64,000 bases of DNA from the NCBI GenBank assembly GCA_951406725.2, contig OX597828.1, positions 3,038,001 through 3,102,000 of the forward strand, given 5' to 3'. Each line of letters opens with the position of its first letter. Positions within the stretch are counted from its first letter, which is position 1. Below, in pieces: positions 1 to 64,000 of the stretch. The notes beneath the pieces are model-generated. The model was given only the letters and a program-made list of their open reading frames with translations. It did no database searches and had not been told where the DNA came from. A program made the position numbers and the translations under genes. Source of the DNA: Octopus vulgaris. Taxonomy: Eukaryota.

Positions 1-690
1 CGATATAGTGAGATAAATGAGGAGGGTGTAAGTCTGGAGTTTTGTGACGCAACTGATCTTACAATTTGCAACACACACTTTAAGAAACAAGCAAACCACC
101 TCATCACCTATCGATCTGGCATGCACACAGGCCAGATTGTTTACATTCTCACCAAGAAACGGCGACAAGAGCTATTGAAAATGCCAGACCTTTCCGTGTA
201 GAGAATGCATTATACAACAAAAATTGGTCGCTAACAACTTCTGAGTCAAAGCTAGACAGACGCATGAATGAACGACGACACAGAGAAGAAAGATATGGAA
301 GAAAAATTGCACAGTTGGGAATATATTTAGAGAAGTTCTGACTGACGCATATAACTGTAGTGAGTTAGATTTTGATACCCGAGACTGGAGTAAAGTCCCG
401 ATCAAGCCAAAAGTTACACTGTGGAATGATAAGGTATGAGACATAAGCTTGGAAAATCTGGAGAGATGGTGGTAGTATGGAGCATTGCCAATGGCTTGAA
501 GGGCATCTAGGCTACATATATACTTGGCTGAGGATGAGGATGAGATTTGCGCATGTCCTGCAATGTGAAGTGTTCAGGACAGTTAGTGAGAACCGAAATG
601 TTATTGGTGAGAAGTGTATTCAGAGTGATGAAGGCATACTCAGCATCAATATGGAAGACAAGAAGCTGGCTTAGGAGTGTTATTATGCGA
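1..690 (+). mobile_element. Decayed RTE-clade LINE fragment (AP-endonuclease C-terminus and linker)
   Basis: Frame +1 from base 1 reads EEGVSLEFCDATDLTICNTHFKKQANHLITYRSGMHTGQIVYIL, matching the RTE APE motif NTxFKKxxxHLITYxSG..QIDYIL. Frameshifts and stops follow; the element is cut by the window edge. Confidence 0.75.
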
Positions 691-1699
691 GGTTGTATTA
701 TTTTGCATTATTTTTAATACTATCTTAATTCATCATCATCATCATCATCGTCTTCTCTTCTTCTAAGCGACGTAATCATACTGGTTTTATATCGTGCGTG
801 TGTCTAAACACAAATCAGTCTTTATCTGTTAGATAAGGGCAACAACAATCGCTGGATGTCATCATTTTGTACTATTGACATGAAGACCACAGCATCTCAC
901 GTCCGTAAGTTGTTAGATAGAAAGTGTTAAAGTAGATTTTCTTCCTTATGAATATAAAAGTATGGAACGAGGAGCAGCTGTAAAAGTACAAAAATATTCA
1001 TTCTATTTGAGGAATTAAAAAAAAAAAAATTCCAAAAATATGATGAATTGCTTGCAGTGATATATATAATTTATTGATCTGTCTTAGACTTATTTTTGCC
1101 GTTTCAGGATAATTCTAAACCCACAGAGGTAAAATATGTCAGCTTAAAATATATTTGAAAAAATCAATCTTTCTTGTCCTCTTATTTTTTGTATCTGTTT
1201 TCTTTGCTCGCAAACCCGAATATTTGTATGACTTATTAGAATGTATGTGGGTACACCTAGGCGACCAATGGATTAAAAGATAAAAGTGACATAGTTTTTA
1301 TTTAAAGTTCTTTTCTTCCACCACATAAATTGAATACCCAGAGGCTTGCGACTTTTCTTTCCTTTTAGAGATAATGCGATGAATGATTTTTTGAATCTTG
1401 AAACTAAGCTGAACGTATTTAGAATGACATTTTAACACGAGTCGTCAATCTACGTTATACATAGTAAAACAGGCGAGGAAATATAGAAAACTGTACTGAA
1501 TTAAGTAGCAACCGAGGAGTTTGGAAGATTATGAAGTTGAGATAAAACCTATCCCTACAATAATAGAATAGCTGTCGTTGCTTAGCTCCAGGTCAAACTG
1601 ATTGAGCAAATGTACAATCAAAGATTTGCTTAATCAGTGTTGTATAATCAAAGATATTCCAGAAATTACTACCCCTGATTTTAGGTGTTTCTTTATTTT

Positions 1700-1891
1700 T
1701 TATCTTTTACTTGTTTTAGTCGTCAGACTGCGGCCATGCTGGGGCACCGTCTCGAAGAATTTTTAGTTGAATGAATCAATCCCAGTACTTATTTATTTTT
1801 GAGCCTGGTACTTATTTTAGCGGCCCTTTGCTGAACCGCTAAGTTACGGGGACGTAAACACCCCAACAAGCGCTGGTGGGGAACACACACG

Positions 1892-1934
<43 letters not shown>

Positions 1935-2072
1935 CGAGCGTTTAGTTTCCATCTACCAAATCCACTCACAAGGCTTTAGGTTATATTACAAGACACTTGC
2001 CCAAGGTGTCAGCAGTTTGACTGAACCTGGAACCATGTGGTTGGGAAACAGTCTTCTTACTACTCAACCCCA
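1700..2072 (-). mobile_element. tRNA-derived SINE family A (CORE-like, internal microsatellite)
   Basis: Reverse complement of the family-A copy at 28501-28915, with internal (CA)n. Confidence 0.8.
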
Positions 2073-2476
2073 CTAGCATGGAGACAATATCATTCAATGT
2101 TTCCGCCGTTCTGTAGAAAGGCAACAATAATGTTGGCTGAGCCTACATATGCTTTCATCACTGCTGTACATGGCTGAGGTTAATGATGCAGATTTGAGCT
2201 TAGCAGACTCATGAAACACTCGGCAAACATGCAGCGCCTGCATCTCAGCAATGAACTGGATATCTTGGTGACAATCTATTTTTAATTGAGACCAATGTGA
2301 GTTAATGCATTAGTCAGAGACGAGTACAATTCATCTACTGGAAAGATATTCTATCGTCTTAGTCAAAATATTTTTTTATTTGTGGAGTGAAATATAGTTG
2401 TAGTCCATGGTGGGAAACTCAAAGCAATGCTGCCAAATAATACATCTTCGACCAATGAACTTATCCCCAGCTCCTT

Positions 2477-3099
2477 GCTATTAACAAAGCATGCGGAGTT
2501 CTGTTTTTGATTCGACGGTCATTCGGAATGCTCACAGCAGCCATATTCCTACCGCTCTATGTCACGCTGGTGAGACCCATATTGGAGTACGGGATTCAAG
2601 CCTCTTCTCCTTATCTCCTCAAAGACATACATCATCTCGAAAGAGTCCAGAAGCTGGCTACCCGCATGGTTCTTGGTCTTAAGCATTTGTCTTATGAAGA
2701 AAGGCTGAAGACGCTCAACCTTTATTCTCTAGAAAAACGTTGACGCCGTGGTGATCTCATTCTCGCTCACAACATCATGAGCGGAAAGTGTAACCTCTCG
2801 AAAGAGCTGTTCTTCACTCCTGCTCCAGAGCGTTGGCTGCGAGGTCACTCCGAAAAGCTCTATCTGCGACGATTTCATCTCAATCGAAGGAAAGAGGCTT
2901 TCTCCGTCCGGGTTGTGGATCTGTGGAATAAGCTGCCGGACGAGATAGTGAAGATGCCGACGACCGCTCGGTTCAAAGTCTCTCTTGACCAGAAATGGCC
3001 TGAACTCTTTGCATGAACACCCTCCCTGTACATAACTACATGACCTTGCTTTTTGCTTTTTGAGCCAAAAAATTAACTTAACTTAACTTAAACTTAACT
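2477..3099 (+). mobile_element. 5'-truncated CR1-group LINE 3' end with (AACTT)n tail
   Basis: ORFs 2507-2743 and 2777-3016 read LYVTLVRPILEYG...LERVQKLATRMV.GLKHLSYEERLKTLNLYSLEKR*RRGDLI...FSVRVVDLWNKLP, the CR1 post-RT region, with one in-frame stop. Tandem AACTT tail at 3074-3099. Confidence 0.88.
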
Positions 3100-3134
3100 C
3101 GTTTATATACTGAATATGTTTACGAATGAACAGC

Positions 3135-3370
3135 GGAAGTGTGTGGTCTAGCGGTCAGGGATGTTGCACTTCTAACCGTAAGATTGTGGCTTCTGTTTCT
3201 GGACCGAGCGATGCGTTGTGTCCTTGAGCAAAACACTTCATTTCACATTGTCTCAGTCTACTCGTCTGGCAAAAATGAGTAATCTTGAGACGGAACGGCC
3301 TCCCGACCAGTGGAGAAATTTATACGCCGCAAAATCCGGGAAACCAGCTTTGTGAGCTTGGGCGGAACCT
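3135..3370 (+). mobile_element. tRNA-derived SINE family C (decayed)
   Basis: tRNA-like head followed by GTTGTGTCCTTGAGCAAAACACTT, shared with 4977-5315. Confidence 0.6.
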
Positions 3371-4505
3371 TTGATTTTCTTTTCTAATATATCGAGTATG
3401 TTTACATTTTGGATATGTTTATATATCGGATATACTTATATATATATATATCGAACATGTTATAGCAGAGTTCTGGTAAAGCCTCACGTTTGTCTCTTCT
3501 ACAAAACAAAATCTAGGATCGGGATTTACAGATTTTTATTACCAAGATATCTCAGGCATGCACATTGATATTTCGTAAGGGCGCATTAGTTAAAAAATAA
3601 GGCGTGGCTATGTGGTAAGAAGTTTGCTTCTGTAATCCGTCGCTGCACAATCAACCATCAGAATTACATTACATTTCTTCCAATATTTAATTTTAGTGAT
3701 GAAAACCTAACCAGCAACTACGAACAATTCTCTTCAACAGCCTTAAATCAAATTTTACGGAATAATTTCCAATATTTTAGAAATAACCCAATGTTCTATA
3801 ATAAGACAGTGCGTTGGCAGTAATTATGATATTAGTAGAATGTCTCGCAGTATTTGCATTGGGTCTTTATTCTTTCAGTTCAAATCTGTCGCAGTCATCT
3901 TTACATTTCATCCTTTCATGGTCAATAGATAAAATACCAGTCAGATACTGAGGTTTATTCTTGCTCATTCTCCCAGAATAGGCTACAGGCGGTTAGGTGA
4001 TGCCTTATATAAAAACACAAGAAGAAAGTTAATAGAAAACTCTATTCTCGCATGAAAACTGAGAGTCACTAATTTGTCATGGAAATCACCAAAAGTCATT
4101 CATCAATCTGATGGCGCAAACAAAGAAGGAAGCTTGCTGGCCTGGTGCCAAAATTTGAAACCAAAATTATATTTAAATAATTCTACTTGAGAGAGCTCAA
4201 TGTGGTGGCTCAACTTGCTAGAAAGCCCAAACCTTTGACCCTCGAATCATACAATACCATCTTTAAAAAATGAAAAGGCACATTGGATAATGTAGTTCAA
4301 ATACTATATTTAAAAATAAGACTGGATGGTCGTGGCGAGAATGCATTTGATCACATTTCTTATTGATCAGATTAAAAGGATTCTTTTTGCTGCGAAATGT
4401 ATTACGGAAACCCAGGTTAATATAAAGTTATGTTCATACTATATATATATATATTAATATTGCATACATAGGAATATAGCAGAGGCAGTAAAAAAAGTGA
4501 ATAAG

Positions 4506-4645
4506 ACTGGCTGTGTGGTAAGAAGCTTGCTTCTCAACCACGTGGTCCCGGTTTAGTCCTACAGTGTGGCACCATGGGCAAGTGTCTTCAACTACAGCCT
4601 CGGGCCAACCAAAGCCTTGGTAGACGGAAACTGAAAGAAGCCTGT
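4506..4645 (+). mobile_element. SINE family A, 5' half
   Basis: TGGCTGTGTGGTAAGAAGCTTGCTT...GGGCAAGTGTCTTC...GACGGAAACTGAAAGAAGCC, ending in (TG)n(TA)n. Confidence 0.8.
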
Positions 4646-4714
<69 letters not shown>

Positions 4715-4766
4715 GTGTTTGGATTTGGTTTGCAAGATTCGTTATGTGCGTTCGTGTGTTGAAGCA

Positions 4767-4965
4767 TATTCTGTTGTGTCTGGGGAGAGTCATTTTGTTT
4801 TTGTGGTTTATAATTTATAATTTAGTCAAGACTATTGAAAAGGTTGCAAGACGCAACGAAAATTTTAGGAAAATAGAAATAAGAAATAAGTGGAAATTTT
4901 ACCGGTGAGTGTGTTACATTATAAGGCACAAAAAGAAAATGACTCTCCCCAGACACAACAGAATA
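4767..4965. repeat. Inverted repeat with 48-bp arms (4767-4814 and 4918-4965)
   Basis: TATTCTGTTGTGTCTGGGGAGAGTCATTTT... recurs as its reverse complement with a few mismatches. Confidence 0.85.
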
Positions 4966-4976
4966 CACACACACGA

Positions 4977-5315
4977 AGGCACATGGATCAGTGGTTAGAG
5001 CATCGGGCTCACAATCATGAGATTAGTGAGTTCGATTCCCAGACCAGGCTGCGTGTTGTGTTCTTGAGCAAGACACTTTATTTCATGTTGCTCCAGTTAA
5101 CTCTGCTGTAGAAATGAGTTGCGTCGTCACTGGTTCCAAGCTGTATCGGCCCCTTTGCCTTTCCCTTGGATAACATCAGTGACGTGGAGAGGGGTGACCG
5201 GTGTGCATGGGCGACTGCTGGTCTTCCATAAACCTTACCCGGACTTGTGCCTCGGAGGGGATCTTTTTAGGTGCAATGCCATGGTCATTTATGACCGAAG
5301 TGGGGTCTTTACTCT
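4977..5315 (+). mobile_element. tRNA-derived SINE family C
   Basis: A-box-like TGGATCAGTGG and B-box-like GAGTTCGATTCC, then GTTGTGTTCTTGAGCAAGACACTT. Confidence 0.75.
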
Positions 5316-5534
5316 TTTATATGTATATATATACATAAAAGGGTAAAGACCGGTGCTGGTGTATTTTCGCCCCATATTGCAGTGTGATAGAATAAATACC
5401 AGACTAAAAAATGAAACAAGTACTCGGGTTTTATTCATTCGACTAAAATTCTTCAAGGCAGTGCCCCAGGATGGCCGCAGTTTAATGACTGAAACAAGTG
5501 AAAAATAAAAGATGTAAGGAGAGATAGAAAATAA

Positions 5535-6125
5535 TTTTTTCTACTCTAGGCACAAAGCCCGAAATTTTTGGGAAGGGTCCAGTCGATTAGAGCGACTGGT
5601 ACTTAATTTATCGACCTCGAAAAGATGAAAGCCAAGGTCAACCTCGGCGGAATTTGAACTCAGAACATAAAGACAGGCGAGCTGACGTTTCTGCCATTTC
5701 GCCGCCTTAGAGAGAGAAAATGATTAAATTTTATGATAACGGATTTACAAACTGAAACCACAAAATTTATTGAAAGCTACATGCTTTTCAAGGTAAGTAA
5801 CTCCATTTTATCATATCAGAGTGCTTTCCCCTATATAGCAGCATTTTTCCCTGCAAATAGCCGAAAATTTCGTTGTTTATACTCGAAGGCGGCAAACTGG
5901 AGGGAAGTGTAGAACTGCAGGAGAAAATTGCAGTCGAGTATTTCTACTTGCTCTTTACTTCCTGAGTTCAAATCCCTCAGCGGTCAACTTTACTTTCATC
6001 TTTTTGGGTTTGATCAAATATAGTATCGGTCAAGAATTGGAGTCGAGGGTGTCTTTCATCTTTTCGGGGTCGATAAATTTAGGCCTTTGCAAAAATTTAG
6101 GCCTTGTGCCTATAATAGAAAGGAA
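5535..6125. mobile_element. Two SINE family B copies (about 5535-5708 minus, 5887-6125 plus)
   Basis: Central block GAGTTCAAAT...TTTCATCYTTTYGGGGTCGATAAA, resembling the Deu/Nin SINE domain, present in both orientations. Confidence 0.7.
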
Positions 6126-6321
6126 TATCACTGAATTAATTAAATTAACGTTTGAAAATTATTAGTTACAATCTGTAAATTATAATTAATGATTATTATT
6201 TTCTTCTGATTAATATTTGGCAGACGTAACACAGTGAGTCAAGCGCCGAGGGTTTCATGCGTTATCACTTATTAAACTAGTTACATATCAAGGGGTTATA
6301 AATTATTAGTTATAATTATTA

Positions 6322-7665
6322 TGTTTCTTTATTAGCCACACAGGGCTGCACACAGACGGGACAGATTACAAAGTAGAGCTTTTCTTTTTTGGGGAGAGAA
6401 AAAAAAAGTGGGGTAGGTTTTCGATCAAAAGGGATTGTAAAAGGGAAAGAAGAAAAAGAAAAAAAATTATCAATCGTGTATCACAGTGTCATGATGTAAA
6501 GTGTAAAGAGGGAAGCAGATAAGGTTTATCCGTGGAAAAAAAAGCCTATGGAAAAGACCACGATAACCTCGGTCAATAGTGTTACATGCTACCACATTTG
6601 TTTGCAAGTAGGTAACCCTCTGTTTTAAATTTTCTGGGTTCATAGGATTATGCTCAAGGTGGCTTCGTCATTCATACGTGCCATCCTTGCTACATTCACC
6701 CATCTTTTTTGAAACATTCGCTAGACAAAACTTGCCTCTCTACTCTCACTTTCCTTTTCAAGTGATACTTGAAGAAGTTGATGAGAGATTGACCAATCCT
6801 TTCAGACGCGTCCACCAGATACATTCTTTCGCCATAGACACAAGGATGATGAAAATAGCTCTTCCTTCCCGTTTGAAGGAAGGAGGCGTGACAATATTGA
6901 CGATAGACTCGGCTGATAAACCGACTCGTCCCACACGTGACAGCAGTTGTTCGACATAAGCCCACAGGTCGGAAATTGTTGGACACTGCACGAGTTCGTG
7001 CAGAACGGTTTCGTCGCTCTGACCGCATCTCGGGCAGGTCGGCCCCGTGTTTCTCGAGCCGTGTTTGTAGAGCTTATCCCGAACGGGAAGCGCTTCTCGA
7101 TAGCACTGCCAGGCCAGGGATCTCTGGAAGTTGTCCATGGGCCCAGGCCCGAAAGTCGTTCTGAACAGGCGGGTCAGGTATTCCTCGTCGACGTCCAGGT
7201 TCGCCCCGAGCTCGTCATCGTACCACCCCTCCACTAATCCCCTATAGACTGCTTTGGTTGTGTTGAAGTCACTCAAGGTCGACCCGGGACGGCATAGTTG
7301 TTTGAGAGCAACGCGACAATCGCGGTGCCATTCGCCCTTTCTCGGCCTCTTTTTGATCCACAACTGCAGTTCGGTCATGGAGACGAGTTGCGGGAAGCGT
7401 GCCTCACAAACGGCGACCACACCTGTTCACCGTCGTCTACGTAGAGCCTGAGATGTCGCAGTCTCAGCGCGTGTCTGCGCATCATCAACCACGGCATGCC
7501 CAGTCTTCCTCTTAACGGGTGTTGACAGCAAATGGATCGCCTGACCATCGGGACGCATCCTTTCCACAAGAAGCGAAAGAGAATGCGTTCTAGTTTGGTG
7601 ATGGTAGGGTCGGGACAAGGCACGACGGTCAGGCGGTAGTAGATGACTGACGCGCACATTTGATA
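6322..7665 (-). mobile_element. Tx1/L1-clade LINE, 5'-truncated (post-RT region, zf-RVT zinc knuckle, 3'UTR)
   Basis: ORFs 7375-7734, 6758-7420 and 6696-7028 give frameshifted ERILFRFLWKG...WQCYREALPVRDKL...CPRCGQSDETVLH...QCP...FFKYHLKRKVRVER. AATAAAGAAACA and a TAA-rich tail lie at the left end. Confidence 0.88.
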
Positions 7666-7993
7666 AAGGTAGTTATCGATCCGAGTGCAATATTTTGTGA
7701 TGTTATAATTATGTGAAATGCTTTGATACATCAAAGGAATTCATAAAACCAGTTCTGATCTAATCTCCGGATTATTTAGTATTTCGTGGAGAGATGATTC
7801 TAGATTTTACCTGGAGTGAACGCTAGTCGTCTGCAAGCGATGCCCCCAAATATTGGACCCTTATTCCTTGAAATCTATGAAATTGAAACATGTAATTGTT
7901 TAGCCCCGGGTCAGTCCTTATCGAGTAGACCTGCAATTAAAGGCATTTCACTCTTGATCATCCCCACTTTTTGTATGTAAATCAGGAGAACTA

Positions 7994-8569
7994 TTAGGTC
8001 GTCAAGTATGAAATTTGTAGAAAAGAAGAAATGTTTGCGAATGTTTTATAAATACGAAGAGTTTTATTCATCAAAGTATGCACCCATATTGTCAATACGA
8101 TTTCAACTAAGAGAGTCAATATTGCTTGCTTGCTAACACCAAGCAACAACAATAATTCACGGGCACTCTGAGATGGATCTGACTCGACGGTGGCTTTCAG
8201 TTCGTCATTATCCACCTTTGTTTCTGGCCGACCGCGTTGCTCATTTTTGAGGTCAAAATTACCAGAACGAAATTTTGCAAACCAGTTTCATACTCCAATA
8301 ATATTTCGAGCTGTCTGTGATACTGTATTTCCAAGAAAGAACTCATATTTCAAAACTGTACGAATTTCCGACTTACCCATCTCTAAACAAAAACAGCAAA
8401 AAACGATTTATAAATATTTTATAAAGCACAAAATGAGATAGAATAAAGAAATAGATGTGTGAGTTTCTAACAAAATATAAAGATTGTCAAAATATAATAA
8501 GGGCACAAAATGAGCAGCTGTCAAAGTTTACCATATAGCTTACTACAAATTTCATACTTGACGACCTAA
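7994..8569 (-). mobile_element. Internally deleted mariner element with perfect 27-bp TIRs and TA target duplication
   Basis: TA|TTAGGTCGTCAAGTATGAAATTTGTAG (7992-8020) is the exact reverse complement of 8543-8571. Internal minus-strand GRP...DNDELKATVESDPSQSARELLLLLGVSK is a mariner HTH region. Confidence 0.92.
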
Positions 8570-8765
8570 TATTTAATCAAATGTATTCTTCTTATTTTAG
8601 ATAACGGGGGTTGAGGGAGATTTAGTTGCTATTTCTAGTCTCGAGCGACAGTGTAGAGGTTCTGTCACTGTGTTTTAATTGAAATATGTAGAATCACGTT
8701 GTACAAAGACGCTATTGAACAGCATTAAGTCATCACCTACAACTTAATAATTCAATACCTTATGT

Positions 8766-9031
8766 CAGCAATTTACAACTTGGGCTTCACGTCCCTTTGG
8801 GTGCCCCACAAAAGTAGCCCTGGGATCCGTGAACTGCCTTAAAGAATTCAATAGTTTGCAGTTTAACATATAGTTATTCAGTAACATTTTTTTACTAGTT
8901 GAAAGATGAAACTGGGAAAATGAGTTTGTTATTAGTTAATAAAATCGGACAAACCTTTCAAAGCTTGGGGACCGTGGGAAATTCATTTAAATAAGAGGAG
9001 TTATTAATAGTGGAAACACTAGGAACTACTG
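8766..9031. mobile_element. hAT (Charlie-like) MITE, old
   Basis: Ends CAGCAATTTACAAC and GGAACTACTG. 8-bp flanks CCTTATGT and CTCTATGT match at 6/8. Confidence 0.55.
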
Positions 9032-10005
9032 CTCTATGTGCTATATTAGGGTAAAGTGTAAAGGGTATGTCTAGTATTCTCCTTGTCTATCCCCTCTCTC
9101 TCTCACTTTAATACCCAGCAGTATCATATTTGTCAAGGAACGCGCTAACAAAAAGAAAAAAAAAATTGAATAAGCAAAGTATATAGCTAGGTACAAGGCT
9201 ACTTGTATTGGAAGGAATAATCAATTTGAGTCGATCTCACTTCTTGATAGGTTCTTTATTTTCGAAAACTCCGGAATGGCCAGAAAACAATGTCAACTTT
9301 TTCCTTCGTGTGTCTATGGATCAGCCATCAATATTCTTGAAACATTGCAATCAACTTCTGCTGGGAGGGATGGATTTCTAGAGGGTCAACGTTCTGGGAA
9401 CGAAGGACTTGGCATAGTGATAGTGTGAGGCCAGGGGTAGGGGATTGGATTCAACAAGGGTGATGAGAGGAGAAGAGATAAGTGAGTTAGAAATGAGTGA
9501 GCTGAGATGTCATGAGCTAAGCCAGTTCCAAGGAACGGACGCCGTTGAAGTAGCAACAGGAAAGTGGGAGGGAGAGGATAGGTGCTAGTGGGCCGGAGGC
9601 TGGAACGTGACTATAAGTGACTTTATGTCTTTCAGCAGGATTTGAACCTTCTGGTTTCAAGTACCGCTGACACCAACTTTACAAAATTGTTTGGCTGAGA
9701 ATAAAGGACATAATTTTTTATCTCCTCATTCTTTCTTGTGTGGTAGACAGACTTCATGACCCAGTTTAACTTCTGGTTTGTAGGCGCTCTTATCGAAGCT
9801 TACAATGTGTTGCTTGCATTTTGGATCAAGTCTCCGGTTTAAAGATACCCCCGTGCTGTTTATTTTGTTACCACCAACCTCGGAAACGGTGGAAAAGTTG
9901 AAGAACGTCCTCCTTCTGCATCTGACAAAACCGTAAAGAAAGTTCTAGTTTCAAGCAAGTACGAAAGACTACGGCTTCACATTGTTCAACTGGACACAAT
10001 GCCCG

Positions 10006-10128
10006 GGGAAGAAGAAGTAGAAGAAGAAGTAGAAGAAGAAGAAGAAGAAGAAGAAGAAGAAGAAGAAGAAGAAGAAGAAGAAGAAGAAGAAGAAGAAGAA
10101 GAAGAAGAAGAAGAAGAAGAAGAAGAAG
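10006..10128. repeat. (GAA)n microsatellite
   Basis: Direct reading. Confidence 0.97.
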
Positions 10129-10426
10129 AGTGAGGAAGGTAAAAAGGTGAAGAAGGTGGAGGAGGAGGAGGACAACACCAGATGAAACGACTTCATGATA
10201 AAATTTGTATTCCGTGTGACTCAGTGTTTCAACAAATAAAAAAACAACAACCTAAGAGATAACTGAATAGAAAAAAAAGAGAGTAAATCAAAATAATTTA
10301 CTTTACCAAATTATTCAGAATTAATGAAATTAAATCAAACCTTATTAACTAAATTATTCAGAAATGTCAACGAAACGAAAAGGAGAAAAAAATAAACGGA
10401 AATCTAAAACAGGAATTTTGACTGAG

Positions 10427-10502
<76 letters not shown>

Positions 10503-10628
10503 CGCACAAAAAATGAATATATATTCACAAATACATACACACATAATACATAAATACATACATACATACATACATACATACATACATACATACATACATG
10601 ATACATACATACATACATAGATATATGC

Positions 10629-10678
<50 letters not shown>

Positions 10679-11040
10679 CCGTAAGAGTTCGAGGTTGGGA
10701 AGCCAACCAACTAAGGAGTTAAGGAGTAGTACCTATCCAATATACTGCTGGTAGTGTGCCCAATTATTAATACCCAAGTGCTGGTTATTGCGTGGCAATT
10801 TCGCAATCGTGTGTCATATATGATGTGCGGGGGTAAAAAGCGGTTTACCCTTAATTTATACGGCAAAAAGAAAATGGAGGAGATACAAAAATGACTTACA
10901 TCAGCCGGTAGACATTCTATTATGTCTATTTATTCCAAAATAAAAGGGAGCATTATAAGAGTACATACACATGCAAAGACTGTGTACTACATAAATATGT
11001 ACTAGTAGTACATAAAAGAGGAAAAGATTAAAAGATCAGT

Positions 11041-11165
11041 TCCTTACGGCCGTTTCTGCCAAGAGGCTACGATATCTTCCATGCTAGCTCCAACTCTTCA
11101 GTGTTCTGTAGTGATGAGTAGATAGAGTTTGGATGTTGAGTGTGCCTCTAGGCTTCATCAGAGGG
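11041..11165 (-). ncRNA. Type I hammerhead ribozyme motif with a long stem II insertion, in a Penelope-like terminal repeat
   Basis: Minus strand: CCU-CUGAUGA-AGCCUAGAGGC...GCCUCUUGGCA-GAAA-CGGCCG-UA-AGG. Stem III is the palindrome ACGGCCGU. Confidence 0.75.
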
Positions 11166-11657
11166 TCTAAATGGTTAGGAGAGCCGATACGCACAAGAGT
11201 CAGTTACTAATAGGTACAGTATATATTTCTTATTGAAGACGGCATAAGAAGAATAGGAGCAAGACTTAAGTGTGTGAGAGGAGTAAAATTTAATAAAGAA
11301 GTTTAGGTATAAGAAGGAGAAATAAGTCATAGACTTCAAGTGTTTCCTTCCAAGATTCATGTTATTTTGTCCGGTGATGGATAAGTAGGTATATTCGTTC
11401 TAAGGATGAGTTTTTTTTAGGAAGGGTGAATTTAGGCAGTGGTTCTTATTTTGTTTACATATAAATACACGTTATGTTTGTGTTTACAGTGGTAGGTTTG
11501 AAAGTATGGTCTGTGTTTCAGAGGAGGATGTCAGTTGGCACTAAAAAGAGCATGGCATCATGTGGTGACCAAAGTACGGTGTCCGTATTCGTTATTTTTT
11601 CGATCAACAAGTCCCTGAATCCTTGTGTGCAATGGTCAGTCCTGCAACCTACTTGGT

Positions 11658-12160
11658 CAGCTATTTTTTTGAGAATATGATAGAAGCCATTGCCACTCAT
11701 AATAAAAAGGAATACTGGTGGAGTGTACCAGTGAAGACCTCAATAAAATATAAGCACAAGAGACCTGATATGATGATTTGGAATAGAGAAGAGAAACTGT
11801 GCACAGTTGTGGAAATTAGCTGCCCAGCGGATGTTAACATAAAGCTGAAGATCAGTGAAAAAGAGAACACCTATGCTGAACTATTGAGAAATCTGCAGTT
11901 ACTCCATCCAGATTACAAGTTTATATCTGTAATTATTAGGGTCCTGGGATTTGTAACACACTGCCTAAATACCAATCTTGAGAAATTAGGCTTCTCAAAA
12001 CCAGAAAGGAGAAAGCTAATTCGAAGACTACAGATCCAATCCATCACCGGAACTGTAAAAGTCTGTAAAACTTTCCAGAATTTTATCATTTAAATATATA
12101 TGAGTATGTCTAGATATGTAAGTATATGCATGAGAATACATACGTAAAACATACAAATTT
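11658..12160 (+). mobile_element. 3' end of a restriction-like-endonuclease LINE (Dong/R4-like), followed by (TACA)n
   Basis: ORF 11623-12093: YWWSVPVKT..KHKRPDMMIWNREEKLCTVVEISCP.D.NI..K..EKENTY...LQIQSITGTVKVCKTF*, the PD-(D/E)xK RLE domain. Confidence 0.82.
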
Positions 12161-13297
12161 GCACATACATACATACATACATACATACATACATACATAC
12201 ATACATACATACATACATACATACATACATACATACATACATACATACATAATGCTTGCATGCATGCATGCATAATACATACTTACATACATATTGATGT
12301 TGAAATTCAATGAAGGAGCCTTTGATCTAGGTTAAAAACCGGTTCTTTATTGGCAAGGAATCTTGGAATAAACCGAATAATGACATACAAACTGGTACAA
12401 GATGTAATAAATGGCATGCATCAAATATATTGACACTGTACACATTCACATATTAGGGGGTGGAGAAAGTAAATATGTTACTAAACGTACTCTAGTACTT
12501 GAAGATTAATACTGAAGGTGACAAAAAAACAGCTTCTATAGAGGAGAGGTAGTGATTGTATCTATATATATCTGTATATATATGCATTCCAAAACCGAGT
12601 TGCCGTTTTTGACGTATGGTGTATCAAAAGATTCAGTAAGCTTTTGGCTCCCAACTAAACTATGTTTTCATTCACTTATTTGCATTACAAAAATTTAAGA
12701 TTATCATTTTTTTTAGTCACCTGTCATAAACGACATCTTTTACCACCACCTCCACCACAACGTCGATGACGTCACATTTTTATGTGTTCGCGCGTTGCGT
12801 ATGTTAGGCCGATGACTGACAAGTATATGTGTGTGACGGTGTTTTTGTCTGTCAGTATACATACATATTTTGTGACGACTCACACACACATACACACACA
12901 CACACTTACACACACACACACTCACATCTAAAGACACAGACAGACACACACAAGGACAGAGATAGGTTTGAGGTGTGCGTTAATGTATGTCTGTGTGTGT
13001 GTGTGTGTGTCTTAGTTTATGTATGTGACTCCCCGCCCGCCCAACAGTGAACGCGCTGATATTGAAAGCTACAACAACGAGGTTTCATTAGAAAGTGAAA
13101 ATAGTTTCACACTTTACATTTCAACCAAAATTACAGTGTTCGATTACGAGACTGATGATGTGTGAATGATGAAAGTAATGCTTCTCCAAATTAGTCAGGC
13201 CTAATAAAGAAACCGGTTTAGGCGATCTTTCGTTTTGACTTGCAGAGCTGTAATCTGCGTTCGTTAATTTTATTAAAAGAAATTTTTATTTATTTAC

Positions 13298-13454
13298 TTT
13301 TGTTTTAAAGTGAAAGAGAGCAGAAAATGAAAGATATATGTACGTGTATATGAAATGGACGTGTGCGTGAGAGAGAGAGGGAAGAGAGAGAGAGAGAAAG
13401 AGGAAGAGAGAGGGGAAGGAAGAAAAGTAGAGAGATAAGAAGAGAGAAAGAGAG

Positions 13455-13494
<40 letters not shown>

Positions 13495-13556
13495 TGTGTG
13501 AGTGAGTGAGTGAACGCGTGTGTTCTCATGTATCTGTAAGCGGCACTCACTCCCTC

Positions 13557-13594
<38 letters not shown>

Positions 13595-13657
13595 GTCCAT
13601 TTCAGATACACGTTCATACATTTTTCACTCTCTCCTCTCTTTCACTTTAAAACAAAA
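13298..13657. mobile_element. Fold-back/MITE-like element whose arms include complementary microsatellites
   Basis: TTTTGTTTTAAAGTGAAAGAGAG...TGAAATGGACGTGTG-(GA)n is mirrored by (TC)n-(CA)n-CGTCCATTTCA...CTCTCTTTCACTTTAAAACAAAA. Confidence 0.75.
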
Positions 13658-14240
13658 CTAACATAGCCACTGCTTATTATATATCTACCAAATAAACTAT
13701 GTTTTTCACTCAACAACTCTTTGTTACAACTAAAATAACCTCGGCAAGTGCGCGGGTCACACAATTTTGAGCTCATTTTCAAACAATATTTCAATGTGCT
13801 TCTAATGTTTCACGCATGCATAGAATTATAGTCGGACAAACATTTATGAAAACGTACACATAAATATTGTATTAAAATAAGCCACAACTAAATGACCAAA
13901 TGGGAACAGAAACTACGGTTATAGCCAAAACATGTGGTTGGGTATCATTCAAAATTGAAATTCTAAACTGAAGACAGGTAGTTCCTATTCAAGCGTTGTC
14001 TCAAAATAGTCTTAGTGGAATAACATGAATAATTTTATGCGTTATCTATTTACACATTTGGACAATTTATGAAATTGCTGACTACGTTATACAAAGGAAA
14101 TAAATGAAATATTTACAAGGAGACATAGATCATATACAGAATATGATGAAGTGTACTTTAGTTTTTCATAGCTCTGGCCAGTCAGTTGCCGAAGAAACAG
14201 AATTCAACTTAACCCAGTTATTCGAAATCCAAGATTTTAA

Positions 14241-14749
14241 TCTATATATATAAAACTGTAGTTGTGTGAGTGTCTGTCCCCTTCGATTTAGATTCCTAAC
14301 TACTCCCACATTTTGCGGTGCAGTTTAACCAAATTCGGGTATCTTATAGTCGTGATTCATATCGAGCCCGTCTGGCTATTAGCGCGCGTCTACGATGAGT
14401 CTACGATTTTAAAAATAATTTAACATCATTTTTTATTCCATTTTAATGCATATTTTTTCGTGTGTCGATGGCGGCGGAGTTGGCGTCCACGCTCACACCT
14501 GCGTTGCTTCTCCCCCTTCTTCCCTCCCTCGTGAAGCTGTGGGGGAAGGGAGTGTAAGGAAATCAACGTCGTAAAGCGTTGTCAAGGACCCAACGTTCTT
14601 TTAGAACAACGACTTCATGGCTTGAAGACACCAAAACAGAAATGGCTAAGAAAGCCCGAATTGGCATCTATAAGGGAAGTAACTCTCTAAAAAATGCTTA
14701 TATAGTTATTTCCCTTACAAATCCGAGCAACGCCGGGCGATACTGCTAG
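14241..14749 (+). mobile_element. Non-autonomous Helitron (509 bp)
   Basis: A|TCTATATATATAAAA at the 5' end, subterminal GC hairpin CCGAGCAACGCCGG (about 14723-14736), CTAG|T at the 3' end, no TSD. Confidence 0.82.
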
Positions 14750-15033
14750 TGTTTTATAAATTAGAATTACTAATAGGAAAACATCGAAACTAGAACAGTT
14801 CACTGAAGGAATTGAAAAGCGTGTAAATTCGTAAAGTTCCAAAGTAAGAAAGAGGGGGATCAGTGAAGTATGCTTGTTATAGAAATAAAAAAAAAGTGGG
14901 GAGAGAAAATGTGTGTGCGCGCGCGGTGATGTGTGGTGTGTGTGTGAGGTGTGCGGTGAGATGAAGTGTGTGTGTGTGTGTGTGTATGTATGCACACGCG
15001 CTTAGCTTATACATACATACATACATACATACA

Positions 15034-15067
<34 letters not shown>

Positions 15068-15946
15068 CATACATACATGCATACATGCATACATGCATAC
15101 ATACAAACATACATGCAAACATACATACATACATACATATAGGGACAGGCGTGGCTGTGTGGTAAGAAGCTTGCTTCCGAACCACATGGTTCCGCGTTCA
15201 ACCAAGATAAAGCTGACTCTGTGGAAATTTAAATAAGTTTATATGCCATGTGGAGAAACATATATATATATTCTTTTATTCTTTTAATTGTTTCAGTCAT
15301 TTGACTGCGGCCATGCTGGAGCACCGCCTTGAAGGGTTTTAGTCGAACAAATCAACCCTAGGACTTATTTTTTTTAAAACCTAGTGCTTATCCTCTCGTT
15401 CTCTTCTGCCGAACCGCTAAGTTACGGCGGACGTAAACACACCAACACCGGTTGTCAAGTGGTGGGGGAGGACAAATACAGAAACAAAGACACACACACG
15501 CACGCACATATACAACGGGCTTCTTTCAAATTTCGTCTACCAAATCCACTGACAAGACTTCGGTTCTCCGCGGCAAGAGTAGAAGACACTTGCCCAAGAT
15601 ACTATGCAGTGGGGTTGAACGCGGAACCATGTGGTTCGGAAGCAAGCTTCTTACCACACAGCCACGCCTGTCCCTATATGTATGTATGTATAAGCTAAGC
15701 GCGTGTGCATACATACACACACACACACACTTCATCTCACCGCACACCTCACACACACACCACACATCACCGCGCGCGCACACACATTTTCTCTCCCCAC
15801 TTTTTTTTTATTTCTATAACAAGCATACTTCACTGATCCCCCTCTTTCTTACTTTGGAACTTTACGAATTTACACGCTTTTCAATTCCTTCAGTGAACTG
15901 TTCTAGTTTCGATGTTTTCTTATTAGTAATTCTAATTTATAAAACA
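14750..15946. repeat. Local inverted duplication (14750-15203 vs about 15613-15946)
   Basis: Near-identical arms including unique flank and the head of a family-A SINE. They differ mainly in (TACA)n and (TG)n length. Confidence 0.92.
15270..15672 (-). mobile_element. SINE family A, full length
   Basis: Reverse complement of the family-A head, body and tail. Confidence 0.85.
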
Positions 15947-16039
15947 TTAAAAATATTTTAATTGCTTTTTGAAAATTAAATATCTCCCTTCCCGCCATAT
16001 CCAGCAATACAATTAGTTGTCTTTTAAGTTTAAATATTC

Positions 16040-17500
16040 TACTTCATTTACATTTCGGATAAAAGACTTTCATCGCCACCCGATTTAAGACCACCACCCG
16101 GTTCTTGGCTGCCTTTAGCCGAGTCCACTCTTCCTCTCTTCCTCTTAGTAGGGGCATTATTCTTTCTCTGACTAAAAAAAAAAAAAAAAGTGGAAAAATC
16201 ACCCATAATATACAGATATAATATCTGTAAGAAATCGTTTCTTGGATTCACAACTAATAATCGAAACCTTAGCCTAGATTTTTCTGCGAGATCCTTTCCT
16301 TTGTTTTCGGCGTTAGTATTCAGAAATTTACGAGGTTATTTTGGTTTCTTTGCTTGAGTTAGTATTCTTCGGTCATTTGGAGGTTACCATAGATGGAATA
16401 TATACCTCCCCTTGTTTTCCGACATGCATTCAACTTTTCCCATAGGTTGAAAGAAGAACCCTCAGAGAAGATCAACGGTCTGTATTTTTCTCTTTTATAC
16501 GCTGTACACCTTTCACTTTCCCGTAAGCAACTTTTCCAAACAACCACGCATCTAAGGGTACGTGAGTTTCATTTTTATTGTCCTACTAAACTGCTGGCTT
16601 CTACTATAGCTTTGTACTGATCCTACGCGCAAATAAAAGCAGTGTGCAATATTTTTCTTTTTCATGTCGATTATTATACTATCTCACAGAGTTGGAACCA
16701 TTTAACTGTTACATATCTGTTACAAAAAGGAAGAAACACTTGAAAGTAGAGTTAGTGTAGGTCTGTGTACATCCACTGGTTTTTATTATTTGTATTCCGA
16801 ATCTATGATATCGTATGCTTGTTTGTATTTCCATTTATGACTAAAAAGGCGATGTTTTATTTTTATGGAAATGGGATTATAAATGTTATCGTAGACCCTG
16901 ATCGAAGAAACCTATTAGGAATATTTAGGATAGGGTAAGTAGGGCAACTCGGGCAGTCGCCTGGGGTGCCATGTGTTAGGTGGCGCCAAGGAGGGCGTGA
17001 CAAAGACAAGGGAATTTCCACGACCGTCAGCTTGTACACGCCGAAGTTCAGCTTGCCCAGGGCGCCAGCATAAGGAGAGTGGGCTATGATTTGAAAAAGA
17101 TATGAACGCAATTTTTGGCAGGCAAGCAACTACGTAGAGGCTCCCCAGCTTTCTCGTAGATGTTAGGTCATTTAGTGCGAAAGTAACAGCTAATTTGTTA
17201 ATTGAATTAATTTTAGGGTATACCTGATTGTCTAAAAAGAGCTTGTAAAGACAGTTGGCCAATTGACATGATTTCTCTTTGCTTTTACTTGTAAGTGATT
17301 ACTGCAATGTTTTTTATTGGTAAAAGTTTGTGGATTTCTCACGGCTATGGCTATCCTCAGATTGTTTTATTGATTAACACTAAATCACTTGAAACTGGTT
17401 TCATTATTTCCCAGTTGGAAGAGATATTGAAATTTTCTTTGTGGCGTTTTAGTTTAATTGAATATATTTTTTAACCAAACAATGACGGCTGCGTTTAGAG
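16040..17500 (-). mobile_element. Possible highly decayed LINE ORF1-like region with a GC-rich MITE-like insert at about 16930-17090
   Basis: Broken minus-strand frames with coding-like composition and no diagnostic motif. The insert has GGGCAGTCGCCTGGGG and TTGCCCAGGGCGCC blocks typical of hAT MITEs. Confidence 0.3.
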
Positions 17501-17620
17501 AGAGACAAACATTTGCCTTCGCTGTTGCCTTTTGATGGCCATATTAATTGCTATTTGCTTATCTTCTAACAAGATTTCAGGATGATTTTCTGTTTAAGAA
17601 CGAACGGTTTCATTGCTTAC

Positions 17621-18219
17621 TACCTACCTACCTACCTACCTACCTACCTACCTACCTACCTACCTACCTACCTACCTACCTACCTGCCTATCTACCTACC
17701 TACCTACCTACCTACCTACCTACCTGCCTGCCTGCCTACCTACCTACTTACCTACCTACCTACCTACCTACCTACCTACCTACCTACCTACCACACCTGC
17801 CTCCTGCCTCCTACCTACCTACCTACCTACCTACCTGCCTACCTACCTACCTGCCTGCCTACCTCCTACCTACCTACGTACTACCTCCTACCTACCTACC
17901 TGCCTACCTACCTACCTGCCTGCCTGCCTGCCTACCTACCTGCCCCCTACCTGCCTGCCTGCCTGCCTGCCTGCGTGCCTGCCTGCGTGCCTGCCTGCCT
18001 ACCTACCTACCTACCTACCTACCTACCTACCTACCTACCTACCTACCTACCTACCTACATACCTACCTACGTACGTACGTACGTACCTACCTACCTACCT
18101 ACCTACCTACCCACCTACCTACCTACCTACTTACCTACCTACCTACCTACCTACCTACCTACCTGCCTGCCTACCTACCTGCCTGCCTGCCTACTTACCT
18201 ACCTACCTACCTACCTACA
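17621..18219. repeat. 600-bp compound (CTAC)n/(CTGC)n microsatellite
   Basis: Direct reading; explains the three 219-264 aa LPTY-repeat ORFs. Confidence 0.97.
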
Positions 18220-18364
18220 TCAAATATTTATATCTGTCTGACTGTTTGTCTGTCAGTCTGTCTGTCTGCTTGCCCGCCTATCTGTCTGTCTAGCTATCTC
18301 TCTAGTCAGCATGTTGCGCAGAGATCAGCTTTCATAACTTGAGTATATGCTTCGTGTATAATAA

Positions 18365-18661
18365 TGGCTTCAAATTATAGCACAAGGCTAAGCAGTTTCG
18401 GAGAGGAGGAGGGGGGGTTAAATCGATTACATCGACACTAATGCTCAGCTGGTGCTTCTTCTATTGATTCCGAAAGAATGGTAGGCAAAGTCAACCTCGG
18501 CGGAATTTAAACTAAGCACGTAAAGATGGTCGAAATGTCGCTGGACATTTTGTTCAGCGTGCTAAAGCTTCTGCTGGCTCGCCACTGGAATAATAGCATT
18601 ATCAGGAGGGTTCTAAGCACTTGAAAGACTGAATAAGACTGAACCTGAGCAAAATAATAAC

Positions 18662-18714
<53 letters not shown>

Positions 18715-18927
18715 TAATCCTTTCTACTATAGGCACAAGGCCTGGAATTTGTGGGGAAGGAACTAGTCAATTACATTGATTCCAATACTTGACTGGTACT
18801 TAATCCTTCAATCCCGAAAGGATGAAAGGCAAAGTCGACCATGGCGGAATTTGAACTCAGTACGTAGCGGCAGACGAAATACTGCTAAGCATTTCGCCCG
18901 GCGTGCTAACGATTCTGCCAGCTCGCT
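18365..18927 (-). mobile_element. Two SINE family B copies separated by a Dong/R4-like 3' stub and (TAA)n
   Basis: Family-B blocks at about 18365-18585 and 18715-18927. The plus strand at about 18597-18660 reads IIRRVLST* followed by a TAA tail. Confidence 0.7.
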
Positions 18928-18930
18928 GTC

Positions 18931-18976
<46 letters not shown>

Positions 18977-18978
18977 TA

Positions 18979-19019
<41 letters not shown>

Positions 19020-19536
19020 TCCAGATCCCCTTCCAAAAGTTTTCAACTTCTTCTATTAGGGGTGGATTTTCAATGGTTATTTTTTGTTTCCCTATTTCCC
19101 TGTAAAATGATTTGGCATTGGATTTGAACATCTTATTTTGTTTGTAGAATTTGATTCTTTTCTCAAATTTGCGTATTCCCTGAGCTTTTGCTTGAACTTT
19201 TTGTTTAAGTGTTTCTTTCGCTGACATTAGTTCTTCTCTTGTTGATAAAAAAAGGTACTAAAACCTATTTGAAAATGATTCCAGGCTTACCATCCCTTCA
19301 GGAAGTGCAAAAAATCGTATTAACTGGAACGGCTCATGTACTGAGAAGAGCATTATCGCTGTGAAAACAACATCCATCCATGAATTTATTTATTTATTGA
19401 TTTTTAAATACATTATTTTATCTGTGAATTTGCGCATGTAATCTGGAAATGCATACAATGAGCTTCTCTGCCCTAGGTGTACGGAAAACACTCGGCGAGA
19501 AACGGAAGAAAATTTGAAGAAAGAAGGAAAAAACAT
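19020..19536. mobile_element. Dong/R4-like LINE with an inverted 5' segment, inserted in (TAA)n
   Basis: Minus 19020-19246: ETLKQKVQAKAQGIRKFEKRIKFYKQNKMFKSNAKSFYREI...VENFWKGIW. Plus 19242-19364: LIKKGT...IPGLPSLQEVQKIVLTGTAHVLRRALSL*, then 3'UTR. (TAA)n on both sides. Confidence 0.82.
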
Positions 19537-19543
19537 AATAATG

Positions 19544-19586
<43 letters not shown>

Positions 19587-19626
19587 TGATAATAACAATA
19601 ACAATAATAATAATAATAATAATAAT

Positions 19627-20440
19627 TTTATTTATGTGCCACAAGGGCGAAGAATGACGGGGACAATAGAAAGACAGACATAAAGTGTGGGGGTTTAATA
19701 CATTGAAATGTTAGAAAAGAAAGAAAGAAAGAAATTAAGTATACACTGATAAAAGGAGGGACATATGCATAACATACAAAGGTTAAAAACAAAAATGGCG
19801 GGGCGGTTGGTAGAGATGCAGCCCTCCTGATACAGGAAGGCCTCTAGAGATAACCGAGGAATCCCACCGTCCGAGTCTTTCCTAAAACCCCAAGAGTATG
19901 TACCCTCTCCAATTCCTTCTCTCCGACTCACAAGTCTACACTTAGAGAGGTACCATCCACTCTTGCCATTTTCGAAACTTTCACCGATCTTTCGATAAAT
20001 TCACTCGAGGACAGCACTTCTCTCTCTACTCTCAATTTCCTTTTCAAGTGAAACTTGAAGAAGTCAATAAGGGCTCCACCAAAGATGAATGTATATGTCC
20101 TTGTCCACCAAACAACCTCTTTAGTCACAGCTACCAGGCAAAGGAAAACTGCCTTGCCTGACCGATTAACGGAGGTCGGCGGTGCGATCATCATTATAGA
20201 CTCGACAGACAGACAGATCCGTCCCACACGTGACAGCAGGTGTTCGATATAACCCCAAAAGTCAGCAATGCCCGGACACTGAACGAGGACGTGCAGAACG
20301 GTTTCATCACTCTGCACGCACATCGGACAAGCCCGTCTGACAGCACATCCGTGCCCGTAGAGTTTATCTCGAACCGGTAGCAACCCCCGCCACCCGGTAG
20401 AACTTCCATACCAAGGACATCTGGAAATTATCAATGATAG
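19627..20440 (-). mobile_element. Second Tx1/L1-clade LINE 3' fragment
   Basis: ORF 19928-20434: LPVRDKLYGHG...CPMCVQSDETVLHVLVQCP...FFKFHLKRKLRVER, homologous to 6322-7665. Confidence 0.87.
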
Positions 20441-20574
20441 TTCCTGACCAGAAAGATCTCCGGAAAGGCCAGCAGGTATGGGGGAGGGGTTAAGTCAATT
20501 ACATCGACCTCAGTGTCCAACTGGTACTTATTTTATTGAACCTGAAAGGATGATAGGTAAAGTCAACCACAGCT

Positions 20575-21356
20575 TCAGTGAATTTTTTAAGCGATCGAAA
20601 CAGATGGCAATCTGAAGGTAGAAGGTCAGACGAATATGGAGGGTGCGACAGAACTTCCCAGTTAGAATCTTCTGCCATATCTGCAAGGTCTGCAAAATCC
20701 CACTATCTTCTGCTGTGTCTGCAAAGAAGTGTGCAGTGTAGCATTGTCGGGATGAAAGACAATGGCCTTATAATTAACAAGTGATGGACGCTTCTAGTGG
20801 ATTGTTGCGTTTAATTAGTCTAGCTGGTTACAGTACACATCCAAATTGTGGGAAGAAGCTTGTAAAAGATAAGACCCTTCTGTTCCCACCAAATTGTAGC
20901 ATAACTTTGTTCGGGTGAAGACCTGCTTTGAAGGTTATTTGTGGTGGTTCGCCGCACTTCCACCATGATTATTTGCGTTTCACATTTAGATGATCCATTT
21001 TTTTGTTCCCTATCAACATTCTCTTAAAAAAAGGATAACTTTCTTCACGTTTTTGCAATGGATCAGATATGGAAATTCGAGGGCGAGATTAAAACCTCTT
21101 TCAATAGATGTGGAACCCAAACATCGAACCTGCTGACGTAACCGAATTAATGCAGATGATTTTCAACTCTCGATTTAGATATTTCGGAAATATCTGCGAT
21201 CATTCTGGTCGTATAACGGAGACTGATGTCGCTTTTGCACCCCGTTCTTGAAAATCTTGAAAACCACTTTCTGCACATAGATTCCGTAACAACGATCTCT
21301 CCATACACTGTGCATATCTTCCAAAAGGGTTACGCCACTTATTGTCTTTTTTAAGC
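20575..21356 (-). mobile_element. Decayed mariner (DD34D-type) transposase, host of the nested element at 21359
   Basis: Minus strand near 20580-20660 reads EVLSHPPYSSDLLPSDCHLFRSL (mariner HPPYSPDLAPSD motif). Confidence 0.72.
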
Positions 21357-21358
21357 TA

Positions 21359-22658
21359 CAGGGTGTTTCCAAAAAAATGATATCATTTGAGATATAAATA
21401 TCACAGAAACTACATAGTCAAAGCAAATGAAAGTAAACAGGTTTAATGTTGAGCAACATAAGATTTATTTCTCCAAATTTGAAAGAGAAATTGAAGGATT
21501 CCATGAACGATTTCACACATGTTCAATATGCGCTCCGCCTGAGACACAGGTCCTCCTAAACACGCTGCGGCATATCTTGAGTAATAGTCTCCAGCGCGGT
21601 AGTGATTCTCTGCTCGAGTTCCTCTAGGTTTGTAGGAAGAAGGAAGACATAGACCAGACCCTTCATATAGCCCCAGAGAAAAAAATCGCAAGGTGTCAGG
21701 TCAGGTGAACACGGCAGCCATTTTAACATCACATTGTCTTCATCACCAGCACGCCCGATCCATCTCCCTCGCCGATTGTCATTGAGATAAACCCGCACAG
21801 AGAGCTTCCAGTGAGATGGAGCCTCCATCCTGTTGAAAAATGAAGTCTTTTGCCAGTTCTGAAGTATTTGCAGATAAACATCGCCGGTCACATTTCCCTC
21901 AAAGAAAAACGGGCCATGAAGATGCTTCTTGGAGATGGTGCAGACCTCATTCACTTTTGGCGAGTCCCTCTCATGCTCAACTGTGGCATGGGGGATTTTC
22001 TTCGACCCAAATGCGAACATTATGCATATTGACTTTGCCATTCGTATGAAATGTGGCATCATCACTGAAAACAAGACGTTCCTTGAACTCGGCTTCTTCA
22101 GGTTTATCTTGCGTATCAACACAGAATTGTTTGCGCTTTTGCTTGTCATCGGCCGTTATGGACTTAACGAGTTGTATCTTGTAGAGCTTCATTAGGAAGC
22201 GTTTCCTCAGGCGTGCCAAACTGTCGTTGGAGGAATCTGGGTTTCCAGACTTGTTCTTCTTATGGCTGTCTTGGGGCTTCGCAAGAGTTTTTGGCGAACC
22301 CACTCGACCGTCTCTTCCGATGTTAGTGGTCGTCCAGATCCTTTTGCCCTGTACAGACAGCAAATTCAAAGAGGATCTTTGAACTTTTTGTGCCATGTCC
22401 AAATCCACATTGCCGTTGGTGACTTTTTAGAGAACTCTCTCACAAATACACGCTGCACGGTCTTGTTCGACTGTGTTCAAGTATATTCCAACACACGAAA
22501 CGCCTTTTCTCTTCCAGTGAATGCTATTTCTCTACCTGAAAAGATAAACATCAAACATTAAACATAAAATTTTCACCTGTTTCTACACATGCTGTTAAAA
22601 TTTGAACTGGCAAAGTTATTAGATTGCGAAATGATATCCAATTTTTTGAAACATCCTG
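21359..22658 (-). mobile_element. Full-length decayed IS630-Tc1-mariner element (1300 bp) with TIRs and TA TSD
   Basis: TA|CAGGGTGTTTCCAAAAAAATGATATCATTT at the left end and AAATGATATCCAATTTTTTGAAACATCCTG|TA at the right. Frameshifted transposase with VFSDDATFH..G.VNMHNVRIW and WLPCSPDLTPCDFFLWGYMK. Confidence 0.92.
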
Positions 22659-22837
22659 TATAATGTTTGTTTTGGTTCTCCGTTTTCAAGGTGATCTCAA
22701 AGGCACAAAATATAACCTGTCTCGTCGCAAGCTTGCGTCGAACTACATTGTAGTGTCAAGTATCCAACGAATGCGCATGTGCTAGGCCCAGACTGCAGTT
22801 AGTTACTTATTACAATGCTTGTAGTGCTGACAGCTCA

Positions 22838-23020
22838 GGCGTGGCGGTGTGGTAGGCGCCGGCGTAGTTGTGTGGTAAGAAGCTTGCTTCCCAACCATAT
22901 GGTCCCAAGTTGAGTACTACCGCGTGGCAACTTGGGCAAGTGTCTTCTACTATAGTCCCAGGCCAACCAAAGACTTGAGTGTGGATTTGGTAGATGAAAA
23001 CTGAAAGAAACCCGTCGTAC

Positions 23021-23082
<62 letters not shown>

Positions 23083-23330
23083 CTGTGTGTGTATGTGTGT
23101 GCGTGCGCATGTGTGTGTGAGAGTGTGTGTCTTTGTGTCCGTGCTTGTCCTCCATCACCCCCTTGGCAACCGGTGTTGGTGTGTTTACGTCCCTGTAACT
23201 TGCGGTTCGGCAGAAGAGAACGTTACAATAAGTACTAGTCGATTTGTTCGACTAAAACCTTTTAAGGCGGTGCTTCAACAAGGCCGCAGTCAACTCGAAT
23301 GACTGAAACAAGTGAAAGAATAAAAGAATG
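22838..23330 (+). mobile_element. SINE family A with a duplicated head
   Basis: GGCGTGGCGGTGTGGTAGG followed by GGCGTAGTTGTGTGGTAAG, then body, microsatellite and tail. Confidence 0.82.
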
Positions 23331-23380
23331 CATATATAAACTCACACGCGCGCGTGTACACACACACATATAATATATAT

Positions 23381-23416
<36 letters not shown>

Positions 23417-23804
23417 GCACACACATATACGCACGGACACACACTCACACACACACATACATATATCTATCTTTTAACTTTTATCTTTCACTCGTTTCAG
23501 TCATTAGACTGCGGCCATGCTGGGGTTCCGCCTTCAATTCTCTTTTTAGCCGAATGAAACGACTCTTCGCTTCCACCTGATATAAAGAAAACACAAAGTC
23601 TGGCAGTCGCACAAGGTAAGAGTGCACCTTTATGCTTTCTGAGGAAGTGCCACCGTAAATATTACATAAACTTTCACCTTGAACTTTTGGGTTAATCGGT
23701 TTTGAAGGCAGATTAGGCACAGAAACAATTGTAACCGATTATTAAAGATGTGTTAAAGGTCTCCCTTTGTCTTCTTACTTGGGTTATATATAATATACAT
23801 ATAT

Positions 23805-24028
23805 ATTTCTTTATTGTTCACAATGGGCTAAACATAGAGGGGACAAACAAGGACAGACAAACGGATTAAGCCGATTGCATCGACCCCAGTGCGTAACTGG
23901 TAATTAATTTATCGACCCCGAAAGGATGAAAGGCAAAGTCGACTTCGGCGGAATTTGAACTCAGAACGTAACGGCAGACGAAATACGGCTACGCATTTCG
24001 CCCGGCGTGCTAACGTTTCTGCCAGCTC
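23805..24028 (-). mobile_element. SINE family B, variant with a Tx1-like tail
   Basis: Family-B head and core; the 3' end resembles the Tx1 LINE end at 6322-6370. Confidence 0.82.
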
Positions 24029-24069
24029 ACACACATATATATATAATATACGTGCATACATACATACGT

Positions 24070-24285
24070 ACATATAAGGGGCTTGTTACTTTGTTTCCAT
24101 GGCGTATAACCGACCTAGAACGGGGTGCCACTTCATCGCAGGGTTGCTAATTTACAGTTGAGTGAAGTGGAGCTATGTGGAATGGAGCATTGTACACAAA
24201 AACACAACGCATCACGCGTTTCACGAATCGAAAAAGCGACATTGCGATCGTGAGTGCAACACCCTAACCACTGAGTCACGTGCCT
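24070..24285 (-). mobile_element. SINE family C-like copy, decayed
   Basis: Minus strand GGCACGTGACTCAGTGGTTAGGGTGTTGCACTCACGATCGCAA...GCGTTGTGTTTTTGTGTACAA. Confidence 0.55.
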
Positions 24286-24453
24286 TTACCCACACACATA
24301 CGCGCACATATACGCGCGCACAGACACACGCACACATACACGTGTATAGGTGTATGTATACATGTATGTATGTAAATTCATATACCCATTTACATAAGCA
24401 CACACATACACATTTACATCACACGTGTATATGTGTGTGTGTGTGTGTGTGTG

Positions 24454-24528
<75 letters not shown>

Positions 24529-24596
24529 GTATGTGTGTGTGTGTGTATGTATGTATCTATCTATATACATACGCATATACATTTATACATACATAC

Positions 24597-24638
<42 letters not shown>

Positions 24639-24695
24639 CATATTTGTATGTACACAGGCATATACGCCCGCGCATTCACACACATATGTGCATAG

Positions 24696-24730
<35 letters not shown>

Positions 24731-25170
24731 GAAGCACGCGCGTACACACAAATACTGTATAAATACACCTAGAATTACATAAAGAGACACTAAACAGAAA
24801 CGTACGGTTGACCTTTAAAAAATATTTGATCTAAATAAAATTAGATGAGAGAAAAGTAAAAGAATGAGCAAAAAACAAACAAAAAAAAGAAGCCTATTAA
24901 TGTATAAAAGTGAGATTGTAATTAAATTTAAAATTACACTAGTAAAGCGCTCCTATCAGTAGATGGCATCTTCTCAGCAAATCCGAGGAGATAAATATTT
25001 AAAGTAGCTCGGCATAAAAATCTATAAATGTATCCGGCGAATTTTACTTTCATACATGAAGGAATAAAGATTATTTGTGTATTTATGCCGACACACGCAT
25101 TCACGCACATAAGGATACACTCACAGATACATGCACACACCTAAACACGTACATGAAAATTCATACATAC

Positions 25171-25208
<38 letters not shown>

Positions 25209-25363
25209 GTATACACACAAATTTATGTATGTATGTATGTATGTATGTGTGTGTGTATATATGTGTGTGTGTATGTATGTATGTATGTATGTATGTATGT
25301 ATGTGTGTATGTATGTATGTGTGTGTGTATGTATGTGTGTGTGTATGTATGTGTGTGTATGTA

Positions 25364-25398
<35 letters not shown>

Positions 25399-25401
25399 AT
25401 G

Positions 25402-25432
<31 letters not shown>

Positions 25433-25627
25433 GTGTATGTATGTATGTATGTATGTATGTATGTATGTATGTATGTATGCATGTGTGTATGTGTATGTAT
25501 GTATGTCATTGTTCAGTTTTATTTCAAGATTTCTTGCCAATAGAGAAAGAGCCAGCTTCTAACATAGATCCAAGGCTTCTTCATTGGAATTTCAACATGT
25601 ATGTATGTATTTATGTATATATACATA

Positions 25628-25681
<54 letters not shown>

Positions 25682-25793
25682 GTATCTATGCCAACGCGTA
25701 CACCTTATCTGAAAGATAACGTATTCAAGTTATATTAAATACAGTTACATTCTATTTTATGTATAGTGATTAATAGATGAATCTATTTCTCTG

Positions 25794-25878
<85 letters not shown>

Positions 25879-25910
25879 CCTACCTATCTGCCTGTCTGTC
25901 TCTCTGTCTG

Positions 25911-25985
<75 letters not shown>

Positions 25986-26054
25986 GTCTGTCTGTCTGTC
26001 TGTCTGTCTGCCTGCCTGCCTGCCTGCCTGCCTGTCTGTCTGTCTGTCTGTCTA
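25794..26054. repeat. Compound (TATC)n/(TGTC)n/(TGCC)n microsatellite
   Basis: Direct reading. Confidence 0.95.
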
Positions 26055-26189
26055 TGTATGCATTTACAAGTTTTAAGAGGTCTTAGAGGACATTTTCAAT
26101 AAAACGTCTCTAAACTAGCAAAGAAAGAAAGAAACCAAACGTATTTTAATAAAAATGTTGTACGCTTCCTCTTCATAAGCTTCTTTTCT

Positions 26190-27000
26190 TTTTAGTTTTT
26201 ATACGATTAGTCTAGGAATCGGCTTTCAGTTTCGATGATTGCTTTAATGCAGGATCGAAATCTTTGACATGCCTGCACTAAGTGGTCATTATTCATTTCG
26301 GACATCACAGTGACTGCCTTCGTATAGTGACGCTATCGTATTGTGAGGATGTCCATTAATTTCTCTTTCAACAACTCTCTAAGCGTAATAACCCATGGAA
26401 CTTAAATGTAGCGAGTTTAGAGGCCACAAGTTCGGTGTTATATGATCGTGAAGATTGTTAGACATCCATTCTTGGGTTATGCAGTATAGCTTTCAACTGC
26501 GTACTTCATCTATCCAGGATTTAACAACTGCCCCTAGACCTCAACATATATAATAACATTAATTCCGAAACTCTGTGGAAAGATGTGAGGTTGCATGACA
26601 CGAACTTTGCTACCCGCACTTCCAAAAACCATCACAGTTGCTAGAATCACTCTTAAGACATCGAAAAGATCAGCAGATAACTGCCTGTCATTTCTTCTGT
26701 CAGACTTTTGGTCTCGGTCGAAGCTTTCCTCATCAAAGAACTAACGCTTACCATGTTCATTATCTTGTTAAGTAACCGCTGGGCACAGACCAAATTGTTC
26801 TCCTGTGTCTTTGTAGACATGAATTGGATCCTTCATAGCACATACGACATGCATCAAAGTCCTGATTGCCTGCTTCGACACTTGAAGTTGTTGGCGATGG
26901 CCCCTCATTGATTTTCTGAGATCGTCACTGATAATGTTTTGAATCCGCTGGAATAATTACGGTATCTTTATTGTGTTCGAACGCTTAGAGTGTTTTTTCC
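26190..27000 (-). mobile_element. Decayed Tc1/mariner (maT-like) transposase
   Basis: Minus strand TQEWMSNNLHDHITPNLWPLNSL...YYA*RVVEREINGHPHNT, homologous to 34769-35621. Confidence 0.68.
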
Positions 27001-27782
27001 CCTCTTTTAGAACATTTGAAACATTCTCGCAAGAAGCGTTAAATTCCATCAGAACTTTGTGTACAAAAGATCGTGCAACAGTTAAAATGTAGACAATTTC
27101 TAAATAGTTGTTTCTCGCATGTATGGCAACGATGACTGCATGTCTTTTCTGTTATTGTTTTAGCATTTATCTGTCATATAGGATCAGGAAAAAAACAACA
27201 ACAAAAGAACAACAAAATCTTTTAGAGAGTAAATTACAGATAATTAATTGTCCTCAAATGCGCCTTACACCCTGTGTATACGCACACACACACACATAGA
27301 TAGACATACACACGCACACGCACGCACGCGCACACACAGCGACAGACACACCCGCACCCACACACGTACATGTATGCCATCTTGGTAGGGAGAGGTAGAA
27401 GGAAGAAGGAAACGAAAACAAAATGTATATGTGTGTCTGTGGGAGGGCGAGAGAGAGATAGATAGATAGAGACGGGTATGTTCGATTTTTAGTGCTCTCA
27501 AATTTAAACCTAACGAAATCTTGGGCTGATGACGGAAATGTTGATAGGAGTATGTATTTCTAGCATCTCCATAGCTAACTAATCCAGAAACGGCGTTCTC
27601 AAGTAATCGATGTACATGTGATCTTTCGTTATTTTTCCCTTAATTATTTTTGAGTATACATTGTCTGGGAGACTTTTCTTATAGTAAGAGGAAATAGCTA
27701 AAGTTTTTGGCTGCTATTTCTAAAAGTTCGGTGTGTGATAAAGTAAATTTTTTTTACTGAACCCTAATTATATAACGTAATG

Positions 27783-27852
<70 letters not shown>

Positions 27853-28266
27853 TAAAGAGAGGGAGAGAAAGGGTAAGAGCCGACAGGCAGACAAGGAAGC
27901 CAGAATCATATATGGGCTTTTACTGTGTGGGTGAGTAGTGTTATATTTATACGTGCTTTTCCTGCGCATGCGTGCTTTTGCTGTGAATTTATGTAGTTTA
28001 ATCCGAGGATATAAAAATGCAGCAGATATATGATGAAAGTGTTCTAGTTGCGACCATCCCATGTTCTTCATATCTGTCAGGAACCCGCTGTATCCTGGGG
28101 ACTGAGGAGGATATGACCGCTACCTGTAGCAGATGTGCCTACCATGCAAGCATATATAAGACGGTGAGGTAATATTCATCCCCACTTAAATGTGGATCTT
28201 CTGTTTGAACAACTTATACTGCAGCGGATACATGAGAGAACCTCTCATATTGGCTTTTGGTGCACA

Positions 28267-29192
28267 CTTGTTTATGTCACTAGGGGGTGGGGAGATAAAT
28301 CCCCGCCATCTTCAGCGCCGTGACCCCCAGTCACGTGATTTCTACCTTCCTTGGTCTCGTCAATGATGGACACTCGACCGCTAAAGACAGCAATGACTCA
28401 TCTCCCCACCAGCAATATATATAGAAACAGTGTCAGAATAGGCGCTAGAGTTGCGATTAGCTAGCGAACTTGTTAAAAAATAGATATTATTCCTCAGTAT
28501 AGGCGCAGGAGTGGCTGTGTGGTAAGTAGCTTGCTAACCAACCACATGGTTCCGGGTTCAGTCCCACTGCGTGGCATCTTGGGCAAGTGTCTTCTGCTAT
28601 AGCCCCGGGCCGACCAATGCCTTGTGAGTGGATTTGGTAGACGGAAACTGAAAGAAGCCCGTCGTATATATGTATAAATATGTATATGTGTGTGTACGTG
28701 TATGTTTGTGTTTGTCCCCCTAGCATTGCTTGACAACCAATGCTGGTGTGTTTACGTCCCCGTCACTTAGCGGTTCGGCAAAAGAGACCAATAGAATAAG
28801 TACTGGGCTTACAAAAAGAATAAGTCCCGGGGTCGATTTGCTCGACTAAAAGGCGGTGCTCCAGCATGGCCGCAGTCAAATGACTGAAACAAGTAAAAGA
28901 GTAAAGAGTAAAGAGAGTATTGATACTGCGTCTGTCGCTAATATCTATTTATATAAGACAGTGGGTTGTGAGTTGTGTAAGAACTAAGAGGTAAAGTAAT
29001 CATACTGAATCAAGGACCGCATGTTTCTTTTAAGACAGCAGTGTGTGTGACTTGAGAGAGCGTCTGTTCTGGCACTGTTTCTCTAGCGGTGTCCATCATT
29101 GACAAGACCAAGGAAGGTCGAAATCCCTTGATCTGGGGGTCACGGCGCTAGAGATGGCGGGGTTTATCTCCCCACTAGTGACATAAGCAAGC
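28267..29192. mobile_element. Long-TIR (about 120 bp) non-autonomous DNA element interrupted by a SINE
   Basis: CTTGTTTATGTCACTAG..GGGGAGATAAATCCCCGCCATC..GCGCCGTGACCCCCAG..CCTTCCTTGGTCT..TCAATGATGGACAC is mirrored at about 29075-29192. Confidence 0.78.
28501..28915 (+). mobile_element. SINE family A, young full-length copy with possible AGTAT TSD
   Basis: A box TGGCTGTGTGG, B box GGTTCAGTCCC, CORE-like CTTGGGCAAGT, internal microsatellite and (GAGTAAA)n tail. AGTAT at 28496-28500 and 28916-28920. Confidence 0.9.
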
Positions 29193-29790
29193 AGTCACCG
29201 CTGTTTGTCTATCTGTGTAAGTATTCTTGTGGTTTAGCTGAAGCTAAGCTGTTGTGGAGTAGACATATGATGAAAACTATACCAACCGTGATCATACCAT
29301 GTTGTTCGTAAGTGCGTGTGTGTGTATGTGTATGTGTGTGTATGTGAGCGTGCGCGCGTATTGTGCTATATTGTCTGTGGGTGTCAGTTTATAGAAAGCT
29401 AAAAAACGACAAAATAAACTCGGTTATTAGAATAGATTCACCGATTACTCACCATATATACAATTCAATGTCACTGTAAGAAGCCTGTAAAGAAGCATCA
29501 GTCATATTTTGGTTTCTGTATAATGCGTTGTCTAGTCGCTTTCGACAGACACGTTGCTACATACACAATCATTTATGTGTGAAACGTGCGCGCGCACACA
29601 CACATACGCACACACACACACACGCATGGTTCAAAATTGTGTGTGTACATCAAGCACACATACATATGAACATGCATACACATACGTACACACATAAGCA
29701 TGTGTCAAAACTGTGTGTATATATTTATATGTATTTATATATACATGCATACACACACACACACACACATATATATATGTATATATATAT

Positions 29791-30188
29791 AGGCGCAGGA
29801 GTGGCTGTGTGGTAAGTAGATTGTTTACCAACCACATGGTACCGGGTTCAGTACCACTGCGTGGCACCTTGGGCAAGTGTCTTCTACTATAGCCTCGGGC
29901 CGACCAAAGCCTTGTGAGTGGATTTGGTAGACGGAAACTGAAAGAAGACGTATATGTATATGTGTGTGTACGTGTATGTTTGTGTTTGTCCCCATTGCTT
30001 GACAACCGATGCTGGAATGTTTATGTCCCCGTCACTTAGCGGTTCGGCAAAAGAGATCGATAGAATAAGTACTGGGCTTACAAAGAATAAATCCCGGGGT
30101 CGAGTTGCTCGATTAAAGGTGGTGCTCCAGCATGGCCGCAGTCAAATGACTGAAACAAGTAAAAGAGTAAAAGAGAGAGTAAAAGAGA
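29791..30188 (+). mobile_element. SINE family A, full length
   Basis: Close match to 28501-28915; its tail abuts the (TA)n that holds the retrozyme-like arrays. Confidence 0.9.
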
Positions 30189-30362
30189 TATATATATATA
30201 TATATAACATAAGGGACTAAAGCCATCTGAATATGGCTAGGGACAGGGCAGGGTGGTGGGGGTGTTACTGTTGCATTTAGCCCCAGGCGAACATCGACGT
30301 CACCAGAAAGGCCCGACACCGTCACGGTGTCCTTAACCTGCAAAGGGAGGTAATTCCCCGAT

Positions 30363-30436
30363 GAAGCGGAAACCACACACGGACCATGGTTTCAAGGTGT
30401 ATTGCCTATCGTCGGCGTGTGGTAGGCTTCCGCTTC
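30363..30436 (-). ncRNA. Type I hammerhead ribozyme, array A copy 1
   Basis: Reverse complement of 31220-31293. Confidence 0.8.
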
Positions 30437-30718
30437 CTCGACGAATTCTCACTCTGCAGGATATTCATATATAGATTTTCAAGCAAAATACATTTGCTGA
30501 TTTCGAAAATCTGTTCGAAAGCAATAATAATTCTCTAAAAGAGATATAGACAGTAACTGCTCGATAACATAAGGGACTAAAGCGATCTGAATATGGCTAG
30601 GGACAGGGCAGGGTGGTGGGGGTGTTACTGTTGCATTTAGCCCCAGGCGAACATCGACGTCACCAGAAAGGCCCGACACCGTCACGGTGTCCTAACCTGC
30701 AAAGGGAGGTAATTCGAT

Positions 30719-30792
30719 GAAGCGGAAACCACACACGGACCATGGTTTCAAGGTGTATTGCCTATCGTCGGCGTGTGGTAGGCTTCCGCTTC
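30719..30792 (-). ncRNA. Type I hammerhead ribozyme, array A copy 2
   Basis: Reverse complement of 31220-31293. Confidence 0.8.
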
Positions 30793-31219
30793 CTCGACGA
30801 ATTCTCACTCTGCAGGATATTCATATATAGATTTTCAAGCAAAATACATTTGCTGATTTCGAAAATCTGTTCGAAAGCAATAATAATTCTCTAAAAGAGA
30901 TATAGACAGTAACTGCTCGATAACATAAGGGACCTAAAGCCATCCGAATATGGCAAGGGACAGGGCAGTGGTGGGGGTGTTACTGTTGCATTTAGCCCCA
31001 GGCGAACATCGACGTCAAAATGCAACAGTAACACCCCCACCACCCTGCCCTGTCCCTAGCCATATTCAGATGGCTTTAGTCCCTTATGTTATCGAGCAGT
31101 TACTGTCTATATCTCTTTTAGAGAATTATTATTGCTTTCGAACAGATTTTCGAAATCAGCAAATGTATTTTGCTTGAAAATCTATATATGAATATCCTGC
31201 AGAGTGAGAATTCGTCGAG

Positions 31220-31293
31220 GAAGCGGAAGCCTACCACACGCCGACGATAGGCAATACACCTTGAAACCATGGTCCGTGTGTGGTTTCCGCTTC
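31220..31293 (+). ncRNA. Type I hammerhead ribozyme, array A (core variant CCGACGA, GUC site)
   Basis: GAAGCGGAA-GCCUAC-CACACG / CCGACGA (31241-47) / U-AGG-CAAUACA-CCU-U / GAAA (31263-66) / CCAUGG / UC, cut predicted after 31274 / CGUGUG-UGGU-UUCCGCUUC. Confidence 0.82.
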
Positions 31294-31577
31294 ATCGGGG
31301 AATTACCTCCCCTTTGCAGGTTAAGGACACCGTGACGGTGTCGGGCCTTTCTGGTGACGTCGATGTTCGCCTGGGGCTAAATGCAACAGTAACACCCCCA
31401 CCACCCTGCCCTGTCCCTAGCCATATTCAGATGGCTTTAGTCCCTTATGTTATCGAAATTCTTCCCGGCATGCCCGTGTAAATTTTGCGTCTGCGCAGAG
31501 ATTTGAAAAGTTAAGATCTGCTAGTAGTCGGGTTTAACATATAGCCCCACATCGCTGCAGACCTCGATTAAATTCAG

Positions 31578-31657
31578 GCGACTCGCTGATGAAGCCAGCC
31601 TTAGCAAACATATTCTGTGTTTTGCTAGAAAGAAGCAGAAAGCGCGGTACGAGTTGT
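31578..31657 (+). ncRNA. Type I hammerhead ribozyme, array B copy 1 (stem III point change)
   Basis: GCGACUCG-CUGAUGA-stem II-GAAA-GCGCGG-UA-CGAGUUGU. G replaces C at the base of stem III. Confidence 0.68.
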
Positions 31658-32025
31658 TAAAATTATCGGTAAACGTTTTTGATTTTCACTCTCGATAAAT
31701 TCATCCCCTCTTTGTGTTCCCAGCACTTGGCATCTTTATTTAGGAGCCTTTAATTGTATAACCACATGAATAATATTTTTCTATATGAATAATATTTTCG
31801 TCTTATGACTAATTCGTCTTTTGTGCTGGGCACCTGGTTGTAAATAATATTACTACCCTTCTTGTTTATATTCGCATACTACATGATGAATTTATTCGTA
31901 AAATTCTTCCCGGCATGCCCGTGTAAATTTTGCGTCTGCGCAGAGATTTGAAAAGTTAAGATCTGCTAGTAGTCGGGTTTAACATATAGCCCCACATCGC
32001 TGCAGACCTCGATTAAATTCAGGCG

Positions 32026-32100
32026 ACTCGCTGATGAAGCCAGCCTTAGCAAACATATTCTGTGTTTTGTTAGAAAGGAAGCAGAAACCGCGGTACGAGT
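32026..32100 (+). ncRNA. Type I hammerhead ribozyme, array B copy 2
   Basis: ACUCG-CUGAUGA (32031-37)-stem II-GAAA (32084-87)-CCGCGG-UA-CGAGU. Palindromic stem III ACCGCGGU. Confidence 0.8.
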
Positions 32101-32264
32101 AGTTAAAATTATCGGTAAACGTTTTTGATTTTCACTCTCGATAAATTCATCCCCTCTTTGTGTTCCCAGCACTTGGCATCTTTATTTAGGAGCCTTTAAT
32201 TGTATGTATATGTATATATATATCATATCAATACTAACTATGACTTAATTTTTCCTCTCACACC

Positions 32265-32319
32265 GTCTCCGATGAAGGGACATTATTATTAATTAATATC
32301 CTGGAAACAGCTGTAAGAT
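32265..32319 (+). ncRNA. Type I hammerhead motif (core variant CCGAUGA) in a roughly 170-bp solo cassette at 32222-32392
   Basis: GUCU-CCGAUGA-AGGGACAUUA...UAAUAUCCUG-GAAA-CAGCUG-UA-AGAU. Confidence 0.72.
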
Positions 32320-32389
32320 CTTCTATCTATAAATGCTCTAATATCATACAGCCTTGGTTTTTTTTCATCTCATTGCGCAAAAAATTGAT

Positions 32390-32467
<78 letters not shown>

Positions 32468-32649
32468 CCATAGTTACTTCACAGGTAAATTCTTTGAAGA
32501 AAAGACTGTGAAATAGACTTGAGATTGCATCTGTACAAGCTCTGTCTATTCTGGTTTCGAGCAGTCACTGCACATTTTGTTCAGCTACTGCGCATGTGCA
32601 GCCCGTAGTAGTGTCAGAAATATATTTTTCATTATAATGTAACGACATA

Positions 32650-32820
32650 AGGCGGCGAGCTGGCGGAATCGCTAAGTACGCCGAACAAAATGCTTAGCGG
32701 TATTTTGTCCTTCTTTAAGTCCTGAGTTCAAATTTCGCTGAGGCAGAATTTCCCTTTCATTCTTTCGGGGTCGATAAAATATTTACCAGTCAAGTACTGG
32801 GGTCAATGTAATCGACCCTG
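32650..32820 (+). mobile_element. SINE family B
   Basis: GGCGGCGAGCTGGCGGAA head, GAGTTCAAAT B-box-like motif, TTTCATTCTTTCGGGGTCGATAAA core. Confidence 0.8.
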
Positions 32821-32851
32821 CACCAAAACTCACACCATATGATATAGTGGC

Positions 32852-32882
<31 letters not shown>

Positions 32883-32958
32883 CATACATACATACATACA
32901 TACATACATACATACATACATGCATACATACATGCAAAATTTTTATATATATATTATT

Positions 32959-33091
32959 TTTATCTGTAAATGTAATATGGAACAATTATTCGGTAGCCAT
33001 GATAAAACACCGAGTTTCGGATGCCGAGTTGGAAGCTCGGAGTTTTGTCATGGTTACCGAATAATTGTCACATATTACATTTACAGATAAA
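32959..33091. repeat. Fold-back with 60-bp arms and a 13-bp spacer, between microsatellites
   Basis: 32959-33018 vs 33032-33091, with several mismatches. Confidence 0.88.
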
Positions 33092-33151
33092 TTCCTCTAT
33101 TTACATAAAATCGAGGTCTCTTTCATTCTTTTGTTGTCTTACCATTTCTAT

Positions 33152-33191
<40 letters not shown>

Positions 33192-33193
33192 AT

Positions 33194-33231
<38 letters not shown>

Positions 33232-33579
33232 ACACACATATATATATATATATGTATATATGAATTTTTATCTATCTATACATGCATACATACATAATAC
33301 ATACATATGTATGTATATATGAATTTGCATGTATGCATTATCTAAGTATACGTATATATATATGTAAATAGGTGTGTTCGTATGGATGTTTGGCTTTGCG
33401 AGTGAAGGGGGATGTCCACGCATGCTGCTGGCTTGCTGAGCTCGATGAGTTCAATACGGAAAAAGTAACTGCTTGGAAAGATGGGCTAGTCATAGTGCCC
33501 TTGTTTTCTCTCCTTTTTCTGTTGTGTGCAAGGATGGTCCAGCACTTGGTTTCAAAGGAGGCTGTTTCCCAATAGACAT

Positions 33580-33790
33580 TGAGACATCAGGCTTTATGGT
33601 GAGTTATCAGAGGATGTGCAGATTAGTTACGGTTCAGTTCAGCCCATTACGACTGAAGATTTGGGTATGAGACGTGTGTCTGCCAAGTTTGTGCCAAAAC
33701 CGCTTTCAGCTGACCCCAAAAGACACTCGGGTCTTAGTTGTACAAGATAACCTTGATTGTGTCGAGAACGATAGGAACTTTTTGAGCAGG
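33580..33790 (+). mobile_element. Mariner transposase fragment
   Basis: ELSEDVQISYGSVQPITTEDLGMRRVSAKFVPKPLS, the mariner WVPxxL-linker region. Confidence 0.7.
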
Positions 33791-34213
33791 TTAGAAAACT
33801 GTTAGAAAGCGGTTAGAAAACTGTTAGAAACCTGTGAAAACACAATAATAATATACACGTGCTGAAACACTTTCAATGTAAGGGAGATAACAATTAAAAA
33901 ATTCTGATAAATGATTTGCTCTGATCTGTGTAATTCAAAAATGCACATTGTCCCGCATTATCTCATGTATTCTCATCCAAAATGGAGACGGTTGCCAGCA
34001 TTCTCGAATGTATCGTTTGAAGTTGTGGAGACTGTTTCTTCATGAGACCATTGGTTGTCTTGTTAATCCATAAATAAAGTGCGTGTGTGTGTATATGTGT
34101 ATGTAAATGTATATACATTTACACACGCACATATATGCCTATACGTGCATGTACATACATACATATATATATACATACATACATACATACATATATACAT
34201 ATATATATATATC

Positions 34214-34276
<63 letters not shown>

Positions 34277-34344
34277 ATATATATATAGATAGAGAGAGAG
34301 AGAGAGAAAAAGACAGAGAGACAGAGATGTATATATGCATGTAT

Positions 34345-34380
<36 letters not shown>

Positions 34381-34768
34381 ATATATATACGCATACATAT
34401 ACATATATGAACATGCATATATATATATATATATATTTGTTCACACAGACTTACTTACAGATAAAGAAAGAAACGGCGAGAAAGGAATATTGTCAATCAA
34501 ATGACAAACGGTGAACTGTGAATGAATGGCAGTTCTATTTAAACAGGCGATGTATTTTTATTGGAGCGACAGCAAAACGTCATATTTTAATGTGGAATTC
34601 TCTCAATGCAGCCCACTATTCCTGACATTGATTATTTACTCGTTTCTTGCCAATATCTTAATTTGTTCTGCAGCCTGTTCTTTTATTCGTAACATTTGTT
34701 GTAAGTACGTGAATGTGTATGTGTGTGTGTGCATGTGTGTGCAGTATGATCCTGCATATGTATATATA

Positions 34769-35621
34769 TAGCGTGCGATGGGTAAATTGTCACCATTTCA
34801 TATTTTTAATTTCGCGCATTGCTTGTTTTTGATTTTGTCGACTACACTGTATAGTAGGGTCTGTTGGGCACCGTCTGTGAGAGAAACAGTACCATGACGC
34901 AATTCACTCTGCCAGAAATTTGGAAACGACATGCTGTACTGCTGGGCACTCGCGCTGGAAGCTCCATTACGAACATTTCAGAGTGTCTGGGTGTCAATCT
35001 GAGGACATGTACCGAGAGTGATAAAAATCAAATATCCAGTTAACATTATGATGTTTGGAGTGAACACTAGTGATGGCGACGTTGTGTCTTCATTCATCTT
35101 TTCTCACTGCCCCAGACTCAACACAGAGGCCTACATCAAGAGCCTGGAGGAGATTGTCCTGCCCCGGGTCAAGAGAGTAGCTTCTGGAAGACCCTATGTC
35201 TGACAACAGGACTCTGTACCATGCCACACAAGCAAGAGAACCCAGTCATGGCTGTCAGACAATTTCTGCGATCATATCGCCCCTAACATCTGGCTACCTA
35301 ACTCCCCTGATTGCAACCCCCTTGATTATTATGTGTGGGGCGCAGTTGTGCGAAAGACCAGCAAAACTCCTTGTAGCACCAACAATGAACTGAAGGCAAG
35401 GATTATGGCAGCATTCACCGACATAAAAAAGGAGATCGCCTAGAAGAGTTGCAGGAGATGCCGAAGTCATCTAGAGGCCAATGGCGATTTTATTGAGTAA
35501 ATTTACTCTTTAGCATTTCAAGGTATTTTATGTAATTTCGGTAAATATATCTGTTAAAATGAGCTGTGAGTGTTATTTTCATTTTTGCATTATTTAGACG
35601 ACACTTTATTCACCGCACCTG
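34769..35621 (+). mobile_element. Internally deleted DD37D (maT-type) Tc1/mariner element
   Basis: Imperfect TIRs GTGCGATGGGTAAATTGTC and GACACTTTATTCACCGCACCTG|TA. QQD-x37-D spacing counted in QQDSVPCHTSKRTQSWLSDNFCDHIAPNIWLPNSPDCNPLD. Confidence 0.85.
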
Positions 35622-35704
35622 TATATACATACATACATACATACATACATACATACATACATACATACATACATACATACATACATACATACATACATAC
35701 ATAC

Positions 35705-35737
<33 letters not shown>

Positions 35738-35775
35738 TACACACACATATATATGCATTTATTTATGCATATATG

Positions 35776-35821
<46 letters not shown>

Positions 35822-36109
35822 GTATGTATGTATGTGTGTGTGTATACATATATATATTAAAAAAGGAAAATACGCACACTTACATAGTTTTAATATAATT
35901 TTTAATATATCGACCGGTTTCGCTATCACTATTCATGATATTGTGTTTTACTTATTTGAATATATATTTTTTCTTAAGAAGAAATTTGGTCCATGTTGTG
36001 TGTGATGAAATTCACGAGTAAATGACTTCACAAGTTGATAAATAAAGGGAGGTAATTGGTTGTCGTTATTATTGTTATTGTTGTGGGTAAGGGAGATAAA
36101 TGTTCAGCT

Positions 36110-36965
36110 TTCGGTAATGGACACAGAACACTATAAAAAACTAGTACTTTCCATACTAGAAAACGAAGCTTTCTACGAAAAAATTATAAACTATAAACAA
36201 CAAAAAACATCCTTAATTCTTCTACATGGAAAAGGCCTGACAGAAAAAGAAACACGAACTTCAAATGTAAACTCAGTCTTTTTTACGGCCTCCCTAAAAT
36301 ACACAAGAGCAAGATAATCAATGAAGCCTGCAAACAATCACCAGGCAAATATATAAATATCCAAACGCCAGAAGACTTGACTTTAAGACCCATTGTAGCT
36401 GGGCCGGCCTGTGAAACCCACCGCCTAAGCAATTTTCTAGACATCCTACTGAAACCCTTGCTGAAATACATCAAAAGCTTCATTAGGGATGGTTTAGACA
36501 TGTTAGAACACCTACCAAAAACGATTAATGAAGAGGCAATATTGGTTACCCTCGATGTTATCAATTTTTACACCAACATCCTCCATGACTATGGAATAAA
36601 AGCAATTAAATTCTGGTTGGAAAAGTAGCCCGAAGTCCTCCCGGAACGCATAAACCAGATCTTTATTATTGAATCCTTAAAATTTATACTTCAGAAGAAT
36701 TATTTCCTATTTGATGACACATACCATCGTCAGAAATGCGGAATTGTGATGGGGACGAAAGCAGCTCCTGTTCTTGCGAACCTAATAATGGGTTATTTTG
36801 AATTCACCTTATATGAAATATCACTTCAGAAATATGGTTATCCATTTTACCTCTACATAAGAGAAAATTGGAAGCGATACCTGGATGACTGCTTTATCAT
36901 CCGGAAGGAGAACATCGACAAACTTTTGGATTTCAAAACAACACTAAATGACATAAATAGTAACT
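36110..36965 (+). pseudogene. Penelope-like element reverse transcriptase, decayed
   Basis: FYGLPKIHK...LRPIVAGPACETHRLSNFLDILLKP...LVTLDVINFYTNI...Q.CGIVMGTKAAPVLANLIMG...WKRYLDDCF, with a frameshift and a stop at 36626-36628. Confidence 0.9.
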
Positions 36966-37239
36966 TAAATATACATACATACTTCTCCAGAAGTTCCCTG
37001 TTGATGTTTCACGTTTCCAATCCTGCGCAACGCGGCATTGCTCGGCAGCATGTCTGTTTTCTATGTCATCCATGTCTGAACTATATAATGCTAAATGTTC
37101 ATACAAAAGAACAAACTGCTGTTGTGACTCACAGCCATTTGAGTTTGACCGCATAACCACTTCCGGAAGCTACGCTCGCCATTTGCAACTAGTCCTCCCA
37201 GAGCTCCCTCCCTCCCCCGTTTAGTCGAACGAGTAAATA

Positions 37240-37721
37240 AGGGGTGTCCCAGAATTAATGATGATTTGAGTGAAATCGGATGAATTTTTTAAAAACTCAT
37301 TTTTATTCATGTTTATCATGTTCAATATGTGCTAACAGTGTATAAATTTTGAATTTTGTTCATAATTTTATTTTCGTTCCTGTTGGACCCCTCTTATTTG
37401 TCCATGATAGCTTTTTTCAATTTGGCAGCAATCATTTTCTTAACCTCCATCTCGAAGATAGAGCAGTCGTTTAGCTGAGCTTAAAGAGCACATTCAGTTA
37501 GCAGTGCAGGAGCTGATTCCTGAAATGCTTCAAAACGTGTTTTCCAGCGCTAAGGAAAGATTGGAAGTATGCAGGGATACAGACACGTTAAAAAATTTCA
37601 ATAAAAGTTTGACGTAAGATTTATGAATCTATTTGTTTTGGTAATAAACATAAAATTCTGTCAGTTTTTTAAAAATTTGCTCAATTTCATTGAAACAGAT
37701 AATTAATTTTGGAACACTCTG
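37240..37721 (+). mobile_element. Tc1/mariner-derived MITE
   Basis: Ends GGGGTGTCCCAGAATTAAT and ATTAATTTTGGAACACTCTG|TA. Internal LAELKEHIQLAVQELIPEMLQNVF resembles a transposase C-terminus. Confidence 0.68.
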
Positions 37722-38225
37722 TATGGTGTAGCGTTGCTAGTTGTTGCGTTGCTCAAACAAATATTAAAATCAAAGGTCTTCTCACCGTAAACATCCCATC
37801 TTTTTGTTAAGCATATTGTATCAAGGAGTATATCATTCAAAATGTACCTCTCCTTTATAGGCGTGGCTGTGTGGTTGAGAAGCTTGCTTTCTAACCATGT
37901 CGCCTTGGGTTCAGTCCTACTGTGCGGCAAATTGAATCATTCTCTTTCATTACAGCTCCGTGCCAATCAAAGCCTTATCATATAATTAACAAACAGAAAT
38001 TCGTGTGTGAAACTGATCTTTTTTCTACTTCAATTATTACGTTTTTTTTCCTTATAAAATACGCACACATAAGAAGAGTAAATCTCTATATATAATAACA
38101 CTTTGAATATGACTTCCAAGAAAGAGTAAAAGTAATTACTCGATCAGCGACTAGTATATGTCTATATATATGCGCTAGCAGACACACACGTACACAAAGT
38201 TATGCATAGCTTTGGATTGAATGCA

Positions 38226-39453
38226 CGTGGGGTGTTCAATATAGTTTTCCCCTGATCCGCTTCCCAAGGACTGGAATAAATGAAACTTGGCATAATTATT
38301 AATCCTTCTCAAAATAGCCACCACCAGTGGTGATACACTTCTCCCATCGCTTTATGCAGCTGTGAAGACCTCGTGTGCAGAAGTTGGTAGGTTGTGTCTG
38401 GAGCCAATACTTTACCTCGGAAATAAGTTCATCATTCAAAAAGTTCTTCCCCTTCAAAAAAGACTTCATGGTTGGAAAGAGGTGAAAGTCAGATGGTGGG
38501 AGGTCGGAAGAGTAAGAGGAATGAGGAAGTGATTTCATAGCCGCAAGAGTGTGCTTTCACCTGGGCAACATGCGCACTGTGAACTGGGTGACTCATTTGG
38601 TGAGCATGCTACGCCACTCAACTTTGATGGCGTCTCGCAATTTCTGCAGCTAGGAAGCATTATATGCCCCGTTAATTGTGGTGTTCTTTGCCAGAAAATC
38701 CATCATCACTACTCTGAGCTGGCTCCAAAAGACTGGGCATCATTTTGCCTGCTGAGGATTGGACCTGAGCATTCTTTGGAGGTGCTTCCATCGCTTCGAC
38801 TGGACTTAGTCTCAGGATCATAGTGATGGAGCAATGTTTCATCCTGTGTGATAAGTCTGCTGAAAAAGTACTCCTTTTCTTGGCACATTGCCAAAAGATC
38901 CTGGGAGCAATTGACTTGTTCCTGCTTCTGAAAAGGTGTGAACATCTGGAGAATCCATCGGGCAGACAACTTTCGTATGTGCAAATGGTTGTGAATGATT
39001 TTTTCCCACAGACCCTACAATTATCTCCACTTCTTGCCGAATAGTTATGCGGCGATCCACTTTATGGATGGTGTCGTCATCAATGGCGGAATGTGGTCGT
39101 CTAGGAATTAGAGCAGTTTCCACCGATGTCCGACCACATTTGAACTGGCGATGTCAGTGCTTGACTATGACGTATAATGGTACATCGTCACCATAAAATT
39201 CTTTAATCTCATCGAAAGTTTCTTTTGGTGTACGACCTTTCAAGTATAAGTACCTGATTACTGATCTGCATTCAACTGCCTCCATTATAACACTTTAGTC
39301 CCCTTCAGCGGCCGTTAAAGACAAACGAATACTAGTGGAAAGCTGCAATTTGCAATGTGACATGTAAAGACATGTATGATTATATCTGTAGATATTCCGT
39401 TTCCCGCAATAAACGGAACTAGGTCAGGGGAAATCTTTAATGAACACCCTTCG
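38226..39453 (-). mobile_element. Full-length decayed mariner (transposase relic 39285 to 38299)
   Basis: TIRs CGTGGGGTGTTCAATATAGTTTTCCCCTGA and TCAGGGGAAATCTTTAATGAACACCCTTCG|TA. MEAVECRSVIRYLYLKG...RKLSARWI...ITQDETLLHHYDPETK...HSSYSSDLPPSDFHLF...GGGYFEKD*. Confidence 0.92.
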
Positions 39454-39489
39454 TACAACCACCATTTCGAGAACTGCTAAATGCCACGA

Positions 39490-40325
39490 ACAATATAACA
39501 TCCCCAGGTCCAGACAATATCCCTCAAGAATTACAGAAAAACAAACCGGGGTTTCCCTTTTAAAACCAAATCTTGGACTCTGATCCCGATAATTCTGGAA
39601 AACTTCCCTTCAATTACAGACGTATTGAAAGATGAAGAAAGGAAATCGATAATCTTGTGAGTGTGATCGTAGGGAAATTTGTCATGTCTTTTTCATTGAA
39701 ACAAACTTTCTGAACTGTTTGCGTTCTAGCATCTCCACTCTTCTTGTCTTTAGTTATTTTTACGCCTCCTCCAGACAATTCAGATATTATTTGGATAAAG
39801 GAATATTTAACATTATCAGAGTTCTATTTCATCGATTCACTGACAGCTAAAGTATCTTGGATCTTTTTAATATATAAATGTCAAAGCTAAACTCTGTTAC
39901 ACATATTGAGAACTCATTCAATCAGTCAATAAATCCACCAGTGGATACGATCATTTTGGCTTCTCAGTGAATATGTAGAAAACCAAAGTTCTCATCCTAC
40001 ATTCATCAAAGAACCAATACCCTTGATACATCTCCCAAGAAGGTTGATTACTTCTTTAACTAACTTGGAAATCTTTCTAATAGATGTTATTCCGAAAAGT
40101 GTGGAACACATAAATTCCGAAAAGTATGTGGATTAGATAATTTAGTAAGTAGAAAACTGGCAAAACCAATCTTTAAGAACGAAGAAATAATCCCTCACCA
40201 AAAATGATGGCCTATGAAGATGTCGTCATATTAACAGTGCAAGATATTGGTACTTATCATCGAGATTACACAAAAGCTGAAAGGATCCATCAACGAAAGT
40301 TCTGCATCATCTTAAATATCTAAAG
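39490..40325 (+). mobile_element. Highly decayed RTE-clade RT fragments
   Basis: Scattered peptides SPGPDNIPQEL, FGFSVNM*KTKVL and AERIHQRKFCIILNI occur in RTE order. Confidence 0.5.
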
Positions 40326-41918
40326 AAAATTAACAATTTTGCACTCCATAGTGCAAAAACACACAAAAAAAAAAACAAAAACAAAACTGTCGTAGTATGA
40401 AATCAGCCATTATGAAACACCGGCTACAATGGTTGGGACATGTGGTTACAATATATTATACTTTGGATAGAGTTATTAACCGCATTAATTCTTTATGCAA
40501 CGTAATTTTTTAATATATATATAAGGAGTGCCAGATTTATGAAATTATAAACAGGAACTTCATTTTGGGTAAAAATTTGCCAGGCTTTTGATTTTGCTAT
40601 GAAGTATCATCTATTTAAATACGCAAAATGACAAGATACAGATAGTGACTGAGGTGGCAATTTTATTGCAGTATTGTAACACATGATGCAAAGTGGGTCA
40701 CCGGCATTGGTCTTTTATAAATGTCTATGTGTATTGTAATGATCAACGGCACTTCAAAATGTCAATGAATCGAAATGCTACACGGAAAGGATATTCGTAA
40801 ATGGGGATCATTAATGATATCTTAGAAGAAAACTTGAATTACAGCTTTTTGAATAGCAACGAAATCAAGAATAAAAATGGCTTGCAGGCAGTGAGGTGGA
40901 ATAAATCGCTGTTTTTATATCATTTGAAAATCACAACAAACGACTCTAAATTCATTGCTACAGGATATTGTAATAAAATACATAAAAGCTAAGAAGGAAA
41001 AGGCCAAGTAGATCCCTTATTCAAAATGGAAATGTACCTCTCGAAAGAAAGCATGAAAATGATTTAACTTTCAAGTAGTTTCGGTAAAGGTGAGAAAATT
41101 TATAAAGTCAACTATACCCGCTATCATTCACCTCAGAGTAGATGTATTATTCATATGAACAGGAAATTTAACTCTGTTTCAGCTACCGCTTCGAACATTT
41201 AAAAATTCATTTATACTCCTAATAATTTTGAGAAAGGCATGTATGTCATTCAACCCCATTTCATCTTACGTAGATCACAATTCCTTTGACTTCGTAAGAA
41301 ATCAATAATTTTTATGTGAACAATAGTCGCTAAAACCGCGACGAAAAGCTATTAATTCATGTTAATTAAATAAAAGCTCTGTATTAATTGATTTTTAAAT
41401 AAATGTTTTATGAATGTTGTGAATATTTAGATTAAGAAAAGTTCGATCGTTATCAGAATAAATTAATACTTGTTTTTCACATAATTCGCTACAAGAATCA
41501 TTCTGATGTTTGGTGTGATGATTCCATTGTTTAGATTTAGGATTCTGTGTTACTATACCTACTATTATTTGATAAACGTTCTGGGAATCTATTCAACGCC
41601 AGTCAAGAAATTAAGAGTGGTGATAGCTGACACAATGGATTGTAGCAGCAGAGTTGACAAAGTCAAATCTAAATTTAGCAAACCCATTAGCACCAAGTAA
41701 ATGATCAAATTCAACAAAAATCATTAACGACTCTCATAAACCCATTACCATCATGCTTATCAAAATAAATCCACAAGCGTTTTAGAAATACCTATCCTTA
41801 CTTCTAAATAAAACAAATCGAATCATTCTTCGAATAGAATGTTATTGAAAAGTCAAAACCTCTCAGACCAACGTATTGGATGATGTAAAATAACATATAT
41901 ACTCTCACATATATACTC

Positions 41919-41949
<31 letters not shown>

Positions 41950-43977
41950 CACACATACATACATACATACACACATATATACATACATACATACATACAT
42001 GCATGCATGCATGCATACATACATACATACATACATACATACATACATACATACATACATACATACATACACACACATACACACACACATACACACACAC
42101 AAACATACATACATATACACACAAACTTATACTGACACGCAAACATATGCATTTGTGCGTAGAGAGTATGTGTGTGTGTGTGTGTGTGTGTGTAATTTAA
42201 GCCAAATGATATATATTTAACGAATTGTTTTGTGTCCAGTTTTCGGATCTTTTCTGTTTGGTTGCCACTTATCAATTTCTTTCATTTTTGTTCTAATTGA
42301 TTTCATATTTGGTGTAATGATGAAGTTTGGTATGGTAATCATTGGCAGGAAATTCATTTTTGCCATAAATCAATAAATAAAGAATTAATAACATTTAAAG
42401 TTTGCAAATTTGGGGTAATTTTAGCAAATCGAAAGCCACAGACATATAGTTGCCTGTTTTCATAGTAACAAGCCAAGCTGTTACCAAAATTTTTACCCAC
42501 ATGTCATTTTAGCTTAAAACACATGAGATATGAGATGGCCATTTGTTTACAGTTGACCACACGTGCAGTTACGCACAAAATGACAACTTCCAAATCCTGT
42601 TTTCTGACTGGGTAAAAATGATCAAGCTTTAAACTCCTGAAACTGATTTTTAAACATATTTTTGGAAAATCTGAATTAGCCCCTGAGATTAAGGGTGGAA
42701 AAAATGCACTAAATTTTAAAATTCTCACAAAACTTTAAAATTTTCACAGGTGCAGACAAACATAAAAGATCTGATTTTGCCCTGCGTATATTGGAATACC
42801 TTATCTACTTTATGTTACATAATATACTTTGCATAGACCTATTCTCCACCTTTACGTTTTTTTCTGTAAAAATAATGTATTGCATATTTTAGGGGTATAA
42901 ATGAATTTTAAAATTTCAGATGCTCCAACTGAAACCAAGTTAACTATACTGTGCACATGAATGATGCATCTCTTCTGATGTGAGTGATGGAGATCGACGT
43001 TGACTTTAAAAATCTTCTCACGTTTTATTTGTGATATAGTGCATGTCGATTCAATTGACTATTACTCTTCCCTATAAAGACATAAGACATTATTAATGAT
43101 TCTTCAAATTGCGACATTATCAGGAAATCATAGCGAAGTACATATGGGCACCGAACTCAGTCGACCTCAGTACACATCTAATTGCTATTTGATGAATGAC
43201 AATGGAATAATAAAGTTGGTTCATGTGCGATTTTAACTGAGGATAAAATGGGGTAGAATTGAACATTAAGCAGTATTTGGTCCGTCATATAATTGTTTCT
43301 TCCACTCCAACATATTTCAACTACTCCACTTCCATAACATGGTTTAATATTTAAATACAATATTCTTAAATATGGATATAATTTAAACTATCGATCGCTT
43401 TAATTTTTTTCTCAGTTTATATTACTGAACATGGAAACTTACGGATCAGGCTCTCTAGATTTAAACTTCAAGAGTATATAATTACAAGAGTATATAATTA
43501 AGGTAAAGTATTAATGATAAGATTGAGATTATAGAGACACAGCCTTTGTTCGGTAGAATCATCATTATTTAGATTGAGAGTAAATTTGTGATAATAGTGT
43601 TGTTAACTCGAGTTAGTAAAGAATGAGATTGTAACAGTAAACAAGTTAATGTTATCAGCTGAACTGTGGATGTTGAAATGTTGACAGTTTCAGAGATTCA
43701 CCGAACTGGCTATCTCGAGCACCTTTGGAATTATAAGCAATTAGTAAGAATTTATTTCAGTTTGTATAGTGCGTGAAATACAAGTGTATATTTATGTGTG
43801 TGTGGATGTATGTGTGTGTGTGTGTAAGAATTATTAATGAGATTTATACTTTTGTTATTAATCAAATATTTAAATATTAAAATATATTAAAGGGTAGTTA
43901 AGACATATAAATAAAAAGAAAACAAAAAGGACATATATATATAAAACCAAAACAAGCAAAGGATATCAAGTAGTGTT

Positions 43978-44060
43978 GCAGTACGACTGTTTCAAGCGCT
44001 CATTTAATCGAACACTGCAATCATTACATCAATTTAAATGTAGTGCCATCTCCAGCTGTA
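43978..44060 (-). ncRNA. Degenerate hammerhead motif
   Basis: Minus strand CAG-CUGGAGA-long stem II-GAAA-CAGUCG-UA-CUG. Core A6 is changed and the palindrome is imperfect. Confidence 0.45.
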
Positions 44061-44429
44061 CAAATAAATAAATGGAATTTTAACAAGTAGGACACATTAA
44101 TGCATATCCTTGATGGTGACAAGCGGGATGAATACAAAAGTAGAGTGTAATTATTTATTTAGGTCGATCCAGTGCCCGGTGTTATCCGGAGGCAAGATAC
44201 CACTCTAATAACTATGCCTGTGGCTTTCGATGAGCTAAAATTACCCCAAATTTGCAAAATTTAAGAGCTTTTAACTCTTTATTTATTGATTTATGTTGAA
44301 AATGAATTTCATGTCAATGAATCCCATACCAAATCACATTATTACACCAAATATGAAATCATTTGGAACAAAAATTGAAGAAAATGAAAAGTGGCAGCCA
44401 AACAGAAAAGATCCGCAAAGTCTACTTCG

Positions 44430-44719
44430 GTATCACCGTAACCGACCAGGCTATCAGATGCTACACATCGCTGGTCACAATGTGCTTCTCATTGTTTTAG
44501 CCTTCAAATGACGCGACCCCACTGGCTAAGCGAGCAGGTCAACAGAAGAAAGAGTGAGAGAAAGTTGTGGCGAAAGAGTACAGCAGGGTTCTCCCCCCCT
44601 GCCGGAGCCTCGTGGAGTTTTCGCTCAATAAATACTCACAACGCCCGGTCTGGGAATCGAAACCGCGATCCTACGACCGTGAGTCCGCTGCTCTAACCAC
44701 TGGGCCATTGCGCCTCCAC
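44430..44719 (-). mobile_element. tRNA-derived SINE family D
   Basis: Minus strand GGAGGCGCAATGGCCCAGTGGTTAGAGC (A box)...GGTTTCGATTCCC (B box), followed by an unrelated body. Confidence 0.75.
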
Positions 44720-45036
44720 ATCGGTATAACAGATTTTAAAATCATTATAAAAAATAAAGAGCTACAGGCTGGAATAACCAGTAAAACTTGGGACAAAAAA
44801 TTTCATTTACTCCCGACTACGCTCTGATTTCAGTTTAAGGTTATCTGAATTGTCAGCAGCTGTTGTTGTTATAGTTGTTCAGTTTTGGGCAAGGTCAGAT
44901 AGACAAAAAAAGGCGAATTGGCTACCGCTTAATTATTGTGATCCGATCTGATCTGTTATTTTTCAAAAATAGTTAATCTCAGATCATAATAATCAATATA
45001 AATTCTTTAAAAAAGAAAAATGTTATTATTTTAGAG

Positions 45037-45526
45037 CAGGGGTGGGGAAACATTTTAGTGCAGCGGGCAAAAATTTCCAAAGGAAAATGTTAGCGGGCGG
45101 GTCACACGTTCTAACTCATATCGGTGTAAATCTTCTATATATCTATGTACAAATCGATATACATTAATAATGATAAGTCTAACATTAAATAAACGCGTAG
45201 CCTCTTCATTAACGCCGCCACGGAATTTAGAACGTTTATATTGCGTATGAGGTATTCTATATTTTTCAGCTAGAGTGTAGTTGGGTCTCAAGGGGTGGTA
45301 CAAACATAGCAATATGAGTTTTATTGTGAAAACAAAATTTCCATTCAAATGACAATTGCTGGACGATTTCTGTTCGAGCTTGATCTCTTTAAGTCGTAGT
45401 GGAAACGCGACCTATGTCTCAAATAGGCATACGAATGTTGTAAAAATTTTATAATTGAAAAATTTACAATATTTTGTACATGCAAGTATATCATAAAATG
45501 GGCTCGCGGGGTTTTCCCCACCCCAT
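45037..45526. mobile_element. hAT (Charlie-like) MITE
   Basis: TIRs CAGGGGTGGGGAAAC and GTTTTCCCCACCCCAT. 8-bp flanks TTTTAGAG and CTTGAGAG. Confidence 0.72.
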
Positions 45527-46022
45527 CTTGAGAGATCTGGTTAGTATTTCTAAAGGCTCTCACATTGTTTAAAATACAATCTGGAATATAATGGGGTTGA
45601 TTTATGAATCCTGGACGAAAATCACTAAAAAAATTACAGAAAAAATAATATTCACAGAAAACAAGATGTGAAAATTTCAGTAAATTAACCGATTTGCTGT
45701 TTTTATTTTGTTTCATTGTTTTATTTCAGATATTAAATAAAGCAAGTTCTTGACTTGTCAGTTAATGAGCGACTGAAAATATTATTTGTTTAATTGCTTT
45801 AAGTACTGTTTAAGGTATTTAAATGGAGTGGGACATTTTTCTTGAGACGTTTTCCTCGACGATTTTTCTGACTCGATTTTTGTTCTTCACATTAACTCTG
45901 CCCCAACAAAAAACATTCCTCTTTTCTTGTAGAAAGAAATTGACACTATAGGTGTTATTTGTTTGTTATGTTTCCTTCATTCCTTCAGGGTAAGTTTCTT
46001 AATTTTATAATGATTCACTTAC

Positions 46023-46136
46023 ATCTGTTTCTGTATTTGGTGAGATTAAAACAGGATGGGCTGGAACTTCTGTTCTTGGGTAACTTCTGACACCAACTCC
46101 ACCTCCTAAACTAATAGGAGCGTCAAATTTCGACAG
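46023..46136 (-). CDS. Candidate internal coding exon of an unidentified host gene (38 codons, phase 0-0)
   Basis: tag|CTG...GAT|gtaagt. Only one frame is open: LSKFDAPISLGGGVGVRSYPRTEVPAHPVLISPNTETD. Lies in non-repetitive DNA; the pyrimidine tract is weak. Confidence 0.4.
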
Positions 46137-47639
46137 CTAATTGGGGCAGGAGCATTATACTTTTACAGACATTAACAGTGTCTATCAGAATTACCAATTA
46201 GCCAAGATTTTCGTTTTCTTTTTATTCTTCTGCTTTGCTCCTTATGTATTTAGTTGTAGTTGAAGTTGTTGATATTGTTGTTACTGTTGTTGTTGATCAG
46301 TAAACACTCGTAAAGAGACAATTTACAATTTAGTAAACTAAGCAATCATAAATAGACAAACAGCTGAACAATGCTTATTGATTAATGAAAGGAACTTCAT
46401 AAGAACCAATTACATGTCTTGCAAGAAGAGGAATAATCAGCGGCAGTTAGAATAATTTGTAGAAGATCGGACTTGAAGAAGCGAGTAAGCTGATTAAATC
46501 CAAGTTCTTCAACGAAACTCTAACATAATTGACTTGTCTGTTGTTAATGTGTAAATTGTTGAGAGTTTGTAATACAATGAAATTGCTAACTAGACATTAA
46601 TCTGTGGAATTCATTGTCACAAGCCACTGCACAGTTTATTTGGACATGCGCACAGCAGCAGAACATAGCGTAATCAAATGGATGCAATCTCTACGTGACG
46701 TTGCTTCATTTGTAGTATTTTAATGGAGTGGTGATGGCTGTGGAGATGGTAGTGAGAGGTGGGCACCAAAAGACAGAAAAAGAAAGGAACGAATAAAGAG
46801 AGTGACAGCAAGAAATAGATAGAGAGGAATAAAGACAGAGAGAGAGAGAGAAAGAATGAGAGAGAGAGAGAGAGTGAGAGTGGGGAGAAAGAAAAGAAAG
46901 AGAAAGAGAAAGGAAGAGTGAATTAAGAGAAGAGAGAGGTAACAAAAAGTGGAAGAAATGCGAGGAATAAGAAGTGTAAGAAGGAAAACAAAATAGCACG
47001 TCCTTTAGTTAATTATTCCTTAACTTATTTATGGACATTCATTACATTGGCCCACTTGAGTTATTTTTCCTAGCTCATTTAATTTTTTACGTATGACGTA
47101 ACGTTAAAAAGAAAAGGGGAGAGAGAGAGGAAGAGAGAAAGAGGGAAAGAGAGATAGTGTCAAGGAGTGAGAAAGAAAAAGAGGGATTAAGAGATGATGA
47201 AACTAAGAAATGAAATAAGTAGATGAGAGAGAAAGAAAGTTGATATTATAAAGATGGTACACTGACAAAAAAGAATAGTCGTACACACACGTGTATGTAT
47301 GTATGCTTGCGCACACAAATGCACACACACACATATTATGGTTGAGGGAAAATACCCAAGAAAAGCGTTTTGCACTCTAAGCAGAAATACGGTAGAGACT
47401 CAGATAAAATAGTTAGTCGGAAAAGTTGATCAACTGAAATTACCCAAGCAATTAGTAGATAAAAACTTCCTTTAGAAATATTTAAAATAGAAAAAAAGCA
47501 TGCAAGAGAAAATAACTGCAATAAGATGAGTTGATAGAAATGTTTGGAGACTATAGATGATGTAGCTGGGTGTGGGCCTCATCTAGGCAAGTCACCACAG
47601 AATTTGTATTTATGTCGTGTAGAATACATACTCAGCTAA

Positions 47640-47825
47640 TTTTGACACAAGGCCAGTAAGTCGATTAGATCGATCCCAGTGCTCACCTGGTGCTTTTTGT
47701 ATCGAGCCTGAAAGGATCAAACGGAAAGTCGACCACGGTGGAATTTGAACTCGGAATGTGAAGACGGATGAAGTGCTACAGAACATTTTGCCTGGCGTGC
47801 TAACGATTCTGCCAGCTGGTCGCCC
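47640..47825 (-). mobile_element. SINE family B
   Basis: Reverse complement of the family-B head and core. Confidence 0.75.
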
Positions 47826-48139
47826 TATACTCAGGTATATTGTTGAAAGTCAAAATCAGTTCGCTACATTCCGCCACGCACTATTTTGCTAACCGTGTAG
47901 ACTATGCTTCATTGAAGAATTTTATTAAGACCGAAGCACGTTCGTTGCTTTCACTAAAATGTCCATTGTCAGATACTCGGGTTATACATTGGAAACTTTA
48001 CTAGATATAGGGGTTTGAGAAAAAGTAGACATGGTATGAACACCGACCGAAGAGAATTTTTGAATAAGTGAGTTGTCGAATCGTATAGGATTTTCTTCAT
48101 ACAGACAGACAAACGCTCAGAGCACCATAAAGCTGATAT

Positions 48140-48290
48140 CACGTGGCTGTATGATAAGAAGCTTGCTTCTCAACCACATGGTTCTGGAATCAGTCTCACT
48201 GCATGGGTGGGTAAGTGTCTTCTACTGTAGCCTCGAACCGACCAAAGCCTTGTGAGTGGATTTGGAGACGGAAACTGACAGAATCCCGTC

Positions 48291-48385
<95 letters not shown>

Positions 48386-48551
48386 AAATAATAGTTATCG
48401 CCATACTAATATGGCATTCTTATAAAAATAAGAAAAAAGCTTTTTTCTTATTTTTATAAGAATGCCATATTAGTATGGCGATAACTATTATTTTCCGGGA
48501 ACGCTGCCGCTGTTCTCTTTTAGAGAGACTTAGTTATTTTAATATTTCTAT

Positions 48552-48614
<63 letters not shown>

Positions 48615-48905
48615 CACACACAAATACATATGTATATACATACACATATACATATGTATGTGTGTGTATGTTGTGTGTGTATATGAGTGTTTGTACGTCT
48701 TCGTGTCTGTGTTTGTTCCCCACCACCGCTTGACAACCAGTGTTGTTGTGTTTACGTCCCCTAACTTAGCGGTTCGGCAAAAGAGAATGATAGAATAAGT
48801 ATTAGGCTTAAAAAAAACAAGATATGGGGTCGACTTGTTCCACTAAAAACCTTTAAGGTGGTGGTACAGCATGGCCGCAGTCAAAGGACTGAAAAGACGT
48901 AGAAG
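48140..48905 (+). mobile_element. SINE family A whose internal (TA)n carries a palindromic insert
   Basis: Head 48140-48292 and tail about 48700-48905. Confidence 0.8.
48385..48494. repeat. Perfect 110-bp palindrome with no spacer
   Basis: 55-bp arms centred on AAG|CTT at 48439/48440. Confidence 0.95.
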
Positions 48906-50625
48906 AACAATAGAAAAAGAAATATTTCCTCATTGACCCATGATGTCCGTTCGACACACGAACAGAAGCTGAAATATCAAATCATCAGGATGCTAAAAAC
49001 GAAGAAGTAATCCTAGGAACGTTAGGAACAATGGAAGCCATACACATTCAGCAATGAACTATAAGCAACATTTATATTACACACTCAAAAGTCGAAAGGA
49101 AATAAAATAACATTTGAATTATTGAGAAAATAAACAGTGAATTATTTCAAAAGCACTCCATGAACAGTTTTCAAAACGATTGCATCGTTACTGAAGAAAG
49201 TGAAAATCAGATTTCTTAGAATACATTATGTGTCACCAGTTTGAAGGCCATTTTGAAGTAATAAGATAGCATGGCTACCGATCAGTGTTGCATTGAAATA
49301 CATACTCCAAGTGATGAATGATTAAAAGGATATGTGTGAAACAGTGGAACGTATTGTGGCATGACGAGAGGAGTTAAAGCCTCAATATTATTATAAATGA
49401 TAAGAAATTTAAAATTTATTTATGTATAGTCATCTTAACTTTATATTGCAATTTGCGAAGATAGCCTTGTTGGTTACAGATCTCGAAACGGAGTGTCTGT
49501 AACTTAATACAGAATAAATACCTCATGGTTCGTGAAGCACTTTTTTTTAAAAGTTATATACACACACACAAGCATGTACACTTATACGTGTGCACTTACA
49601 CACACATAGATACAGACACACACACATGCACACACACACAGAGACACACAGAGACACACACACAGTGGATCACCGCACCGTGACTATATCCTCTGTTCAA
49701 TACATTATGTATTGGTAAACCCAAGGCTGTGGTAGAAGACACTTGCCGAAGATTCCAAATAGTGGAATCAAACTCGGCACCCAAACCACATAGTTGTGGA
49801 ATGAACCTCTTAATCACACGGCCAAGCGTATTGTAATTAAGGTAGCTTTCCCCAACTGATGACTTTTAGCTCAATGAAGGAGATCGAAAAACGTAGATAA
49901 CGAAATGTAGAGTATTGATACAAAATAGTTCGAATGATTGTAGAAGCTCTGGGTCCAGCTGAATATTAAACCAAGCTTAAAACTGAAGAACTTTTAGCAG
50001 CAGCAGCAGCAGCAAGGAAAATTATTGCTGTTTTAATGCTTCTTTGTTGTTGATGCTGTTGCTGTTGTTACAAATAGATTCTCCATTACAAGCGATTTAG
50101 AAGGCGTTTTGTTGGAAACAAACGTATGATGATAAGTTATTAAGTATTCCGCCAATTAACTTTTTCTAATTTTTAATTACAGTTTTAATTAGTAATTGAC
50201 CGCCTTAATGTAATAAGCTACATATATCATTTTAAAATTGCTATAAATAAATGGCCTGAATTTTCTTTGCTAACTTTCCAACCAAATACATTTTATTTGA
50301 AATTATAAAAGTTTCTTAAACATTAATTTTTAGACATAATTTTATCCACCAATTTACCAATTAACATTTTTAATGAATAGTTTATTTTCGCAGCTATAGA
50401 TATAATATATTACCATATTGCAATTAGACAGATGTATGGCTTTATCATTTACATAGCAATATATTTATCTCTACCTTATTAGATTTATTAGTGTTAAACA
50501 CGGGCAAACATAATCTTTGAGATACACATTCTTTAAAGATATTATATTCACATCTTATAAACTGAATTATCTGGATGATAATCTTTGGACAACATATTTG
50601 TGATTTATATATATATATATTTGTG

Positions 50626-50680
<55 letters not shown>

Positions 50681-51729
50681 CATACACGCACATTCATATT
50701 CACGATTTGTAAGAAACGATAGATTCTTAAAGTACATTTTAATTAAGCGTATACTCAGCTGCCAGCTGAGATAAATCACGAGACTGGTCGTCTCGGATTG
50801 TCTGCGAGCCAGTTCCCTCTCTAGTCTCACTAACACCTTATAGTACATTCTATAAAGATTTAATAATGGACAAAGACTTCTCTTAATCCGAATGATTAAC
50901 CAAAATGGTTATAGTAACTAATGATGATGTGATGTATTTACAGTGAAAAGATTATAATTTCATCTATCGGTAACTCATCTTTAATCTGTATCAGTGTTCA
51001 GATACTTATCAAGAATGCTTCTGAGTATCGTAAGCCGTGCGCGAAAACTCTATTGCAGGCGTTGCGCTATATTCTTCAGCAATTCACTTAACCCGACTTG
51101 CCCAGTCGATTTGGTGTCAGATCTCATCTGTTTGCACGAATACTTTAGGTTCTGACAGCCAACTAAACAGCACGACGCAATCACAATCTCAAATATAGAC
51201 ATCTAAAAAGATTTTAAAAATAAAATAAAAAAATACTTCCATTTAAAAATTACGAATAGGATTGAAGGCAAATACAAAACATGTTTATTTGCTACGTAAT
51301 GATTTCAAATTGCTCCATTGCATGTGCAGAATGTCTGAGCAGTACATTGTTATATGTAACGCCATGTTGTAGATGTCTAATGTAGTTTCGAAGAAGCGTA
51401 AGAGTCACGTGACATTTGACCCTCCCACTCAACAAAAAAATGTTAAAGAAAAATCAATAATTTGATAAAAAATTTCCGCAATTCTATCAAGAATAAAACA
51501 ACTACAACAATAGGGAAAACAAGAAAATTAGCATTGCTACACATGATTGATAAACCCTGCAACGTTTCAGTTGTCTTTAGTTTGTTTTCGAACGACACGC
51601 AAATTAAAAATTTGGTGTTTCTTGTCCAATGGGAAATGAATATTGATAGCTATTGCAGTTAACAGATGAAATGAGATTATTATCGTATTTCTCTACTCGA
51701 CACAACAATGTCGATCCGCAAATTTTGAA

Positions 51730-51840
<111 letters not shown>

Positions 51841-51898
51841 ATATATATATAATATATGGGATGACAAAAGAATAAGCGATTATCTTAAGAACTTCATT

Positions 51899-51976
51899 AG
51901 CTTACAGCTGTTTCTGCAATAAGATGCAGTGAACTCATAGCTGAGTACCTGAATAACACCTTTCAACTTCAGAGCT
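51899..51976 (-). ncRNA. Near-intact hammerhead motif (A9 changed to U)
   Basis: Minus strand AGCU-CUGAAGU-stem II-GAAA-CAGCUG-UA-AGCU, in a short cassette between TA-rich tracts. Confidence 0.58.
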
Positions 51977-52029
51977 TCGAATATGTCTAAGCGAAAGATA
52001 TATATATATAGTGTCAAACTAACAGTGAA

Positions 52030-52583
52030 GCCTGAAGCAGTCCAACGCCACTACAAGATTGAAGCAGTGCAGCGGATGAGGTACGGGGGAAAGGTTGAGA
52101 AAACTGCAACTTTACTTCCTTGAGCGAAGGCGTGACAGATATGTAATAATCTACACATGGAAAATTCTAGAAGGGCTAGTACCTAATTTCGGCATTGGGT
52201 GTTATACAAATGCCTGAACTGGACGTCATTGTATTATACCATCCACTCCATATAAATTCAAGACCAGGTACTGCAACAGCCTCGGGTTCAAAGGCCCACA
52301 GCTCTTCAATGCCCTGCCACATAAACTAAGAAGTCTGCATAAAGTCGAAGTAGATGTCTTCAAAAGGGAACTAGACATCCTCCTCTCCACAAAACCAACA
52401 GTACGGCGTGAGGTACAGACGAGAACAGCGGAATCAAACTTCTTTATACGCCAAATGGGTCAGCAGTTGGGACAAATGCACAAACAGAAGTGGTGATGTG
52501 ATACACTCCAGACTGAGAAAATAAACAAAACCACGGTGGTGCTCCCGCATGACCGCAGCTGCATGGCTGAAACGAATAAAAGA

Positions 52584-52586
<3 letters not shown>
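52030..52586 (+). mobile_element. CR1-group LINE 3' fragment whose tail matches the SINE family A tail
   Basis: LERRRDRYVIIYTWKILEGLVPNFGI...RYCNSLGFKGPQLFNALP...VFKRELD, then GGTGGTGCTCCCGCATGACCGCAG...CTGAAACGAATAAAAGAATA. Confidence 0.82.
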
Positions 52587-52640
<54 letters not shown>

Positions 52641-52649
<9 letters not shown>

Positions 52650-52898
52650 ATGCATACATACATATATGTACATACCTACATCTATATGTATATATACATG
52701 CATAAAATCAAACAACGAAAAAACAGAGTACAAGACAAACAATACAAGGAATATTCCTTGTATTGTTTGATTTTATGTTTTCGTTTCTCGTTGTGTTCTA
52801 CGTTTATTTGTGGTGTCCTGTATTCATATATATATATGCATGTATATATACATATAGATGTAGGTATGTACATATATGTATGTAAGCATATGTTTTAT
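52641..52898. repeat. Nested fold-back: 64-bp outer arms and a 34-bp perfect inner palindrome (52736-52769)
   Basis: 52641-52704 vs 52835-52898 (one mismatch seen). Inner palindrome CAAACAATACAAGGAAT|ATTCCTTGTATTGTTTG. Confidence 0.9.
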
Positions 52899-53302
52899 TT
52901 ATTAAATTGTTATTATATGATTGAACGCCTCGCATTGTTTTCTTATTCTCTAAGTAAGTTTTTATTATATATATATATATCAGAGCTAATAGTGAGAGAT
53001 AATCAGCCCGGGCAAAATACTACATAAGCTGTCTGTTGGCACATAATTCTATATTGTAAATCCGTGGTTGGGCTCCAGACAAACTGGTTTTTACATAGAG
53101 TGATATATAAAACATAAATAATGGTCATTACATATTTTCCCTCTACTATACCTAATTTGGTTTCCAGTAGTTTCCAGTTGTCATTATAAATACGTTATTG
53201 ATATGTTTGCTCAATAGGTCTATTGATCAGTTGAGAAAATGTGAACGCTTTGTTATAACCATGAATGGTTTGGACGAAAATAGCATTAATTTTCTTAGGT
53301 AG

Positions 53303-54360
53303 TTCAATTTTACTCAACTGGTCAATAGAACAATTGAGCAATTCCCTCATAAAATTCCAGACAGAATTGAAAAGAGTTTCATCACCGAAGGATTAAAGTT
53401 TATTCCCCAAAACAGCATTTTTGACTACATAGATCAAACAAAGCTTATTCTAAGAAATAGACTGTCTGTTCATCGACAACAAATACGAGACCCCAGTACT
53501 AGACAGATTCCACTGAGTGGACACATAGACATATGTGCAACAAATATGTCCCCCAAATTCCAGGTCTTCCCACTCTACCTATATTCAGTCAAATCCACAG
53601 ATGAAGCACAGATAAACAAAGAAAATACTTTCATACAAATGTACAAACCAAGACGTAACAAACTTTAACAGAGTACAAAACTCATTCTGCCATTTAATAT
53701 GAGGAACCTATACAACGAACAACTTTAGCCATTGAACTACATACAAACGACTACAAACGACATACAAACTACATTCAAGCGACTCCTGTCCACTCTCCCA
53801 CCTTGATTGTAACTGAACATGTTCACTCAACCGTGTCGGCCTTCTTTTTAGGTGCAAAATATATTGTCACATGATACTAAGGCACAGACATAGTGGGAAA
53901 TGTACAAAAGGTAATAAACTTAATTATGTGTTCATTCTCTACAGACACTTGACAGAAAACATTCAGAGCATTGATTATTTGGACATGCTCAATCAACCGT
54001 GTCAGCCTTAGCTTACGACGCCAAACATTGTCACTAGATACTAACACACGGATGTAGCGGGGAACTAACAAAAAATTCTAAGACCAGTCATGTGACTACC
54101 AATCAAAACCTATTCAAAACACATACTAGTTTGAGCCATGATCTCCCTATAAAAATAGGGTAAGCTTCAAACACTAGTCAGAAGCAAGACAGTTGCGACA
54201 TAAGCCAAGTCTTTCTATTTCAACTTTTTGAAAATCATTGTAAACTGTGAAACCGGTTAAAACTTTAAATATAGTAATAAAAATTATTTCATCTATTATC
54301 AGTTCATTTTCAACTTCTATTTTCCTATTTACCCGTGTGAAATAAAATCACGTTGCTTTC
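53303..54360 (+). mobile_element. Penelope-like element 3' part: RT stub fused to GIY-YIG endonuclease (open frame 53303-53668), 3'UTR and decayed HHR at about 54223-54265
   Basis: FPHKIPDRIEKSFITEGLKFIPQNSIF|DYIDQTKLILRNRLSVHRQQIRDP...LSGHIDICA...KENTFIQMYKPRRN*. Downstream UUGAAAA...GAAA-CCGG-UUA. Confidence 0.8.
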
Positions 54361-54370
54361 TATATATGTA

Positions 54371-54459
<89 letters not shown>

Positions 54460-54488
54460 CTTTTAAGCAGCAGAAAATTCAACAAAAT

Positions 54489-54526
54489 CTGTTACTCTGA
54501 GTTTCTCGTTGCCGTTCATCAGACAG
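54489..54526 (-). ncRNA. Minimal type I hammerhead ribozyme (left arm of the inverted repeat)
   Basis: Exact reverse complement of 54669-54706. Confidence 0.8.
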
Positions 54527-54668
54527 TTTTTGCTAGAATGGAACTGATATATCAATTCAATCTAGACTCTTACAAACGCTACACCTTTAAAAAGAAATGG
54601 ACTTGTTTGATTGTAGCGTTTGTAAGAGTCTAGATTGAATTGATATATCAGTTCCATTCTAGCAAAAA

Positions 54669-54706
54669 CTGTCTGATGAACGGCAACGAGAAACTCAGAG
54701 TAACAG
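54669..54706 (+). ncRNA. Minimal type I hammerhead ribozyme (38 nt)
   Basis: CUGU-CUGAUGA-A-CG-GCAA-CG-A-GAAA-CUCAGAG-UA-ACAG. Confidence 0.8.
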
Positions 54707-54808
54707 ATTTTGTTGAATTTTCTGCTGCTTAAAATAAAGCATATTACTCTACCACTGGTATTTGAGTACTCTTTTTTCCACCTTGTTTCACATTTATGTG
54801 TTTACTCC

Positions 54809-54874
<66 letters not shown>

Positions 54875-56204
54875 TATGGTAACAGAAAGACGGGTGGGTC
54901 ACTCAACAACTGGTTCATGAGCATCGGATGATAATTAGACACAATTCGTTAAAATAACAGTCCTACAATGTATCTTCTCATTTAGTAGATGAAAGGCAAA
55001 GTCGACCTCGGCGGAATTTGAGCTCAGAACTTACAGACAGACGTAATACCGTTAAGCATTTTGTCTGGGGCGCTGTTCACCACCTTGTTTGTTTTAATAT
55101 TAACAAAATTATCAACTTGGTGAGATTGAGAATGGTTGAAACAACCGAATGTATCACTTTTAACCAGCTTCCTTCCAAAGTTTGTAAAATGTTAGTCGCA
55201 TTTTTGAAAGTTCATTTTTGTTGGTTTGGTTCTGGAGCAGGAGAGACGAGCAAGTTGTGAGTGCATGAGCGAAGAAATCACGTGAGCAGTAGTTCCGAAT
55301 AGTATAAGCCACTGCAGTAACAGAAGAGAAAGCAGACAGCATGTCTGTAGATAATCGGTTGCTATGTTTAAAAATAACTTAAGTAGTTACTAAAAGACTT
55401 ATGCCATATATGAGAATACTCTACACGAATAATCTTTGTTAATGCTTATCTGATTAGCGATTTTAATCGTCTTAAGTAATTGACATGGCTATATATTTTG
55501 TGAGGACGAAGAAATAAACGATTAAGCTACTAGTTATGGTAAGGGAATGACCTAGAGCTGTACTCAAATAATATTTTTGGTGTCTGGATACAGACTTGGT
55601 CACATGATTTTAATAAGACACAAAATGTATTGTTTATAGTAAATATTTCTATTTCCGTTTTGGTAGTTAACCAAAAGAAAGTCATTGTCCAATGAAGGTC
55701 AAGTATTGGAAACGAATAAAACACTGGAAATATAGACGAAAGTATTGTAGAGCGGTGGTTGACAGAATGGATTTCTGGGCTCTGTAGGGGTTGATAAATA
55801 AAGTACCACTCCAGTGGATTTATTTTTTTTGTCTCTCACTTTTTCTCTCCTTTCTTTCTGAAAGAAATCTACTTTATACTGATCTGGAGCGAGACGGTCT
55901 TTGCTGTGTTTAGAATGCTCAAGACATATCCTACATCACGATGATGCTCCTTCAATCCCACCAGGAATTGAAAGCCCAAAGCATTTAGCTCTTGGAGAGA
56001 TTATAAGAGGCGCCGTAGGAAGGGGCGAACTGCCAAATAGAAATATTCATATCTATAAATTTGCATTAATGAGAAATTACATTTTACACAGGTATTAAAA
56101 ACACGAATGTGTTTTAGTTCTCATTAAGTATTTCTTCTAGTTTCATCTGTTAAGACCAATGGAAATACTCAAATTTATCCTCAATATTTCTGGACCGAAA
56201 AAAG

Positions 56205-57095
56205 TGGCGGGCTGGCAGAGTCGTATTTAGCAGTATTTCGACCGTCTAACATTCTGAGTTCAAATTCCGCAGAGGCCGACTTTGCCTTTCATCCCTGTTG
56301 GGATCGATAAAATAAGTACCAGTTGCGCACTGGATTAGATGTAATCGACTTATTTCTCACCCGAAATTGCTGGCCTTGTGCAAAAATTTGAAACCAATCT
56401 ATTCTAAAATTTCAGGTTCTTATCTTCTGCATGAAGATATCGCAGCAACTTTATAATTTTAGCGGGTACGCTTACATCCTCTGCACCCCTTATACCCGAA
56501 CCTACCACAGGCGTTGCCAGTGGTATGTTAATATTTATTAGCGAAACTTGAAATGTTGATTCTTAGCACTCAACTTAATCTGTCGGGTAGTGGTCTTTTT
56601 GTGATCATTTGAACTATGTGTCTATTAGTAGCATTGTGCTGTGTTATGATGACTCTTTAAGAGGCTTGATTAGTACAATCGTTAAGGTGTTGGACAAAAC
56701 ACCTTGCAGTATTTGTTTCGACTTTTACTTTCTGAATTTAAATCTCATAATGCTGAACACAAATATATTCAACTGTTTTCTTGTGACCAAAATTCTGATC
56801 TTGTGCTATATTAGAAAATATTATTGTTTCCACGATTAATCATTTAATTTTGTCGAAACATCTGTCTCATATCATTTTCTATAATCTTGCTTTCAACTTT
56901 TGGCTCTAGACCAGAAAGTTCGAATGCGGTCATAAGTCGATTGCATCGGCCCCAGTGCTCAACTTGTATTTATTTTATCGATCCCGAAAGGATGAAAGGC
57001 AAAGCAGACCTCAGCGAAATTTGAATTCAGAACGTAAAACAGACGAAATGTCGCTAAGCAATTCGCCCATTGTGCTGACGAGTCTGCCAGCTCGC
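56205..57095. mobile_element. Two SINE family B copies (56205-56397 plus, 56895-57095 minus)
   Basis: Family-B head and core in both orientations. Confidence 0.72.
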
Positions 57096-57199
57096 TGTCC
57101 TATCGATCCCTATAATCTTAAAAAAGGACAGAACAAGTCTGAAAACAAATGACACGTGAGTCTTTTACTTTCAGACCTGTCAAGGAGGAATGTGGGGGT

Positions 57200-57630
57200 A
57201 AACATAGGTTCGAGAATAAGGAGTGCAGAGGGTGCAAGCTGGAAGCACATGATACAATCACCGAACCGAAAGGGTACTGGAGTTGGAAAAATGTAAGATT
57301 TTGTGTGACTTTCTTATTCAAACGGATAATATGTTAGAAAATAATAGCCTGGACACAACAATTAGTTGCTTACTGATCGACCCATCATGCCCGTTTGATT
57401 CCAAGATTATACAGAAAGAGGGAGAAAAACAAAAAGAAAAAATACAATCCCTTGATAATTTGAAGTAAGGGAACAGTAAAGGTTGTGCCTATAATAATAA
57501 TTGGTGCGTTGGGAACAGTAAGCACAGATATAGGCAAATGACTGAAGGAAATTGGAATAGAACGCTCGGTAGAGCTTCTATAGAAAGTTTGTCTCTTAGG
57601 AATAGCAAGGATTATCAGGAGGTTCCTAAG

Positions 57631-57632
<2 letters not shown>
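57200..57632 (+). mobile_element. Decayed Dong/R4-like LINE 3' end (RLE domain)
   Basis: EKCKILCDFLIQTD...CLLIDPSCPFDSKI..KE.EK...IIIGALGTVS...KVCLLGIARIIRRFL, abutting (ATT)n. Confidence 0.78.
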
Positions 57633-57686
<54 letters not shown>

Positions 57687-57786
57687 TCTACGTTCTGAGT
57701 TCAAATTCCGCCGTGGTAAACTTTACCTTTCATCCTTTCGGGGTCGATAAAATAAATACAAGATGAACACGCGGGTCGATGTAACC

Positions 57787-57996
57787 ATATTAGGACAACT
57801 ACTCCCCGAGGACAATTACCCCCCACCATAGGACAGTTCCCCCGACGACAACTATCCACTAGGACAATTACCCACTTGGTTAATTACCACCTCTCCAATA
57901 TATTAAGAAGTTTTAAATCATCATCTGTTGTCCTCAGGGGTAATTGTCCTTGGGGGCGGGTTTATTGTCCATGGGGAGGGTAAATGTCCTAGACTC
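57787..57996. mobile_element. MULE-like MITE with GGACAATTACCC subterminal repeats, inserted in a family-B SINE
   Basis: Direct repeat TCGATGTAACC at 57776-57786 and 57995-58005. Mirrored TAGGACA...TGTCCTAG ends. Confidence 0.75.
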
Positions 57997-58057
57997 GATG
58001 TAACCGACTCATCCCCTCCCCCAAAATTGCTGCCCTTATGGCAAAATTTGAAACCAC

Positions 58058-58114
<57 letters not shown>

Positions 58115-58116
58115 TA

Positions 58117-58198
<82 letters not shown>

Positions 58199-58228
58199 GA
58201 TTATGATTATGATTATTATAATTATTAT

Positions 58229-58779
58229 TGAGTGAGAGAGCAGTGCATGCCATCGAAGTGATACTGGGATAAAATATACGAAGCCCAGTATACCCGTCAA
58301 GACTACCCGTCTGATAAAGGTACACCAGACACATGCATCACAACCATATGTGTGTGACATGGTGATCTCATATCAAGATAAACAGCACATTACCTTGCAG
58401 GTGGGGCCCAGTTAGAATTTTCTTCTGGTCGAGTAACCCATCCCACTCAAAAGGTCCCTGAATAAGAGCTGTTTAAGGATGTTGAACGAAACACCCATGT
58501 TTCTAGAGGTGAATTATTCAAACCTCAAAGATTTCCTCTCAACACATGGCTATGATGCTTCCACACTACTTCTGGTGATCAGAGATGCACATATTGTCAG
58601 CCACTAAAGGACATGCTCAACTGGTTAAGGTAAAAAAACTGACAAGCAAATCTGTGGTATTGAGCAGAATATTTGCTGTAGCCCATCTTTGATACAAGAC
58701 AAATCATGTACATGATAACACTTTCAATCTGTTAAGATAAGAAGCCACGAGAGCCATTGCCTGGTACTGTATCAGGGCA
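58229..58779. mobile_element. Unclassified roughly 550-bp insertion flanked by (ATT)n on both sides
   Basis: Abrupt boundaries within an ATT tract; no ORF or TIR seen. Confidence 0.5.
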
Positions 58780-60044
58780 TTATTATTATTATACCTGTGT
58801 TTGTTTTGATATTAAGATTTTTAAAAAATTGACCTTGTTTGTGACAGAAACTGGACCTGGGATTGCGCCTCCTCAGCAAATTTCATTCCCGCACCAAACA
58901 ATAACAAAATCCGCTCACACATTTACTCAAGTGATAAAAACACTGTCACGTTTCATATTAAAGAATGAGTCAAGGACAAGACACCAGATGGCGCTGCCAT
59001 CACTCTCGTCAAGCTCAGGATGCCATCTGGTATATTGGTGAAATGAAATGGTTAAACTAATAAAGAAAGCAATGGTTCAAACTCAGATTACCACCACTCT
59101 ATGGCAACCACACCGAGACACACACACACCTTTTAATAATTTCAGTAAAGAAAAACTCTAGTATTTTTTCATTTTTTTATTGGTTTTTAGTCATTTTAGA
59201 TTGCGGCCATGTTAGAACACGGCCTTCAAGTTGTTTAGTCGATACTATTGATCAAGTATTTATTTCAGCCTCCAACTTATTTTATGATACCCTGTATATC
59301 GAACCTCTAAGTTACAAGACATTGTAATATCATTGTATCATTTATTAAATAATTTAATTGATTTGTGTTATTAGTTCTCGCACTCCGTGAAATGAAAACG
59401 TTTACATTGATTTTGGTTTATTGCAATTAGAATTATTTATAAGAAATTTCTTCATATCTTTGACCCAGACTTTTAGTGGAAGAGAACCCCTCTGTGACAG
59501 CTGGTTTTAGAGTAGAATTTTTTTATTTTTATATTATTATTTAGAATTGTTAAGGAGAATTCATCTGCTTCTCGATAAAATTTGGCAATGTGCCTCCACG
59601 TAACTATTATTATCAAATTGAATTCTAACTTTAGTACAAGGTCAAAGATTTGTAGGCGGGTGCGTATCGATTTAATCGACTCAAGCACATTACTGGTGTT
59701 TGTTTATTGGACTTCAGCCTGATAATATTGAATGTTTCTAGAGAGCAAAGATTATGCTACCCGCGAAGTGTGCTACGACTAGGTTTCGATTTTCAGCCAA
59801 AGCCTCTTCAATTTTTTACCGAATGTTATAGCGATTACACTTTTCTCATTGCCTAAAATACATGAATTGGTAGCAAGAGCGAGCTTAGTCAATACAAAAA
59901 TAGATGTTATTAGTAAATACTTTCCGACAGGTAAGAATCGCTTTCGATTCTTGGCTCTAGCCACTTCACTTCACTTGAGATAGGCACAAATATCACACAA
60001 TCTCATTAAAAAAAAGTTTATCGCCTTGTGAAAGGCATCGAAGT

Positions 60045-60208
60045 CGCAGATGTGGCTGTGTAGTAAGAAACTTGCTTCCCAACCACGTGGTTCCAGGTGC
60101 AGTCCCACTGTATGGCATCTTGGGAGTGTGTTTATACTGTAGCCTTGAACCGACCAAAGCCTTGCGAATGGATTTGGCAGATGGAAACTGAAAGAAGCTT
60201 GTCATATG

Positions 60209-60255
<47 letters not shown>

Positions 60256-60440
60256 GTGTTTGTCCCTCACCGCTTGACAACCGGTGTTGGTGTGTTTACG
60301 TCCCCGTAACTTAACGGTTCGCCAAAGGAGACCGATATAATAAGTACTGGGGTCGATTCATTCGATTAAAAATTCTTCAAGGCGACGCCTCAGCATGGCT
60401 GCAGTTAAATGACTGAAACAAGTAAAAGATAAAAGATAAT
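60045..60440 (+). mobile_element. SINE family A
   Basis: Head, microsatellite and tail as at 28501. Confidence 0.85.
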
Positions 60441-61249
60441 GCCTAAAGGATTGAATCAATCTAAAATCTTCTTGCTAATATGGCCTGTGTCTGGCAAAAA
60501 GGGGTTAATCAATCTTAAGGAAGGCCTCACGAGCAATCAGGCTCACAGTCCTTAAGAAGTACATGGGGCTCCTGGGATTGTACGACTCCATTCTATCATC
60601 TACCTTTAACTTATTTATTAAAGCAGACACCTGATCATTAATAGATATAAAGATGTTGGAGCAGATCATAGTTTTTATATAATTTCCTGGCAGTAAGTTC
60701 GTTCTAACTCAGGAATCCATAGCATACGTATTCCTTGTCTTTTCCGAAAATAGAACCCCCCCCCAAAAAAAAAAACAAACAAACAAAAAATAAAACGTGT
60801 AGCTAGTCCGATTTCTTCACATCTAGTACAAATATCCGGATATCCTGTTAGAACTGGTTCTGGAATATTTTAAATTAAATACTCCATCAGCTCCCACTCG
60901 GAGCCACCCAGCATTGGTCTATGGAGTGGGTTTCTGTATGTGTGCAGATCGTATATCCCCAAGCCTCTCAGGTTGTCAGAACAGTCTGCATTCTTTCTAT
61001 CATGAAGGAAGCTACCTGTCTCATCCGATGTGTTAGCATACTAGTCTTCCGCAGCATCAGTTCAAGAAACTTTTGCTTTCCTGACGTGGATACCTTTTCG
61101 AGGGAGAATTCTACGTTTGTTTCTCCATCCTGATGCTGTATTAGCTTCGATCGGAAGGATTCACCAAGTCGGGAAGTAAAACGATACGATCCATAAAGGT
61201 AGGAAGGAAGGCACGACACGTTACCAAAAGGTTTGGGGTACGCTATCCT

Positions 61250-61647
61250 CTTTCATCTTCTTTTATTTGTTTCAGTCACTAGACTGCGGTCATGCTGGGG
61301 CACCGCCCTGAATTTTTTACTCGGATGAATCGACCCCCAAACTTACATTTTTCAAGTCCGATACTTATTCTATCGGTTTCTTTGGCAGAACCGCTAAGTT
61401 ACGGGGACGTAAACATACCAACACTGGTTGTTAAGAGGTGGTGGTGGACAAATATCGATACAAAGACACGTGCACATACATAAATATACGACGGACTTCT
61501 ATCAGTTTCCGTCTACCAAATCCACTCGCAAGGGTCGTCCCGAAGCTACAGTAGAAGACACTTGCCGAAGGTGCTACGCAATGGGACCGAAACCAGAATC
61601 CTGTGGTTGGGAAGTAAGCTGCTTATCATACAGCCACTCCTGCGTCT
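61250..61647 (-). mobile_element. SINE family A
   Basis: Reverse complement of family A. Confidence 0.82.
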
Positions 61648-61669
61648 ATATATATTAAACAAGTACTAT

Positions 61670-61819
61670 CAGTACCGTCCTAGGCATGGGCACGCCGGGC
61701 AATTGTCCAGGGAACCTACGGGTTTAGGGGCTCGATTCTTTTCTATGTTTGCTGTGGTGTACTGACAATGAATAAATAATATAGGCCTAATGATTTGTAA
61801 TGCTACTAAGACGGGTCTG
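61670..61819. mobile_element. 150-bp hAT MITE with an 8-bp TSD
   Basis: Ends CAGTACCGTCCTAG and CTAAGACGGGTCTG. Flanks AGTACTAT and GGTACTAT match at 7/8. Confidence 0.75.
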
Positions 61820-62099
61820 GGTACTATAGAAATTAATTCATAAAGAGGAATACATATACTTATTAAGCGAGAAGCTATAGACGTGACTTGAAGATCTTGA
61901 GATTTGACCATATATACAATACTTATGAATAATATATAATGCAGCCGTAATACTTCCTGGCACAGAACCAATAACTGTGGAGAGGTATACTCATAACAAA
62001 TAGCTGAAAAAACATTCTTTAAAATGGCTTCAAGTGTTATGAGCTATACTCAGCTATCTGTGTATATATAATATATACATATTTACATATATACATACA

Positions 62100-62147
<48 letters not shown>

Positions 62148-62230
62148 GGTCCCGGGTTGATTCGGGGTTAACCACAGTAAGTAAGGTACTCAATACATAG
62201 CAGAGTAAAATTAATTTATTATATAGAAGG

Positions 62231-62281
62231 AGCTTCTACAGGACTAGTACTGTTTCATTCAAGAGAAATCTTCAGGAAGCT
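62231..62281 (-). ncRNA. Type I hammerhead ribozyme with an extended stem III, in a Penelope-like terminal repeat next to (TA)n
   Basis: Minus strand AGCUUC-CUGAAGA-U-UUC-UCUU-GAA-U-GAAA-CAG-UACUAGUC-CUG-UA-GAAGCU. Confidence 0.85.
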
Positions 62282-62599
62282 ATTTAACAAGAATTGTATT
62301 AGCATTTATACATTTAGGCAGGTTTAAAGGAGTGGTGGTGGGGGACTTTTGGGGGTAGGCATAGCGCAAAATATCATACTTGGGGAGTGGTCAAGGAGTC
62401 AGTGGTAAGTTAGATGAAAGAATAGATAAATAAAAAAATAAAAAAATAAAAAAATAAAAAATAAAAAAATAAAATAAAAAAATAAAAAAATAAAAAATAT
62501 AAAAAATATATATAAAAAATATATATATAAAAATATATATATAAAAAAATATATATATAAAAAAAGGGGGGATAGAGTTATAGGTAAATAAGGAGATTC

Positions 62600-62671
62600 T
62601 CACTTATACCTATACACACATGTATACGTATCTACACACACATACATACATACACATATATATACACACAC

Positions 62672-62718
<47 letters not shown>

Positions 62719-63596
62719 CATATGTACACACATACATACATATCTACATACACACATACATACACCCGCCCACATATACAAATTTATACACATGCACATG
62801 CCTATACCTGTCTACACATACACACACGTATATATGCATACACTCACTCCCATGCATGCACGCATACACACATGTATATATATATATATATATACCCACG
62901 ACCACACATACATATATACACATAAAAATATATATTCATACGCACATACACTCATGCACACACAACACACCTAGTTCCCTATATACACATATTTACACCT
63001 ATATATACATACACCCACATACACCTATGTACACATATATATATATATAAACATATACACGCATACATATATATACATGTGTGCACATACATACATACAC
63101 ACATATATACATACACATACACATACACATGTGTACCTATACATACCTACACATACACACATACATACATACAAATATACATATACATATATATATATAC
63201 AATCCAATACAGGCCCATTCCCTAATTTTAATTTTATTATCTTCATTTATTACTTTTGTTATCTTTGATCGCTAGGGCTAAGAATCCTGGCAATGGCTGC
63301 ATGTCCATTTGTCTGTCTACTAGAAGGCAAGTACTCATTCCCGCACGCACACTCATTAGCACGTACATTCACCCATTCGTACACTCATACACATACACGT
63401 ACGCACGCGTTATATTCATACATACAAACATCTACATACGTTCACGTATATACACATACGTACTCGTACCTACAGATTCGTGTCTACACTTTAGGAGGCT
63501 AGTCTATACATATACACCAATAAATATACATATATATATATATACCCGCATATACATACACACACACACATATATACTCCTACATACAGATACATA

Positions 63597-63656
<60 letters not shown>

Positions 63657-63836
63657 CATACACATACACACATACATATACACACACATACATACACATA
63701 TATATACATACACAAACATATATACACACATATATATATACATACACACATACACACATACATACGTATACATACATACATACATCCATACATCCATACT
63801 TACATGCATTTATACGCATACACACACCCATCTATA

Positions 63837-63873
<37 letters not shown>

Positions 63874-64000
63874 TCACACATACATATACAAATCTACGCA
63901 CACACATACATACATACACGTATACGCATACACGCACATACACATATACATGCGTACCCATACACGTGCACACACGCACGCGCATCCATATATATACACA
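62600..64000. repeat. Long degenerate (TA)/(CA)/(TACA) low-complexity region
   Basis: Direct reading; accounts for all ORFs listed here. Confidence 0.9.

Follow-up and report, generated by a model that had tools for sequence, protein, structure and literature searches.

A probable Penelope-copied retrozyme family with variant hammerhead cores in AT microsatellites of the Octopus vulgaris genome

A two-armed hammerhead insertion in the window

The window, the 64,000-nt stretch of Octopus vulgaris DNA analyzed here, contains an insertion built from two adjoining hammerhead repeats (Table 1). We refer to the 360-nt hammerhead unit under study as family A and to the adjoining 445-nt hammerhead repeat as family B. 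Three full family A units (360, 356, and 361 nt) are present and are 98-99.7% identical, together with two partial units. The first-pass annotation of this DNA had described a tandem array from 30204 to 31456. The units are real, but the plain tandem arrangement is wrong: they form one two-armed, head-to-head insertion that starts at 30206, with 2.25 units on the minus strand and 1.2 units on the plus strand, and that continues directly into family B. The left arm stops in (AT)n, while the family B arm stops in an AT-rich tract. This head-to-head, two-ended insertion in (AT)n, overlooked in the annotation, is the most informative feature of the locus.

The family A unit is non-coding, with a GC content of 47% and a longest ATG-initiated ORF of 50 aa, and thus lacks the reverse transcriptase (RT) and GIY-YIG ORF that marks an autonomous Penelope-like element (PLE). 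The single type I hammerhead that had been proposed for each 356-361-bp monomer is present in all three full units, with position and strand unchanged. Retrozymes are expected to consist of short, non-coding units in tandem, each full copy carrying a type I hammerhead, as is seen here.

Two further sequences were also noted. A SINE-like repeat, which has many copies in the window, lies immediately to the left of the (AT)n target. Within the unit, approximately 58 nt are 72-76% like part of another abundant repeat family (L004, 2068-2117; L076, 7850-7906), whose ends resemble those of non-autonomous Helitron/Helentron elements.

Table 1. Positions of the family A insertion and of other features in the window
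Feature	Position	Strand	Basis
SINE-like repeat	29785-30187		
(AT)n target microsatellite, left end	30188-30205	.	sequence
Left arm of 2.25 units, with its outer 3' end on S1, a fixed site at unit position 361	30206-31017	-	
Full unit 1, 360 nt	30206-30565	-	
Type I hammerhead motif, predicted cleavage after C30382	30363-30436	-	
Full unit 2, 356 nt; its small deletions spare the hammerhead	30566-30921	-	
Type I hammerhead motif, predicted cleavage after C30738	30719-30792	-	
5'-truncated unit (positions 265-361), without hammerhead	30922-31017	-	
Head-to-head joint of both arms	31017-31018	.	
Right arm, 1.2 units; stops 5 nt beyond S1 and joins family B	31018-31456	+	
46-nt "tail" from S1 to S2; S2, which follows 31136, is genome-wide the second fixed insertion end	31091-31136	+	
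Type I hammerhead motif, predicted cleavage after C31274	31220-31293	+	
Core C3 C4 G5 A6 C7 G8 A9	31241-31247	+	
Palindromic stem III	31266-31273	+	
Segment with 72-76% similarity to a portion of another abundant repeat family	31379-31436	+	
Family B arm, 445-nt unit, 1.7 copies; closes the composite insertion at an AT-rich tract	31456-32205	+	
Family B hammerhead motif, CUGAUGA core	32031-32095	+	
Short element ending in (AT)n	32240-32392		
Minimal-type hammerhead motif of the short element	32269-32315		
Broken PLE reverse-transcriptase fragment	36197-37156		
Short piece resembling a PLE RT fragment	near 53303		
Small two-armed (AT)n insertion	54458-54810		
CUGAUGA motif of the small insertion	54493-54522	-	
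Inverted CUGAUGA motif of the small insertion	54673-54702	+	

Anatomy and predicted folding of the hammerhead

Read from the sequence, stem I of the family A motif consists of 6 bp, a UAC/U internal loop, and a further 12 bp. The motif proceeds through the core CCGACGA, a U·U at 10.1/11.1, a 3-bp stem II with the loop CAAUACA, the GAAA stretch, the palindromic ACCAUGGU, and GUC. Each element listed in the first-pass annotation (long stem I, CCGACGA, 3-bp stem II, GAAA, palindromic stem III, and GUC) was located in the three units. The description of retrozyme hammerheads as "minimal" has to be corrected, and the motif found here is canonical-type: canonical type I hammerheads are assigned to retrozymes and minimal ones to PLEs (PMC7229834, PMC4209133; here and below, papers are cited for the parts of them available to us).

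The 74-nt motif and the monomer fold with z-scores of -5.5 and -5.8, respectively. The lowest-energy fold of the monomer differs from the hammerhead (-34.1 versus -25.3). Two copies cofold through an 8-bp intermolecular stem III (-72.4 versus 2 x -34.1 kcal/mol), which resembles the dimer model of PMC4209133. The comparison with Rfam models, suggested earlier as a check, gave 24 matches at E<=10, all hairpin look-alikes and none a hammerhead. On the opposite strand, a further hammerhead candidate (CCGAUGA...GAAAC near 30349) was rejected; it has no stem I and is lost in other subfamilies.

Copy number, age, and core subfamilies

A DNA search of the octopus's own 2.8-Gb genome with the family A unit returned 938 candidates, 40 of which were scored. 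The exact young-type core pattern occurs in 1,223 copies, compared with 0 for a reversed control pattern, showing that the motif is not due to chance. A broader pattern identifies 1,784 hammerhead cores. The S2 end motif followed by (AT)n has 724 dispersed occurrences, a lower bound on the number of insertions. Together, the similarity search envisaged in the annotation and these patterns reveal hundreds of young, dispersed insertions. Family A is therefore a multi-copy, dispersed family of monomers to multimers without LTRs, as retrozymes are.

The unit is also found in public sequencing runs of 9 studies, and part of it is contained in 20 of 24 public-run rows, none of which is recorded as RNA. 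In each of three runs guessed to be RNA, a 390-391-nt contig spans the whole unit, with the end-to-start joint in two of them; a DNA tandem or a multimer transcript would give the same. Depth differences along the unit in a DNA-like run are a lead only and do not represent copy numbers. The exact core pattern gave 0 matches in viral contigs and 0 in metagenome contigs.

Position 4 is fixed as C in the young clade (1,222 of 1,223 cores, a single core having another base), in agreement with the C noted earlier in place of the canonical U. Across 108 scorable loci, the canonical CUGANGA core is absent and five variant cores are found instead: CCGACGA (53), CCGAUGA (28), UUGAUAA (14), UUGACGA (9), and UUGAUGA (5). 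The subfamilies are 83-100% identical. Units of one insertion diverge by a median of 0.56% in 25 CCGACGA loci and 0.045% in 12 CCGAUGA loci, assembly errors included, and this tiny divergence indicates that family A is very young.

A tree built from 84 units is ladder-like and groups the C3C4 cores in a single branch (100/100) opposite the U3U4 cores; six core changes are required. The tree has a midpoint root only and its bootstrap is not fully settled, so the direction of core evolution rests on the midpoint. U3·G8 is likely the wobble intermediate between U3-A8 and C3-G8.

Conservation of the ribozyme fold

The pair formed by core positions 3 and 8 is C-G in 80 of the 108 loci, U-A in 14, and U·G in 14, while C·A is never seen. 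G5, A6, and A9 are invariant across the 108 loci. The center of stem III reads AU in 84 cases, UA in 17, and UG in 6, with two single broken copies. Pairing was scored in 24 of the 55 distinct motifs, a set of our own choosing that excludes truncated copies and most young-clade singletons. Here 93.9% of cells are paired, a value reached by none of 500 shuffles, a control that ignores kinship; slid structures gave 26-57%. Both-sided changes occur at three pairs of this set. The hammerhead fold is thus conserved with covarying pairs, as expected of a retrozyme, through few independent events, given the six core changes on the tree. Other genomic copies that keep the core and the covarying stems, on which the first-pass annotation had made its reading depend, do exist, and judged by these patterns the hammerhead looks selected.

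These data also bear on the idea that family A is a non-autonomous PLE derivative whose dead, vestigial hammerhead is kept as a hairpin or protein-binding fold. Such an origin would fit the non-canonical core of every subfamily (C4, U3·G8, or U3-A8), the U·U at the base of the 3-bp stem II, the competing fold, and the lack of an Rfam hammerhead match. However, 3-8 is a tertiary pair of the catalytic core that lies outside the hairpin, and it is kept in 108 of 108 loci; G5, A6, A9, and the self-complementarity of stem III are likewise kept across subfamilies that are 83-100% identical. In addition, U3-A8, U4C (in a viroid), and a tolerated U10.1·U11.1 have each been reported in functional natural hammerheads (PMC3088659). 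We consider a vestigial hammerhead quite improbable.

Two fixed insertion ends in (AT)n

To define the insertion ends, 107 loci were collected as the most similar copies, as the first listed cores on contig 1, or through a variant tail pattern; 17 overlapping duplicates and 1 degraded locus were dropped, leaving 89. Insertions with two arms account for 65 of these, 64 of them without an edge cut. Outer ends fall at two fixed sites with a spacing of 46 nt, S1 at about unit position 361 and S2 at about position 46 of the next unit. The 64 uncut two-armed loci comprise 60 with S1+S2, two with S1+S1 (the window insertion and L014), and two with one end elsewhere. The S1+S2 combination therefore occurs in 60 of 62 classifiable two-armed insertions (p 4e-16 against 50:50), and the window insertion is one of the two exceptions. 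In a second sample of 60 loci chosen by their S2 end, 48 have an opposite arm, of which 46 end at S1, 0 at S2, and 2 are edge-cut.

The target is equally uniform: 140 of 154 arm ends abut (AT)n, within which target-site duplications are unreadable. Inner ends vary in position, and in most loci the arms approach each other to within a few bases. An inverted, 5'-truncated partner arm, a tail at a single end, and an AT-rich/(TA)n target are characteristic of PLE insertion, and all are seen in family A. The genomic ends are thus of PLE type, in line with the suggestion in the annotation that Penelope-like enzymes move these units. Given this two-ended PLE-like footprint in more than 700 AT microsatellites, family A is likely a circular-RNA parasite ("retrozyme").

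In the short insertions L183, L195, L207, L210, L216, and L238, both arms break off at almost identical unit positions. Numerous inner ends are concentrated around positions 233-240, next to a predicted hairpin. A shared hairpin bringing S1 and S2 together was rejected as a candidate, being found in one unit fold only and absent from the local fold, the PLE, and family B.

The same ends are informative about a DNA-level satellite or a fold-back assembly artefact. Inverted repeats beside microsatellites are prone to misassembly, and the arms in L057 and L061 are noisy. A fold-back, however, would produce identical ends left and right. In 106 of 108 classifiable cases, the ends observed here are instead offset by precisely the 46-nt tail. 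The 724 dispersed S2-(AT)n junctions, the ladder-like subfamily tree, and the occurrence of the unit in public runs of 9 studies further argue against such an origin, which we regard as extremely improbable.

Penelope-like elements in the same genome

Starting from the broken PLE fragment in the window, we reached a young family whose ORF is intact; a second, short piece of similar appearance lies elsewhere in the window (Table 1). The intact PLE (L163-L182) has an ORF of approximately 753 aa and many near-identical copies. In Pfam, this ORF matches RVT_1 (E 1e-7) and, below the curated cut-off, GIY-YIG (E 0.0016), and the endonuclease is preceded by a CX4CXXC motif, as described for the Neptune and Nematis clades (PMC8557442). 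The element targets (AT)n and has a 48-nt tail, with one short and one long end in 8 of 8 scorable loci (of 20). Its hammerhead motif has a U3-A8 core and an extra A in the GAAA stretch. Autonomous PLEs therefore co-occur with family A in this genome, as they do with retrozymes.

Between the family A unit and this PLE, the one PLE family compared, no significant shared sequence was found, and we accordingly treat the 753-aa PLE as a model of the mechanism rather than as a proven partner. A tail-to-tail link between the two was rejected (alignment score 30 versus a shuffle mean of 37). A PLE ORF is attached to the family A insertion in 0 of 60 S2-anchored loci (of 724).

Published data on PLEs describe a comparable process. 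In vitro, both strands of AT-rich DNA are cut and two internal RNA start sites define the tail; the protein is predicted to dimerize, and the hammerhead is protein-assisted and unnecessary for insertion (PMC11167929). Genomic PLE copies are inverted and 5'-truncated, often carry the tail at a single end, and occupy (TA)n targets (PMC8557442).

Nature of the copied template

To characterize the template, we compared the two arms in those 106 of the 146 loci analyzed that are two-armed and share 60 or more positions. The arms of one insertion show a median difference of 0% (55 of 106 identical), compared with a median of 4.05% between loci, where 7.4% of 11,722 pairs are identical. Eight loci carry a locus-private substitution in both arms. 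At least two cleavage sites are crossed by 48/155 and 15/108 arms, and arms reach approximately 15 units. Inner ends do not pile up at the predicted cleavage site (5/154, p 0.12; 2/104). Read-through of cleavage sites and the lack of an end pile-up mean that the template was not a cut linear monomer, and the same haplotype in both arms, together with read-through, fits a circular or multimeric template.

Long arrays provide additional insight. Partly shared alleles are lacking in 14 of 19, which contain up to 19 near-identical units and are compatible with a circle, while alleles restricted to some units occur in 5 of 19 (L040, L065, L076, L094, and L225). The L040 array is alternating, and L076 and L225 are mosaic, possibly reflecting dimeric templates or template switching. 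The five heterogeneous arrays need template switching, multimeric templates, or later conversion; a single monomer circle is insufficient for them.

An uncut linear multimer transcript could serve as the PLE template, with the hammerhead cutting rarely or late and circles not being intermediates. It would account for read-through and the missing pile-up as well as a circle does, and for the 5 of 19 long insertions whose arrays are mosaic or periodic; in vitro, moreover, PLE insertion proceeded from uncut RNA and was independent of the ribozyme (PMC11167929). Yet the 14 arrays without partly shared alleles, with their near-identical units, speak against it. Many insertions contain fewer than 2 units and some arms about 15, so copy number would have to be regained somewhere, and selection on a dimer-type ribozyme would go unexplained. 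On balance we find an uncut linear template rather unlikely.

Other hammerhead repeats

Composite loci in which family A is joined to other hammerhead repeats are the window insertion (with family B), L010, and L045. The partners in L010 (2022-2580) and L045 (1993-3030) are two further tandem hammerhead families with units of approximately 480-490 nt. An arm in L045 stops at unit position 186, adjoining the predicted cleavage site. Family B, also sampled in L138-L162, has a CUGAUGA hammerhead with a palindromic stem III and 971 genome candidates. It too lies in (AT)n, with two ends approximately 111 nt apart, and its first copy in the window has an altered stem III. The window also contains a small two-armed (AT)n insertion with inverted CUGAUGA motifs and one short and one long end, and a short element whose minimal-type hammerhead motif has the C4 core CCGAUGA. 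Unrelated motifs in L082, L104, L143, and L150 also carry C4 cores, indicating that U4C recurs in this genome.

Proposed mechanism

We propose that family A is an animal non-LTR retrozyme copied by a PLE enzyme from a predicted circular RNA, and we consider this chain as a whole probable. What is observed lies in the DNA, namely the copy number, the target, the two fixed ends, the single haplotype of each insertion, and the conserved fold; from these we infer the RNA and enzyme steps. Our confidence is high for mobilization by a PLE. It is good, though lower, for the predicted activity of the ribozyme, and we lean only modestly towards the predicted circular template.

Tandem units would be transcribed and probably cut at GUC, likely slowly and as dimers through the palindromic stem III. 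The cut monomers may then be ligated into 360-nt circles, a step we favor somewhat. A PLE RT/GIY-YIG protein would very probably cut both strands of (AT)n, with cDNA starting at S1 from one DNA end and at S2 from the other, on the same or clonal RNA. Each enzyme would pass the cleavage site and travel from a fraction of a lap to approximately 15 laps, after which both cDNA ends would be joined head-to-head. Occasional template jumps could add other hammerhead families, such as family B in the window.

Some points weigh against parts of this scheme. The non-hammerhead lowest-energy fold of the monomer and the reduced activity of U4C in vitro speak against an active ribozyme; in a viroid, U4C is slower in vitro, yet sufficient in vivo (PMC3088659). 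The dispensability of the PLE hammerhead for insertion in vitro speaks against a need for the ribozyme (PMC11167929).

A more comprehensive reading, which we offer tentatively and with some doubt, is that a PLE dimer copies one ribozyme-made circle from two starts at once, that the hammerhead is kept deliberately slow or PLE-protein-assisted so that circles survive, and that at least four hammerhead circle families share the machinery and swap templates within one insertion. The slow-hammerhead series would then run from U3-A8 to U3·G8 and on to C3-G8 with C4.

The insertion ends give base-exact predictions (starts at S1 and S2, an (AT)n target, and one of each start per insertion) that are testable in the existing PLE in vitro assay. 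The mover of animal retrozymes and the role of the circle as template are both stated to be open in the literature (PMC7761336, 10.64898/2026.07.22.740005). According to a 2020 review, animal retrozyme repeats show no motif indicating a partner enzyme (PMC7761336, in its accessible part), and the accessible text of 10.64898/2026.07.22.740005 offers retrozyme-PLE co-occurrence and pLTR similarity only.

Comparison with known systems

In the literature searched, mostly open-access, we found no description of family A or of its footprint in any retrozyme; the supplements of PMC7229834 or of the 2026 preprint could list a cephalopod family, and the unit may already exist as an unclassified repeat in Repbase-type libraries. 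The preprint covers 35 species, and the classes listed in its accessible part include no mollusc; one of nine predicted Xenopus retrozymes cleaved in vitro (10.64898/2026.07.22.740005). The word ribozyme is absent from the accessible part of an octopus repeat annotation (PMC13282606), and a squid genome paper gives 235 Rfam hammerhead hits (PMC6962438).

Like animal non-LTR retrozymes (Cervera & de la Peña 2020, PMC7229834; Li et al. 2026, 10.64898/2026.07.22.740005), family A has a non-coding tandem unit of a few hundred nucleotides with a canonical-type type I hammerhead per unit, a palindromic and weak stem III, dispersed copies numbering in the hundreds to thousands, co-resident PLEs, and a well-folded predicted circle. 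A mussel retrozyme family measures approximately 350-390 bp (PMC7229834). For family A, circles and cleavage are predicted from the DNA. In contrast to these retrozymes, family A has no canonical core (the young clade has C4, the others U3·G8 or U3-A8), and its GC content is 47%. In the available text of the same two papers, we found no retrozymes described as strictly (AT)n-targeted or as inserting in two arms that end at two fixed sites.

EN+ PLEs (Craig et al. 2021, PMC8557442; Frangieh et al. 2024, PMC11167929) share with family A the inverted 5'-truncated partner, partial tandems, a tail at one end, AT-rich/(TA)n targets, and a type I hammerhead. Unlike them, family A has no ORF, a 46-nt tail instead of the reported 30-40 bp, and many-unit arrays, and its hammerhead has a long stem I with an internal loop rather than the minimal form.

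Reported core variants (Perreault et al. 2011, PMC3088659; Cervera & de la Peña 2014, PMC4209133) share the U3-A8 covariation, U4C, and the U10.1·U11.1 mismatch with family A. They differ in that the single family A holds U3-A8, U3·G8, and C3-G8 with C4 as successive propagated subfamilies, with C4 in 1,222 copies. Family A thus offers a naturally occurring series of variant hammerhead cores, one that escapes motif and Rfam searches. The proposal of an undescribed animal non-LTR retrozyme with a C4 core, made in the first-pass annotation, is borne out at the genomic level by dispersed young copies, a covarying hammerhead, and PLE-type ends. Because family A has the genomic features of animal non-LTR retrozymes together with a core that departs from the canonical one, we classify it as a variant animal non-LTR retrozyme.
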